Shown here in pieces: positions 1-55,232 of a DNA stretch of 55,232 nucleotides (within the stretch, counting starts at the first letter, position 1; each line of letters begins with the position of its first letter). Position numbers and translations under genes: made by a program. The DNA is taken from positions 1 to 55,232 of the IMG/VR virus record IMGVR_UViG_3300049472_000047; one strand, given 5' to 3'. The notes beneath the pieces were generated by a model. The model did not search any database, was not told where the DNA came from, and saw nothing but the letters and a program-made list of their open reading frames with translations. The DNA comes from a virus (lineage: Duplodnaviria; Caudoviricetes).

Positions 1-25
1 GTCTGGAAGCGCAAAGAATGAGGCT

Positions 26-676
26 GTGGATCTTTATGCGGTGCTCGGGGTCTCGAGAACGGCCGGGGCGCCGCAAATCAAGACTGCATACCGCGCCGCG
101 GCGAAAAAGTGCCATCCCGACGCCGGCGGGGACCCTGTGATGTTCCAACAGGTGAGTATCGCATACACGGTGCTGTCTGATCCGGAGAAGCGCGCCCATT
201 ACGATCGGACTGGATCGGTCGACCGCGCCGGCGTTGAGAACGTAATGGCTGGTGTCGCCCAGTGTTTTGCGGAAATGCTGGATCAGGTGCTTACCCAGAC
301 CAAGGGTCGGATGTCGGAAGTGGATCTTGCCGCGTCGATCAAGCGCGCGCTGTCCGTCGCCCACGAAAACATCATGGACAAGATCAGCGATGCGTGCTTG
401 CGGCTCGAAGATCTCGAGGACATCCAGAAGCGACTCAGGCGTCGGGATGACGAGCCGAACGTGTTCGTGGACATCTTGTCGAAGCGGATCCAAGGCGCGG
501 CGCAGGAACTTGCCATGCACAAAGCGAACAAGGTGGTGGCCGAACGGGCTCTGCTCGAGCTGCAAAGCTATGAATCGCCGGTGGATGCGATGCGGTCGAT
601 GATGGGGATGATGTATGGAACTGCGTCGACGAGCACGGGGTCATCGATGCATTTCTATCGTGTCCAAACTGGCTGA
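26..676 (+). CDS. J-domain (DnaJ-like) protein
   Basis: DLYAVLGV...IKTAYR...CHPD...[22 protein letters not shown]-domain with HPD motif; coiled-coil C-terminus. Confidence 0.85.
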
Positions 677-742
677 CGCAACGATCCGTCGTTTAATCGA
701 TAGATTTGCAACATCAATGCGTTAAGTGGTGGTTAGACGCAC

Positions 743-786
743 GATAATTGCGTGTAGTTGACATTTCGCGCAATTATCCGTAAAAC
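743..786 (+). promoter_or_regulatory. Sigma70-type promoter with 10-bp inverted repeat flanking the -35
   Basis: TTGACA (758-763)-N17-TAAAAC (781-786); GATAATTGCG (743-752)/CGCAATTATC (769-778). Confidence 0.6.
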
Positions 787-818
787 GGCCGCTAATCGTA
801 GGGGTGCGTCCAGATTTC

Positions 819-895
819 AGTGGGGTGGAGAAGCGGCCCATCTCGTCGGTCTCATAAACCGAAGATCGCAGGTTCGAATCCTGCCCCCGCAACCA
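819..895 (+). tRNA. tRNA-Met(CAT), initiator-like, encoded CCA
   Basis: Cloverleaf; anticodon arm TCGGT-CTCATAA-ACCGA; T arm GCAGG-TTCGAAT-CCTGC; unpaired 1:72; ends CCCCGCAACCA like tRNA-fMet. Confidence 0.93.
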
Positions 896-901
896 TTTCC
901 C

Positions 902-1038
902 TTCATGCCGGCGGACGGACAAGGCTAAGGCCCGTAACGTAGTACCGTGGCGTAGCGCGGAAGCGGGCTTTCCCCGCGTAGAACCGCGCGGCGGGAATCC
1001 TAACCGGGGTGGGACGCGAGTGGTCCAGCCGGCATGAA
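902..1038 (+). ncRNA. Candidate structured RNA downstream of the tRNA
   Basis: Closing stem TTCATGCCGGC(902-912)/GCCGGCATGAA(1028-1038) extended by GGAC/GTCC; nested GCGCGG/CCGCGC and GCGGG/CCCGC helices; no credible ORF. Confidence 0.55.
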
Positions 1039-1086
1039 TGCTCAACCGGCGCGAGGCGCCATTCCTCTCATCTCAGGAGAATCCCA

Positions 1087-1503
1087 ATGGCAGATCTCGT
1101 AATCACCGCCGCCAGCGTGCTTGCCGGCTCCGGCGCGGTCATTGACCGTTCCCGCAATGCGCTCGCCACGATCACGGCGGGTCAGGTCGTCTATCAGGAT
1201 GCCGCAACCGGCAACTACGGCCTCGCCGACACCGACTCCGCCACGGCGGCAGTTCGCGTCCCCGCCGGTATTGCGCTTCACGCCGCCGCTACAGGTCAGC
1301 CCCTTGCGGTTCTGCGCTCCGGCCCGATCACGATTGGCGCCACAATTGCTGCGGGCGTCGCCTACTACCTCTCCGGCACCGCGGGCGGCCTCTGCCCGGT
1401 CGCTGATGTGGCTGCCGGCGACTATCCCGCGATCATCGGCATCGGCCAATCCACATCTGTTCTCGCCGTCGAGATCGTGGCCCCGGGCGTGATTCTGGTG
1501 TAA
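1087..1503 (+). CDS. Putative capsid decoration/cement-like virion protein
   Basis: RBS AGGAG; small Ala/Gly-rich beta protein (TITAGQVVY...LAD...AGIAL...YYLS.TAGG). Confidence 0.55.
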   Translation: MADLVITAASVLAGSGAVIDRSRNALATITAGQVVYQDAATGNYGLADTDSATAAVRVPAGIALHAAATGQPLAVLRSGPITIGATIAAGVAYYLSGTAGGLCPVADVAAGDYPAIIGIGQSTSVLAVEIVAPGVILV

Positions 1504-1519
1504 TCCATAGGACTGGCGC

Positions 1520-1891
1520 ATGCAGTTCAAGCGGCGCCAGTTCCCCATGGTCGGTGGACGGTCCAGCAATCAGGAATCGTCCACCAGCCGCGGCTATGAT
1601 TACCGCTGGGGTAAGTTGAGCCTCGATTTCAGGAGAAAGAACCCGTTCTGCAAATTTTGTGAGCAAGAAGGGTTTGAGGCGTCCCCAGCCGACGATGTCG
1701 ATCACATCATCCCCATCGAGGATGGTGGCGCCCGGCTCGATCCTGCAAATCTGCAAGCCCTGTGCAAGCGTCACCATTATGGCCGCAAGGAGCGTTTGCA
1801 GCTCTACGCCCGGAAACACGACCTGATCTCCGAGTTGCCGATGTGGTGCTCCGATCCCTCGACCAGGCCGGACATGACCAAGAGGCGCTGA
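1520..1891 (+). CDS. Packaging-associated HNH endonuclease (HK97 gp74-like)
   Basis: RGY..RW, CxxC, VDHIIP...NLQALCKRHH; upstream of terminase. Confidence 0.88.
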   Translation: MQFKRRQFPMVGGRSSNQESSTSRGYDYRWGKLSLDFRRKNPFCKFCEQEGFEASPADDVDHIIPIEDGGARLDPANLQALCKRHHYGRKERLQLYARKHDLISELPMWCSDPSTRPDMTKRR

Positions 1892-1934
1892 TACGCATAT
1901 TGCATAGATTATGCAGATGCGATATGCAGGCTGA

Positions 1935-2633
1935 ATGAACCGAATTTCCCTTATGCAAGGCGACTGCCTCGATCTGATGCCGACCATCCCGGACGGTAGT
2001 GTCGACATGGTTGCGACCGATCCGCCGTATGGCATGAACTTCCAGTCTAATTGGGCCGTAGACGGTCCGCACTACGCAAAGATCGCAGGCGATGACAAGC
2101 CGGACCTGCGCTGGCTTTCGGAAGCGCACCGGGTGCTGAAGGATGGCGGCGCGCTGGCGATGTTCTGCAATTGGGGAACCAGCCACGTTTGGCGCGAAGG
2201 TATTCTTGCTGCCGGTTTCCGCCTGAAGTCGCAGGTCATATGGGACCGCGAACATCACGGCATGGGTGATTTGAAAGGCGCCTTCGCGCCGATGCACGAC
2301 ATCGTTTGGTATGCGTCAAAGGGGCGGCGAGTGTTCGCGAACGGCAGGCCGAAAAGCGTAATGCGGCATAAACGCCCGTCACCGACGCAGGATTTCGGGC
2401 ATCCGACGTGCAAGCCGGTCGGACTCATGGAAGACCTCATTAACGCAGTGTCCGATGGTACGAACGGACTTGTGCTTGACCCGTTCATGGGTAGCGGCAC
2501 GACAGGCGTCGCGTGTATCAACACCAATCGCCGTTTCATCGGCATTGAGCGCGACCCTGCATATTTCGAGATAGCCAAGCGCCGCATTGACGAGTCTCAT
2601 GCCCAGCCGGCACAAGCCGCGATGGCTTTATGA
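1935..2633 (+). CDS. DNA N6-adenine/N4-cytosine methyltransferase (beta class)
   Basis: DPPY, HPTCKP and VLDPFMGSGTT motifs in beta order. Confidence 0.93.
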   Translation: MNRISLMQGDCLDLMPTIPDGSVDMVATDPPYGMNFQSNWAVDGPHYAKIAGDDKPDLRWLSEAHRVLKDGGALAMFCNWGTSHVWREGILAAGFRLKSQVIWDREHHGMGDLKGAFAPMHDIVWYASKGRRVFANGRPKSVMRHKRPSPTQDFGHPTCKPVGLMEDLINAVSDGTNGLVLDPFMGSGTTGVACINTNRRFIGIERDPAYFEIAKRRIDESHAQPAQAAMAL

Positions 2634-2642
2634 GGATCTGAC

Positions 2643-3107
2643 ATGCCCCGGCTGCTCACCGACGAGGAAAAGCTGGCGCGGGGCACGCTGGATGAACGCA
2701 CATCCGAGGCGGCCCGCGGCAAGCGGGAAATCGGAAAAATCCTCAAATTCCCGGTTCTGCGAGAGATTCCGGAGCCGAAATTCGTATTGACGCCTGTTGG
2801 GCGCAAAACCTTCGATTTCTGGGCAAAGAAGCTCATGGAAGCGGGCCTGCTGACGGAATCATCCATCGGCTACATTGAAAACCTTGCACTCGCCGATGAC
2901 TCGATCACGGCGGCCATCGCCAAGGGGAAATCGCCTGCATACACGCTTCTGGAGACCCGGCGAAAGAACTTGCAGTGGCTGGAAACATTGAATGTCGACA
3001 CATCAGTCGCTGCCGGCCAAACACAAAAAGGCACTTTCGCTTCGCACGGTTTCGCGAACAGACTTCAGCTACCTGCCGACCATCGAGCTAGACGTTCCGG
3101 GGCCTAA
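2643..3107 (+). CDS. terS: Terminase small subunit
   Basis: Position before TerL; P27-like N-terminus (EEKLARGT) and helical body. Confidence 0.7.
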   Translation: MPRLLTDEEKLARGTLDERTSEAARGKREIGKILKFPVLREIPEPKFVLTPVGRKTFDFWAKKLMEAGLLTESSIGYIENLALADDSITAAIAKGKSPAYTLLETRRKNLQWLETLNVDTSVAAGQTQKGTFASHGFANRLQLPADHRARRSGA

Positions 3108-4914
3108 CGACACCTTCGAGACGCGGGTTTATCCGGACTATCCGTCGATTGCCCGGATCTACTGCGAAATGGTGCTCTCCGAGGAGATCCCGGCCTGCCT
3201 CTACATCAAGCAGGCGGCGGAGCGATACCTTGCCATGCGGGCGGAGGCGGCCAAGCCTGACGCCGCCTTCTTCTTCTCCGATGCATGGGCCTGCGACTTC
3301 CTCGAATTCATGGAGAAATTGAACCTGCCCAGCGGTAATGCCGCCGGCGACAAGTTCATCATGCAGCCGTGGCAGATCCTTATCGGATGCGCGCTGTTCG
3401 GCTTCAGGCGGAATGATCCGCAGCAACCCAACGAAATCGGCGCCCGTCTCGTCCGCGAAGTCTACATCGAGGTTCCCAGAGGCTCGGGCAAGTCGCCGCT
3501 ATCGGCCGGCATCGCCCTGTATTGCTGGCTCTGCGAGAACGAGAACGGTTCGCAGGTATTCATTGGGGCCGCAACTGAAGAACAGGCGCGGCACGTCTAC
3601 ACGCCCATGGCCCAGATGATCAAGGGCACGCCCGGGCTAGTCGAGCAGTTCGATATCCACGTCACGAAGAACACGATCCGCCGTTCCCGCAGTGAAATGG
3701 AGATGGTTCGGCTGCTTTCGTCGATCGCGCACCATGCCGACGGTGCAAACCCCCATGTTGTCGTCATGGAGGAGCTTCACGCCCAGAACGAAGATATGTT
3801 CTCGGTGATGAAATCCTCGCTGGCGAAGCGGGTAAACAACCTTTTCATATCGATTTCCACCGCCGGACGCAGATCTCAGGGCGTCGGATGGAACACACGG
3901 AAGCGTCTAATCGATGTCTTGGCCGGCCGAAGCCGTCAGGACAGCTTTTTTGGGCTGATCTACACCCTCGACAAGGAAGAAATCGAGGACAAGCGCCTCG
4001 CCCACGATCCGGAGTGCTGGATCAAGGCAAACCCGATGTGGGGCATTACGCTGTCAAAGTCGGCACTGCTGGAGTCCCTCGAGGAAGCCAGAGCCGATTC
4101 GCCGGCCCGAATGCTAGAATTTGAGCGTACCCGCCTCAATATCTGGTCAAACAGCGCCGGCGGGATGATAAATCCCGATCATTGGGAAAAGTGTCTGGCA
4201 AAACCCGAAGAATTGGAAGGACTCAAGGGCCGAACGGCATGGATCGGCGGCGACCTTGGGTCAAAAAACGATATTTCGTCCATCGCCATCATCATTGATG
4301 ACAAGGACAACTACCAAAAGACGACGGTTTTCTCTAAACACTTCATTCCCGAGGGTTGTCCGGCGCTTCTGACCGAAGAATTCGGTCCCCTGTACCAATC
4401 ATGGGTCGATGCCAATCATTTGGTCATGACTCGTGGCCCCGTGACCGATTATGACCTTGTCGAGGCCGAAATCAGGGCTTGGCTGGCAGAATATGATGTC
4501 CAAGCCATCGTTTTCGACAACTATCAGTCGAATTCCATGGTCGCGGCGCTGCATGGCGACGGTTACCCGGCGATGCAGATGCAGCCCGGCGTCAAAACGG
4601 TCTCCGATCCGACCAAGGATCTCTTGGCAAAGATACAGGGCGGCCTTTTGAGGCACGACGGTAACGCCGTCATGACGTGGATGGCGGCCAATGTCGTCGG
4701 CTACTTCGACCAGCGCGGCAACGTGTTGGCGAAAAAAGAGACGCCGAATTCGCCATACAAGATCGACGGCTTCTCCGCGCTGATCGCCGCAAACGTGGCG
4801 CGCGAGGACAAGCTGCTCGATATCAAGCGCAGGCGCAAATCGATCTACGAAATAAGGGGATTGCGCGGTGCAGGACCAGATCCAGACAGCAAGCCAGACC
4901 CCGAACCAGCATAG
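2992..4914 (+). CDS. terL: Terminase large subunit
   Basis: QPWQ, Walker A VPRGSGKS, Walker B VVMEELHA, ISTAG, KANP, GGDL and KIDG nuclease motifs; start uncertain. Confidence 0.96.
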   Translation: MSTHQSLPAKHKKALSLRTVSRTDFSYLPTIELDVPGPNDTFETRVYPDYPSIARIYCEMVLSEEIPACLYIKQAAERYLAMRAEAAKPDAAFFFSDAWACDFLEFMEKLNLPSGNAAGDKFIMQPWQILIGCALFGFRRNDPQQPNEIGARLVREVYIEVPRGSGKSPLSAGIALYCWLCENENGSQVFIGAATEEQARHVYTPMAQMIKGTPGLVEQFDIHVTKNTIRRSRSEMEMVRLLSSIAHHADGANPHVVVMEELHAQNEDMFSVMKSSLAKRVNNLFISISTAGRRSQGVGWNTRKRLIDVLAGRSRQDSFFGLIYTLDKEEIEDKRLAHDPECWIKANPMWGITLSKSALLESLEEARADSPARMLEFERTRLNIWSNSAGGMINPDHWEKCLAKPEELEGLKGRTAWIGGDLGSKNDISSIAIIIDDKDNYQKTTVFSKHFIPEGCPALLTEEFGPLYQSWVDANHLVMTRGPVTDYDLVEAEIRAWLAEYDVQAIVFDNYQSNSMVAALHGDGYPAMQMQPGVKTVSDPTKDLLAKIQGGLLRHDGNAVMTWMAANVVGYFDQRGNVLAKKETPNSPYKIDGFSALIAANVAREDKLLDIKRRRKSIYEIRGLRGAGPDPDSKPDPEPA

Positions 4915-6490
4915 CATCGTGGCGAAGGCGCAGGTTCCGGCCGGATTCGCGGCCTCGAACTATGCCCGACTGGTCAATATGTTCGGATACGGGCTCTGGT
5001 CGGATGATCCGGGCCCATTGGACCTCGAAACTGCTATCAAACAGTCCGCGGTGCTGGCATCACTGGATGTAATCTCGCAGGACATCGCGAAAACGCCATT
5101 GCGGCTTCGTCAGAGGCTTCCCAACGGCGGATCCGAGGTAATCGACCCCTCCGGGCACTGGCTGGCTGGAATGCTTGCCACGGAGCCGAATCGGCACCTG
5201 ACATGGTACGAATTCGTCCAGATGATCGTGCTTCACTACGGGGCGGTCCAGAACGCATTCATCGCGAAGAAAATGACGAGGCTGGGTCAGGTCACCGAAC
5301 TGGTGCCGATGCTGCCGGCGCGTGTATCCATTCTGGTCGATGAGGAATCCGGCCGGTACGTCTATGATGTCGACCGGCTGACTCCCCACGAAAAGATCAT
5401 GCTTCGCGGCATCGATCGCTATCTCCTCGAGGAGGAGGTCATCCATATCCGCGGTCGCATGTTCGATGGCTTGTTCGGCTACTCGAACCTCGAGGCCGGA
5501 TCCGCGATCATGTCGCTCAACAAGGCCGTGCAGGATTACCAGACGCGCCTCTACAAGAATGATGCCGTGCTCCGCGGTGTCTTTCAGATGAAGAATGAGG
5601 AGACACTGTCCGACGAGGCCTATCAGCGCCTGAAGGAACAGCTCCGCAATCTCTGGAAGGACACCCGTGACAAGGGTGTTCCTCTGGTCCTCGAAGAAGG
5701 CATGGAATTCAATCCGATCTCGATGCAGGCCGATGCGGCGGAAACATCGAAGGCAAAGCAGAACGCGGTTGAGGATGTGGCCCGGCTGTTCCGCATCCCG
5801 CCGCACAAGCTCATGCACATCGTCAACGTGAAATACGAGAACATGGAAACGCTCGAAAAGAGCTATGTTCGCGACACATTGTTCCCCATTGCCACCGCAA
5901 TTGAACAGCGGGTGTCGAGGGGCGTCCTCAGCACAGCGGAGCGCCTGTCCGGCATCTATCTCGAATTCGACCGTGAAGCCATGGAACTCACGGATGTCGA
6001 GAAGCAGTCCGAAATGATTCAGGTCATGCTGCAGAACGCGGCAATGACCATTGATGAGGCAAGGATGCGGCGCGGAATGAACCCGCTGCCCAATGGCGCC
6101 GGTGCCGTTCGCCTGATCCCGGCCAACTACTCCATCATCGATGACTCCAACGAGATCGTTCTTCCCGCCGGCGGCGCCGTCGAGGAGCCCGAGGCTGAGG
6201 ATGACGAGGACACCACGGAATCGGAAAAGTACCTGATCCCGATGGTCGATTCCCCGGTTGCTGTGACGCAAGGTGTCGCACCAAGCATTGACGACGTAAT
6301 CTCCGCGATCCGCGCCATGCCGGCGCCGATTGTCAACGTCGACGTGAAGGCTCCCGAGATCCGGGCAGGTGATGTCAAGGTCGATGTGCATGCCCACATC
6401 CCGAGGCGTGGCGCCGTTGAGAAAACGGTCACTGCCTATGACGAAAACGGCCGCATCGTCGGCATGACCGAGAAGGAAATTGACGAATGA
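4868..6490 (+). CDS. HK97-family portal protein with C-terminal extension
   Basis: ISQDIAKTPL, PN..LT.YEF, EVIHIRG, VLEEGMEF, VARLFRIPPH, TIDEAR...PLPNG. Confidence 0.95.
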   Translation: MQDQIQTASQTPNQHSIVAKAQVPAGFAASNYARLVNMFGYGLWSDDPGPLDLETAIKQSAVLASLDVISQDIAKTPLRLRQRLPNGGSEVIDPSGHWLAGMLATEPNRHLTWYEFVQMIVLHYGAVQNAFIAKKMTRLGQVTELVPMLPARVSILVDEESGRYVYDVDRLTPHEKIMLRGIDRYLLEEEVIHIRGRMFDGLFGYSNLEAGSAIMSLNKAVQDYQTRLYKNDAVLRGVFQMKNEETLSDEAYQRLKEQLRNLWKDTRDKGVPLVLEEGMEFNPISMQADAAETSKAKQNAVEDVARLFRIPPHKLMHIVNVKYENMETLEKSYVRDTLFPIATAIEQRVSRGVLSTAERLSGIYLEFDREAMELTDVEKQSEMIQVMLQNAAMTIDEARMRRGMNPLPNGAGAVRLIPANYSIIDDSNEIVLPAGGAVEEPEAEDDEDTTESEKYLIPMVDSPVAVTQGVAPSIDDVISAIRAMPAPIVNVDVKAPEIRAGDVKVDVHAHIPRRGAVEKTVTAYDENGRIVGMTEKEIDE

Positions 6491-6918
6491 GCAAGGGTAA
6501 CATTTTCGAGAATGACCTGATGAAGCTCATTTTCAACGCGACGGCAATTGCCAACATCGCGGACAATGCGGCTTCAGGGCCCCTCACGAACCTCTATGTC
6601 TCCCTGCACACCGCGGATCCCGGCGAAGCTGGAGACCAGACCACGAACGAAGCGACCTATACGAGCTATGCCCGTGTCGCCGTGGCGAGGTCGGGATCCG
6701 GATGGACGGTCACCAACAACGTCGCGGAAAACGCTGCGCTGATCCAGTTCCCGCAGTGCACGGGCGGCTCCAACACGATCACGCACGTCGCCATCGGAAC
6801 GGCGGTCTCCGGCGCCGGCAAGCTGCTCTACAAGGGCGCGCTGTCGGCTTCGCTGGCGGTTTCTTCGGGCATTCAGCCGCAGTTCGCGGCCGGCGACCTC
6901 ACCGCCTCTGAAGATTGA
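6487..6918 (+). CDS. Putative virion structural (fibre-base-like) protein
   Basis: LYVSLHTADPG...YARVAV...IQFPQCT...F.AG.L pattern typical of phage fibre-associated proteins; coupled to portal stop. Confidence 0.6.
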   Translation: MSKGNIFENDLMKLIFNATAIANIADNAASGPLTNLYVSLHTADPGEAGDQTTNEATYTSYARVAVARSGSGWTVTNNVAENAALIQFPQCTGGSNTITHVAIGTAVSGAGKLLYKGALSASLAVSSGIQPQFAAGDLTASED

Positions 6919-7817
6919 TGGCTGGTTTCAAGAATATCCGGGAATATGTGGACTCCGAGGATGACGGCCGTTCGTGGATAACCCAGTTCCGCAAGGCGAT
7001 CTCGTCGACGGCGACGACCACCAATGCATGGCTGGATTACCTCTATTTCTCGGGGTCGCCACCGGCGAACTTCTATGCCTCCGCACCGTATGAGGCCGCA
7101 ATCGTTGAGCCGGAGCGTGGCATCTACCTTCCGACGGTCGCCCCGGCAAAGCAGTTCCTTCGCAATCTCAAACTGATGTCGGCGGCATCTTCGGCGACCG
7201 CAACCTCGAATGGCCGACAGGCCCTGATCCTCGCCGATTACCTCCTGTATTACCCCTTCATCGATACCGATGCGGTGGGCGAGCAGCAGGACATGGTCAA
7301 TGATGTCGCGATCCCGCGCTATGCCGCCGGACAGGTGGTCGCGGTTTCCCAGTCGGCCGCGGCCGCAACCGGACAGTTCACGTTTACCTACACCAATCAG
7401 GACGGTGTGGCGGGCAGGGTCAGCCAGAACCATTTCACCTTCGCAGTTGCCGGCGGCGGCCAAGTCGTGGCCTCGAGCGTCGGATCTGCAACGAGCTACC
7501 ATCCATTCCTTTCGCTTCAGGCCGGGGACTCCGGGGTGAAGTCGATTGAGAGCGTCACCTTCACGGCCGGCGGCGGCGGCCTGATGTCATTGGTGATCGT
7601 TCATCCATTGATGAATGCATTCACGACTCAGGAAAGTCGCCGCACCACATCAGGCAACTTGGAAAGCTACGGCGCCTGTGACGAATTCGCCTCGGTGATC
7701 CATCGGGCACCGCCGCAAATCATTGACGGCTGCGTCCTCGGAATCTTCGCGGCGGGACATGCCGGCTCACTGGCATCGTCTATCCTTTCGGGAATCGTCG
7801 AAACGGTCTGGAATTAA
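6918..7817 (+). CDS. Putative virion beta-rich protein, paralog A
   Basis: TYTNQDG and PFLSLQAGDSGVKSI motifs shared with next ORF. Confidence 0.55.
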   Translation: MAGFKNIREYVDSEDDGRSWITQFRKAISSTATTTNAWLDYLYFSGSPPANFYASAPYEAAIVEPERGIYLPTVAPAKQFLRNLKLMSAASSATATSNGRQALILADYLLYYPFIDTDAVGEQQDMVNDVAIPRYAAGQVVAVSQSAAAATGQFTFTYTNQDGVAGRVSQNHFTFAVAGGGQVVASSVGSATSYHPFLSLQAGDSGVKSIESVTFTAGGGGLMSLVIVHPLMNAFTTQESRRTTSGNLESYGACDEFASVIHRAPPQIIDGCVLGIFAAGHAGSLASSILSGIVETVWN

Positions 7818-7826
7818 GGGGTCGAA

Positions 7827-8711
7827 ATGGGTTTCACTTCGCAAGACGACCTGATCAACCAGATCACGGTGAACGGCAAATACGGGAACACGTTCTACAA
7901 CAAGACTCTGGCGTCCGCCGGCACCGCCGGTCATTGGACCCTGCTTGCCGGTCATGCCGGATCCCCGCCCGCGGCGACGTTTGCGGGTGCCGATCTGACC
8001 TATGTCGCAACCGATGATACATGGGGTGAGGGCGCTCCATACCACGGCGGCAACGTCTCCGCGGCGACCAAGCACTTCCTTGGTGCCGGTGCGGCCATTG
8101 TGGCTGCCGCTGGTGCCCCCTGGTATCTGATGGCGATCGATCTGGTCGGTTACGTCCCGCTTTCTGGCACGAACGTCTCCACGACGGGCACGAAAACAGT
8201 CACCATGACGGCGCTGGGCGGCGGTGATCGCTATCCCAACGGCGAAGGTCTCAGGATGTTCGTCGCGGCCGATACCGCGCTTGGCGCCAACGCCCCGACC
8301 TGCATCGTCAACTACCTCGATACCGGTGGTGGCGCAGGGGCAACGACGACATTCACATCCACGGCATCGCTTGGTGTCGGCCAACTCCTCAATTCCGGCA
8401 CGGCCGCGAACAAGTACAATCCGTTCCTGCCGCTTGCCGCCGGCGATACCGGCGTTTCCGATATCGTCTCGCTGGTCTGGGCCGGCACGGCACATGCGTC
8501 CGGCACAGTCGTCATTGGCCTCTGCAAGCCGCTCTGGACGATTCCGGTCCCGGCAACGGGCCTCTACACCAAAATGGACTTCCTCAATGCGCTGCCGTCG
8601 CTGCCGCGCATCCGGGATGCAGCCAATATCCAGTTCCTGATGTTCCAGACCGGTGCAACGACATCCGGCGGCACCATCATGGTCGATTTCGACTGGGCCT
8701 ACGGCGGATAA
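7827..8711 (+). CDS. Putative virion beta-rich protein, paralog B
   Basis: MGFTSQDDLI start; PFLPLAAGDTGVSDI; LPSLPRI.D shared architecture with previous ORF. Confidence 0.55.
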   Translation: MGFTSQDDLINQITVNGKYGNTFYNKTLASAGTAGHWTLLAGHAGSPPAATFAGADLTYVATDDTWGEGAPYHGGNVSAATKHFLGAGAAIVAAAGAPWYLMAIDLVGYVPLSGTNVSTTGTKTVTMTALGGGDRYPNGEGLRMFVAADTALGANAPTCIVNYLDTGGGAGATTTFTSTASLGVGQLLNSGTAANKYNPFLPLAAGDTGVSDIVSLVWAGTAHASGTVVIGLCKPLWTIPVPATGLYTKMDFLNALPSLPRIRDAANIQFLMFQTGATTSGGTIMVDFDWAYGG

Positions 8712-8712
8712 C

Positions 8713-9510
8713 ATGGCGCTACTCCAGAACGGCTACCGCGATTTCAGTGGAGGCGTCCGGATCTTCGGGGCAACAGCGTCGAATAATGCCTACCCCTATG
8801 TCGTCAATGGGAACTTCTACCAAAGCGGCCCACGGCGCAATCTGACCGCCGGGGAGGGCGTCACCACCGATCTCGCCGGCATTCCTTCGGGATACCGCAA
8901 CCAATACGCATGGACGATGCCGCAAAAGGCCGGCGCTCTGTCCTCCCGCAACGAAATCGAGGCGACATCCGATCTCGACGGCTCCGGCGCCATGGGCGTC
9001 AATGGTGCCGCTGCAATCGACGGACTCGGCGCGCTCGAGGGTGCGGGACAGCTTGTCGTCTCCGCGGTGGCCGCGATTGTCGGAACGGGATCGCTCGACG
9101 GCAACATTCTCGCCGCATTGCTCATGGCCGCCGACCTTGCGGGATCCGGTGACGCCTCTGGTGCGCTGGATGCGCTGGGATGGGTTCTGGCTTCGCTCTC
9201 CGGCGATGCGGAGATCACTTCGGACCTCAATGCAACGGGCAGCCTTGCCGCCGATATCGATGTCAGCGCCCAGGTCGGCCTCTCCGCAGAGGGCATTGCT
9301 GAGGAAATACTGGATATCCAGCTCGTCGAAACCGGGTTGACGGTCCGTGAGACCCTTCGGCTGTGCGTTGCCGCACTGGCAGGCAAGGTCTCCGGCGCCG
9401 GCGGCACAACGATCACGATTCGCAGCGCCGTTGCCGATGATGCCGACAGGATCATTGCCACGGTCGACAACGACGGAAACAGGTCGGCACTCACCTACGA
9501 ACTGGGGTGA
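8713..9510 (+). CDS. Putative fibre-like virion protein
   Basis: G.G.L-type repeats; C-terminal LRL..AAL.GK.SG...RI.ATVD.DGNR. Confidence 0.5.
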   Translation: MALLQNGYRDFSGGVRIFGATASNNAYPYVVNGNFYQSGPRRNLTAGEGVTTDLAGIPSGYRNQYAWTMPQKAGALSSRNEIEATSDLDGSGAMGVNGAAAIDGLGALEGAGQLVVSAVAAIVGTGSLDGNILAALLMAADLAGSGDASGALDALGWVLASLSGDAEITSDLNATGSLAADIDVSAQVGLSAEGIAEEILDIQLVETGLTVRETLRLCVAALAGKVSGAGGTTITIRSAVADDADRIIATVDNDGNRSALTYELG

Positions 9511-9516
9511 TCCGAA

Positions 9517-10113
9517 ATGGCTGATTTCTTCGGCGCAAAATATTGGGCCTCGCGGTTTTTCAACCCGAAATACTGGGGTCTCGGAGAAGCGGCGCCTGAA
9601 GGCTCAATAGAAGCCAATCTGGCGGGTGTGGGAGCCCTCTCTGGGGCCATCGCCGGCACAGTTGACCTGCAGGCCGGACTGACTGGTGCGGGCTCTCTTG
9701 AAGGAACGATAGACACCCCGTCGAACGAGATGCAGGCCGACCTCATCGGCTCCTCCAGCATTGCGGCGACGATCACCTATACCGGGGAAGCAGAGGTTGT
9801 CCCCGAGATCCGCGGTGGCGGTACATCATCGGGCGCGGGCGGCCGGCGCCGCTACAAGCCGCCAAGTATTTATCCATCACCAATCGCAGCCAGCATAGAA
9901 GGCGGCACCGCGATATGGGCCACGGCAACCGCGGCGGGAAGCCTGAAGGCCGGACTGTCGGGATCCTCCGAGACCGGCGCAACAATCACCGGCGCTGCCA
10001 ATGCGGCAGTCGAGATGGAATCGCAGTCCCGTATCGCCGCAAAGGCAACAAAGACGTTCGCCGGCGCCGCCCAAAGCGCCGCTGATAATGACTTCTGGCT
10101 GATCGCGGCCTGA
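9517..10113 (+). CDS. Putative fibre-like virion protein
   Basis: Aromatic N-terminal repeat FFGAKYWASRFFNPKYWG, Gly/Ala repeats, DNDFWLIAA tail. Confidence 0.5.
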   Translation: MADFFGAKYWASRFFNPKYWGLGEAAPEGSIEANLAGVGALSGAIAGTVDLQAGLTGAGSLEGTIDTPSNEMQADLIGSSSIAATITYTGEAEVVPEIRGGGTSSGAGGRRRYKPPSIYPSPIAASIEGGTAIWATATAAGSLKAGLSGSSETGATITGAANAAVEMESQSRIAAKATKTFAGAAQSAADNDFWLIAA

Positions 10114-10127
10114 CGAAAGGAATCGAC

Positions 10128-11075
10128 ATGCCAAAGCTGTCCATTGACGAAATAATCGCCAAGCGCCGACTCAGCGCCGATGACAACGGCAACCTCTACA
10201 AGGCCGTGATCTTGGATGAGCCCGCGGTGAAGGGCTATGACGCCTCGAAGCGCAGCCAGCGTTTCGTGATGTCGTCGGAGTCCAAGGATCTCTATGGCGA
10301 CATCGTGCGCCAGGGCGGCCTCGACATCGAGAGCTTCATGAAGAACCCGGTCGCGCTGGCATATCACATGCACAGCGCACCAATCGGCACATGGTCGGAC
10401 CTCGCCAAGGTCGGCGGCAAGTCGAAGCGGACCGAGGGTACGGTCACCCTGTTCGCTGAAGGCACCACGGAACGCTCCGACGAGATCGGCCGGCTTCTCG
10501 CCGCCGGTGGTCTGCGGGCATGCTCCATCGGCTTCATGCCGTCCGAGGCGGAATGGATCCTCGACGAACAGGGCCGCAATACCTACGGCATCGAGTTTCT
10601 GGCATCCACGCTGCTGGAATGCTCGATCTGCTCCGTTCCGGCCAATCCGGATGCACTGGGCAAGGCGGCGGCCGGTGACATGCGGCTGGCAGTGGAGCTG
10701 TTTGAGGGCTTCCTCGACACCTATTGCGAGCGCACCACGGGCGGGCTGATCGTGAAGAAGCCGTTCGAGGACGCCTATTTCGAGCTGAAGGCGCCGAAAA
10801 CGGTGTCTCTGCCCCCGGAACCTGAAGCAGTCACCGTCGAACAGGTCGAATCCATGTTCTCCAAATTCACGGAAACCGTGAAGGCCATGCTCGGGATCGT
10901 CGACAAGACGCCCGAGACGGTCACCGAAAAATCCGATCCGGTTATCGAGCCGGAAGTCACAGTTTCAGAGCCGGAGTCTGCCCCTCCTGTTCTGATCAAA
11001 GGTTCGCGCGCGAAGGCCAATGCCAAAACCGCGAAACTCAGGGCGTCCTTGCGTGCCAAGGGCCTCCTGAACTGA
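10128..11075 (+). CDS. HK97-family prohead protease
   Basis: DLYGDIV, NPVALAYH, PIG, CSIGF, LLECSICSVPANPDA. Confidence 0.92.
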   Translation: MPKLSIDEIIAKRRLSADDNGNLYKAVILDEPAVKGYDASKRSQRFVMSSESKDLYGDIVRQGGLDIESFMKNPVALAYHMHSAPIGTWSDLAKVGGKSKRTEGTVTLFAEGTTERSDEIGRLLAAGGLRACSIGFMPSEAEWILDEQGRNTYGIEFLASTLLECSICSVPANPDALGKAAAGDMRLAVELFEGFLDTYCERTTGGLIVKKPFEDAYFELKAPKTVSLPPEPEAVTVEQVESMFSKFTETVKAMLGIVDKTPETVTEKSDPVIEPEVTVSEPESAPPVLIKGSRAKANAKTAKLRASLRAKGLLN

Positions 11076-11114
11076 TCCCACCCGGGAAACCAATGCCCCG
11101 GGCAGGGGCGGAAT

Positions 11115-11137
11115 AGGTCGCTTCGGCGGCCTTTTTT
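11115..11137 (+). terminator. Intrinsic terminator-like hairpin between protease and capsid genes
   Basis: AGGTCGC-TTCG-GCGGCCT followed by T run. Confidence 0.65.
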
Positions 11138-11168
11138 ATTGGCCAATCCAGATCTGAAAGGAAATCAC

Positions 11169-12488
11169 ATGACTCTGGAACAGCTTCGCGCCGCGCTTGC
11201 CAAGCATCTCGGCGCACTCGACGACTTCGAGAAGTCGATCGTCGACGAAAGTGGCGAAGCCCGCGAATATTCCGCGGACGAACTCGTCAAACTCGAAGAA
11301 CTGACCGCTGCTGTGGAGCAGGCTGAAAAGTCCGTTGCCGCGAAGGAGCGTTCGGAAAAGGCTCGCGCCGCCGCTGGCGCCGCGACCCCGGCCGACGGCA
11401 ACGCCGGCAAGGTGCCTGCACAGGTCAAGGACGAGAAGCGATTCAAGTCCTTCGGCGAACAGCTTCAGGCCATCGTCAATGCTGGCATGAACAAGGGCGT
11501 CTCCCCGGATCCCCGCCTGATCTACCAGAAGGCATCGGGCGCCAACGAGGCGGTCCCGTCGGAGGGCGGCTTCCTCGTCCAGACCGACTTCTCGACCGAA
11601 CTCATGGGCCTCATGCACGAAATGGGTCAGGTCGTCGCCCGCGTCCGCAAGATTCCGATCTCGGGTAATTCCAACGGAATCAAGCTGCCGGCGATCAACG
11701 AGACCAGCCGTGCCACCGGTTCCCGCTTCGGCGGCATCCGCGGCTACTGGGCATCGGAAGGCAACACCGTTACCTCCTCGAAGCCGGCGTTCCGCTCCAT
11801 CGAACTCGGCTTGGAAAAGCTGATGGCGATTGGCTACGCAACGGACGAACTCCTTGCCGACGCGGTCGCGATGGAAGCGATCTACAAGCAGGGCATGGCG
11901 GAAGAACTGACCTTCCTCGTCGAAAACGCGATCTATTCCGGCACCGGCTCGGGCCAGCCCTTGGGCTTCCTGAATTCGGGCGCGCTGGTCACCGTCTCGA
12001 AAGAGGGTGGTCAGGCAGCCAATACGGTTGTCTCCGCCAACGTCCTGAAGATGGTCGCCCGTCTCCCGGCCCGCTCGATGCGCAACTCGGTCTGGCTCAT
12101 CAATCAGGACATCCTGCCACAGCTCTGGTCGCTGACCATCGGCTCCGGCACGGCGACGCACCTGATGTTTGCGCCTCCGGGCCTGACCGGCGACAACGTC
12201 AACGCGCCTTGGGGCACGCTGATGGGCCGTCCGGTGATCCCGGTCGAGTACGCCTCGACCCTCGGCACCGTCGGCGACATCGCGCTTGTGGATCTGTCTC
12301 AGTACCTGATGATCGACAAGGGTGGACCGGCCGCTGCGGAATCGATGCACGTCCGCTTCCTCTACGAGGAAATGACGTTCCGCATCACCTACCGCGTCGA
12401 CGGTCAGCCGGCATGGAACACGCCGATGACCCCGTTCAAGGGTTCGGCTACCCAGTCGCCGTTCATCGTGCTCGAAACGCGCAGCTAA
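11169..12488 (+). CDS. Major capsid protein (HK97 fold, delta domain)
   Basis: Coiled-coil N-terminus, EGGFLV, W.SEG, G.G.GQP.G.LN, TLMGRPV, FR...R.DG; RBS GAAAGGA. Confidence 0.96.
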   Translation: MTLEQLRAALAKHLGALDDFEKSIVDESGEAREYSADELVKLEELTAAVEQAEKSVAAKERSEKARAAAGAATPADGNAGKVPAQVKDEKRFKSFGEQLQAIVNAGMNKGVSPDPRLIYQKASGANEAVPSEGGFLVQTDFSTELMGLMHEMGQVVARVRKIPISGNSNGIKLPAINETSRATGSRFGGIRGYWASEGNTVTSSKPAFRSIELGLEKLMAIGYATDELLADAVAMEAIYKQGMAEELTFLVENAIYSGTGSGQPLGFLNSGALVTVSKEGGQAANTVVSANVLKMVARLPARSMRNSVWLINQDILPQLWSLTIGSGTATHLMFAPPGLTGDNVNAPWGTLMGRPVIPVEYASTLGTVGDIALVDLSQYLMIDKGGPAAAESMHVRFLYEEMTFRITYRVDGQPAWNTPMTPFKGSATQSPFIVLETRS

Positions 12489-12553
12489 CCGATTGAAGGG
12501 GCGGCCACGGTCGCCCTTTCACCCTTCCCCCCTTTCTGAACAGGAGAAACCCC

Positions 12554-13024
12554 ATGAAGGGCCTCGTACTTTCCGAGATCGGCCACATCGTCAATGCGCT
12601 GCCGCCGATCGACATCACCGGCGGCGTAACGGCCGACCGTTTCCGCATGAAGAACTTCAAGCATGCCACGATCATCGTGCAGATCGGCGTCTCCGCCGCG
12701 GCCTTCACGAAGATCATCGTGCGCGAGTGCAACGCGGCGACCTCTGGCACGGCAACGGACATCGCGTTCGCCCTGCGTGCCGAAGAAACCGATGCAGGCG
12801 ATACCCTTGGTGCAGTGGAGGCAGTTGCAGCCGCCGGCAAGACGCCGTCGGCGAACAACAACATCTTCTACGTCATCGAAATCGATGCCGCACAGCTCAC
12901 CGACGGTTTCGAGTGGATCGAGGTCGCACTGACCAACGGTGCCAACTCGGTCATCGGTTCCGTGGTCGCCGTCCTCACCGGACAGCGTTACCAGGAAGCA
13001 CTGACGGCCACTGCAATCGCATAA
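12554..13024 (+). CDS. Putative head-associated structural protein
   Basis: Directly after MCP, RBS AGGAG, beta-rich. Confidence 0.55.
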   Translation: MKGLVLSEIGHIVNALPPIDITGGVTADRFRMKNFKHATIIVQIGVSAAAFTKIIVRECNAATSGTATDIAFALRAEETDAGDTLGAVEAVAAAGKTPSANNNIFYVIEIDAAQLTDGFEWIEVALTNGANSVIGSVVAVLTGQRYQEALTATAIA

Positions 13025-13137
13025 TCTGCGAAGGCATGACTCTGGAAATAGGGCCCGGCTTCACCGCCGGGCCTCACTCTTTCGCCGGTTCCATTACGCT
13101 CCATTAAATGGGCCCAGCCAAACAGCGAGGACAAAAT

Positions 13138-13746
13138 ATGCGCCAAGTCGTTACCCTTGTCGGCCTCAACGCCGGCACCGTGATCTGGATGGATGACATC
13201 GTCGCCCAGACCTGCATCGACACCGGAACGGCTCGTTGGCCGTCCGCCGAAGATTTCGAATCCGAGGAATCGGGCGAGGAGCAGTCTGAGGCGCCGGTCG
13301 ACGCCAAGGATCTGGCCCTGAAGTTTGAAAGTGGGAAACTTATCGTCGTCGGCGAATGGCCGGAGCGGCTGAGGATCACATCCAAGCTCGCCAGCCTTCC
13401 ACAGACCGTAAAGTCTGAAGGCGGGCAGATCCATTTCGCGTTCGATCGCAAGGCGACATACCGCATGATTGCGGAGGAGCGCGGCGAGATCATCGGCGTC
13501 CTGGAAAGCGGTGAGCCCGCCCCGGCAGAAGCCGTCGAGGAAGTCGTCGACGGTGAAGCCGAAATCGTCGAGGAAGTTGCTGAGGCGGGCGTGATCCCGG
13601 CTGATTGGCGCGACCTCCACTGGAAGCGCAGGATCAAGCTGGCATCCGAGATCCTTGGTGAGCCGGTGGAGACCGTCGAGGACGCCGCCCTGATCATCGA
13701 GGCAGCGGAGAGCGAGATCCAGCGGGCCACCGCGGATGAAGCCTAA
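13138..13746 (+). CDS. Acidic hypothetical protein
   Basis: RBS GAGGA; C-terminal IPADWRDLHW motif. Confidence 0.55.
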   Translation: MRQVVTLVGLNAGTVIWMDDIVAQTCIDTGTARWPSAEDFESEESGEEQSEAPVDAKDLALKFESGKLIVVGEWPERLRITSKLASLPQTVKSEGGQIHFAFDRKATYRMIAEERGEIIGVLESGEPAPAEAVEEVVDGEAEIVEEVAEAGVIPADWRDLHWKRRIKLASEILGEPVETVEDAALIIEAAESEIQRATADEA

Positions 13747-13848
13747 GCGGATCCGCAAACCCAAGAAATTGGCGAAGCCGGTCCCCGATCTCAAGAAGCG
13801 GCCCCTTCCCAGCCGAATCGCCGGCTACCTGACCACGCAGATGACGAG

Positions 13849-14502
13849 ATGGTGGACGCGATGATCACAGCCAAGGAAATGAGGCTCGCGCAGGCCGCGG
13901 AAACAGCACCGGTTGAGGCCCAAATCCTTATCATCCTGCCGGTGGCCGATTTCAAGACGGAGCACCGGATTACGCATTCCGCTGAGGACAACAAGATCAC
14001 GGATTGCATCAAGGAAGCCTATTACCGGATCGATGGTCCGAAGGGCTCCTTGAACCGAGCAATCCTGACGCAGACATGGAAGGGCGTCATCGACGAATTC
14101 GATGACATCATCGAGATCCCGCTTCCCGTGCTCCAGTCCGTGACGCAGGTCCGTTACAGGAACACCGATGGCGACTGGACGGTCCTGAGCACCGACATCT
14201 ATGGCGTCTCCACCTATGGCTTGTTCGGCTGGGTCTATCTAAAGACGGATCAGATCTGGCCGGAGCTTCATACCGAACCCGGGTCTGTCGAGATCACGTT
14301 TGTTGCCGGATGGGGCGCCGGGGCCGACATCCTCACCAAGGCCTACGGGATCCGCAAGGCCATGAAGCTGCTCGCCGGGCATTTCTACTACAATGCCACC
14401 CCGACATTTGTTGAGCCCCGACTCGTCGAGGTTCCGCGCAAGATCTGGTTTGGTCTCGAGTACGTCCTTGGCCAATACCGGATCCGGAACGATCCGTCAT
14501 GA
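13849..14502 (+). CDS. Head-tail connector/adaptor (gp6-like)
   Basis: K.EHRI...ED..I, RAILTQTW, IPLP.LQSVT.V.Y, ITFVAGWG, AMKLLAGHFY. Confidence 0.85.
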   Translation: MVDAMITAKEMRLAQAAETAPVEAQILIILPVADFKTEHRITHSAEDNKITDCIKEAYYRIDGPKGSLNRAILTQTWKGVIDEFDDIIEIPLPVLQSVTQVRYRNTDGDWTVLSTDIYGVSTYGLFGWVYLKTDQIWPELHTEPGSVEITFVAGWGAGADILTKAYGIRKAMKLLAGHFYYNATPTFVEPRLVEVPRKIWFGLEYVLGQYRIRNDPS

Positions 14503-14885
14503 GCATGATCACGGGGCGCCGGCGGCCCTGTCTCGTCGTGTTCCAGAGCTTCAGCACCGTCGATGGTCAGTTTGGCTTGACGAAAACATGGTCGGAATTC
14601 TGCCGGGCATGGGTCAATATCGAGCCGGAGCGCGGCCGCGAACAGGTCTATGCCAACGAACGGGAGTCGGTGGCGACTCATGTCGTCAGGGGGGACTATC
14701 TCGATCTCCTCAATGTCACCGCCCAGATGCGGATGGTCTACCATCCGGACATGGCCTACGGCACGATCCCCGCGGGCTCCGAGGTCTATGAGATCCTGGC
14801 GGTGATGCCGACCCTCAACGACAAGACGGACACCGTGATCCGCGTCGAGAAGGAAGGCCGGACCTATGGCCAGATCTCAGGTTAA
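14499..14885 (+). CDS. Head closure/head-tail joining protein
   Basis: W....AWVNIEP..GRE, MR.VY, YEI.AV; synteny. Confidence 0.8.
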   Translation: MSMITGRRRPCLVVFQSFSTVDGQFGLTKTWSEFCRAWVNIEPERGREQVYANERESVATHVVRGDYLDLLNVTAQMRMVYHPDMAYGTIPAGSEVYEILAVMPTLNDKTDTVIRVEKEGRTYGQISG

Positions 14886-15336
14886 AGGCATCAAGCCGAC
14901 CGCCAACGCTATCCGGCGCATGACATCTGTTGCGAGACCAATCCATGAGGCTTCAAGGTTCGCCCTGCAGCCCATGCTGAAAACGGCGAAGGCCAATCTG
15001 TCGACGTATAAACCGAATCGGTATGAGCCCGGCCCGAACGTGGTCACAGGCAAGCTGAAAAAGGGCCTCTCGGTCCGGCTGTTGTCCAAGAAAAACGGCG
15101 TCTCCCAGCATGCCGTTTCCGCCACGGGCAAGGGCATCAAGACCGCCCATTTCGTCGAATTCGGCACGGATCCGCATTGGCAGCCGCGTCGTAGGCGCAT
15201 GCATCCCGGCGCACAGCCGTTCCCGTTCCTGACCCCGGCCTATCACAAGCACGACATGGAAGCGGTCCGCCGCTTCGGTCAGCGCATTGGTGGTGCACTG
15301 GAGAACCAAGCCAGAAGGGTGAGGGCCAAGAAATGA
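14866..15336 (+). CDS. HK97 gp10-family tail component
   Basis: TGKLKK, HFVEFGT, PFPFLTPAY. Confidence 0.85.
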   Translation: MARSQVKGIKPTANAIRRMTSVARPIHEASRFALQPMLKTAKANLSTYKPNRYEPGPNVVTGKLKKGLSVRLLSKKNGVSQHAVSATGKGIKTAHFVEFGTDPHWQPRRRRMHPGAQPFPFLTPAYHKHDMEAVRRFGQRIGGALENQARRVRAKK

Positions 15337-15731
15337 TCGTCCTCACCGCACTGCGCAAAGTCTTGCAGGATGACGCACAGGTCTCGGGTTATGCGACCGG
15401 CGGCATCTATTTCCTCGAGGTCGCGCAAGACGCGGCCCGGCCCAACGTCATGCTGATGACCATGACCGGGTCAGATGATTGGACCCATCAGGGCCCCGAC
15501 AATCTCAATCAGGATGTGGTCAGGATCTACAGCCGCGGCGACTCCGCGGAGCAGGCGATCGTACTGGCGGAACGGGTCCGGACCGCGATCAATGGCTATG
15601 TCGAGGCCGCCGCCCGCTATGGCATCGCGATCGACCTGGTCCAGCACATCAACACCACAGGAGACTACCAGGATGGCGCCAAGGTATTCCGCCAAATCGA
15701 TGACTACAGAGTCACCTATCGGCGTGACTGA
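15333..15731 (+). CDS. Tail terminator/completion protein (DUF3168-like)
   Basis: Synteny before major tail protein; size and pattern. Confidence 0.7.
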   Translation: MIVLTALRKVLQDDAQVSGYATGGIYFLEVAQDAARPNVMLMTMTGSDDWTHQGPDNLNQDVVRIYSRGDSAEQAIVLAERVRTAINGYVEAAARYGIAIDLVQHINTTGDYQDGAKVFRQIDDYRVTYRRD

Positions 15732-15918
15732 GGCGTCGCCAGAAATACCGGTGGAAGCGCCGGTTGAAGAAGCCAAGGCGGAGATCCCGCTGCCGGCCGG
15801 TATAGTCGCAACGCAATGGGCAGGTATCCCGATGTGGCACTGCACGCGCTGCGGCGTTGACACCTTCGATGAGAAGGTGGCTCGGGATCACGTCTGCAAC
15901 CCCTTCCACATTCGCTAA
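15724..15918 (+). CDS. Small zinc-finger-like protein
   Basis: GTG start overlapping previous gene; WHCTRC...HVC. Confidence 0.45.
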   Translation: MTEASPEIPVEAPVEEAKAEIPLPAGIVATQWAGIPMWHCTRCGVDTFDEKVARDHVCNPFHIR

Positions 15919-15930
15919 AGGAGATAGCCC

Positions 15931-16368
15931 ATGACTACGGCAGCACGCCTTGGCTACGGCACCAAGCTCAAAATGGGCGATGGCGCCACGCCGACCGAAG
16001 CCTTCACCGAAATCGCGGAAATCAAGTCCCTCGAGGACTCGGATTCGGCGGAGCAGGTCGAGGTCACCAATCACCAGTCCGCCGGCTCGCGCCGCGAATA
16101 CATCAACGGTCTGATCGATGGTGACGAGATCACCTTCACGGTCAACTACGATCCGGATGGTGCGACCCACAACAACATCACCGGCCTTCGCTCCAAGGTC
16201 GGTGGCGCCGCGGTCAACTTCCAGCTCGAAGAACCCGGCAACACCCTTGGCATGCAGTTCGCGGCTCTGGTCATGAGCTGTGGCCGGTCCTATCCGGTTG
16301 ACGCTGCCATGGAAATGCAGGTCACCCTGAAAAAGACTGGCGCCGTAACGACCTATACGGTGTCGTAA
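15931..16368 (+). CDS. Major tail (tube) protein
   Basis: GYGTKL, FTEIAEI, VEVTNHQS, REYINGLIDG, lambda gpV-like; RBS AAGGAG. Confidence 0.9.
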   Translation: MTTAARLGYGTKLKMGDGATPTEAFTEIAEIKSLEDSDSAEQVEVTNHQSAGSRREYINGLIDGDEITFTVNYDPDGATHNNITGLRSKVGGAAVNFQLEEPGNTLGMQFAALVMSCGRSYPVDAAMEMQVTLKKTGAVTTYTVS

Positions 16369-16369
16369 T

Positions 16370-16789
16370 ATGCTGAAGAACAAAGGTGAAGTGCCCTTCC
16401 CGGTTGCCGGGGAGGGCGTTTTCTTGCGTTTCACGCTGACCGACATCGGCGAACTGGAACAGATCTACGGCATCGGCGAGTATCTCCGGACCATCGACTC
16501 CAACATCTCGGAAGGGTCTGGATCGACCCTACTGAAATGTCTCGAGATCGGGCTGAAGCGCAGAGATGACGCCGGCAAGATGCTCCGGGTCAACATGGAC
16601 CCCGATGACATCTCCTTCCCTGTTGTAGAGGCCCATGAGCCCGTCATGGATGCGCTCTGCCTCTCCGTCTCCAATCTGACCTATCGCGAGACCCTCGAGG
16701 AAATCGCGAAGCGCCAGGCTGAGATCGAAGCCCAATTCAAAGAGGCTTCGGAGGACTCCGACAACCCTTTGCCGGTTACCGGGGCGTAG
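16370..16789 (+). CDS. Tail assembly chaperone (gpG)
   Basis: After major tail protein; slippery site near 3' end. Confidence 0.8.
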   Translation: MLKNKGEVPFPVAGEGVFLRFTLTDIGELEQIYGIGEYLRTIDSNISEGSGSTLLKCLEIGLKRRDDAGKMLRVNMDPDDISFPVVEAHEPVMDALCLSVSNLTYRETLEEIAKRQAEIEAQFKEASEDSDNPLPVTGA

Positions 16790-17067
16790 AGCGTTACGAG
16801 GCCATCGGCTACCGCGCTGGATTGCGGCCTGCTGAGGTCTGGGATCTCACTCCCCGGGAGATCGTCCGGTACGCCACTGTTATGGCGGCCAAGGACACCG
16901 AGAAGCACCGTCAACTGGTGAGTCTCGAATACATGAATGCTGGACTCCAGCGCGCCAAGAAGATGCCGTCGCTCCGTGACCTGTTGCGGACCGGCAATGA
17001 GAAGCCGCCGTCACTGGCGGAGATCATGGCGCGACTCGAGAAAAAGAAGCCGGCGGAGGATGGCTAA
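16765..17067 (+). CDS. Tail chaperone frameshift extension (gpGT) via -1 slip at C-CCT-TTG
   Basis: XXXYYYZ heptamer at 16765-16771 in the correct phase; -1 frame open to 17067 (GLRPAEVWDLTPREI). Confidence 0.8.
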   Translation, partial: PFAGYRGVERYEAIGYRAGLRPAEVWDLTPREIVRYATVMAAKDTEKHRQLVSLEYMNAGLQRAKKMPSLRDLLRTGNEKPPSLAEIMARLEKKKPAEDG

Positions 17068-17789
17068 TCCTTGAGATGGGTCCAGCGGCGTCCGTTCTGG
17101 ATGTCGTAGACCTGTTTTCGGGAGACGCCGAACTTCTCCGCCAATTCCATGCCGGTCACCTTGCCGTGCATCTTTCGGATGAACCGGACATCGTCGGGCG
17201 TAAGCCTTGTGTGTGGGAGATCGCGGGATCGGGCAACCGTCCCGTGGTCGTCCGCGTCCTTCATGTTTTCTTTCTGCGTTCCCCATCGCAAATGGCGGGG
17301 ATTAATGCAGCCAAGATGACCGCGGCCGCATGAGTGGAGTGCCCCATGCTTTGGGCTGGGGCGGGGTCCGTTGACTATCTCGCACATCACCTGATGGGCC
17401 TTCCTGCGCCGGCCCTGATGCCAGATGATTCCGTAGCCGTGCTCGTTCTTTGAAGCGAATGGCCACAGGACGCATTCATTCCCTGTGAAATTGACATGCG
17501 CGAATAGAAACTCGGGGAGCGCGCCCGTCGGCGCCGTTTTCGTTTTCAGCGGATCACCATGGGCGCGCCACCGCTGGTAATGCTTGGCGCACCATCCATT
17601 CTGCTTGACGAAACGGTCACAGCCATCGACCGCACAGATCGTTGCATCGGTTCGTGCTCGGGCGATCTGCTTCAGATTAATGGCCGGGTCGCCATGCTTC
17701 AGTAGCCGGGTGTAGTGCATCGAGCACATGCCCTTCGTTCTCGCCGGTTTCTGACAGTCGGCAAAGCTGCACAACTTTGGATGCGTCAT
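17064..17789 (-). CDS. HNH homing endonuclease, antisense insertion in the tail operon
   Basis: Two C..xC...GxC..HY repeats, C..W, GYG, HSC...CINPRHLRWGT..EN, C-terminal HTH; RBS AAGGAG. Confidence 0.88.
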   Translation of the reverse strand: MTHPKLCSFADCQKPARTKGMCSMHYTRLLKHGDPAINLKQIARARTDATICAVDGCDRFVKQNGWCAKHYQRWRAHGDPLKTKTAPTGALPEFLFAHVNFTGNECVLWPFASKNEHGYGIIWHQGRRRKAHQVMCEIVNGPRPSPKHGALHSCGRGHLGCINPRHLRWGTQKENMKDADDHGTVARSRDLPHTRLTPDDVRFIRKMHGKVTGMELAEKFGVSRKQVYDIQNGRRWTHLKD

Positions 17790-17858
17790 ACATTCTCCTT
17801 TCTGTTGAAAGGATGATAGTAGCTTAACGCGCATCAAATTACAATAGGAGTGCTAACT

Positions 17859-20849
17859 TTGGTCGCGACTGTTGGCTCGATAAATGTACTTTTCACCGTT
17901 AACTACCAGAACTATGAGCGCGGCGTAAAACGTGCCGCGTCGGTGACGGAGACCGAAGGCGGCCGGATGACGAAGGCGGTTCACGCCGTCGACAAGGCCA
18001 CTTCCCAGCTCAACCGGACGATGTCAACGATCCGGGGCCGGGAATTCCGTGTCCTCGCGCTTTCCGCATTGAGGGCCAAGGACTCCGTGGAGCGACTCCG
18101 CGGCGCCATGGTCGCGGTATCCGCTCTTGCCGGCGGCTTCGGGGCGGCGTTCACCCTCAAAGGCCTGATGGACTATTCGGATACCTACAAGCAGATCGCC
18201 AATCGCCTGCGGACCGTGAAAACGGAAGCCCAGGGCCTTGCCGATGTGGAACAGAAGGTGTTCGAGACCGCACAGAAGTCCCGGGCGACCTATGAGTCCA
18301 CCGGGATCCTGTTCTCCCGTATCGCGGGGGCGTCGCGCCGGCTCGGTGTTTCCCAGAAGGATGTTCTTCGGGTCACGGAGACAATCCAGAAGGCGTTCGT
18401 CGTCGGCGGCTCCACCCCTCTGGAAGCCTCACAGTCCGCGATCCAGCTCTCCCAGGGTATCGCATCGAACCGACTGCAGGGCGACGAACTGCGGTCCGTG
18501 CTCGAAAACCCGGCACTGGGTCAGTTGTTGGCCAACAAGATCAGCGGCGGCGATCTCGGTGTGCTCCGTAAGATGGCGGCCGATGGCGAATTGACCGCCA
18601 AGGTGATCATTGATGCCTTCAAGTACGCCTCCGGCGAAATCGACAAGATGTTCGCCAACACCGAGAAAACGATCTCTCAGGCGTTCATCGGAGTCGACAA
18701 TGCCCTGCTTCGTTACATCGGCACATCCGGGAAGGTCAAAGCCGCATCGGAGCTGATGATCGGCGCCCTCGATTTCCTTGCCAGCAATATGTCTATGGTC
18801 GGCGATTCCGTGATGATGCTCGGGGCCGCCTTTATCGCGCTGATTGGCGCCAAGGGTATCGGCGGCGCCGCACAGGGCCTCACCGGCTATATCACGGCAA
18901 TGAATGCCACCCGACAGGCCACAGCACAGGCCGCGCTGGCAACACTCAATCTCGCCAATGCTGAGGCTGCAGCGGCCTCGAAACGTCGATCAGCCGCCCA
19001 GGCAGCCTATGGAATGGCTTATGCATCAGGAACTCCGGTTTCCCAGAAAACAAAACGCAAGCTGGGCGGCGAACTGCAGAGCGCCATGTATGCCGAGGCA
19101 GTAGCCACCAAGGCCGCGACGAGCGCGCAGATCGCTCATGCCGCCGCGGTGACGGCCACGGGAGTAGCCTCTAAGGCTTCCTCTGTTGCGGTGCGCGGAC
19201 TCGGCGCCGCCATGAATTTCCTCGGTGGCCCTGTAGGGGTCGCGATCCTTGCGCTTTCGGGGGTCATGATGGTCCTTGGCGCCCGCGCAGCCGACGCTCA
19301 GGAGCGCGCCGATCGTTACGCGGAGGCTATCAAGCGGGCGGGCGATAATTCGGAAAACGCCTCTGCCGGCATTTACGGCGCCGCCAAGGCAATGGTGAAA
19401 CTATCCGAGGATTCGTCTGAGGCAATTAGGATCGCCAGCCTCAACAAAGCCAATAATGATATCGTTGCGGCGTTCTCGGATATCGAGGAGCGCGTCCTTT
19501 CACTTGGTCTGACATTCCAGTCTTTGATAACCGGCACAGTCCCGCAATATGTCTCGAAGATCAAGGAACTGTCCTCTTTATACAAGAGCGGGACGATTGA
19601 CATCTCTCAGTTCAATGCCGAACTCGACAAGCTGGCGCTGGCCAATCCAGATCTGGCCGATGAGATCGCCGCAATTCAGGGGATAGCGAACATTGCCGAA
19701 GCTGCAGCAGGGACCGTTGCGGGCCTTACAGGCGAGCTGCAGAGGCTTGGAGCCGCGACTTCCCGCTTGAAGGACGATGAGGCATGGCCGACCGAGCAGA
19801 TCGATGGATCCGCATCGCTGTTCGATCGGTTCTCTGGCGATCCAAAGGATTCCATTCAGGCTCAGTTGAAGGAGCAAGCCGACACGATGCGCAAGGCCGC
19901 GGAATCGTCGGCGCGTCAGGCAAGATCCGATGCGGCCGCGGAGCGCAAGCGCCTGAAGGATGAGGCCAAGAAGGCGTCCGATTCCGAGATCACGTCCTCA
20001 TTCGACAAATACATCGACGGCATGTCGAAGCTCCGTAATCAGGGCACGGAGATGTTCCTGACCGAGGCCAATTTGCAGATCGTGGAAACGGCTCGCAGTC
20101 TCGGTCTCGCAGAGGAGCAGATCCAGGCCTTTATCGCGGCGGTGCGCAGCGGCAGCGACATCCCGGCTCAGTTCCAAGCCATCGGCTACGAATTGAACAA
20201 GATCACGCAGAACGAACAAACCATCGCCATGATTGACGGCCTCACCGGCGCGTTCGGCGATATGTTCACGGCGCTTCTCAATGGCACCGCATCTGCTGGT
20301 GAAGCATTCGCCGATTTCGGAAAACGCATCTTCGAGATGGTCAACCAGATCATGATCGTCGAACCTCTGGTGCAGGGGCTTCGTAACGCCCTGCTGGGCG
20401 GCTTCGGCGGTGGCGGTGGCGGCGATCCATGGGCCGGGATGAGGGTTCCCATGTATCACGCGGGCGGCACCGTCGGCTCTGGCCGCGCGCCTGGCTACAA
20501 GACGGTCAGCGGCCTTAATTTTGCTGGGGCGCCGCGCTTCAAGGACGGACTCGGCAACGACGAATTCGCCGCGATCCTGCATGAGGGCGAACGTGTCCTG
20601 ACCAGAGACCAGACGCGGTCGGCGATGAATGTCCTTGGTGCCGCGGCATCGGGCGGCGCCGGCGGATCCACCGAGGTCAATATCTACAACAACTCCGGTG
20701 CACAGGTGCAGGAGTCGCGGCGCTCCAGCGGCAACCGCGAGATCGTTGATATCGTCATCGGCGAGGTCAACAAGGGCATCGCCGGCGGCAAGATGGACAA
20801 GTCCATGGGGTCGCGGTTCGGGGCAACTCCGAAAAGGATGCAGGGCTGA
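17859..20849 (+). CDS. Tape measure protein
   Basis: Ala-rich ~1000 aa; QLSQG...LQGDELRSVLEN domain; C-terminal YHAGG...AILHEGERVL; TTG start after AGGAG. Confidence 0.93.
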   Translation: MVATVGSINVLFTVNYQNYERGVKRAASVTETEGGRMTKAVHAVDKATSQLNRTMSTIRGREFRVLALSALRAKDSVERLRGAMVAVSALAGGFGAAFTLKGLMDYSDTYKQIANRLRTVKTEAQGLADVEQKVFETAQKSRATYESTGILFSRIAGASRRLGVSQKDVLRVTETIQKAFVVGGSTPLEASQSAIQLSQGIASNRLQGDELRSVLENPALGQLLANKISGGDLGVLRKMAADGELTAKVIIDAFKYASGEIDKMFANTEKTISQAFIGVDNALLRYIGTSGKVKAASELMIGALDFLASNMSMVGDSVMMLGAAFIALIGAKGIGGAAQGLTGYITAMNATRQATAQAALATLNLANAEAAAASKRRSAAQAAYGMAYASGTPVSQKTKRKLGGELQSAMYAEAVATKAATSAQIAHAAAVTATGVASKASSVAVRGLGAAMNFLGGPVGVAILALSGVMMVLGARAADAQERADRYAEAIKRAGDNSENASAGIYGAAKAMVKLSEDSSEAIRIASLNKANNDIVAAFSDIEERVLSLGLTFQSLITGTVPQYVSKIKELSSLYKSGTIDISQFNAELDKLALANPDLADEIAAIQGIANIAEAAAGTVAGLTGELQRLGAATSRLKDDEAWPTEQIDGSASLFDRFSGDPKDSIQAQLKEQADTMRKAAESSARQARSDAAAERKRLKDEAKKASDSEITSSFDKYIDGMSKLRNQGTEMFLTEANLQIVETARSLGLAEEQIQAFIAAVRSGSDIPAQFQAIGYELNKITQNEQTIAMIDGLTGAFGDMFTALLNGTASAGEAFADFGKRIFEMVNQIMIVEPLVQGLRNALLGGFGGGGGGDPWAGMRVPMYHAGGTVGSGRAPGYKTVSGLNFAGAPRFKDGLGNDEFAAILHEGERVLTRDQTRSAMNVLGAAASGGAGGSTEVNIYNNSGAQVQESRRSSGNREIVDIVIGEVNKGIAGGKMDKSMGSRFGATPKRMQG

Positions 20850-21199
20850 TGGCTGACATCGATTGGCTGACATCGATCCCCGTGGCCCTCGTCGGCACGA
20901 TCCGGGAGGGGCGGGTTGCGAACTATGTCAATGATGCCCGGGCGGTCGGTGCGGCGCGGCGTCGCGCCCGCTTCACGCGGACACTGAAAACCTTCGGGTT
21001 CTCCCTTCGCCTCACCAATGCTGAGGCGGCGCTGCTGCGGACATTCATTGACACCACAACAGGCGGCGGCGTCGAGGCCTTCAACTGGACTCATCCGGTG
21101 ACGGCCGTCGAATACGAGATGCGGTTCGCAGAGCTTCCCGAATTCAGTGATTACACCAAGGGCGTCTGGAACGTCTCCGTTTCGCTCGAGGAGATCTGA
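20849..21199 (+). CDS. Distal tail protein
   Basis: RRRARFT, F.WTHP, VSLEEI; follows tape measure. Confidence 0.75.
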   Translation: MADIDWLTSIPVALVGTIREGRVANYVNDARAVGAARRRARFTRTLKTFGFSLRLTNAEAALLRTFIDTTTGGGVEAFNWTHPVTAVEYEMRFAELPEFSDYTKGVWNVSVSLEEI

Positions 21200-21678
21200 T
21201 GCCGACGACAACTGCCGCACAGCGACACAAGGTCAACCGGGATCCGATCACGGATGCCCATGTGATCCTTCTGGAGTTTCAGGAGGACGGGAACTCGACG
21301 GTTCACCGCGCCGCGATCAACAACGAGGATGTGACCTCGAACGGGGACAGCTTCGTCGCCACCGACATCGAGATCGCGCTGCCGAACAGCAATGATCAGG
21401 AGCCGTCCGTGGACATTGCCATGGACAATATCGATCGCGAAATCGGCAAGGCAGTGAACCGCGCCCGCAACCGCGTCGGCTGCCGGATCATGCTGGTGGA
21501 TACGTCGGCGCCGGATACGGCGCTGATGGACACGCTTAACCTCATGGTGATCTCCAGCGCCGCCGGCGACAGTGAGCGGGTTTCGGCATCGCTGGGCCCT
21601 CGCGCCTCTCTGCAGGAGCCATGGCCGCCACAGCGGACACGCAAGCAATACTTTCCGGGCCTCTGGTTCACGAGATGA
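21199..21678 (+). CDS. Tail tip protein (DUF1833-like)
   Basis: NNEDVTSNG..F, I.LP, I.MDNIDR, EPWP...FPGLW. Confidence 0.78.
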   Translation: MPTTTAAQRHKVNRDPITDAHVILLEFQEDGNSTVHRAAINNEDVTSNGDSFVATDIEIALPNSNDQEPSVDIAMDNIDREIGKAVNRARNRVGCRIMLVDTSAPDTALMDTLNLMVISSAAGDSERVSASLGPRASLQEPWPPQRTRKQYFPGLWFTR

Positions 21679-22064
21679 AAGATCATTTCGTGACGCGCCT
21701 CCAGATGGTGCCGCATGTGCCCGGGAAGGGCGCGTGGGAAGGTGCCGATTGCTGGGGCATCGTCGAGATCTGGTATCGGGAAAAACTCGGGATCAAGTTA
21801 CCGAACCGCGCCTCGATCGCGCCGGGACCGGAAGGTCTCTCCGTTGGGTTTGCCGAAGTCGAGAACTTCGTGCGGGTTGATGAGCCACAGGATGATTGCC
21901 TTGCCGTGATGCGGGCAGGACGGCTCGCTGCCGGGCATGTCGGCGTGGTCTGGAATGGCGGCGTCATTCATTCCCAGATGCACGCCGGATGCATCTGGCA
22001 ACCGTTTGACAACCCAATGCTGAAGAATCGCGTGACCTGCTTTCTGGGATACCGGCCCGCATGA
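21675..22064 (+). CDS. NlpC/P60 tail tip assembly protein
   Basis: GADCWG, HVGV, IHS catalytic motifs. Confidence 0.85.
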   Translation: MKDHFVTRLQMVPHVPGKGAWEGADCWGIVEIWYREKLGIKLPNRASIAPGPEGLSVGFAEVENFVRVDEPQDDCLAVMRAGRLAAGHVGVVWNGGVIHSQMHAGCIWQPFDNPMLKNRVTCFLGYRPA

Positions 22065-24676
22065 ACCAGATCATCATCCATGCGAAGCCTGCCGGCCTTC
22101 CGGTGGGCTGGCAAGCCGTGGGAGTGCCGGCGGGGCAGACCATTGAGGAAATGGTGCTTGACCTCTACGGCAGGCTCGACGGCATCGAGGCGTGGCTTCC
22201 CGGTCGCGATGTCATGTATGAGCGGGTGCCGCGGGAAATGTGGCGGTATGTCAGGCCGCGCCGTGATGATGTCCTGCGTTTCACCTTCATTCCGCAGGGT
22301 GGCGGATCCCGTAACCTGTTCCGGACCGTGGCGCTGATCGCGCTGACGGCTGTGGTGGCAGTGACGGCGCCATACCTCTTGACGGCGCTTGGCCCCATTG
22401 CCGGGCCGCTGGCATCGGCTGCAATCAGCTTCGGCGGTTCCCTGCTGATCAACAAGCTGTTTCCGCCCGAGTTGCCGGCGCTGGCGAAGGTCGGCAAGGA
22501 CGATTCCAAGGCATATGGCGATGTCGAAACGGACTCCAATCCGTTCGGCAAGGAAAGCTATCTGCCTATCGTGGTGGGATCGCGCCGTATCGCACCGCCG
22601 GACATCACGGAACCGCGGCTCTACACCATCGACGGCATCGAGACCGTTGATCGCCTGTTCGGGCTGTGGGGCAAGCATGCACTGAGCGATATCCAGGTCA
22701 ACGAGACCGGGGTCGCAGACTTTGCCGCCATCACCACCGAAATCATCGACGGCGACGAGGAGGATGGCACCTACACCTTCGTCGACAAGATCACGAAAAC
22801 CGAAAACATCGGCGAGACCGCCAGCAGCTTCTATGTCCAGGAAGGCACGATCCTCGAGGATCAATCCGTTCCTGCAAACTCGGTGCCGCGCTGGCTGCAT
22901 TTCTCGACACCCGGGCATGACCGGCTCGAAGAAGTCGTCATCAAGCTGCAATTGCAGTCGCTATACCGGACCACTTCGGAATCCGACAACGTATTCATTC
23001 CATTGCGCATGCAGTTCCGGCCCAAGGGCGGCGGCTCCGGTGACTGGGTATCGCTTCCCGAGATCCATTTCCGTGGGCGGACCACGAACACGGTGAAACA
23101 GGACATCCGCATCCGTTGGGATGAGCTGTTCGAGGATGAAAGCCTCGGCGGGGAAATCTCGCACTGGTTCTGGGCGACGGTTCCGGCCGTGACGGCGTGG
23201 GATCTGTCTGATGGTTCAACCGGGGTGCAATGGCAGGCCGCGGCATGGTTCGATGATGGCGCCGGCAACCGGGATGTCGCCAACATCTATTCGAGACGGC
23301 GCGGCGTCCATGTCGTGCTGGATGAAGCCACCTACCCCAAGGGGCCGCTGGAATGGCGGGTGAAGCGTGGTTACGGCGGACGGACCGGGGGCATTGTCTC
23401 GCCCGACTATACGGTAGGCGGTACGGTCGAAAGCCTGTTCGTTGGCCGCCGCACCGCCGGCGGTTCCGGCAACTGGGTGATCTTCACTGACCAGGCCAGC
23501 TATCCGGGCCAACTCGCCGTGCTGCAGGCCGGGGCAATCGCCGATGAATATCCCTGCCAGCTTCCGGGCACGGCACAGATCGCGCTTCGCAGCAAGGGCC
23601 AGAACGTCAAGGGCGTCACGGTTCAAGCCGCCCGTTACGTCATGGACTGGAATGGAAGTGCTTGGGCGACGGAAACGGCGACATCGAAGAACCCGGCGAC
23701 ACATTACCGCCAGTTCCTCTACGACTTCCTTGTCCATCACGGCCTCGACACCGACCTGATCGATAATGATGCAATGGTGGCATGGCGGGCGGAATGCGCC
23801 TCGAAGGGCTATGAGTGCAATGCCCTGTTTGCCGGGGAAAGCATCTCGGAGATCCTTGCCGCGATCGCAACGGCAGGATTCGCGAAGCCCGTCTATGGCG
23901 ATACCTTCTCCGTGGACTGGTTCCGCGACCGCAGCACAGATGATCCGGTGCAGACCTTCAGCCCGCGCAATACCGCGGACATCCGCTTCAACATCGACTT
24001 CCCGGCGAGGGTCGCCGGCTTCAGGGCAACCTTCGACGACGAGGACGACGACTTCTCGGAAAACGAGATCGAAGTTGTCTTGGACAATGCCACGGATATC
24101 CCGCGCATCGAGCCGATCTCCTACCGGGCGATCAGTAACGAAGCACTGGTGCGGCGCCGCGCCACCTTCGATCTTCTCCAGATCGATCGGCAGCGCCGGA
24201 CCTGGCTGGTCGAAACCGAACTTGAAGGTGTTGTTGCCAGTGTCGGGGATATGGTGACGCTGGTCACCGATCTGTTCGACGACAACAGCCATGGCGCCCG
24301 CATCAGGACCGTCATCGACAATTCGACACTGGTGCTGGATCAGGCGATCCCGGCGGTTGCCGCCTCCGACTTCTCTGATAACCCGGCAATTGCCGACCTT
24401 TTCAGCGTCGGGGAACGCTCCCTGATCTTCGTCCATACCAGCACCGGGGTTGAGCAGGCCACGATCACGGCAATCGACGGTAACGTGGTCGTGCTTGATG
24501 CGCCGCTGGCGACGACGCCGGTTGTCGGCGCCCCGGTGTCGATCACGACACTTTCCAATGCCAGCCATCGCTGTGTCGTCGCGGCGATCACCCGCAAGGG
24601 CGAGGAACGGGCAACGGTGACGCTGCTTGACGAGGCGCCTGAAATCTATTCGGAACTTGAGAGGCTGTTCGGATGA
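22061..24676 (+). CDS. Tail tip/host-specificity protein (TipJ-like)
   Basis: LPIVVGSRRIAP, TSKNPA, FSPRN, GD.V; position. Confidence 0.82.
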   Translation: MNQIIIHAKPAGLPVGWQAVGVPAGQTIEEMVLDLYGRLDGIEAWLPGRDVMYERVPREMWRYVRPRRDDVLRFTFIPQGGGSRNLFRTVALIALTAVVAVTAPYLLTALGPIAGPLASAAISFGGSLLINKLFPPELPALAKVGKDDSKAYGDVETDSNPFGKESYLPIVVGSRRIAPPDITEPRLYTIDGIETVDRLFGLWGKHALSDIQVNETGVADFAAITTEIIDGDEEDGTYTFVDKITKTENIGETASSFYVQEGTILEDQSVPANSVPRWLHFSTPGHDRLEEVVIKLQLQSLYRTTSESDNVFIPLRMQFRPKGGGSGDWVSLPEIHFRGRTTNTVKQDIRIRWDELFEDESLGGEISHWFWATVPAVTAWDLSDGSTGVQWQAAAWFDDGAGNRDVANIYSRRRGVHVVLDEATYPKGPLEWRVKRGYGGRTGGIVSPDYTVGGTVESLFVGRRTAGGSGNWVIFTDQASYPGQLAVLQAGAIADEYPCQLPGTAQIALRSKGQNVKGVTVQAARYVMDWNGSAWATETATSKNPATHYRQFLYDFLVHHGLDTDLIDNDAMVAWRAECASKGYECNALFAGESISEILAAIATAGFAKPVYGDTFSVDWFRDRSTDDPVQTFSPRNTADIRFNIDFPARVAGFRATFDDEDDDFSENEIEVVLDNATDIPRIEPISYRAISNEALVRRRATFDLLQIDRQRRTWLVETELEGVVASVGDMVTLVTDLFDDNSHGARIRTVIDNSTLVLDQAIPAVAASDFSDNPAIADLFSVGERSLIFVHTSTGVEQATITAIDGNVVVLDAPLATTPVVGAPVSITTLSNASHRCVVAAITRKGEERATVTLLDEAPEIYSELERLFG

Positions 24677-25587
24677 CCGCGAAACACAATCTCGACAGCG
24701 TCGGCGCGGCCAATGCAACGGTCTGGGCGGATGATGTCGACGACAGCGTAAACCGTCTCTCCGGGTTGACGCTTGGCCGTCTCACCAATGTTGCCGGAAC
24801 CAATGCCATCACAGGCCGACTGCCGATGTCGTCGGGCTTCACGGCGATCAGTGACGGTGCAATCTTCAGCTTCATCCCCGCCGCGAACAATACCGGCGCT
24901 GTGACCATGCAGTTGCAGGACACGGCCGGCAGCAATGTTGGCTCGAGCTTTGCCCTGCGGGATGTCGATGGCGTCGCCTTTGCCGCCGATGACATCGTTG
25001 CCGGGCGGCTGCAGGTGTTCCAGTATTCCTCGACGGACAGCTATGCGAGGCGCATCGCCGATGCGTCGGATCCGGTGGTTCCTGCGACTGTGATTTCCGG
25101 GTGGACCTTGCTGGAGACGCAGGAGCCGACAACCGATGTAAGCACCATCACCTTCGCGACTCTGGTTTCCTCCTACAAGTCGTTGCGGGTCGAAGTGTAC
25201 GCGGAAATGGGCACCAATGCCGCATATCTAACCCTGAGATATTCGCCCGATGGCGCGACCTGGCGCACCATCGGGAATGGCGCCATAGCGACACAGTCGT
25301 CCGGTCTCACTGTCAATTGCTGGGACATCATGAATGTGGACGATGCCGATGGCACCCATTTGCGTGTTGCCCATCTCGTTCACAGCGGCACCAAGACTGC
25401 AAACGCCGATCGATCCGACGCAGTGATAACCCTCAACTCGCCTGCCATCGACGCGCAAGCCGGTACGGGTGGCTATACCTCCTACACCGAGGACATGGCC
25501 TATATCCGCATTGATACCAGCTCGGGTGTCGTCGAAGGCAGCACAGCCGACCGTCGTGTCGTCGCAAGGCTCTACGGCCAGTCATGA
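24673..25587 (+). CDS. Tail fibre/receptor-binding protein
   Basis: F.PAANNTGAVT, DIVAG, C-terminal beta domain ending LYG. Confidence 0.65.
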   Translation: MTAKHNLDSVGAANATVWADDVDDSVNRLSGLTLGRLTNVAGTNAITGRLPMSSGFTAISDGAIFSFIPAANNTGAVTMQLQDTAGSNVGSSFALRDVDGVAFAADDIVAGRLQVFQYSSTDSYARRIADASDPVVPATVISGWTLLETQEPTTDVSTITFATLVSSYKSLRVEVYAEMGTNAAYLTLRYSPDGATWRTIGNGAIATQSSGLTVNCWDIMNVDDADGTHLRVAHLVHSGTKTANADRSDAVITLNSPAIDAQAGTGGYTSYTEDMAYIRIDTSSGVVEGSTADRRVVARLYGQS

Positions 25588-25892
25588 CCTATTCCCCGCG
25601 CCTCTACATCGACGGCTATTCGGCGCCGGCCAATCCGGGCCTCTATCACATCAATGTCGCAGGCACCTACGCGGACTCCGCGATCGAGGACGCCGCGAAT
25701 GCCGTCAACACCACCGGGAAAACCACCGGCAAGAAGATCTGGGACAGCACCAATCTTCGCGTGATGGTGGCACAGGGGCCATTGGCCACCGATGAATGGG
25801 CTGCCGCCAATGGCAGCGCCAGCATCTTCCCGACGACCGGTCCAGGAATTGGCGGCTTCTCCAACGGCTTCTCCAACGGCTTCGATTTGTAG
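25584..25892 (+). CDS. Small tail-associated protein
   Basis: VNTTGK..GK.IWD; ends GFSNGFSNGF. Confidence 0.5.
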   Translation: MTYSPRLYIDGYSAPANPGLYHINVAGTYADSAIEDAANAVNTTGKTTGKKIWDSTNLRVMVAQGPLATDEWAAANGSASIFPTTGPGIGGFSNGFSNGFDL

Positions 25893-25900
25893 GAAATGTC

Positions 25901-27904
25901 ATGACTGTAAAATCGCGGGCTACCCTCAATTCTGACGCCGACACGAACCTGGCCGACAACACCGCCGGTGATATCACGCCGGCCGATGTCCGCACGATCG
26001 TAAAGGATTTGGCAGACAGCGCCATTTTGGACGAGGACAAGGTTACTACAGTTGGCGCCGCAATCTTTGCAGCCACCGCCAAGACCACGCCCGTCGATGC
26101 TGATACGGTCGGGATCACAGACAGTGCTGCATCCAATGTGCTGAAGAAGGTCACATGGGCCAACATAAAGGCCACGGTGAAAACCTATTTCGACACACTG
26201 TATGCCGCGCTGGGCTCGGCCAACACGTTCACGCAGTCGCAGACCATCACCGGTGTCGACGGTAGCGGGTTCGCGATCTCCTACATTTACACCAACGCCG
26301 GTGCTGCAGGTCCATACGCACAGACATACCACGACAGCGCGTCACCCGCCGCTGCGGACTACATCGGCGGCTACAACTTTTTTGGAAGGGATAGCGGCGG
26401 GAACAAGACCCGCTATGTCAGCATCGATGCCGTCGTAGTCGATCCAACGAACGGTTCCGAGGACGGCAAATTGGAACTGTGGACCATGGTCGCCGGGGCG
26501 GAAACGCTCGGCGCCACTGTGAACAACGGCATCATCGCAGGAGCCGCCACGGGCGCGGGGCAGGGAACAGGCACCGTCAATGCGGTCAACTATTTCGTCA
26601 ATGGCGTGAACATCTCGACGCTGTACCAGCCACTCGACAGCGACCTCACTTCTATTGCCGCGTTGACCACCACGGCGGCCGGCCGCTCGGCACTGACGAT
26701 AGCTGACGCAGGGGCCGACCGTGTGTTGGCATGGGACGACAGCGCCGGAACCGTGGCGCCGATCGCGTTGGCCGACATCACAGCGGAAGCCGCACCGGCA
26801 GCGGGCGATTACATGCTGGTGTACCGCGCTGAAGGCGATCTGGTGAAGGTCAACTGGTCGGATCTGCCAGGCGTTGGCGGCGGCATCAGCAATGTTTCCG
26901 AGGACACGACTCCGACACTCGGCGGGGAGTTGGACGCCAACGGCTTCGACATCATCAAGATTGGCGTTCTCACGCTGACTGAGCAGGCAGCGGCGGAAGC
27001 CGATGTCGCAGGACGCGGTCAGATTTGGGTAAAGACGGCGACGCCGAACGAACTGTGGTTCACCGACGACGCCGGAACTGATTTCCAGGTTGCCGACAGG
27101 ACTTGGGTCGCAGCGGGCTACCAGCCGCTGGATTCCGACCTGACAACGATTGCCGCTGCTAACAATGGCGCGGTGCTGGCCGCAACGACTGCTTCGTTCA
27201 CAACCGCCGACGAAACAAAGCTCGATGGCATCGAAACTGGTGCGGACGTAACCGACGCCGTGAACATCGCTTCAAGCATTGTTGGTGTCGCCGGCAAGAC
27301 GACGCCGGTCGATGCCGATACGATCCCGTTGATCGACAGCGCAGCCTCCAATGCGCTCAAGGAGCTGACCTGGGCGAACCTGAAGGCGACAGCCAAGACC
27401 TACTTCGATACGCTGTATCAACCGCTTGTGGCGGCGCTGACCTCATGGGGCGCGATCACGCGGGCTTCCGGGTTCGACACCTTCGTCGCCACGCCCTCAA
27501 GCGCCAATCTGAAAAGCCTTATCACCGATGAAACCGGATCTGGTGGTGCGCTGGTGTTTGCCACCGGCCCGACACTGACCGATCCCGTCATCACCGGCGC
27601 GATCACTGAGGATGTCTACACCATCACGGACGGCGCGGCATTCGAGATCGATCCCAGTAACGGCACGATCCAGCAAGTCACGCTCGGGGCGTCACGCACG
27701 CCGGCAGCAACCAACTTCGCCAGCGGCGAAAGCGTCACGCTCAAGATCGCGGATGGTTCGTCGTTCACGATCACTTGGACTACCGTCGCCGTGACATGGG
27801 TGGGCGGTGTCGCGCCAACGCTGGCAACGACCGGGTGGACAATCGTGGTGCTGTGGAAAGACGGTTCCACCATCTACGGCAAGCACGTCGGGGATGTCGC
27901 CTGA
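25901..27904 (+). CDS. Long tail fibre protein with internal duplicated modules
   Basis: Thr/Ala-rich; KTTPVDAD...TYFDTLY twice, YQPLDSDLT twice, DETGSGALVFA. Confidence 0.75.
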   Translation: MTVKSRATLNSDADTNLADNTAGDITPADVRTIVKDLADSAILDEDKVTTVGAAIFAATAKTTPVDADTVGITDSAASNVLKKVTWANIKATVKTYFDTLYAALGSANTFTQSQTITGVDGSGFAISYIYTNAGAAGPYAQTYHDSASPAAADYIGGYNFFGRDSGGNKTRYVSIDAVVVDPTNGSEDGKLELWTMVAGAETLGATVNNGIIAGAATGAGQGTGTVNAVNYFVNGVNISTLYQPLDSDLTSIAALTTTAAGRSALTIADAGADRVLAWDDSAGTVAPIALADITAEAAPAAGDYMLVYRAEGDLVKVNWSDLPGVGGGISNVSEDTTPTLGGELDANGFDIIKIGVLTLTEQAAAEADVAGRGQIWVKTATPNELWFTDDAGTDFQVADRTWVAAGYQPLDSDLTTIAAANNGAVLAATTASFTTADETKLDGIETGADVTDAVNIASSIVGVAGKTTPVDADTIPLIDSAASNALKELTWANLKATAKTYFDTLYQPLVAALTSWGAITRASGFDTFVATPSSANLKSLITDETGSGGALVFATGPTLTDPVITGAITEDVYTITDGAAFEIDPSNGTIQQVTLGASRTPAATNFASGESVTLKIADGSSFTITWTTVAVTWVGGVAPTLATTGWTIVVLWKDGSTIYGKHVGDVA

Positions 27905-28566
27905 TGGGTATCCTTGCCCGCAAATTGCTGGTTGCGGATGACGCCGCCGCCGCGAAGGTGCTGACATACCAGAACACGATTGCCTCGTTCACTGGCAGCA
28001 ATCCATACACAGCCACTATCACCTATGGTGGAGCAGAGACTTCTGATCGTGTCGTCCATGTCTCCTTCATGGCGCGGGCGTCAACGACCGGGCGTACACT
28101 GTCCAGCGCAACTATTGGCGGAATCTCTGCCACCATCAATGTCCAGATCACGGATGCGACGACCAACTATATTTGCGGGATCATTTCTGCTGTCGTCCCG
28201 ACAGGTACGTCCGGCGATGTTGTCCTCACATTCTCGCACACTTCAATCGACCGTATCCGTGGTGGTTTCTACACATCCACCGGGCTTTCCAGCGCAACGG
28301 CTCATGCCTCAACCAGCGATGATACCGATGGCAATGTGTCGCTTACACTCAACACGACCACCGATGGCTTCCTGATCGTCATCGCAACAAACAACAACAA
28401 TTCGACGGGCCAGTACTCGAGTTGGTCAAATGCCACAGAAGATTTCGAGGTCGGCGGCAGCGGCATGTGCGCTGGAGCCTCGAACACCGCCACCAGCGGG
28501 TCAAGCACCAACGTAACAGCCACCGCAGGCGGCTCTCCGCGAGCTGCGGCGGCGGCATCTTTCTAA
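27904..28566 (+). CDS. Fibre tip/beta-sandwich protein
   Basis: Ser/Thr-rich beta pattern; TGATG coupling. Confidence 0.55.
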   Translation: MGILARKLLVADDAAAAKVLTYQNTIASFTGSNPYTATITYGGAETSDRVVHVSFMARASTTGRTLSSATIGGISATINVQITDATTNYICGIISAVVPTGTSGDVVLTFSHTSIDRIRGGFYTSTGLSSATAHASTSDDTDGNVSLTLNTTTDGFLIVIATNNNNSTGQYSSWSNATEDFEVGGSGMCAGASNTATSGSSTNVTATAGGSPRAAAAASF

Positions 28567-28578
28567 CCGGAGGCTTCA

Positions 28579-29037
28579 ATGTACGCGCTCATCCAGAACG
28601 GCACCGTCTCGGTATACCCATACACGCTGGCGATGCTCCGCGCTGCCAACCCGCAAACCTCGTTTCCGCGCAATCCCGGCGACTGGATGGCGGAATGGGG
28701 CGTCTACCCGGTCGCGCCGACTGCACGGCCCGCCTATGACCTCAACTTCAACATTGTCGAGGGAACGCCGGTCAACATCGCGGGCGCCTGGACGCAGGTG
28801 TGGAATCAAGTCCCGGCCAGCGCCGAAGAAATTGCGGAACGAACACAGGCCGCAGCAGATGAAGCGGCGGCGGCGGCAGTCAAACTCGACGCTTTCGTGC
28901 AAACCTTCTTGGCGTTCACGCCTGACGGACTCGATGACTACATCGACAACAACACGGCGAACCTCACCGCGATGCGGACGCTGGTAAAGAAACTGGCGAA
29001 GATGCTGCTGATCCTCGCCCAGCGCGAACTGCGCTAG
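28579..29037 (+). CDS. Tail fibre assembly-like protein
   Basis: YPYT...LR..NP.TSFP, EWGVYPV, W.Q.W; RBS GGAGG. Confidence 0.6.
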   Translation: MYALIQNGTVSVYPYTLAMLRAANPQTSFPRNPGDWMAEWGVYPVAPTARPAYDLNFNIVEGTPVNIAGAWTQVWNQVPASAEEIAERTQAAADEAAAAAVKLDAFVQTFLAFTPDGLDDYIDNNTANLTAMRTLVKKLAKMLLILAQRELR

Positions 29038-29061
29038 TCCCGCCGAACAGAGGAAAATCAG

Positions 29062-29241
29062 ATGCTGAAAACGCTGGCCATTGCCGGCGCGCTGGTGCTT
29101 GCCGGTTGCGGCACACTGGGGCGCTACACCGGGGATGAATATTACTACACGGAGAATGGCGTCTATTGGTCCTGCAGGGAGCCGATGCCCTACAAGGGTG
29201 GAACCTGCATGCCCGAGGCGCTGTGGGGGGCCAAGAAATGA
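29062..29241 (+). CDS. Small lipoprotein (59 aa, below ORF-track cutoff)
   Basis: RBS GAGGA; MLKTLAIAGALVLAG|C lipobox; two further Cys. Confidence 0.75.
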   Translation: MLKTLAIAGALVLAGCGTLGRYTGDEYYYTENGVYWSCREPMPYKGGTCMPEALWGAKK

Positions 29242-29735
29242 CCCGCTGGGATGCAGATGCCCATATGTGGTCGGGGCTCGGCAGCGGCAACAACTACGAC
29301 TGGCAGGCGGGGCTTCGGGAGATCTGCCGCGGGATCGGCGATGTCCAGTTCCAATCCTCGATGTCCGGCTATGACGGCTGGAAGGATGTTGCCGCCTCCG
29401 CGATCCGCCGCAAGCCCAAGTCCATCCTGGTTGGCGGCCACAGTAATGGCGGCTTTGCGACAACCTCGATCGCGCGGGCGCTGGAGCCGCATGGCATCAA
29501 GGTCTGGATCATCAGTTTCGACCGCACCATGAAACGATGCCCGACTCTGGGCTCCAATGTCGTCGCCGCGATCGACATCTGGGCCGGCCTGCGAAAGCTG
29601 GTCAAGGGCCCGAACTTCACCGGGGAGCTGAAGCTCTACCCCTTCCTCGAAGAAACCCACCTCTCCGTCATCAACAACCGCGAGGCGATCGAACTCGCCA
29701 TCGCGTTCGGCAAACGCTGGAAGGCGACGCTATGA
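29238..29735 (+). CDS. Alpha/beta-hydrolase-like protein
   Basis: ILVGGHSNGG nucleophile elbow, ISFD, C-terminal H; ATGA-coupled on both sides. Confidence 0.65.
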   Translation: MTRWDADAHMWSGLGSGNNYDWQAGLREICRGIGDVQFQSSMSGYDGWKDVAASAIRRKPKSILVGGHSNGGFATTSIARALEPHGIKVWIISFDRTMKRCPTLGSNVVAAIDIWAGLRKLVKGPNFTGELKLYPFLEETHLSVINNREAIELAIAFGKRWKATL

Positions 29736-30442
29736 ACTATTCGACCCTCAATGTGCAGGCCAAGCTGACCGAGCTTGGTTATCACCCGGGCCCGCTCGAT
29801 GGCGTCCGCGGCCGCGCCACGATCAATGCGACGAAGCAGTTCCAGCGCGACCATGGCCTTGAAATGGATGGTCTGGTGGGGCCAAAGACTCTCGCCATGC
29901 TGTTCGGGCGGGACGCCTATGACAAGCAGCAGATCGCCGGGATGCCGGTGACGGTCTCCCCGGACCGGACGCCATGGATGGATATCGCGGCCCAAATCAT
30001 GGGCGCCCATGAGGCCCGCGACAACAGCAGGCTCCGACGCTGGTTGCGGCTTGACGGCGGCACCGTTGGCGATCCGGCGAAGATCCCGTGGTGTGGCGAT
30101 TACGTGGTCACTGCACTGGCGCAAGCCCTGCCCGATGAAGTCTTTCCGGCAAACCCGTATTGGGCGAGGAACTGGGCGAAGTTCGGAATTCCGTCCGGGC
30201 CCTACTACGGCGCCATTGCGGTGTTCGAGCGTGGATCCGGCGGCCACGTCGCCTTTGTGATCAAGCGCGATCCCGTGAAGAAGCTCCTCTACATCCGGGG
30301 CGGCAATCAACGCAATTCGGTTTCCGATGTCTGGAAATCGGAAAGGGAGCTGATCGCGATGCGATGGCCCTCCACCGCTCTGCCCCCGGCGATCCAGATG
30401 ACCGGAACCGGCGGCGGCAGACTCTCAACCAATGAGGCATGA
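29732..30442 (+). CDS. Endolysin: peptidoglycan-binding + CHAP/NlpC-P60 domain
   Basis: LGY.PGPLDG..G..T..A...FQ...GL..DG.VG..T; PWCG, ARNW, GHVAF, GGNQ. Confidence 0.9.
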   Translation: MNYSTLNVQAKLTELGYHPGPLDGVRGRATINATKQFQRDHGLEMDGLVGPKTLAMLFGRDAYDKQQIAGMPVTVSPDRTPWMDIAAQIMGAHEARDNSRLRRWLRLDGGTVGDPAKIPWCGDYVVTALAQALPDEVFPANPYWARNWAKFGIPSGPYYGAIAVFERGSGGHVAFVIKRDPVKKLLYIRGGNQRNSVSDVWKSERELIAMRWPSTALPPAIQMTGTGGGRLSTNEA

Positions 30443-30711
30443 AAGGAAAACTCATGAACTTCAACCTCGTCCACAACATCCTCAATATTCTCATCGTGGC
30501 GTTGATCGCCTCGATGATCGCGTCGGGCTGCACAGCCGATGCCACCGGCGCCGTTGCCGAATGCTCGCAGTCCTTCATCCCTGAATGGATCTCGAAGTGG
30601 CTGATCCTCGGTGCGGCTGGCGGCAAGGTGGTGCTCAACCTGATCCGTGACGGCCTGGGCGGCCTCTACAAGCAGCAGCCCAAGATCCCGCAGTCTCCCC
30701 CGTCGACGTAA
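30439..30711 (+). CDS. Holin-like membrane protein
   Basis: Two hydrophobic segments; follows endolysin. Confidence 0.55.
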   Translation: MKGKLMNFNLVHNILNILIVALIASMIASGCTADATGAVAECSQSFIPEWISKWLILGAAGGKVVLNLIRDGLGGLYKQQPKIPQSPPST

Positions 30712-30965
30712 TGGGCTGGGGCGAGCTCCTTTTCTCGCTTCTGACGGCGGCCTTGAACCTGCTTCTGGGCCGCCAACGGAAGATCGAGGAACAGCAAGAC
30801 AGACAGGACGGCAGCAATGAGACAGAGCTTGAAGGCCATCGCGAACTCGACCGCCTCAATGACATTGCTGATGCTGCTCGCGACGGGGTGCGCGACGACA
30901 TCGATTCCGTCCGCGCGGACCCCCGCAATCGCCGTCGCCTCCCGGGGCAAGGTGATCCCATGTAG
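30711..30965 (+). CDS. i-spanin-like (Rz)
   Basis: N-terminal TM, charged helical body, overlaps a lipoprotein gene. Confidence 0.6.
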   Translation: MGWGELLFSLLTAALNLLLGRQRKIEEQQDRQDGSNETELEGHRELDRLNDIADAARDGVRDDIDSVRADPRNRRRLPGQGDPM

Positions 30966-31107
30966 GCAGGCGCCGCCGATCAGCTTTGCGGCGCCTGACC
31001 GCTTCAACGAGCCGGATCCCGAGAACACCATCGACACCATGGAAACCGTCGGGGATATCCGCCGGTTCAACGCCGTCCGCGACGCGATCTGCACTCCCAA
31101 ACAGTGA
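30817..31107 (+). CDS. o-spanin-like lipoprotein (Rz1)
   Basis: LLMLLATG|C lipobox, Pro-rich, overlapping frame. Confidence 0.65.
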   Translation: MRQSLKAIANSTASMTLLMLLATGCATTSIPSARTPAIAVASRGKVIPCRQAPPISFAAPDRFNEPDPENTIDTMETVGDIRRFNAVRDAICTPKQ

Positions 31108-31116
31108 GGCCCCATT

Positions 31117-31467
31117 ATGTGGAAGGCGATTGCGCTGGTAATGCTGCTGGCTGGCCCAGCGGCGGCTCAGGACTGCGTCAGCACCGAAAAGGCGATCACC
31201 GATATCCGGAAGACCGCCGCGGCCGCTGGTGAGGGCGTCAGGGCTTGGCAGATGCCTTACTCCCCGAAGGTCGACCTCCTCATGGTCTGGTACGAGACCG
31301 AGCCCGAATTCATCGTTGTCATGTCGTTCGTGCGCGGGTGCGCCGTTCTCAACCGCGCCGGGACGCCGACAAGCATTGTCCCGATCTCCCCGGAGATCCT
31401 GCACGATCTTTCCGAAGCCAAGCTGGTTCTGAAAACCACCGAGGCATCCCCCGTTCCGACATTTTAA
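31117..31467 (+). CDS. Secreted hypothetical protein
   Basis: Signal peptide MWKAIALVMLLAGPAAA. Confidence 0.6.
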   Translation: MWKAIALVMLLAGPAAAQDCVSTEKAITDIRKTAAAAGEGVRAWQMPYSPKVDLLMVWYETEPEFIVVMSFVRGCAVLNRAGTPTSIVPISPEILHDLSEAKLVLKTTEASPVPTF

Positions 31468-31478
31468 AGGAGACTTCG

Positions 31479-31859
31479 ATGGAAGGCGCAATAACCTGGC
31501 AGGCCGTGGCCTTTTTCATCGGCCTCCTGCTCCCCATAGGCGGCACAATGTTTGGCGTCTGGGCGTACATCGACCGGCAGATCAAGACGGCCGCCGCGGC
31601 CGGCGCGGCGCGGACCGAGGCGTTCGCGACTGTGATGACAGGCAGAATCGAGACCTTGGAAAAGGATATCTCCGAATACAAGCTCCACGTCTCCGAGAAG
31701 TTCATCAAGGCCGGCGACCTCGAGAAAATGGAGCGCAGGCTCATGGACACCGAGGCGCGCACCCTTGCAGCCTTGGAACAACTATCGAAGCGTATCGACT
31801 CCCTGATCTCCGTGATCAACGACGGCGAACGTCGCTCCCCCAGATCCCGGCAGGCCTGA
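31479..31859 (+). CDS. Membrane-anchored coiled-coil protein
   Basis: RBS AAGGAG; one TM then coiled coil. Confidence 0.6.
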   Translation: MEGAITWQAVAFFIGLLLPIGGTMFGVWAYIDRQIKTAAAAGAARTEAFATVMTGRIETLEKDISEYKLHVSEKFIKAGDLEKMERRLMDTEARTLAALEQLSKRIDSLISVINDGERRSPRSRQA

Positions 31860-31886
31860 CCCCCTCAACAGTTCAAGGACACGCCA

Positions 31887-33278
31887 ATGAATCGCCTCAG
31901 CGATCCAAAGGAATTTGCGCAGGCCTATGCCGATCTCATCGACAAAGGCTTTTATCCGGGCTCAGACAAGAGGCAGGCAGCGAAAGGGATAACAGGGGCG
32001 GCCGGCGAGATGGCGCGGCTGCTATCGATGACACAGGATGGCGTCAGGCGCCGGCTCGTCACCGCAAGACATAAGGGCTTTGGTGGTATCGTAGACGCCG
32101 CGGAGCGCCGCTACTGGGATCGCCAAAAATCCGGCGACGACAAGCAAAAACAGCCGGCCCGTCCACCGGATGACATCGTGGCAGAACATCGCCTCGTCAG
32201 CGATGTGAGGCGTCTCAAAGCCGAGAAAAAAGACCTGCTTGACCGCATCGTCGAGCTTCAGGATCTCCGCGGCACGGTGATGCAGCTCTCCGCGGCCGTT
32301 GAAGCCCCGGATATCATCCCGCCGGCGCAGGGATCAAAGACAGGCGGGAAGCGGACCGCCATTCTCCATATCTCGGATGTCCATGCCGGTGAGGATGTCA
32401 GTCTATACGAGATGGACGGCCTTAACTCCTACAATGCCCAGATCTGTCGGGACCGCATGCACCGGCTGTTCCAGAAGGCCGGATCACTCCTCACCGAGCA
32501 TTGGGCCGGCGATCCCGTCGAGGAGATCGTGATCTGCCTCGGTGGCGACATGATCGACAACAATCTCCGCGAGGAGTCGCGTCGTGGCGGCTCAATGCCC
32601 GTCATCGAGTCCGTGAAGCTGATCTCCGAGATCATCGCGGGCGGCCTCGTCTATTTGCGGAACACGGTGGGATGCCCGATGCGGGTCTATACCTCCCCGG
32701 GCAATCATGGCCGTCTCACCCCGAAGCCGCACATCGTCGAGGGCAACATCGACAACTTCGATATCCTTGTGTCCTGGTCGGTGGAAAAGATCATCGGCGC
32801 GCAGGACTGGGTAAACTTTTATTATACCGGATCCGGTGAGGCCCTGTTCAACGTCTACGGCTGGTGGTTCCTGCTGAGGCATGGCCATGAGGGCGCCGGC
32901 GGCACGGGCGGCCTCTATGGGGCCGTCTACAAGCAGGTCCGGGGCATGTACCGCGCCCAGACCTCGTATGCGAGGCGCGGCCGCGGCTTCCACTGGGTTC
33001 TTCAGGGCCATGACCATACCCATTCGGCGATCCCGTTCGGCTTCGCCAATGGCTCCGTGGTCGGCTACAACGCCTATGCGATGCGCAAGCTGCAGGCCGA
33101 TCCATCTCCCCCTGTGCAGAACCTGCTGATCGTCGAGGCAAGGCATGGCGTCATCGCCCCGCTGCCCCTCTATCTGGGCTCTCCGGAGGAGGGGACTCTG
33201 TACGAGCCCCCTGCGATCGATCCAAGCGCCACCGGGAAGCCGTTCCGGCGGGTCAAAGCGGGGAGCAAGCCGCTATGA
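31887..33278 (+). CDS. Calcineurin-like metallophosphoesterase with N-terminal HTH/coiled coil
   Basis: ISDVH, GGDMID, PGNHGR, HGH, GHDH, NGS. Confidence 0.85.
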   Translation: MNRLSDPKEFAQAYADLIDKGFYPGSDKRQAAKGITGAAGEMARLLSMTQDGVRRRLVTARHKGFGGIVDAAERRYWDRQKSGDDKQKQPARPPDDIVAEHRLVSDVRRLKAEKKDLLDRIVELQDLRGTVMQLSAAVEAPDIIPPAQGSKTGGKRTAILHISDVHAGEDVSLYEMDGLNSYNAQICRDRMHRLFQKAGSLLTEHWAGDPVEEIVICLGGDMIDNNLREESRRGGSMPVIESVKLISEIIAGGLVYLRNTVGCPMRVYTSPGNHGRLTPKPHIVEGNIDNFDILVSWSVEKIIGAQDWVNFYYTGSGEALFNVYGWWFLLRHGHEGAGGTGGLYGAVYKQVRGMYRAQTSYARRGRGFHWVLQGHDHTHSAIPFGFANGSVVGYNAYAMRKLQADPSPPVQNLLIVEARHGVIAPLPLYLGSPEEGTLYEPPAIDPSATGKPFRRVKAGSKPL

Positions 33279-33817
33279 TCATCGGGCTCACGGGCCGGCG
33301 CGGAGTCGGCAAATCAACAATTGCGGACGCACTGGTTGAGCGTGGCTTCGTCCGTGCCCATCCATTCGCCGGCGGCAAGGCGATGTCCCGGGTCTATTTC
33401 TGCAGGCTTGGGGCCACCGTGGATGAAGCCCATCGCATGACGGATGGCGACCTCAAAGATACGCCGTCCCGGTTCCTGCCGCATCATTCGACCCCGCGGC
33501 ACTTCATGGAGAAGTTCGGGTATTTCATGGGCGTCACCATGGGGCCCGAATGGACACTCGGGGCAGAGCTGGACTCGCTGGCATGGCTGGGGGCACGCGG
33601 CATCGTCGTCGAATCGATTGTCTACGAGGCTGAGGCGCTTCGGCGCCGGGGCGGCGTCGTCGTCCGGATCCTGCGTCCCGATGTCGAGGGGCCATCGGGC
33701 GAGGAGACCGACAAGGCTGAGGCCACAATCGATGCCGATTACACCGTCATCAATCAGGGTTCGCTACGATCCATCCCGGATCTGGTCGACTCCCTCCTGA
33801 AGGAAATCGAGGGATGA
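33275..33817 (+). CDS. dNMP kinase-like P-loop protein
   Basis: IIGLTGRRGVGKST, FA...K, TPR..M..FG, D..V.N. Confidence 0.8.
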   Translation: MIIGLTGRRGVGKSTIADALVERGFVRAHPFAGGKAMSRVYFCRLGATVDEAHRMTDGDLKDTPSRFLPHHSTPRHFMEKFGYFMGVTMGPEWTLGAELDSLAWLGARGIVVESIVYEAEALRRRGGVVVRILRPDVEGPSGEETDKAEATIDADYTVINQGSLRSIPDLVDSLLKEIEG

Positions 33818-33909
33818 GGATCTATCCGGCATCGGTCGAAAATTGGCAAAGGAATACAAGGTTAGTGTCCAAATGATCTGTCACATTAACAAGGGGAGGA
33901 TGTGGGACC

Positions 33910-34257
33910 GTGCGGATATATCTTAGTGGTCCAATGCGCGGGGTTCCGTTTTTCAACTTCCCGGCATTCTTCGAGGCGGAGGATGAACTGGTCTCACAGG
34001 GCCATGAGGTATTCAACCCGGCCCGTAACGATGTGGAGACCTATGGTCCCGAGCCATTCATCAACGAAGCCGGAGATGAGGATAGCCTTGCCCATCTCGG
34101 GCTCACAATCCGAACCGCCATGAAGGTCGACCTGTCCTGGATCTGTGATAACGCCGACGCGATCGCGCTGTTGCCGGGCTGGGAGAAGTCGAAGGGCGCC
34201 ACGGCGGAGAAGGCGCTTGCGGATTGTCTCGGGCTCGAGACCATCTATCTGGACTGA
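33910..34257 (+). CDS. Nucleoside deoxyribosyltransferase-like protein (DUF4406)
   Basis: IYLSGPM.G...N.PAF, VFNPA, LLPGWEKSKGA..E. Confidence 0.85.
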   Translation: MRIYLSGPMRGVPFFNFPAFFEAEDELVSQGHEVFNPARNDVETYGPEPFINEAGDEDSLAHLGLTIRTAMKVDLSWICDNADAIALLPGWEKSKGATAEKALADCLGLETIYLD

Positions 34258-34270
34258 TCCATCACACAGA

Positions 34271-34303
34271 AGCCCCGTCGGTTCGCGCCGGCGGGGCCTT
34301 TTT
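34271..34303 (+). terminator. Intrinsic terminator ending the late arm
   Basis: GCCCCGTCGG...CCGGCGGGGC + TTTTT at the convergence of the two arms. Confidence 0.8.
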
Positions 34304-34476
34304 GTTGTCCGGAGTTTTGTGCACTTTCTGCAAACAATTCAGAGTTGCAAAGGCGTCGCCGCAACCAGATCCGAAAAACCGGGCGGAATGTCAACCGTCT
34401 CGTTTACAAGCCGGGCGCCGGCGTCAACGGGCGCGTGTACAAAGATGCCAAGCAAAATCTGAATCTGATTGGCACG

Positions 34477-34887
34477 CTAGACCGGCACGAACTCGAAGCT
34501 GAGATTTACGGTGTCGCCCGCCCAGAGATTGTGAGGCGCCGCCTGCTTAAAGACCACCTTGCCGCCCTGGACCACCAGTATCCAATTGCCGTCTGGCGGT
34601 AAGTGCAGGTGCTCCAGTTTCTCAACCTTCTCGCGGATCTCTTTGAGCTGGTTCTGGCTCCCCAGCCCTGCGATCCCCTCGCGGATCTCTTTGAGCTGGT
34701 CCGGGATGGCGTCGAGGAACGACTCGAGCTTCTTGATCTTCTCCTGATCCGCCTCGATGCGGGCGATATAGTCGAGCGTCCGAACTTCATTGGGGTGAAG
34801 GTCGCTCATGTTGAGAAGGCGCTGCTTGTCCTCCGCAACCTGTTCGTCGGTGACGGGCTTTGCGTTAAAATCATCTGCCATCGTCAT
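34477..34887 (-). CDS. Coiled-coil hypothetical protein
   Basis: RBS GAAAGGAG; QLKEIRE duplicated. Confidence 0.6.
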   Translation of the reverse strand: MTMADDFNAKPVTDEQVAEDKQRLLNMSDLHPNEVRTLDYIARIEADQEKIKKLESFLDAIPDQLKEIREGIAGLGSQNQLKEIREKVEKLEHLHLPPDGNWILVVQGGKVVFKQAAPHNLWAGDTVNLSFEFVPV

Positions 34888-35011
34888 TCTCCTTTCGGTC
34901 ATTCGCTCCATGGGCCTTTGTATTCGCGGGTAAGGACGCCAAACAGCACGCGAAACGCGAAAGCAACTCCGCAAATTGCGATGCCTAAAATCACGTAGTC
35001 ATGCCACATCT

Positions 35012-35212
35012 TCATTCTCCTTTCGGCGGTGAGGGGAGGATGGCCCACGAGATCGGCGGCGGTGAAATGGCAATGCGTTTTGTTGTCGATTTAACCGTCG
35101 AAACCCAAGCCGATTCAACCCGATCCCAACGTGCGCTATGCCGCTGAACTCCGTTCCAAATCAACAAGACTTCACCATCACGCGGCGCTGTGCTGATCGG
35201 TTGCCATTCCAT
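35012..35212 (-). CDS. DUF551-like protein
   Basis: WQPISTAPRDG...W..LPSPP. Confidence 0.75.
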   Translation of the reverse strand: MEWQPISTAPRDGEVLLIWNGVQRHSARWDRVESAWVSTVKSTTKRIAISPPPISWAILPSPPKGE

Positions 35213-35263
35213 TTTTACACGTCCTTCCTATGTTTCGCTTGCGTTCATGGCGTTTTTACAGGG

Positions 35264-35812
35264 TCAGTCATTTTTTACAGCGCCGTGCTTTGTTCGTTCT
35301 ATGTCCATGACCGCCAATGCTAGTCCCGCCGCCGCGCTCATCCAGAATTTGCCAAGCACATTCCCGGCGATGTAATCGACCGAACCGAACGCCAGTTGCA
35401 GGAATATCGCGCTATCGATCACCGCACCGACCGCGCCGCTCGCCATCACCGCCAGCCACATACCGCGTTTGCGCAAGGGTGTGTAGACTGCGAGATCGGC
35501 AAGCTCGGCCAGCGCGAATGCCGCCACGGATGCGACAACCAAGGCAGGCGGGGCAATAAACCATGACAGTAGCCCACCTATCGCAATCGCCAGCAGAGCG
35601 CCTTTGACACCTGCCTGTTCCTGCACATAGTCGCGCAAGACCAGCGCAAGCCCGATCATCAAGACGCCGCTCGGTGCCGTCAAGCCAAAACCGACAGGGA
35701 TCAGACACGGCCCGTTCGGAACACACGCTGTCCCGACATTGCCAATCAGCCAATTAGCGGCGGGGATGGTGGCCGCAAATGCCGCTATTGATGCAAGCGC
35801 CTTAAGCTGCAT
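35264..35812 (-). CDS. VUT-family (queuosine-precursor) transporter-like membrane protein
   Basis: APSGV..IGL.LVLRD.VQ, AS..AF.L.ELAD..VY..LR, S..VGA.IDS..FL..AFG, G..LGK. Confidence 0.8.
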   Translation of the reverse strand: MQLKALASIAAFAATIPAANWLIGNVGTACVPNGPCLIPVGFGLTAPSGVLMIGLALVLRDYVQEQAGVKGALLAIAIGGLLSWFIAPPALVVASVAAFALAELADLAVYTPLRKRGMWLAVMASGAVGAVIDSAIFLQLAFGSVDYIAGNVLGKFWMSAAAGLALAVMDIERTKHGAVKND

Positions 35813-36494
35813 TGAACATATCCTGTTGTTCGTGTTGGAGTGTCCATTGTGTCGGGCATTGCACGGCATCGATGCGCCTTGCCATGCGTTCAGGGCAGAC
35901 ACGTTCCCCGATGTTTTTGAAGTTCCTAGCAACGTTGGTGCTGTCAGCTGATGCAAACGGCCATCTGTCGCCGCATAGGGAAAGCCCGCGCATCATATGA
36001 ACCCATGGCAATGGCCCTGCCTTAGAAAGCGCGTTGAACGCCTCATCGGCGCGCCTTGCCCATGCATCACAACCTACCGGGTCATATCGCTCGGTCGAAC
36101 CGAAGGCGATCCTGCCAAAACCCATTTGTGCCAGCGCGAGAAGATGGCCAATCGGTTCATCCATGTGCCAAACCACGCATGAACAATCGCGGCGGTGCGG
36201 CCACTCGGCAATAAGTTTGAGATTGTCTGCAACCTCCCCACCGATAGCATCTGGAACCACAGCCCAATGCGGATGGCCAATGCGCGGTTCTACCCATTTG
36301 GCGAACGCGGCAAAGTCGATTGTCCTGCCTGATTTCCAGATTGAAAATGCGCCATTGTCGAGCATCACCGATTGACCATTTTGCAGGCACCAATCAACAT
36401 CACCCGGATGCGCAAAGCTTACGCAAAAATGCTTCCCTGCCAGTTTGGCAAGTTCAGCGCGCGGCGTGATCGGCGTCCCGTGGTAGTGAATTAT
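35802..36494 (-). CDS. DpdA/TGT-like protein; true start appears to be ATA at 36494
   Basis: (M)IHYHGTPITP...LDNGAFS..., PDAIGG, VWH, VHMMRG, SADSTN; AAGGAG 6 nt before ATA. Confidence 0.6.
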   Translation of the reverse strand: MIHYHGTPITPRAELAKLAGKHFCVSFAHPGDVDWCLQNGQSVMLDNGAFSIWKSGRTIDFAAFAKWVEPRIGHPHWAVVPDAIGGEVADNLKLIAEWPHRRDCSCVVWHMDEPIGHLLALAQMGFGRIAFGSTERYDPVGCDAWARRADEAFNALSKAGPLPWVHMMRGLSLCGDRWPFASADSTNVARNFKNIGERVCPERMARRIDAVQCPTQWTLQHEQQDMFNAA

Positions 36495-36604
36495 CGTTCT
36501 CTCCTTATGCTTGTGACATCAGCCGCAAGGTAATGCTTCCTGATGATCGCCTCGGCGTCTTTTTCGCTATGCCCGCTGGCGTCGGCAATCTCGGCAATCG
36601 TGCT
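36491..36604 (-). pseudogene. C-terminal remnant of a tyrosine recombinase (integrase)
   Basis: STIAEIADASGHSEKDAEAIIRKHYL resembles box II (GHS...Y); the rest of the catalytic domain is not found upstream. Confidence 0.6.
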
Positions 36605-36652
36605 TCTGTACCAGTTGCGCGGCCTTGGCGGGTGTCAGCTTGCGGGCGGCGG

Positions 36653-36850
36653 TCATTTGCCCTCCAGTGCCTTGCGGGCTATGCCATACGGGTCATCACC
36701 GTAAGAACGAATGCGCTCCAGCGCATCCCGCAGCCTTGCGTTCTCTGCCCGCAGCCTTGTCACTTCCTCCACCAAAGCCAGCCGGTCAGCAAAGCTGGCC
36801 TCTCTGGATCTGTCGGTCATGCGACTGACCAGAAGCTCGAGGTCATTCAT
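36653..36850 (-). CDS. Small coiled-coil hypothetical protein
   Basis: ENARLRDALERI...IARKALE. Confidence 0.6.
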   Translation of the reverse strand: MNDLELLVSRMTDRSREASFADRLALVEEVTRLRAENARLRDALERIRSYGDDPYGIARKALEGK

Positions 36851-37057
36851 TCAGGCTGCCTCCTCATTCCTGATTGCGTAATGGAACCAGCCGCGCTTGA
36901 TGCCGCCGGCCAGATTGTTGAACGACATGGACCGCATCCATGCCGGATGGTTCGGGCGGTCGCCCCAGAACACGTACTCACCGCGCTCCAACACGAACAC
37001 CAGTTCGTGGATCGTCGGGATCCGCTGGCCTTTGCGGTACATCCTTGGCCTAGCCAT
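36851..37057 (-). CDS. Hypothetical protein
   Basis: Coupled ORF in the leftward operon. Confidence 0.55.
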   Translation of the reverse strand: MARPRMYRKGQRIPTIHELVFVLERGEYVFWGDRPNHPAWMRSMSFNNLAGGIKRGWFHYAIRNEEAA

Positions 37058-37397
37058 CGGCGCCCCTTACATGCTCGATCGCCTTCTCAGGATCAGCGGT
37101 GCGCCAGTCCGGCCACTCCCGCTGTTCATTGCGGGACTGCTTCCCGATGATCAAATAGTCGGCGGTTCCGGGCACGTTCGGCCAAGAAACATTCTTGCCG
37201 AAATGGAGAGACCGCCATAGGCCATCGAGTGCCAGGATGACGACATCAACCCATTCCTTGGGATCGCCGTCGCCGGCCTCGATCTCGTCAAGCTCCTTGC
37301 GGATGTGATCGATGACGCCTTTGCGGCGCTCACCCGGCCCAAATGTGGCGCGGCTGAATGCCATCTGCCGGCGGATATGTGCTTCTAGGTCTGTCAT
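37050..37397 (-). CDS. dATP/dGTP pyrophosphohydrolase-like (DUF550, MazG fold)
   Basis: TFGPG.R..G..DHI.KEL.E, EWVDV.ILALDG, KQ..NE.R.WPDWR. Confidence 0.85.
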   Translation of the reverse strand: MTDLEAHIRRQMAFSRATFGPGERRKGVIDHIRKELDEIEAGDGDPKEWVDVVILALDGLWRSLHFGKNVSWPNVPGTADYLIIGKQSRNEQREWPDWRTADPEKAIEHVRGADG

Positions 37398-37777
37398 TTC
37401 GCGCTCCTGATGATTTTGATTGCGTGTGGAAGGGCTTCATCGCCCCGTTCCGACCAGAGGCCCCAGAGGACACAGGCGAGCCGGTGCGGGTCTATTCCGG
37501 TGGCCTTCCAATAGGCCTTCTCGTTCATGCCGTGCTGGATGACGTGTTCCTTCTCGCACAGAGGGAGAACCCAGCGATCCGATGCCTTCTGCCCCTTGCC
37601 CCGGCCGAAGTGACCCCATTCCGGCGCGGCGAAGCTGAGATGCGCGGCTTGAACCGGCATGACCCCGGAGACGACACAGGGCAGGGCATGGATGAAGGTC
37701 ACGTAGGACTTGGCCTTGACCGGCGGCGCCTTGGGCGTCACCGGCCGTGCACCACGCAGTTGGTGCGCAATGCTCAT
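37394..37777 (-). CDS. HNH-like/DUF968 protein
   Basis: Y..FI..LPC..G, AAH, K.SD.W.LPLC..H..QH. Confidence 0.75.
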   Translation of the reverse strand: MSIAHQLRGARPVTPKAPPVKAKSYVTFIHALPCVVSGVMPVQAAHLSFAAPEWGHFGRGKGQKASDRWVLPLCEKEHVIQHGMNEKAYWKATGIDPHRLACVLWGLWSERGDEALPHAIKIIRSAK

Positions 37778-38379
37778 TCCGCGCCCGCCATGGGATAGAC
37801 ATCGGCAAGGGCGTGCAGGAGGTTAAGCCGTCTCTGCATCGCCTCGGGCAGCTCAACACCGAACACTTCCCGTTTCTTCAGGTCCGGAGCCAACTCGACC
37901 CAGACATGGTTCGCCAGGATATCAGCGGCGACCTCCGGGGTGACATCTTCGACCGGATTGATGACGGTCACAGGTTCGGCGCGATGACGACGCCGGAAGT
38001 CGTCATTGACCTTGCCGGCGCGGAGACCATCGGCCTTGTCGCGAGCCCGCCTGATGTACTCATGGACCTGATCGTTGGTCAGGTGGTTAGGAGTGATAGC
38101 ATCGTCGAGGATCGCCCTGCAGATCGCCGAATTCGTGATCCCCAGCGCGATAGCGTTTACCGAGGAGCGGGGCGGCAGCGCGGCAATGACTCGCTCCCAC
38201 TGGTCGCGAAATTCATTGATGATGGCGGCGCGCTCCGCCGGGTATTCCAGTTTCAAGCTCTCGGAATAGACGAGCTCGATTGGTGCGCTCAACCCGGCAA
38301 GAGCCTTCTTGAGGCCGCCCTTGGGGACGCCGAACTCCGCGGGGTCTCCCAAGTGCTGTTGTGCGTCGATGTGGTCCAT
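37774..38379 (-). CDS. Hypothetical protein
   Basis: RBS GAAAGGAG; coupled ORF. Confidence 0.6.
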   Translation of the reverse strand: MDHIDAQQHLGDPAEFGVPKGGLKKALAGLSAPIELVYSESLKLEYPAERAAIINEFRDQWERVIAALPPRSSVNAIALGITNSAICRAILDDAITPNHLTNDQVHEYIRRARDKADGLRAGKVNDDFRRRHRAEPVTVINPVEDVTPEVAADILANHVWVELAPDLKKREVFGVELPEAMQRRLNLLHALADVYPMAGAE

Positions 38380-38395
38380 AGCTTTCTCCTTTCAG

Positions 38396-39466
38396 CTATT
38401 CCGCGTCCACAAGGAACGCGAAGGGTTGCATTGCTTCCTCAATGGTCGACTGCCCGTTGACGGCCGTTAACACGGCCTTGAAGATCGCGGCGGCCGTTGC
38501 CACTGCCTCGGGCCGACAATCCTTGAAGCCTTCGAGCTTGAACACGTCGGATGCCCGCTTAACGGCTTTCTGGATCTCCGCGACCTCACCGCCGGCACCA
38601 AGCGCAGACGCCATCGTGCCCCAGTAGAGTCGAAGGGCCTCATGTTCCGCTGGGGTAAATTCAAGGGCAGGGGCGTCCGCCGGGGTCAAAGCGGACGCCC
38701 CCTGGTCCGTCGCAGGTTCGGCTGGTGCGACGGATGTCTCGAGAAGATCGCCGGTTGCGGCCGGTTCCTCGGATGAGTCGGGGGATGCCGGGCTGACACC
38801 CCCCTGTTCCGGCTGGCGGGAGGAGACCGCGCCGGAATCGATAATGGTTTGCTTCGGTGCGTAACGCTCCGCCATGGACGGCGTCACATCCCGCGCATTG
38901 TCGGGGCCGATGCCCTCGATCTCCTCGCGATCGTAGATGCCAAGGAGGACTTCGGGGACAAAACGCCGCGCCCATGACCGAACCGAATAGTAGCCAAGCT
39001 GCTGTTGCGGATCGGTCTGCCAGAGCGGCGAATTCTTGACCTTGATGTCCGCGATCCGCGGCGAGACATATTCCCGGACGGAGCCGTCTTTCAGGGTTGC
39101 GCGCACCACGCAGGTCAGGTCAGGGCCTGATCCGCGAAACTCGTATTCAGGCCGGCCCCTGATTCCCGCCCGGGTATGCACCACGGCCGCGATAAGCTGG
39201 GCTTCGTATGCCAGCCGATCATTGACGGAGTAGGATTTGTTGGCGACGCTGAAGGGATCCATCTCCCACTTCAGGGCTTGGATGCATATCGCCATGCAAA
39301 CCCCGGGCTGATCCCGGCAATGCTTTGGCAGGGCGATGCCGCCCTTGGCCATGACTTCCGCGAACCGGACCACTTCGGCCAGGGATTGCGGCGTGATCTG
39401 CATACCCGCGCCGGTGTCGGATATGCCGATTGTGTTGGTGGATGCTCTTTCGACTAGCTGATTCAT
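38396..39466 (-). CDS. recT: RecT-family single-strand annealing protein
   Basis: LPKH, C.AIC.QA.KW.MDPF.VA, YEAQL, NSPLW..DP.QQL.Y...R.WAR. Confidence 0.88.
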   Translation of the reverse strand: MNQLVERASTNTIGISDTGAGMQITPQSLAEVVRFAEVMAKGGIALPKHCRDQPGVCMAICIQALKWEMDPFSVANKSYSVNDRLAYEAQLIAAVVHTRAGIRGRPEYEFRGSGPDLTCVVRATLKDGSVREYVSPRIADIKVKNSPLWQTDPQQQLGYYSVRSWARRFVPEVLLGIYDREEIEGIGPDNARDVTPSMAERYAPKQTIIDSGAVSSRQPEQGGVSPASPDSSEEPAATGDLLETSVAPAEPATDQGASALTPADAPALEFTPAEHEALRLYWGTMASALGAGGEVAEIQKAVKRASDVFKLEGFKDCRPEAVATAAAIFKAVLTAVNGQSTIEEAMQPFAFLVDAE

Positions 39467-39483
39467 GTTGACCCCTTCTCGGT

Positions 39484-40554
39484 TCAAAACGTGATGGTGA
39501 CGGCCGGAATGGCCCCGGTTTCGATGGCTGCAATGATTGTCTTGGCCGTAGCCTCATCGATGCTGCTGTGCTTGCACAGGGCCGTAACGGCGGCGGCGCG
39601 CACGGCGATACGATGCTTCTGGTTTGCGGCGCGTCGTTCGGCCGCTCGGGCTTCGATCTCATCGGCGAGACGTTTGTCGGCCTCGATCTTTTCCTGCCGG
39701 GCGCGCTCTTGTTCCCGGGCCGCATCGGCGGCCTTGCGGGCGGCTTCCTCAGCCTCACGGACCTTGCGCTCCGCTTCGGCAATCTTGGCGGCGGCTTCGC
39801 GCTCCGCGGCGAGGCGAGCTTCTTCGGCAATGGCGGCTTCCCGGGCGGCCCGCCGCTCCAATTCATCAAGCTCGCGCTGGGCACGTTCGGCTTCGGCCTT
39901 GGCCTCTGCTTCCTTGCGTTCCCGCTCCGCCTCTGCAGCCCGGAGTCGTTCAAGCTCTGCCCGCTCCTCGTCGGCCTTGCGGATCCGGAGGATTGCGTCC
40001 TCAAGCGACGACACGCCGATTCGGAACAGCGCCATGGCGTTGTCGTAGCCATCCAGGAAAATCTTGGGGTCCGGTTCGTTCGCAAGGAGATCTTGAAGTC
40101 TGAGCCGGGCCGTGGCTTCGCTGCAGTCCATGGGAAGCACTGGCAGGTTCCGGATCAAGCGCAAGGTATCCTCGACGCGCTCCTGTCGGATCTCCTCCTG
40201 CTCCTCCCATTTCGTGACGGGCCGGCGGACCTGCTCCTTCAGGGCATCAAGGTATTCCCGCATTTCCATGCGTTCGCGGTTCACGGCGGCAATGATCTTG
40301 TTCGGTTCATCGACCAGCGCCTTGGCGGCCGCATCGAGTCCCGTCTTGGTCCGGGCGATCTTGTGCGCCACTGATCTGATGGCCGCCCGGTTTTTCTCGG
40401 TGCTGACATCGTCGCTCAGTTCTGCGATCTCAGCCTTGATCTTGTCGTAGATCTCGGCGAAGGCCTTGTTGATGCCGGCCGCGACCTCACCGGGCGCCGG
40501 GAGAACCGGCAGGTTAAGGACAAGGTCGGTGGTTTCGGTGTTGTGGATGTTCAT
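39484..40554 (-). CDS. Alanine/glutamate-rich coiled-coil protein
   Basis: DVST.K.R..I.S.A.K.AR.KT..D, VR.P.T.WE; ends IP.V.I.F. Confidence 0.7.
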   Translation of the reverse strand: MNIHNTETTDLVLNLPVLPAPGEVAAGINKAFAEIYDKIKAEIAELSDDVSTEKNRAAIRSVAHKIARTKTGLDAAAKALVDEPNKIIAAVNRERMEMREYLDALKEQVRRPVTKWEEQEEIRQERVEDTLRLIRNLPVLPMDCSEATARLRLQDLLANEPDPKIFLDGYDNAMALFRIGVSSLEDAILRIRKADEERAELERLRAAEAERERKEAEAKAEAERAQRELDELERRAAREAAIAEEARLAAEREAAAKIAEAERKVREAEEAARKAADAAREQERARQEKIEADKRLADEIEARAAERRAANQKHRIAVRAAAVTALCKHSSIDEATAKTIIAAIETGAIPAVTITF

Positions 40555-41465
40555 GCCGCGATCTCCTGTGCTTTGTAGGCGATGTCTGTTTCGATCCGGC
40601 CCCGCGCCCATGCCGGGATGCCGATCATTGAAATGGTCCGGGAAAAGCCTTCCTCGCCCGGCCATTCGCCGCGCTCGATGCAAAGCTCCAGCATCTGGAG
40701 TCCTTGCCGGACCTGCCGCTCACCGAGATCCATGGCCTCGTCGCTGATCTGGACGATGCGGACATCAAAGGGTGGGGTTTTCTCGACGAACACAAAAGCG
40801 AAACCGCCGAACTCCTCGCCGCGCACCGCACGGGAAACCATGCGGACCACAGCGGCTTGGATGTGATAACCGTAGTTGTAAATCGCCCGTTCCAGATCAT
40901 CGTAGCGGACCGAAACCGTGGTTTTCAGATCGCCATGATCATGGGATGCCTCGGGAACCGCATCGGGCCTCGCCCGAAGATAGATGTTGCCGAACTTGGC
41001 AACCATTGTGGTCTCAATGAGCCCGCGCAACAGCCCGGCTTGGATCACGGGATGGCTATCCAGCGATGCCTTGATGTGCTCGATGATCTTGAGATCTTGT
41101 GGAGTAATCACGGTCCGGCCGGCGGCGCGTTCGTCGTTGCGCCATTCCTGTGCGGCCTTGGTCCGGAAGTCGTCGTATGGCGACACCGCAAACTTGTCGA
41201 GGAACCCGGTGATACCTTCGAGGAGAAGATGATGGGCGGCCTTGCCGAAGTCGAGGGCCTTGGAGTCCGGCCGGTCGAATCGGTTCGGGTTGTAGGGGCT
41301 GTGCGCCCAGTACAAACTGGGGCGTTCAATGAGCGCCTTCAAACCGGAACTGGAAATCGACCAGCCCCCAAACAGCGAGGTATCCTTATGATATCGCTCG
41401 ATGTCGACGCCGCTATAGATCCCGGGTTCGGTGATCACGCCACCGGTGTATTGTGTGATGTTCAC
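40551..41465 (-). CDS. RecE/ExoVIII-like PD-(D/E)XK exonuclease (DUF3799)
   Basis: YH, ISSSGLK, FG.A.H, RARPD, DLKT, Y..QAA, F.FV.VEK.PP. Confidence 0.88.
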   Translation of the reverse strand: MNITQYTGGVITEPGIYSGVDIERYHKDTSLFGGWSISSSGLKALIERPSLYWAHSPYNPNRFDRPDSKALDFGKAAHHLLLEGITGFLDKFAVSPYDDFRTKAAQEWRNDERAAGRTVITPQDLKIIEHIKASLDSHPVIQAGLLRGLIETTMVAKFGNIYLRARPDAVPEASHDHGDLKTTVSVRYDDLERAIYNYGYHIQAAVVRMVSRAVRGEEFGGFAFVFVEKTPPFDVRIVQISDEAMDLGERQVRQGLQMLELCIERGEWPGEEGFSRTISMIGIPAWARGRIETDIAYKAQEIAA

Positions 41466-41540
41466 GCAAATGGTCCGTTGCTTGTGAGGATGAGAACGAT
41501 GCCGGCAACAACCAGCGCCAAGACGAAATAGACGGCGGGA

Positions 41541-41795
41541 TCAGACACCACGGGGCCGGTCCCGCTCCACGATCATGGCGTCGGCGGCTTCGTATGCCCG
41601 CCGCGCGAACATTCCCGCCATTGTCTCGCCTTCAAGCACTTCGAGCGGATTGCATTTTTGAATGCACACCGCCAAAGCCTGCCCTGCGAAATAGTCACGC
41701 AGAGTCATGCCGTATTCGGGATAGTGGTAGTGATCGTTGGGGCCGTTGCTTCCCGGCATAGGAAAAGCAGGTCCGCCGTTGTGTCCAATGGTCAT
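41541..41795 (-). CDS. Conserved phage hypothetical (GGPAFP/GMTLRDYFA family)
   Basis: GGPAFP, GMTLRDYFA, AY..ADAM. Confidence 0.8.
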   Translation of the reverse strand: MTIGHNGGPAFPMPGSNGPNDHYHYPEYGMTLRDYFAGQALAVCIQKCNPLEVLEGETMAGMFARRAYEAADAMIVERDRPRGV

Positions 41796-42052
41796 ATCGC
41801 GGACTCCTCTGCTGGAATGACTTGCTCGACGCTGACATCTGCGAACTGCCCGATGACGCAGAACCGGAGACCGGGATGGGCATAGGCGAGGCGCCGAGCC
41901 TCGAGCATTGCCGACTCTTGGGTCGGGTGCTCAAACGGGAAATTCGAGGGCCGGATCCGGCCGGTCCTGCGACCGCGCCGGAACACAAACCAGCCGCCTC
42001 CGACTTTTTCGCCGGCGCGATTCTTCTGGGGGGCCTTGATGTAATTTGTCAT
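41792..42052 (-). CDS. Hypothetical protein
   Basis: FEHPT.ESA..EA.RLA..HPG..F. Confidence 0.6.
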   Translation of the reverse strand: MTNYIKAPQKNRAGEKVGGGWFVFRRGRRTGRIRPSNFPFEHPTQESAMLEARRLAYAHPGLRFCVIGQFADVSVEQVIPAEESAI

Positions 42053-42342
42053 CAGGCGGCCCCCTCGAGAGCTTCGCGCTCCACGGTTAGCGCCACGGCG
42101 ACGTTCTCGCGCAGGGCGTTATGGAAGGGGTTTCCGACCGGGAGGATGTCCTGAAGCCGTTCCAGCTCCCGGACGATCTGCTCCCGCGTCATGCCGCGGT
42201 GATCGAAGTAGGAATTGAAGCGATCGAGATGCCATTCCCGGGCGGCTGCATAGTCCGCCTTCATCCGGCCAAACCGGATCGCCGCGGTCTGCTTCCCGCT
42301 CTCCTCGACATCCGCAAGCATGCGGTCCATTGCGCCTTCCAT
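42052..42342 (-). CDS. Hypothetical protein, first gene of leftward operon
   Basis: RBS GAGGGAG downstream of the leftward promoter. Confidence 0.6.
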   Translation of the reverse strand: MEGAMDRMLADVEESGKQTAAIRFGRMKADYAAAREWHLDRFNSYFDHRGMTREQIVRELERLQDILPVGNPFHNALRENVAVALTVEREALEGAA

Positions 42343-42372
42343 GACGACTCCCTCTGCAATTCGTTACGCATC

Positions 42373-42475
42373 AATATGCGGAATGCATAGAAGCCGTCAA
42401 GCCGTAAAATGCAACACGAATAAAAAATCGTGTTGACGACGGCCTGCGTTTCGGCAGATATATTCATATCGCATT
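42373..42475. promoter_or_regulatory. Divergent promoters with operator-like sites
   Basis: Leftward TTGACG (42400-42395)...CATATT; rightward TTGACG (42433-42438)...GATATA; WATKC-N5-GMATW sites at 42375, 42408, 42461. Confidence 0.6.
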
Positions 42476-42478
42476 GAC

Positions 42479-42690
42479 GCGGCGACGGGTGCAACTCCCG
42501 CCGGAACAGCCGCAGGCGCGCGGGGTCGAAAGTCCTACTGTGCCACCGGAAAATGAGGACGGATCGCCGAGAGGCATCCATGGGGCTCTACGCTACGGCC
42601 TGTCCGAAGTGTGAGGACTCCTGTGAGACTCCCCCAGCCTTCTTGGTTCATTCCAAGGGGGAGGGGGGTCTTATGGGGATACGCTGGCCG
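42479..42690 (+). ncRNA. Candidate multi-helix structured RNA upstream of HNH gene
   Basis: GCGGC/GCCGC domain with T-loop-like TGCAACT, GAGA tetraloop hairpin, long G.U-rich helix 42596-42690. Confidence 0.6.
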
Positions 42691-42726
42691 AACCGAGTGT
42701 GAAAACTGAAACAGGAAGGGATGTGA

Positions 42727-43197
42727 ATGAAGAAGAAGCACAGAGCATCACTTGAGGGTTCTGCGAATCGAAGAAACCTGATCAAGATTGCTCGACATCT
42801 CGGAATCGATCGCCCGACATTTCTCAAAAATGGCATGCTTATCAACGCTATATGTGAAGCGCGCGGAATCAAACTCGACGCCAGCAAGCGCGCGATTGGC
42901 CAAGTCATTGAATGGTTCCGGCTGAATGAGCCGGAGGTCTCCATGAAAAAACGCAAGGCCGATCCCAAGCCTGCCCTGCCTGCCACATACTCGGAAAAAC
43001 AGAGCTTTTACCAGTCATGGGATTGGCGCAAATTGCGCATGCAGGCGCTGAAAATGCACGGCCCGAGATGCCAGTGTTGCGGCGCCGGTAACAAGGACCG
43101 AACCACAAGCGGAGACCCCGTCAAGATTTGCGTCGACCATATCCAGCCGCTTGCGCTTCGCTGGGATCTGCGACTCGACATCAACAACCTCCAGATC
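42727..43197 (+). pseudogene. HNH endonuclease truncated mid-motif (reads on to 43506 into antisense cI)
   Basis: FYQSWDWRKLR..CQCCG..VDHIQP...NNLQI, but the expected CxxCN is missing. Confidence 0.7.
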
Positions 43198-43377
43198 AAC
43201 CTTGAATCGTTGCGCGTACAGCCGCGCGCTGCCGACGCGGAAACCGCGCTGGCCATTTTCGTGGCCTGCATAAGTCGGGTATGCGATCCCGAGTGCTTCG
43301 GCCGCAGCCAAGGCGGACTCGTAACCCGCTGTTTCCCTTGCGTATCTAAGGCGCTCAAACATTTCTTTCTGCATCAT
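43189..43377 (-). pseudogene. CI-like repressor, N-terminal HTH only (reads on to 43015 into antisense HNH)
   Basis: ERLRYARE.AG...AA..LGI...TY..HENG.R...YA..FKVDL XRE HTH, divergent from cro. Confidence 0.75.
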
Positions 43378-43397
43378 GGGACCAAACCACAAAATAT

Positions 43398-43440
43398 TAT
43401 TCATTTCGCATTGACAGAAAAATATGCGTTTGGCATAAGA
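43398..43440 (+). promoter_or_regulatory. PR-like promoter and operators
   Basis: TTGACA (43411)-N17-CATAAG; TATTC-N5-GCATT (43398) and TATGC-N5-GCATA (43423). Confidence 0.7.
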
Positions 43441-43445
43441 CGCAT

Positions 43446-43646
43446 ATGGCAAAACGATTCATTGATCCCATCACCATCGAAACCTTCCGCAAGGCCCACG
43501 GCATAACCCAAGCCGAGGCAGCGGTTCGTGTCGGTATCTCGCAACCACAGTGGCATCGCTGGGAAAAGAATGGCTGCAAAGGCCTCGGAGCGGCGACGCT
43601 CGAGAGGTACATGGCCGAGAACCCAGCCCCGGAAAATGTCCAGTAG
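43446..43646 (+). CDS. Cro-like HTH regulator
   Basis: FRKAHGITQAEAAVRVGISQPQWHRWE. Confidence 0.85.
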   Translation: MAKRFIDPITIETFRKAHGITQAEAAVRVGISQPQWHRWEKNGCKGLGAATLERYMAENPAPENVQ

Positions 43647-43648
43647 CC

Positions 43649-43975
43649 ATGCCGCGGCGGGGGGTTGATCCTGTAAAAGCCGAGAAGGCGCTGGAAGCTC
43701 ATGCCGCCGGCGCAAGCTACGACGAAATCAGGAAAATCCTTGGCTGTTCCATGCTGGCGACCTGCCAGTTCATCAAGGATCACGGCCTCAAACACCGGGA
43801 ACGCTTGCAGGCGAAGCCGGATGGTCCGGACGAAACGGAAGTGAAGGCTGAGGCGAGGCGGCAGTGGCTGTCTTTGCCGCCGGATACCCGGGATCTCACC
43901 GGTAGGCTTATGGGCGATCCGATCCCCGGACGCCGTGCACTGGATAAAATTAAACATCGGGATCCTCCTTTTTGA
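43649..43975 (+). CDS. HTH-like hypothetical protein
   Basis: GASYDEIRKILGCS; DTRDLTGRLMGDP.PGR. Confidence 0.55.
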   Translation: MPRRGVDPVKAEKALEAHAAGASYDEIRKILGCSMLATCQFIKDHGLKHRERLQAKPDGPDETEVKAEARRQWLSLPPDTRDLTGRLMGDPIPGRRALDKIKHRDPPF

Positions 43976-44067
43976 AAGACCCCCCTGTCCTGCATTTATT
44001 CACAATGAATAATATGTGCAAGGGGAACAGACGCGGAATGCATAGTGATTCGGAGGAACAAAACGAG

Positions 44068-44550
44068 ATGAATTGGCGAAAAATGGATCAGGTCGAACGC
44101 AGCGCCGCGATCCGGCAGCATTGCGATCCCGGGCATACCGCCGGTCAGATCGCCGATATCCTCAGTGCCCATGGCATGACGCATCACAGCCGGCACGCCG
44201 TCATGAGCCATATGAACCGGGCAATGGATGGCTGGTGGCGCGGCAAGAAGGCCGCCGGGAAGCCGCCGAGGCCACGGACGGCCACGGAGACGCATCGGCT
44301 CACTTCCATGGCGAGGCGGGCTTCAGCGCCCGGGATCAAGAATACACTCGCCACCGTGACATGGGGCGTCCACGGCGACCATCTCGGTTCCAGCCAATGC
44401 AAGTTCCCGCTTTGGCCGCATGACGCGGAACCCACGCATATGTACTGCGGCCAGATCCGCACGGAGCGCAGCCCCTACTGCCCCGGCCATCACCGGCTCT
44501 GCTACGAGCCCGTCCCTCCCAAAACCAAGCCCGAAAGGAAAGCAGCATGA
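44068..44550 (+). CDS. GcrA-like transcription regulator
   Basis: G.TAGQIA..L....SRHAV N-terminal HTH; C-terminal CKFP...YCG.....SPYC..H. Confidence 0.8.
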   Translation: MNWRKMDQVERSAAIRQHCDPGHTAGQIADILSAHGMTHHSRHAVMSHMNRAMDGWWRGKKAAGKPPRPRTATETHRLTSMARRASAPGIKNTLATVTWGVHGDHLGSSQCKFPLWPHDAEPTHMYCGQIRTERSPYCPGHHRLCYEPVPPKTKPERKAA

Positions 44551-44897
44551 ACGTGCATCAAGCAGACTTTGGCGACGGCGCCCCGCCGCCGGACCACAAC
44601 GAGATGACGGTGGAACGCGCCGCCGAAGCCGCCGCGGAAGTCATTGCGGAGATCGAGGCGGAGCAGGCCAAGGTCGACGAGATCATGGAGGCCGCAAAGG
44701 CCAAGGCCGCCAGCCATCGTGACAGCATCGCCGCCCTGAAGAAGCAGTGCAGGGACGAATACAACATCGAGGCAAAGGCGCTTGGAACCGTACTGGCAAA
44801 GCGCCGGCAGGAACGCCGGATGACGGCCCGTATCGCGGCACTGGAGCCTGATGCGAAGAAGCAGTTCGAGCAGATCGAGTTGCGGTTCGCTGAATGA
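44547..44897 (+). CDS. Coiled-coil protein, weakly GapR/DUF2312-like
   Basis: DSI..LK.....Y.IEAKAL..VL..RR pattern. Confidence 0.4.
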   Translation: MNVHQADFGDGAPPPDHNEMTVERAAEAAAEVIAEIEAEQAKVDEIMEAAKAKAASHRDSIAALKKQCRDEYNIEAKALGTVLAKRRQERRMTARIAALEPDAKKQFEQIELRFAE

Positions 44898-45517
44898 CAA
44901 GCACTGAATGGCCATTCGGTGATCTGGAGCCGCGCAGCTACGGCTGTATCTGCGCGGACCCTCCTTGGCTCTACAAGACTCACACTGAGCAGGTCGCGGA
45001 CCTAAGCCGTGGCGCGATGAAGCATTATTCTGTGATGGGGTTGAAGGACATTATTGCGCTCCCGGTGCGCGATCTTGCAGCCAAGGATTGTCACCTGTTT
45101 ATCTGGACAACGGGCCCACATCTCAAAGCCACATTCGATGTCATCAGGGCGTGGGGATTTGCCTACTCCGGCGTTGCCTTCACATGGGTCAAGCTGAAGC
45201 GCAGCCACAAGACAGATCAGTTACGGTTCCTGCCTAGCGCTGAATCGGACCTGCACGTCGGCCTTGGCTACACCACCCGGAAAAACGCTGAATTCTGCTT
45301 GCTGGCCCGGCGCGGCAATGCGCGACGAGTCGCAAAGGATGTCCGAGAAATTATCATGGCTCCGGTGCGGGAGCATTCAAGGAAGCCCGAGGAATTCAGG
45401 GACAGGGTCGAGCGATATGTCGGCCCAGATGTCCGGATCTGCGAACTGTTCGCTAGGTCGACGCGGGAAAACTGGGCGAGTTGGGGGAACGAAACCCAGA
45501 AATACGAGGCGGCATAG
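44894..45517 (+). CDS. MT-A70 family adenine methyltransferase
   Basis: ADPPW, HY..M, LFIWTT, WGF.Y, WVK, TRKNAE, HSRKP, ELFAR, WGNE. Confidence 0.92.
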   Translation: MTSTEWPFGDLEPRSYGCICADPPWLYKTHTEQVADLSRGAMKHYSVMGLKDIIALPVRDLAAKDCHLFIWTTGPHLKATFDVIRAWGFAYSGVAFTWVKLKRSHKTDQLRFLPSAESDLHVGLGYTTRKNAEFCLLARRGNARRVAKDVREIIMAPVREHSRKPEEFRDRVERYVGPDVRICELFARSTRENWASWGNETQKYEAA

Positions 45518-45648
45518 ATGGAGGAGATGGAGGAATTCTTGTTCGTCGTCGCCATAGTGCTCTCACTGGTGGTCTGCTTGATGACCGCGGTTAGACAGGA
45601 TCCATCGGGATTTGGTGGCGTCGATCAGCAACCTTTGGAGGCCCCGCT

Positions 45649-46317
45649 GTGACCCCGCGCCAAGTCCTGATGTCCGAGATCAGCAAGATCCTTGATTGGT
45701 ATGGCTTCACCTACGAGGAGGCCCGGAGTGCTCGCAGGGATCGCAAGATCGGCAGGGCAAGAGACCATGCGATCTGGCACGTCTGGAACACCCGGTACGA
45801 TCCGAGGCGCATGAGTCTGGTCAGGATTGGGGACTTGTTCAACAAGGACCATACCTCGATCCGCCTCGCCATCGGCCGGCATATGCAGCGCAACGGGATC
45901 GAGCACAGGTTTGTCGAGGAAGTCGAGATCTCGCGCGGCATCAAGCCGAGACGCGGCAGGCCCGGGTTTATCGACATCGCCGGCAAGAAATACGGGAGGC
46001 TCACCGCGGTTAAGCCATTGGGAAACAGCTTCTGGATCTGCCGCTGCGACTGTGGTGGCACCACTAAGGCAACCCGATGCGACATGGAGTCCGGGAATCG
46101 GAAGTCCTGCGGTTGCCTCGTCAAACAACCAATCGACATGGCCGGGAAGCGGGTAGGCCGGCTCACCGCGAAGCACTACGCCGGCAAGGGGCGATGGCTC
46201 TGCGTCTGTGATTGCGGGGCTACGTCTAAGCCATCCGGCAATGCATTGCGGCGCGGAGAGGTCAAGTCCTGCGGCTGCTACGCCAAAGAGCTTTACACGC
46301 AAAGGAAAGCGGCATGA
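45649..46317 (+). CDS. DnaA domain IV-like HTH fused to two CDCG...SCGC repeats
   Basis: RR...RAR..A.W.....MSL..IG..FNKDHTSI; two ID.AGK..GRLT..W.C.CDCG..SCGC units. Confidence 0.7.
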   Translation: MTPRQVLMSEISKILDWYGFTYEEARSARRDRKIGRARDHAIWHVWNTRYDPRRMSLVRIGDLFNKDHTSIRLAIGRHMQRNGIEHRFVEEVEISRGIKPRRGRPGFIDIAGKKYGRLTAVKPLGNSFWICRCDCGGTTKATRCDMESGNRKSCGCLVKQPIDMAGKRVGRLTAKHYAGKGRWLCVCDCGATSKPSGNALRRGEVKSCGCYAKELYTQRKAA

Positions 46318-47123
46318 GGCAGGTCATCAGATTGCAGTTGCCGGATGTTGTCCCCGGCCAGATAACGACTGAGCCACCAGACATGAAGCTCGTCGACCCC
46401 CGCGACCTGTTCGTGGATGAGAAGTACCAGCGCGGTCTCTCCGAACGGTCCGTGAAGCTGATCCGCAAGATCGTGTCGGAATGGGATTGGCGCGCATTCA
46501 AGCCGCCCGTTGTTGTCGAACACGATGGCCAGATGAATGTGATCGACGGCCAGCATACCGCCATTGCTGCGGTGACCCATGGCGGGATCAAATTGATGCC
46601 GGTCCTCGTCATCAAGGCCGAGGAGCAAGCGGAACGGGCCAATGCCTTTGTCAGGCACAACCGCGACCGTATCGCGGTGACACCGACCCAACTCTATAAC
46701 GCAATGGTTGCCGCCGGCGACGAGGATGCCCTGACCATCGAGCAGGTATGCAAGCGCGCCGGCGTCGTGATCCTGCGCAATCCACCGCCGATGGGCCATT
46801 TCAGGACAGGCGAAACCCTCGCGATCGCGACGATCCGGGCATTGGTAAACCGGCGCTACGCCCTTGGGGCGCGTCAGGTTCTCGAGATCTGCGCTGGGAT
46901 GGCGCCGGTATCGGCCGATGCCATCAAGGCCGTGGAATACCTTCTATTTGCTCCCGAATACAAGGACGAGATCACGGCGGAACAGATCAAGACGCTGTTG
47001 TCGCTGGAGACTTTGCCGCTGGATCGGGAAGTTTCCGTGTTCGCGGCGGAGCGCAAGGTGCCGAAATGGCGGGCCATGGCATCTGTCCTTTACCAGAACC
47101 GTAGGAGGGCGCGTCGTGCCTGA
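46314..47123 (+). CDS. ParB-like nuclease-fold protein (DUF6551-like)
   Basis: L.VD.KYQR, PVV, VIDGQH, A.AF..HN. Confidence 0.8.
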   Translation: MRQVIRLQLPDVVPGQITTEPPDMKLVDPRDLFVDEKYQRGLSERSVKLIRKIVSEWDWRAFKPPVVVEHDGQMNVIDGQHTAIAAVTHGGIKLMPVLVIKAEEQAERANAFVRHNRDRIAVTPTQLYNAMVAAGDEDALTIEQVCKRAGVVILRNPPPMGHFRTGETLAIATIRALVNRRYALGARQVLEICAGMAPVSADAIKAVEYLLFAPEYKDEITAEQIKTLLSLETLPLDREVSVFAAERKVPKWRAMASVLYQNRRRARRA

Positions 47124-47466
47124 TCTGGTCCAAACCCTGAAAGACGAAATCGAAACGCTTCGGGAAAAGGTCAAGCAGCTCGAAGCCTTGCTCGCCCCGG
47201 AGTATCGGCCGCCCTTGGAATGGTGCCTGACCGAGTCCGAGGCCCGGGTGTTCGCGGCGTTGCTCGCCCGGGATGTTGCCACCAAGGAGCAGATCATGCA
47301 TGCCTTATATGCGGAGCGCATAGATCGGGAGCCCGAAATGAAAATTCTTGACGTGTTGGTATGCAAAATGCGTAAAAAGCTGGCTCCGCACGGAATCAAC
47401 ATCGTCACGGTCTGGGGCATTGGCTACTCGCTGCAGGACCGGGCGCAATTCAAGGAGGCGGCATGA
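47116..47466 (+). CDS. CtrA-like winged-helix DNA-binding protein lacking a receiver domain
   Basis: LT..E...TKE....LY.....EPEMKILDVLVCKMRKKL....I.TVWG.GY; RBS AGGAGG. Confidence 0.8.
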   Translation: MPDLVQTLKDEIETLREKVKQLEALLAPEYRPPLEWCLTESEARVFAALLARDVATKEQIMHALYAERIDREPEMKILDVLVCKMRKKLAPHGINIVTVWGIGYSLQDRAQFKEAA

Positions 47467-48140
47467 CGAGGACTGCGCATAACTGGGTCGACCTCACGGG
47501 GCAACGGTTCAATCGACTGACGGTGCGGGCCTATCTGTCGGGCGGCGCTTGGCAGTGTGAATGCGAGTGCGGCGGATCCGCCGTCACCACGGGCACGAAG
47601 CTAAAGTCCGGCCACTCCAAATCATGCGGATGCCTTAAAGCAGAGCGGGCAGCTAACCGTTTACGTCATCACGGCCTCATGGACGACGGGCATCGGCATC
47701 CTTTGATCGATACCTACGCGAACATGATGTCCCGATGCGGAAATGAGTCCGACGCCGCTTATGATCGATATGGCGGTCGCGGCATCACGGTATGCGATCG
47801 TTGGGCCAACGGTGAAGATGGCAAGACCGGCTTCTTCTGTTTTGTCGAGGACATGGGGCCGCGTCTATCGCGGCTGCATAGCTTGGACCGCGTCGACAAC
47901 AACGGACCATACAGCCCCGAAAATTGCCGTTGGGCTACCAAAAAAGAACAAGCGAGAAACCGCCGCAGCAATCGCACCATTGAGCATGATGGGCGGCACA
48001 TAGCAATTTCCGAATATTGCGAGCGGACGGGTCTCAATTTTCAAGCCGTGAACTCGCGGCTTAGCAAGGGATGGTCGATTGAGCGCGCGATTACGGCCCC
48101 GATGCGCCGCGGAGGGAGGGGCCTATGCCTACATATCTAG
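47463..48140 (+). CDS. HNH-type homing endonuclease-like protein
   Basis: DLTGQRFNRL, SCGC, M.SRC, YGGRGI.VC.RW, SLDRVDNN..YSP.NCRWAT. Confidence 0.88.
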   Translation: MTRTAHNWVDLTGQRFNRLTVRAYLSGGAWQCECECGGSAVTTGTKLKSGHSKSCGCLKAERAANRLRHHGLMDDGHRHPLIDTYANMMSRCGNESDAAYDRYGGRGITVCDRWANGEDGKTGFFCFVEDMGPRLSRLHSLDRVDNNGPYSPENCRWATKKEQARNRRSNRTIEHDGRHIAISEYCERTGLNFQAVNSRLSKGWSIERAITAPMRRGGRGLCLHI

Positions 48141-48694
48141 GTCTGGATTTGGCCGCCCGCTCAGGCTGGGCGATCTATCCGGATCGCTCTATCCCAAGGA
48201 TTAAGGCCGGATCATTTGCCTGCCTCGGGGAAACCCCGGAGCAAAAGGCCGATGCGCTGGCGCGGAACCTGATCGCCTTGTTCAAGCGCGAAGGCAAGCC
48301 GGATTACTGCGTCATTGAGCAGCCGCAGCGCAACGTCCAGCAATACAAGAAAGCCCCCTCGAAACTTATGCCCGATGTCGAGGGCCAGTTCACAATCAAT
48401 GCCGGGACGGCCCTGCAGCTCAACCAGCTTGTCGGTGCGGCCGTGGCGATCTGTGCAGGCTTCGGTGTGCCGTGGGCCGTGGTGCCGGTGCAGACCTGGC
48501 GCTCCGCATTCTTCCCCAAGGGGATGAAGGGCAAGGACCGGCAGGATTGGAAGCGCATGGCCAAGGCGCACTGCGAACTCGTCAAGATCCCGGTCAGCAA
48601 TGCCGACGAGGCTGAGGCCGTCGGGATCGCGGTCTACGGACCGCACGTCATGAAATTCCGAGAACTCGAACTAGCAAAGGAGAAAGCGGCATGA
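48125..48694 (+). CDS. RuvC-like Holliday junction resolvase
   Basis: LGLDL...GWA, VIEQP, V...TWR, N.DEAEA. Confidence 0.8.
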   Translation: MPTYLGLDLAARSGWAIYPDRSIPRIKAGSFACLGETPEQKADALARNLIALFKREGKPDYCVIEQPQRNVQQYKKAPSKLMPDVEGQFTINAGTALQLNQLVGAAVAICAGFGVPWAVVPVQTWRSAFFPKGMKGKDRQDWKRMAKAHCELVKIPVSNADEAEAVGIAVYGPHVMKFRELELAKEKAA

Positions 48695-49503
48695 GGGATC
48701 AATACAAAGAGGCCAAGCGGGATATCTTCTACATGCTCGCTGCCGCGTTCTATATCATCGCGACATTCGTTGCCATCGCCGGCGTCTTGATCGGGCTTAT
48801 CATTTCGGCCCCCAATGCGCGGTCGGCGGAGCGGGTCGATGTCGCCCTGATCCTCGCCAATGACCATTCCGATTCGATTACCCCGCTGGAATGGCGGCTT
48901 CAGATGGAAGGCTATGCCGAGGCCTTTGAATCCGAGGCGGTCAAAGCCCAGATCATGGCCGGGGCACGGCAGCGCATCGCGGTCTATCTGTTTCGCTGGG
49001 CATCCGATTACGCCCAATACGACATGGTGCCGTGGCGCATCGTCGATTCCCCGGCCGCCGCCGATGCCCTCGCCGCCGAGATCCGCGCCCAAGCCAATCT
49101 CAAAAACCTGTCCGGGACATGCATTTCTGGCGCAATGGTTTATGCATCCGATCTGTTTGCGAAGATGCCGTTTGAGGCAACATCATGGGTGCTCGATGTC
49201 TCCGGCGATGAGTCTGGGAACTGCTCCCACCATCCATACTGGCCGGCGAAGGTCAGGGATGAGCTGGTCAAGCAGGGGATCACCATAAACGGGCTTCCCA
49301 TTCTGGAGACGAGATCTCCGGAATCAAATGCACAGATCAATGAGAACGCGGATCTCCAGCGGTTCTACAAGGACAACGTCATCGGCGGCATGGGGGCCTT
49401 CATTGAGCCATCCATTGGCTTCGAGGACTTCGGCCGGGCCATGCAGCGCAAGCTCCTGCGTGAGATCGCATCCCTGTCTCCGATCAAGGAGTGGCGGCCA
49501 TGA
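48691..49503 (+). CDS. DUF1194 (vWA-like) protein with N-terminal TM
   Basis: VDV.L.LA.D.S.SI...E..LQ.EGYA.A, DVSGD, GITINGL, VIGG.GAF, KL.REI. Confidence 0.85.
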   Translation: MRDQYKEAKRDIFYMLAAAFYIIATFVAIAGVLIGLIISAPNARSAERVDVALILANDHSDSITPLEWRLQMEGYAEAFESEAVKAQIMAGARQRIAVYLFRWASDYAQYDMVPWRIVDSPAAADALAAEIRAQANLKNLSGTCISGAMVYASDLFAKMPFEATSWVLDVSGDESGNCSHHPYWPAKVRDELVKQGITINGLPILETRSPESNAQINENADLQRFYKDNVIGGMGAFIEPSIGFEDFGRAMQRKLLREIASLSPIKEWRP

Positions 49504-49742
49504 AGTGGGGATTCGGCCACGCCATCGGGGCCGTAGTTGTCGGCATCCTCGTCGGGGGCGTGTTCTCTCTGATGAATTATGCGGACAGGTGGCAGAGCGC
49601 CGCCAACGACATCTTCTGGACCGCATGCTCCGGATCCCATGACAGCTCCATCTCCGTCGAGGAGCAGGGCGATTCCGTGATCTACACATGCACCCTCATG
49701 GATAGCGGGACAACGTTCTCGCTGCCGAAGCAATCCAAATAG
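49500..49742 (+). CDS. Small membrane protein
   Basis: N-terminal TM. Confidence 0.5.
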   Translation: MKWGFGHAIGAVVVGILVGGVFSLMNYADRWQSAANDIFWTACSGSHDSSISVEEQGDSVIYTCTLMDSGTTFSLPKQSK

Positions 49743-49755
49743 TCAGGAGGCATAG

Positions 49756-50037
49756 ATGTGGTGGGAACGTGCGAAGCCCGGCGACAAGGTGGTCTGCATA
49801 GATGGTGCCTCCGGAACGGCTGAGGTCGGCAAGGTCTATACGATCCTCGATGTCCAATTCTCTGAATTGCATAGCTGGAAGGAATGCCATGTCTATTTCG
49901 ACATCGGCTCAATCCATCCCTGTGGGCAGAAATGGTTTGTCTGCGCATCGTGCTTCAAGCCGGCCCAGCCGAAATCCACGGAAACCGGGATGAAGATGTT
50001 GCGCCGTCTGCTTACCCGGGAACGGGAGCGCGCATGA
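49756..50037 (+). CDS. Hypothetical protein
   Basis: RBS AGGAGG; GDKVVCID...G.VYTI. Confidence 0.6.
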   Translation: MWWERAKPGDKVVCIDGASGTAEVGKVYTILDVQFSELHSWKECHVYFDIGSIHPCGQKWFVCASCFKPAQPKSTETGMKMLRRLLTRERERA

Positions 50038-50900
50038 AAGCCCATCAGAGAATTGTACGTGAAAAAATGGAGACCACGGCCGAGGGAGATATCTTCGGCA
50101 AGTGGTGGGCAGATATCGATACGGACATAAAGAAGGCGGAAGTCAGGGAAGTATCAATACAGGTCGCAAGGGGCATCATCGAGCAGTACGAATGGATGGG
50201 GTGCCTCGCCGCCGTTAATTGGTATTGCTATGGAATATTCTTTGAAAATGTATGCGGTGGGGTCGTTTGCTATGGCCCGGAATACTCGGAGAACTTGGGC
50301 AAGGTCTCAAGAGAGATGGGCCGGGCATGCGCTGATTGGTCGAAATACGGCTATGAGGGCAAGATGATCTTGCTCAATCGCGGGGCTTGCGTCCACTGGG
50401 CGCACCCGCATTCAGCTTCAAAACTCATCCGGGCCAGCATGAAAATGTTGCCGGCCAAATACGAGGTTATCACCGCAACCGTTGATGATTTGGCAGGCGA
50501 AATTGGCACAATCTATCAGGCGTGCGGATTCCACTATGTCGGGTCTATGCGAGATGCAAATCCCAACGTCTCGAGTCGCAAGGGCGATCGCGATGCTTGG
50601 TTGATCAATGGAAAGCTATACGGATCGCGTAACATCCGGCAGAAGTTTGGCACCACTCGATTGGAGGTCGTCCAGCAATCGCACCCGGATGTGCGCGTTG
50701 TCAGGCAAAACTCGAAGGGCCGGTATTTTGCATTTCGCGGGCCATATCTCGTTCGGCGGGCCCATTACGATGCAATTGCTCATCTGATCCAGCCATTTCC
50801 TAAGCGGCACAGTCAAGAGGACGAGCGCGAGACCATCGCGTGTGAGGCAGGTGCAATTCCTGCTGGCCGCTCCAATAATGGGAGCGCGCCTGATGCGTGA
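50034..50900 (+). CDS. mom: Mom-family (GNAT-fold) adenine-modification enzyme
   Basis: A..II..Y, YG.F.....GV..YG, L.R, S..I..S...L, D...GE.G.IYQA.GF.Y.G, K.RY, PFPK. Confidence 0.8.
   Translation: MKAHQRIVREKMETTAEGDIFGKWWADIDTDIKKAEVREVSIQVARGIIEQYEWMGCLAAVNWYCYGIFFENVCGGVVCYGPEYSENLGKVSREMGRACADWSKYGYEGKMILLNRGACVHWAHPHSASKLIRASMKMLPAKYEVITATVDDLAGEIGTIYQACGFHYVGSMRDANPNVSSRKGDRDAWLINGKLYGSRNIRQKFGTTRLEVVQQSHPDVRVVRQNSKGRYFAFRGPYLVRRAHYDAIAHLIQPFPKRHSQEDERETIACEAGAIPAGRSNNGSAPDA
50804..50874 (+). ncRNA. tRNA-Gly-like cloverleaf embedded in the mom 3' end
   Basis: GCGGC/GCCGC acceptor + T-CCA; anticodon arm GCGCG-AGACCAT-CGCGT (ACC); T arm GCAGG-TGCAATT-CCTGC; small D arm GTC/GAC. Confidence 0.75.
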
Positions 50901-51954
50901 CGAATACACCTATCAGGAGATCGTGGACATGCTCCGCGATCATGCCGAAACCATTGCCCATGACTGCATGTCCGGGGTCAAAAAGTCCGGGCCGCGTCTA
51001 TTCGGCGATTGCGGCGGCAAAGCCTCAGTGGTGATCCGGGGCAACAATATTGGGCTTGTCGGGCTATGGCAGGGGCAGCGGCCCGGTCAGCAAGGCGGCA
51101 ATCTGATCCATCTCATCGAGATCAGCCGGGGCATGAGCCATGGTGAGGCCGTTCGATATGCGAAGTCGCATTATCTCGGGATCCAGCAACGCGCCTTCAC
51201 TGAGGAGGAGAAGCGGCAATGGGCATCTCGTAAGGCGGAGATGGAAAAAAGACGGGAGCGCGAAGCCGCCGAAGCTGAGGCCGTCAGGAGGCGCAAGGAG
51301 GGCGATGTCCGCACGATCTGGGGTGATTGCCGCCCGATCCCCGGAACGCCTGCTGAGGCTTATCTGAGGCGACGTGTCGGCACTTTCCAATATCCTGCTT
51401 CCCTTCGATTCCATCCTGACCTTTTCTGCGAACTCACCAATCAACGTCATCCCTGCCTCGTCGCCGGGGTGCAGGCCACGGATCGGCGGCTGATCGCGAT
51501 CTGGCGGATCTTCCTTAGACCCGACGGCACAAACCTGATTGTCGACGGGGTCAAGGTGAAGCGGGGTCTCGGGCCGGCCGCCGGCGGCATGGTCAGGCTT
51601 TCCGCCGTTGGCGAAGTCCTCAATGTCGGGGAGGGGCTGGAGTCGACTCTGGGCGCAATGGCGTTCGACGGATTCAAGGGCTCATGGGCATCGTGCCTTT
51701 CCACGGCGGGGCTTCGCGGTCTCGAGATCCCGGATGTCGTGAAATCGCTCCGGGTCTGGTCCGACGGCGACCGTCACCGATTCGGTAAGCAGGACGGGCA
51801 ACCCATGCAGGAAGCCCCCGGACAGTCCGCGGCGGCCGCATTGGTGGAGAAGGCAAAGCAGCGCCGGATCCCGTGCGAAATATTCACACCTCCCGAGGGA
51901 TCCGATTGGAATGATGTATGGCAGAGGGCGCGGACCGATCTTGCAACGCACTGA
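50893..51954 (+). CDS. Toprim primase-like protein
   Basis: GTPAEAYL..R, LRFHP, K..LGP..GG.VRL, VGEGLE, D.D, P.G.DWND. Confidence 0.85.
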   Translation: MRDEYTYQEIVDMLRDHAETIAHDCMSGVKKSGPRLFGDCGGKASVVIRGNNIGLVGLWQGQRPGQQGGNLIHLIEISRGMSHGEAVRYAKSHYLGIQQRAFTEEEKRQWASRKAEMEKRREREAAEAEAVRRRKEGDVRTIWGDCRPIPGTPAEAYLRRRVGTFQYPASLRFHPDLFCELTNQRHPCLVAGVQATDRRLIAIWRIFLRPDGTNLIVDGVKVKRGLGPAAGGMVRLSAVGEVLNVGEGLESTLGAMAFDGFKGSWASCLSTAGLRGLEIPDVVKSLRVWSDGDRHRFGKQDGQPMQEAPGQSAAAALVEKAKQRRIPCEIFTPPEGSDWNDVWQRARTDLATH

Positions 51955-53350
51955 GAGTTTGTCCCCACGTCAGACCGAGATCGCGGTTCTCGGTGCAATC
52001 CTTCTAAACCCGGAAGCGATTCACCGTGTCATCGCATCGCTTTCCGACAAGATGTTTCAGGGCAAAGATCATCGCACCATTTACGGCGAAATGGTCAAGC
52101 TCGCCGCCGCGAACAAGCCGGTGACGAAGCTCACGGTGGCCCATGCCGTCGGCGACACCATCGCGGGGATGCCGACTATGGCCTTCCTGTCCGCCATGGA
52201 GCATGCGGCGCTATCCGAGGAATATCTGCCGCTCGAGGATTACGCCGACATCATCGCTGACAAATGGATCCGGGCGGAGACCAAACGGATCTATGAGGCC
52301 GCAGCGGCCGCATGCGCCGATATCTCCAAATCGGTTCCAACGATTGCGGATCAATGCGTCGGGGCCGTCGATTCCATTCTGGGAAGCGGCTCCGAGTTTG
52401 AAGCGGTTTCGATCTATGATGCCGCACAGCGTCAGGTCGAGAAAACGGCCGAAGCCTACAAGAACCAGAAGCGCGCTGGGTACGATACCGGATTGGAATT
52501 CATCAACGATCTCACCGGCCCATGGGCGCCGGGGCAATTCATCATCATTGGCGCCCCCACAAAGGTCGGCAAGTCCGCATTGGCGATGCAGTGCGCCGCC
52601 GGCTTGGCGCGATATGGTCCCGTGCTTTTCTTCAGCTTCGAGATGAATGCGGAACTGATCGCGGCCCGTGAGATCGCGAAAACATCGGGGGTCGGCACGA
52701 TCCGGCAGCGCACCGGCAAGATCGATTCGGCGGAATATTCCAAGATGCTCGATGCAGCGGAATCGCTGGAGGCGATCAAGGAACTGCGCATCGTCAAAGA
52801 CAAGATGAGCGCCACCCAGATCATGGAATATGCGCGCCGATTCAAACGCCGCCACGGGCTCTGTGCCGTGTTCGTCGACCACATGGGCATCGTGAAGCCG
52901 GAGAAGGGCGTCCGGCAGGCCGCCGACTGGGAGCTTGGGGCCACGGCCGCGCCGATCCTGAAGGAGATGGCGGAGGATCTGGGCATCGTTGCCGTCGGGA
53001 TCTCGCAAGTCCTGAAGGAGAGCCCGTCTCCGATGTCGCGCATGAAAGACAAGATCTCCGCATGCCTGCGACGGCCCAGCTACCAGGATCTCAAGGGCGC
53101 CTCAGCCAATGATGCCGATCACGTCCTGATGCCTTTCAGGCCGGCCGCGATGCTGGCGAAGATTGAACCCTCAGAAACCAGCGCGGACCGCGCCGAATGG
53201 GAGGCCGCAATGGAGCTGAATCGTTATCGGGCAGGAATTGTCCTGTCCCTATCAAGGGAGAGCCAATGGCCGAGAGTTGTTTCAGTGAATTGGGATGGCG
53301 AGAAAACGTCATTCCGCGCAATCGAATACGATCAGCCGGGATTCTTCTGA
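51941..53350 (+). CDS. dnaB: DnaB-like replicative helicase
   Basis: E.AVLGAILL, GAPTKVGKSA, FSFEM, VFVDH, SQ, RP...DLKG....DAD. Confidence 0.9.
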   Translation: MQRTESLSPRQTEIAVLGAILLNPEAIHRVIASLSDKMFQGKDHRTIYGEMVKLAAANKPVTKLTVAHAVGDTIAGMPTMAFLSAMEHAALSEEYLPLEDYADIIADKWIRAETKRIYEAAAAACADISKSVPTIADQCVGAVDSILGSGSEFEAVSIYDAAQRQVEKTAEAYKNQKRAGYDTGLEFINDLTGPWAPGQFIIIGAPTKVGKSALAMQCAAGLARYGPVLFFSFEMNAELIAAREIAKTSGVGTIRQRTGKIDSAEYSKMLDAAESLEAIKELRIVKDKMSATQIMEYARRFKRRHGLCAVFVDHMGIVKPEKGVRQAADWELGATAAPILKEMAEDLGIVAVGISQVLKESPSPMSRMKDKISACLRRPSYQDLKGASANDADHVLMPFRPAAMLAKIEPSETSADRAEWEAAMELNRYRAGIVLSLSRESQWPRVVSVNWDGEKTSFRAIEYDQPGFF

Positions 53351-53658
53351 TGCAGGATTTTCCCGAGGACTTCAAACCCGAGGCCGTGAAAGTCGGCAAC
53401 CGCTGGATCGGTTTCTTCACGCTGCCATGGGCGCGGCAGAAGCCGGTTCGCGATCCCAGGACAAAGGAGGTATGCCGCTATGAAACGGAGCTTGAAGCAT
53501 TCACCGCGGCAACCGCCGTCATGTGTCACCACTTCCGAAACAAGACACGGGGATGGGGAGACCGCATCGATCCCGGATCGGTCGGCGAAATCGAAAAGGT
53601 TTTCGGAGCCGGCGCCACAAAGAAAAAGAGGCGAATGGGTAAGGCTGGCCGACAATGA
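53350..53658 (+). CDS. Hypothetical protein
   Basis: TGATG coupling to helicase. Confidence 0.55.
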   Translation: MQDFPEDFKPEAVKVGNRWIGFFTLPWARQKPVRDPRTKEVCRYETELEAFTAATAVMCHHFRNKTRGWGDRIDPGSVGEIEKVFGAGATKKKRRMGKAGRQ

Positions 53659-53920
53659 AAAGTACGTGGTTTTCGTGCTATGGCTTCACGGCTGCGAGCT
53701 CGCCAAGATCTGCAGGCTTGCCATGTTGGTGGCGCGAACCCATCTCACGGCGGACCAGATCTGGGGCGTCATCCGGAATTCACCATTCCGGCACAGGTCG
53801 ACCATGACGAACCAGCAGCGCCAGTATTATCTCGATGTCCTGAAGCGGGAACGCCTTGACGGCGGCCGCATCAAGGATTGGGCCTTCACCATCAAACCAT
53901 TGGAACGGAGACAACGCTGA
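53480..53920 (+). CDS. Hypothetical protein (start uncertain, likely near 53640)
   Basis: Fills the gap between coupled genes. Confidence 0.4.
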   Translation: MKRSLKHSPRQPPSCVTTSETRHGDGETASIPDRSAKSKRFSEPAPQRKRGEWVRLADNEKYVVFVLWLHGCELAKICRLAMLVARTHLTADQIWGVIRNSPFRHRSTMTNQQRQYYLDVLKRERLDGGRIKDWAFTIKPLERRQR

Positions 53921-54537
53921 TGGCGCTTGCGGATATGCTCGAACTCATCAAGAATGCGCAGGGCAAGGCTTCCAGGAAGTTGAAAAAGCTCCAGACCAAG
54001 GAAGGCCGCGACGGCCGCGCTCCGGTGCTGGAACGAACCGGCCATTTCGGGGCAATGGTGTATCGTGACGCCGGATGCGCCCCGTTGGAATACCTTGAAT
54101 CAAGGGCAGGGGAGTCCTTGCTCCGCGATCCCCCGGGATGGGGCCCGGCATTCCTTGCCGGCGATGCCGTGAAGCGCCGCGCCCGTGCCGCCCGCACCTA
54201 TGCCGAAGCCAAGGAAGGATCGCAGATCACGCCCATGGCGAGCGTTGATCTCGGGGGCGCTGGCGGCGGCGGATTCGGACCGCGCAGCCCTGGTGACTAC
54301 AAGATCGATTGCATGAAAACCGTGATCCGGCTTGAACGGCGGATGCCGAAGGATGTAGCCCGCGACATGGAGGATGTGTTTCTGCATCTGAAGTTCATTT
54401 TCGATGTCCCTTCAAAGCAGGCCCGGGAGATTGTCATGGAGCGGATCAGGCTTGGCCTCGATCTTGCCGCATTGGAAACCGGGGATCTCACGATCCCCGA
54501 TTTCATGGCGCGTTGGCCTCGGATCAGCGTCCTATAG
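53920..54537 (+). CDS. Hypothetical protein, possible late regulator
   Basis: Last gene of rightward arm; position of Q-like genes. Confidence 0.45.
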   Translation: MALADMLELIKNAQGKASRKLKKLQTKEGRDGRAPVLERTGHFGAMVYRDAGCAPLEYLESRAGESLLRDPPGWGPAFLAGDAVKRRARAARTYAEAKEGSQITPMASVDLGGAGGGGFGPRSPGDYKIDCMKTVIRLERRMPKDVARDMEDVFLHLKFIFDVPSKQAREIVMERIRLGLDLAALETGDLTIPDFMARWPRISVL

Positions 54538-54846
54538 CCACCAGAGATATTTGAACCTGATCCAGCCCCAACGGGTGTCTTTGGCGAAGCCGTATTTCAC
54601 GGCGGCCTGGAATAGCTGCAGGTCGACCTTGCGCCGGTCCTCGGGGTCCAAATCGGCAAAGGTCATGGCTTGGACCAAAGCCCGCACGGCCGGCCGCAGA
54701 TATTCCGGGATCGCATAGAAGCAGTACCGATCCAATGCCTGTTTCTTTGCGGCTTCCATTTCGACACCTTGGCCGCAAAGCTCTGAAACCCGCATACGAA
54801 TGGCGGTGGCATTTGTGACGATGACGGTTTCTTCGTAATCGGTCAT
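54532..54846 (-). CDS. Hypothetical protein
   Basis: ATGA-coupled with 54843-55109. Confidence 0.5.
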   Translation of the reverse strand: MTDYEETVIVTNATAIRMRVSELCGQGVEMEAAKKQALDRYCFYAIPEYLRPAVRALVQAMTFADLDPEDRRKVDLQLFQAAVKYGFAKDTRWGWIRFKYLWWL

Positions 54847-55109
54847 GACCACACCACCTGTCCCGTGATCCTGACGTTCGCCATGTCCAGAATGATGCCG
54901 GTATATTCCGGATATTCGGACAGGAAATCGAGCAGGAACATTTCCGGGGTTGTCGGGATCGCCGACTTGGCCGGGTCCATGTAATCCTTGATCTCCCAGT
55001 AGTGACGGCCGAACAGCTTCACCGCATCGGATACTGAGAGATTCGCGGCCCGCATCTTGGCCACGGTTTCGGCAGTTGTGAGTCGTCGGTATAGATATTT
55101 GTTGGGCAC
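54843..55109 (-). CDS. HTH-like hypothetical protein
   Basis: RBS AAGGAG; LSVSDAVKLFGRHYWEIKDY. Confidence 0.55.
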   Translation of the reverse strand: MPNKYLYRRLTTAETVAKMRAANLSVSDAVKLFGRHYWEIKDYMDPAKSAIPTTPEMFLLDFLSEYPEYTGIILDMANVRITGQVVWS

Positions 55110-55232
55110 TGTTTACTCCTTTCGAGTTTGGCGGACACGCCGCCGTGTTGGTTGATATCGGATTGGAAAGAAGATTCCAAGCCGGCAGCGCCGATCCATA
55201 CCCCTCCAAGCCAAGCCTATCGACTCCTAGCC

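What the first reader, a model, noticed from the sequence alone, without database searches (positions are those of the whole stretch)
50034..50900. Mom DNA-modification gene carrying its own non-ribosomal tRNA-Gly-like RNA
Seen: starting at the last base of the PFPK codons, where the Mom-like core ends, 50804-50874 folds as a cloverleaf with G1:C72, C2:G71, G3:C70, discriminator U73, encoded CCA and anticodon ACC. It lacks U33, has a shrunken D arm, an imperfect acceptor base, T-loop GUGC instead of GUUC, and A51:U63. Known: U73, those acceptor pairs and C35/C36 are bacterial GlyRS identity elements, and staphylococcal non-proteinogenic tRNA-Gly also have GUGC. I recall, unverified here, recent work showing Mu Mom uses glycyl-tRNA as donor for adenine hypermodification. 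Inference: a two-part system in which the enzyme's mRNA yields a dedicated Gly-charged donor RNA hidden from translation, and whose excision would also clip the mRNA. Best candidate for an undescribed system in this window.
Basis: partly seen in the sequence, partly recalled or inferred. Interest (0 to 1): 0.92.

Follow-up and report, generated by a model that had tools for sequence, protein, structure and literature searches.

The report
Mom gene carries its own glycine tRNA
The tail of this phage's Mom DNA-modification gene holds a real, conserved but odd glycine-tRNA-like RNA that standard tRNA finders miss, found beside Mom genes in many other phages, and probably the enzyme's private glycine donor.

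Summary
Window 50804-50874 (+) folds as the described cloverleaf, in the last 32 codons of a true Mom-family gene (50034-50900).

ARAGORN, Rfam and folding energy do not mark it. Comparison does:
- A covariance model built only from other phages' sequences gives one significant hit in the 55-kb window, at exactly these coordinates (37.4 bits, E 4.5e-7).
- A second model from 62 other sequences also ranks it first (40.7 bits).
- The same RNA sits beside Mom elsewhere. It is fused to the 3' end in all three reading phases, sometimes with Mom's stop codon inside it. In other loci it stands free just downstream, just upstream or 1.9 kb away.
- In one Mom subfamily it is near-universal: 12 of 13 new viral loci and 33 of 39 genome loci.
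- Helices covary: 99% of cells paired, 13-17 of 21 pairs with compensatory changes.
- Across 58 distinct copies, G1:C72, C2:G71 and C35 are invariant. C36 and U73 are kept in 57, while position 33 takes any base.

Mom is published to use Gly-tRNAGly. The best reading is a dedicated, non-translational glycyl donor co-transcribed with Mom. Expression, processing, charging and donor use are untested. I found no prior description.

The parts
49756..50037 (+). Upstream 93-aa ORF. Its TGA stop overlaps the Mom ATG (ATGA). Function unknown.
   Evidence: ORF list and sequence. No Pfam family. Weak phrog_4927, E 0.0022.
50034..50900 (+). Mom-family GNAT gene, 288 aa with stop at 50898-50900. The ORF reads through the RNA element.
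   Evidence: PF25680 E 3.6e-16, residues 36-240. phrog_1384. 983 homologues at E <= 0.001. R116 and S129 align with Mu Mom R111 and S124.
50034..50807 (+). Conserved Mom core, ending in ...QPFPKR. Homology to all relatives stops here, and phage Mu Mom ends at the matching ...QPYPK.
   Evidence: Homologues match query residues 1 to about 262. Tails after the (Y/F)PKR motif vary. Alignment with Mu Mom.
50804..50874 (+). tRNA-Gly-like RNA element of 71 nt, overlapping Mom codons 257-281.
   Evidence: MFE cloverleaf. R1 37.4 bits, E 4.5e-7, the only significant hit in the window. R2 40.7 bits.
50804..50808 (+). Acceptor stem, 5' strand (G1 C2 G3 G4 C5). It pairs with 50866-50870. Positions 6-7 (50809-50810) are mismatched with 50864-50865.
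50812..50822 (+). Shrunken D arm: GUC/GAC stem with loop AAGAG. It carries the family motif UCAAGAG and has no GG dinucleotide.
   Evidence: CM alignments show three D-stem pairs missing but UCAAGAG matched.
50825..50841 (+). Anticodon arm: stem GCGCG/CGCGU, loop AGACCAU. Anticodon ACC is at 50832-50834, with G at position 33 and A at position 37.
50847..50863 (+). T arm: stem GCAGG/CCUGC, loop UGCAAUU (G where canonical tRNA has U55).
   Evidence: The same loop occurs in L073 and L046.
50866..50874 (+). Acceptor 3' strand (50866-50870), discriminator U (50871) and encoded CCA (50872-50874).
50875..50900 (+). Unconserved read-through tail of the Mom ORF after the element, with its TGA stop. 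It overlaps the next gene's start.
50893..51954 (+). Next gene, a primase (DUF7146 + Toprim). Its ATG lies 19 nt after the element's CCA, preceded by GGGAG.
   Evidence: PF23639 E 1.1e-22 and PF13362 E 1.4e-9. phrog_510. Sequence.

Best explanation
The element is a phage-encoded, non-translational tRNA-Gly-like RNA that belongs functionally to Mom.

Proposed mechanism:
1. It is transcribed as the 3' part of the mom message. In other phages it comes from its own small gene beside mom.
2. It is cut out by the host tRNA-maturation enzymes: RNase P at G1 and 3' trimming. Where CCA is not encoded, CCA is added.
3. Host GlyRS charges it with glycine, because it keeps the glycine identity set.
4. Mom uses it as the glycyl donor for N6-adenine hypermodification of phage DNA.
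5. Its loss of features needed for decoding keeps this pool out of protein synthesis. In that respect it works like the staphylococcal non-proteogenic tRNAGly that feed the Fem transferases.

Shown here: the RNA family is real, its structure is conserved, it is tightly linked to Mom, and its identity positions are fixed.

Inferred: transcription, excision, charging, donor use and escape from translation.

The window's copy is one of the most reduced (5-bp acceptor, 3-bp D stem). It may work less well than the 75-nt copies.
For: (a) Membership of a family.
- R1 and R2 were built without the window and hit only 50804-50874.
- The window shares the family's UCAAGAG D-loop motif and the UGCAAUU T loop.

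(b) Covariation.
- A MAFFT alignment of 14 copies pairs 100% of 294 cells. 11 of 21 pairs change on both sides; 0 of 500 shuffles reach this; slid controls pair 32-45%.
- 33 copies: 99.1% paired, 17 of 21 pairs compensatory.
- 31 distinct rows reached through the Mom protein only: 99.2% paired, 13 of 21 compensatory.

(c) Linkage seen from the RNA side.
- Of 50 viral records holding a T-loop/3'-end pattern hit, 17 carry PF25680. All 17 are the UCAAGAG class. The other 33 records, holding other classes, carry none.
- In 151 Planctomycetota genomes, all 3 strong RNA hits (88.8-92.6 bits) lie 64-76 nt 3' of a Mom gene.

(d) Linkage seen from the Mom side: 12 of 13, 33 of 39, 9 of 51, and 9 of 73 rising to 11 of 73 with R2.

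(e) RNA-level, not peptide-level, conservation.
- The element starts in three codon phases, and stops occur inside it.
- Free-standing copies lie just downstream (L045), just upstream (L043) and 1.9 kb upstream (L046/L077) of mom.

(f) Identity set in 58 distinct Mom-linked copies.
- G1 58/58 and C2 58/58.
- G3 56/58; the other two are compensated (A:U and C:G).
- C35 58/58, C36 57/58, U73 57/58.
- The single A73 copy lies in a contig titled Methanosarcinales archaeon. Archaeal tRNAGly carry A73 (PMC6097841, passages).

(g) Decoding features are relaxed.
- Position 33 is U 27, A 14, G 11, C 6.
- Position 8 is A in 56 of 58.
- A canonical UUC-type T loop occurs in 4 of 58.
- ARAGORN of 20. Rfam tRNA gives 0 hits on the elements in 7 loci.
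- In genome G051 the host tRNAGly is canonical and called by ARAGORN, while the prophage element is not.

(h) CCA is encoded in about 40 of 58 copies while the discriminator is fixed. This is expected if the 3' end is made by tRNA maturation.

(i) Published biochemistry. Mom transfers glycine from Gly-tRNAGly and needs the terminal riboadenosine. It rejects Gly-tRNAAla, and all three E. coli isoacceptors work (PMC13219725, abstract and passages).
Against: - There are no expression, processing or aminoacylation data. No RNA run holding the stretch was listed.
- Mu Mom works with ordinary host tRNAGly, and Mu has no such element, so the RNA is not required for Mom chemistry.
- About 85% of the window's own Mom subfamily have no element within 2.5-3 kb.
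- The window's copy is degenerate and scores about 37-41 bits. Canonical tRNA-Gly genes reach the same range on R1 (36-39 bits).
- In most fused loci no stop codon separates Mom from the element. Excision would therefore leave a stop-less mom message, which fits a cis role equally well.
- Three strong family members (L113, L125, L130) lie in record fragments with no Mom hit. CheckV puts these records at 23%, 3% and 47% complete.
- The alignments used were fitted to the model, and many rows are close kin.
Confidence: 0.62

Rival explanations
1. A cis-acting tRNA mimic within the mom message. It would be a processing, stability or autoregulatory signal, for example an RNase P cut that ends the mom message or separates it from the primase message, or a site where Mom binds its own mRNA. 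It would not serve as a glycyl donor.
For: It is fused in frame to Mom with no stop before it in most loci, and the ORF runs on 7-27 codons into unconserved sequence. In the window the primase start lies 19 nt after the CCA. Mom does not need it.
Against: Free-standing copies lie upstream or 1.9 kb away. C35, C36, U73 and the first three acceptor pairs are strictly kept, which a mere cleavage signal does not need. The one copy in an archaeon-titled contig has A73. CCA is either encoded or replaced by unrelated letters after a fixed discriminator.
Confidence: 0.15
2. In this particular window the element is a decaying relic of the family. It is recognisable but no longer functional, and Mom relies on host tRNAGly.
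For: Only 5 acceptor pairs and a 3-bp D stem. It has among the lowest scores of the family (37-41 bits against 57-103 for most others). Folding energy is not exceptional. Most close Mom relatives lack any element.
Against: All six glycine identity positions, U73 and the encoded CCA are intact, and the anticodon and T helices are perfect. Anticodon ACC recurs in other members of the same Mom subfamily: with G33 in L043, and with A33 in L219; it also recurs in L023-L026.
Confidence: 0.12
3. An ordinary phage tRNA-Gly gene used in translation, which happens to abut mom.
For: Phages often carry tRNAs. A few Mom-fused copies look nearly canonical, for example L217 and L221 with GG in the D loop, U33 and a UUC-type T loop.
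Against: Position 33 is not U in 31 of 58, position 8 is A in 56 of 58, and the T loop is non-canonical in 54 of 58. ARAGORN of 20. The window's own copy has anticodon ACC with G33. The position beside Mom is fixed. These elements are not in tRNA arrays, whereas L290 shows what an array looks like.
Confidence: 0.05
4. A chance cloverleaf in GC-rich coding DNA, with the tail being just a disordered peptide.
For: z-score -0.90. ARAGORN and Rfam find nothing.
Against: Two models built without the window hit exactly these coordinates and nothing else. The position matches more than 60 other Mom loci.
Confidence: 0.02

Closest known systems
Staphylococcal non-proteogenic tRNAGly (NP1-NP3), the glycine donors for FmhB/FemA/FemB
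   Same: Extra glycine tRNAs that keep the GlyRS identity set. [quoted passage not shown] The window's T loop also has UGC.
   Different: - Those are chromosomal genes of a bacterium and serve cell-wall synthesis; these are phage genes and would serve DNA modification.
- Those are not fused to an enzyme gene.
- That paper states such tRNAs had so far been detected only in S. aureus and S. epidermidis.
- The phage RNAs deviate further: A8, variable position 33, and a 5-bp D stem with a 6-nt loop.
- Common descent was not tested.
Phage Mu Mom with host Gly-tRNAGly (Silva et al., Nat Commun 2026, PMC13219725)
   Same: The same enzyme family (PF25680) and the same presumed co-substrate type. The window's Mom keeps residues aligning with R111 and S124.
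   Different: Mu uses host tRNAGly and has no element near mom. In word searches of the paper's main text and of its 2023 preprint I found no mention of a tRNA-like element or tRNA gene beside mom. The supplements could not be seen.
Ordinary phage-encoded tRNA genes
   Same: tRNA-shaped genes carried by phages, with the 3' end either encoding CCA or not.
   Different: Ordinary ones are canonical, detectable, often in arrays and serve translation. These escape ARAGORN (0 of 20) and Rfam, and they sit in or beside one specific enzyme gene.
tRNA-like structures at the 3' ends of plant-virus RNAs, and RNase P-processed tRNA-like ends of long RNAs (recalled, not read here)
   Same: A tRNA mimic at the 3' end of a longer coding or non-coding RNA. 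Some are aminoacylated and some are cut off by RNase P.
   Different: Those occur in eukaryotic systems, with other folds and other roles. None is known as the co-substrate of the protein encoded just upstream.

Membership tests
Mom family (Pfam PF25680) | Profile match above the curated cut-off | tested here: met
   59.9 bits against 27.1, E 3.6e-16, residues 36-240. phrog_1384 E 1.2e-18.
Mom family (Pfam PF25680) | Catalytic residues R111 and S124 of Mu Mom | tested here: met
   BLASTP against the 241-aa Mu protein aligns window R116 with R111 and S129 with S124. This assumes the paper numbers the protein as annotated in NC_000929.
Canonical tRNA (Rfam RF00005; ARAGORN) | Detected by standard models | tested here: not met
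   No RF00005 match at E <= 10. ARAGORN finds none at default down to -ps70.
Canonical tRNA (Rfam RF00005; ARAGORN) | Four-arm cloverleaf with a 7-nt anticodon loop and a 7-nt T loop | tested here: met
   The MFE structure. The acceptor has only 5 pairs and the D stem only 3.
Canonical tRNA (Rfam RF00005; ARAGORN) | U8, G18-G19, U33 and T54-Psi55-C56 (established tRNA knowledge) | tested here: not met
   The window has A8, D loop AAGAG, G33 and T loop UGCAAUU.
Bacterial tRNAGly identity set | G1:C72, C2:G71, G3:C70, U73, C35 and C36 | tested here: met
   All are present in the window. PMC7826273 lists the set without the third pair; G3:C70 is from recall. U73 occurs in 231,855 of 232,109 bacterial tRNAGly (PMC6097841).
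Bacterial tRNAGly identity set | Actual glycylation by GlyRS | not testable with these tools
   Needs a charging assay.
   R1 37.4 bits, E 4.5e-7. R2 40.7 bits, E 2.5e-6 over 485 kb. Canonical tRNAGly genes reach similar R1 scores.
   The window's G1 is the last base of the K codon of PFPK. Others start within -2 to +3 nt of the KR codons.
   A8 and UCAAGAG are present, but the D stem is cut to 3 bp.
Staphylococcal non-proteogenic tRNAGly | TGC or TGT instead of TTC in the T loop | tested here: met
   The window has UGC. The feature is described in PMC7826273.
Staphylococcal non-proteogenic tRNAGly | Member of the staphylococcal lineage; weak EF-Tu and ribosome binding | not tested
   No phylogeny was made. 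Binding needs experiments.

The most novel reading that the evidence does not exclude
Many phages, including phages or prophages in contigs titled Planctomycetota, Elusimicrobia, Deltaproteobacteria, Anaerolineales, Dehalococcoides and one archaeon, carry a self-contained DNA-hypermodification cassette. In it, the 3' end of the enzyme's own message is the precursor of its aminoacyl donor.

Excision of the tRNA-like RNA by RNase P would leave a stop-less mom message ending at the natural C-terminus of the enzyme. Each transcript would then yield either more enzyme or one donor RNA. That would form a built-in limiter of a toxic enzyme.

The RNA would be a second natural class of non-proteinogenic tRNA, and one that current tRNA finders cannot see.
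Probability: 0.3. Interest if true: 0.93.

Novelty: new variant of a known kind. Interest (0 to 1): 0.86.

Why it matters
The tRNA dependence of Mom was reported in a 2023 preprint and published in 2026.

- If phages supply their own donor, a DNA-modification pathway has its own private tRNA. That would be only the second case of a non-proteinogenic tRNA after staphylococci, and the first in a virus.
- It would explain the odd C-terminal extensions of many database Mom proteins. 25 of 117 listed relatives have tails of 20 aa or more. Where DNA was available, such tails are read-through of the RNA gene.
- It would show a gene layout in which coding sequence and an RNA gene overlap.
- It shows that tRNA finders miss a whole class of tRNA-shaped genes.
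- It gives ready tools: a covariance model, and a natural set of donor RNAs for studying how Mom recognises tRNA and how a tRNA is kept away from EF-Tu.

Tried and rejected
- Standard detectors found nothing at the element: ARAGORN at default and relaxed settings and Rfam. The only Rfam row over the element was a weak minus-strand Plastid-ycf2 match (20.4 bits against a gathering score of 65.7). I read it as the mirror image of the cloverleaf.
- Folding energy alone is uninformative.
- The peptide-level reading is rejected. Tails differ by phase and stops fall inside the element.
- I considered a phage attachment-site remnant of a host tRNA gene and rejected it. The copies are full cloverleaves, diverged and covarying, and unlike the host tRNAGly of the same genome.
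- A viral-contig scan with P0034 gave one locus only, which became the key second example. tblastn against cultured phages gave 6 distant records and no close one.
- Phage Mu and 14 sampled loci of the window's Mom subfamily had no match with filters off; the best was 11.2 bits.
- Loci with no element: L251, L283, L284, L285, L287 and G166 had no significant hit with R2, filters off (best 14.4 bits, E 0.19, in L284). L254 and L173 are cut off at the Mom gene.
- Family members without Mom: Pfam on ORFs beside L113, L125 and L130 found no Mom.
- The 59.5-bit hit in G146 is an ordinary tRNA-Gly in a tRNA array.
- No RNA holder was listed for the window stretch.
- Structure and complex prediction were not used.
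- Prior description: six searches and word searches in three papers found none.
Full report
**1. What is in the window.**

ORF 50034-50900 (+) encodes a 288-aa protein of the Mom family: PF25680 at 59.9 bits against a cut-off of 27.1, E 3.6e-16, and phrog_1384. It lies between a 93-aa ORF, whose stop overlaps its start, and a primase and DnaB helicase.

The record held for this genome is the window itself, a 55,232-bp virus record.

In a pairwise alignment with phage Mu Mom, window R116 and S129 align with Mu R111 and S124. The 2026 paper reports those two residues as essential. Mu Mom ends at ...QPYPK, exactly where the window reads ...QPFPK.

Relatives found by protein search (983 at E <= 0.001, best 78% identity) cover only about 90% of the query. 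Locus alignments stop at about residue 262. The last 30 or so residues are therefore an add-on.

**2. The observation.**

The arm-by-arm coordinates are in the parts list.

By itself this would not be convincing:
- z = -0.90, and 38 of 200 shuffles fold as well.
- ARAGORN finds only tRNA-Met at 819-895, and nothing here down to -ps70.
- Rfam tRNA gives no match at E <= 10.

**3. The turning point.**

Among the 120 best homologues, 117 carry the (Y/F)PKR end motif. Of these, 68 stop within 10 residues, but 25 have tails of 20 aa or more that fall into recurring groups.

The one viral locus related to such a protein (L051) has a 74-nt cloverleaf directly after ...PYPKR:
- a perfect 7-bp acceptor, then U, then CCA;
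- T-stem pairs that differ from the window's by compensatory changes;
- Mom's TAG stop inside its T stem.

A pattern drawn from the shared T loop and 3' end matched 88 stretches in viral contigs. Of these, 78 have 6 or 7 acceptor pairs of 7. ARAGORN of the 88, mostly a 76-nt tRNA-Gly(UCC) of large phages. It calls none of the GC-rich class with a UCAAGAG D loop.

**4. Linkage to Mom, seen from the RNA side.**

I searched 50 of the 88 records for PF25680. I chose them to represent every sequence type and left out duplicates and the weakest pattern matches.
- 17 have Mom, and all 17 are the UCAAGAG class.
- In 15 of them the element lies directly 3' of Mom on the same strand.
- In the other two (L077, L127) it stands free, 1.9 kb upstream.
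- The 33 records with other classes have no Mom.

Three further strong members (L113, L125, L130) lie in fragments without a Mom hit.

In 151 Planctomycetota genomes, model R2 gave three strong hits of 88.8-92.6 bits. All three lie 64-76 nt after a Mom match. Below them came one 59.5-bit hit and then a continuum of 74-nt hits at 46-55 bits. I take that continuum to be host tRNAGly; I checked only one of them (G051) and the 59.5-bit hit.

Five Mom genes at E <= 1e-18 were found in four of those genomes. Three have the strong element. One (G134) has a weak one, at 27.9 bits, directly 3'. One (G166) has none.

**5. Linkage seen from the Mom side, free of RNA ascertainment.**

For the Mom subfamily of L142:
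- 12 of 13 newly found viral loci have the element starting 1 nt after the protein match. The 13th is cut off.
- 33 of 39 genome-collection loci have it.
- The misses are one truncated locus, L251, and four distant Moms of 39-45% identity.

For the window's own subfamily it is a minority trait:
- 9 of 51 viral loci.
- 9 of 73 metagenome loci with R1, plus two more with R2.
- Some contigs occur in both collections.

Phage Mu has none.

**6. RNA, not peptide.**

In the window's subfamily the element starts right after the R codon (L051, L133, L217, L219, L221), one codon later (L212), inside the R codon (L215, L237), or at the last base of the K codon (the window). That is all three phases.

Mom's stop falls at element position 15 (L215), 61 (L051), 76 (L219) or beyond. 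L045, L043 and L046 are free-standing copies.

**7. Structure and conserved positions.**

| Alignment | How made | Cells paired | Pairs with changes on both sides |
|---|---|---|---|
| 14 copies | sequence-only MAFFT | 100% of 294 | 11 of 21 |
| 33 copies | fitted to model | 99.1% | 17 of 21 |
| 31 distinct rows (30 Mom-linked copies plus one weak extra hit), reached through Mom only | fitted to model | 99.2% | 13 of 21 |

For the 14-copy alignment, 0 of 500 shuffles reach the observed values, and slid controls pair 32-45% of cells.

Caveats:
- The two larger alignments lean towards the model's structure.
- Rows are related to one another.
- In the first set, the T-loop and 3'-end letters were fixed by my search pattern.

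Across 58 distinct Mom-linked copies, with the window excluded:

| Position | Count |
|---|---|
| G1, C2, C35 | 58 of 58 each |
| C36, U73 | 57 of 58 each |
| G3 | 56 of 58 (the other two compensated) |
| A8 | 56 of 58 |
| A37 | 50 of 58 |
| Position 33 | U 27, A 14, G 11, C 6 |
| Position 34 | C 46, U 8, A 4 |
| Encoded CCA | about 40 of 58 |
| T loop | GGCAGUU 28, GGCGGUU 12, canonical UUC-type 4 |

The fixed positions are the glycine identity set named in PMC7826273. U73 is near-universal in bacterial tRNAGly, whereas archaeal tRNAGly carry A73 (PMC6097841). The single A73 copy (L281) lies in a contig titled as a Methanosarcinales archaeon. This is one case, and binning may err.

In genome G051 the host tRNAGly(UCC) has U8, GG, U33 and UUCGA, and ARAGORN calls it. 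The prophage element has A8, AAGAGA, A33 and GGCAG, and is not called. Neither encodes CCA.

**8. The window's copy.**

Models built without it hit it alone: R1 at 37.4 bits and R2 at 40.7 bits. It keeps every identity position, U73, CCA, the UCAAGAG motif and the UGCAAUU loop.

It has lost two acceptor pairs and two D-stem pairs. Its anticodon ACC recurs in its Mom subfamily (L043 with G33, L219 with A33, L023-L026). Canonical tRNA-Gly genes reach similar R1 scores. Its family membership therefore rests on score, motifs and position together.

**9. Mechanism.**

Published work shows that Mom transfers glycine from Gly-tRNAGly, needs the terminal riboadenosine, rejects Gly-tRNAAla and accepts all three E. 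coli isoacceptors.

An RNA that keeps what GlyRS reads, drops what the ribosome needs, and travels with mom is best read as Mom's own donor. It would be made with the enzyme and kept out of translation. The staphylococcal non-proteogenic tRNAGly are the precedent.

A fixed discriminator with optional CCA points to tRNA-type 3' maturation. Because most fused loci have no stop before the element, excision would leave a stop-less mom message. Whether this limits Mom is speculation.

All of these steps are inference. No RNA data were available.

**10. Novelty.**

I found no description in six literature searches, or in word searches of the Mom papers and a jumbo-phage survey. Supplements could not be read.

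PMC7826273 states that extra non-proteogenic tRNAs had so far been detected only in two staphylococci.

I file the finding as a new variant of a known kind: a dedicated non-proteinogenic tRNA, here viral, overlapping the gene of its presumed user, and invisible to standard tools.

Noticed in passing
L061, L062, L064, L068, L070, L071 and about 20 more loci (viral contigs): A 76-nt tRNA-Gly(UCC) with T loop UGCAAUU and no GG in its D loop recurs almost unchanged in large phage contigs of up to 216 kb. ARAGORN calls it. No Mom was found in the 7 such records searched, three of them 96-100% complete. Its user, if it is not translation, is unknown.
   Followed up: partly
L082, L083, L101, L104, L111, L129 (viral contigs): Phage tRNA arrays hold two canonical tRNA-Gly genes followed within about 90 nt by a third, 67-nt tRNA-Gly-like gene with T loop UGCAAUU. 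ARAGORN does not call the third one. No Mom was found in the three such records searched.
   Followed up: partly
L281 (genome contigs; title: uncultured Methanosarcinales archaeon): This is the only Mom-linked element with discriminator A instead of U, matching the archaeal tRNAGly rule. It lies 133 nt after a Mom homologue. It is a single case.
   Followed up: partly
window 49756-50037 (+): A 93-aa Cys/His-rich ORF whose stop overlaps the Mom start (ATGA). Its position recalls Mu com, the zinc-finger activator of mom translation, which overlaps the mom start in Mu. It has no Pfam family.
   Followed up: no
P0002, P0004, P0019, P0020, P0022, P0031, P0037, P0038, P0053, P0068, P0114; L001-L005: A different recurring Mom tail of about 15 aa after YPKR, of the type ...D(L/I)P.T.LDGY.R. 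R1 and R2 find no element there. It may be a real peptide motif.
   Followed up: no
L046 and L047, positions 2897-2971: A canonical tRNA-Met lies 30 nt upstream of mom in the phages whose tRNAGly-like gene stands free 1.9 kb upstream. The window also has a lone tRNA-Met, at 819-895.
   Followed up: no
L290 (G146:C115): A dense array of about 20 tandem tRNA-like hits within 2.2 kb in a Planctomycetota genome.
   Followed up: no
L043, L045, L219, L023-L026: A sub-class of the element has a T stem with a bulged A (3' strand CCGACC). Some of these copies have no encoded CCA.
   Followed up: no
P0023 (462 aa): One Mom homologue continues after YPKR into a domain of about 200 aa, which I did not examine.
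   Followed up: no
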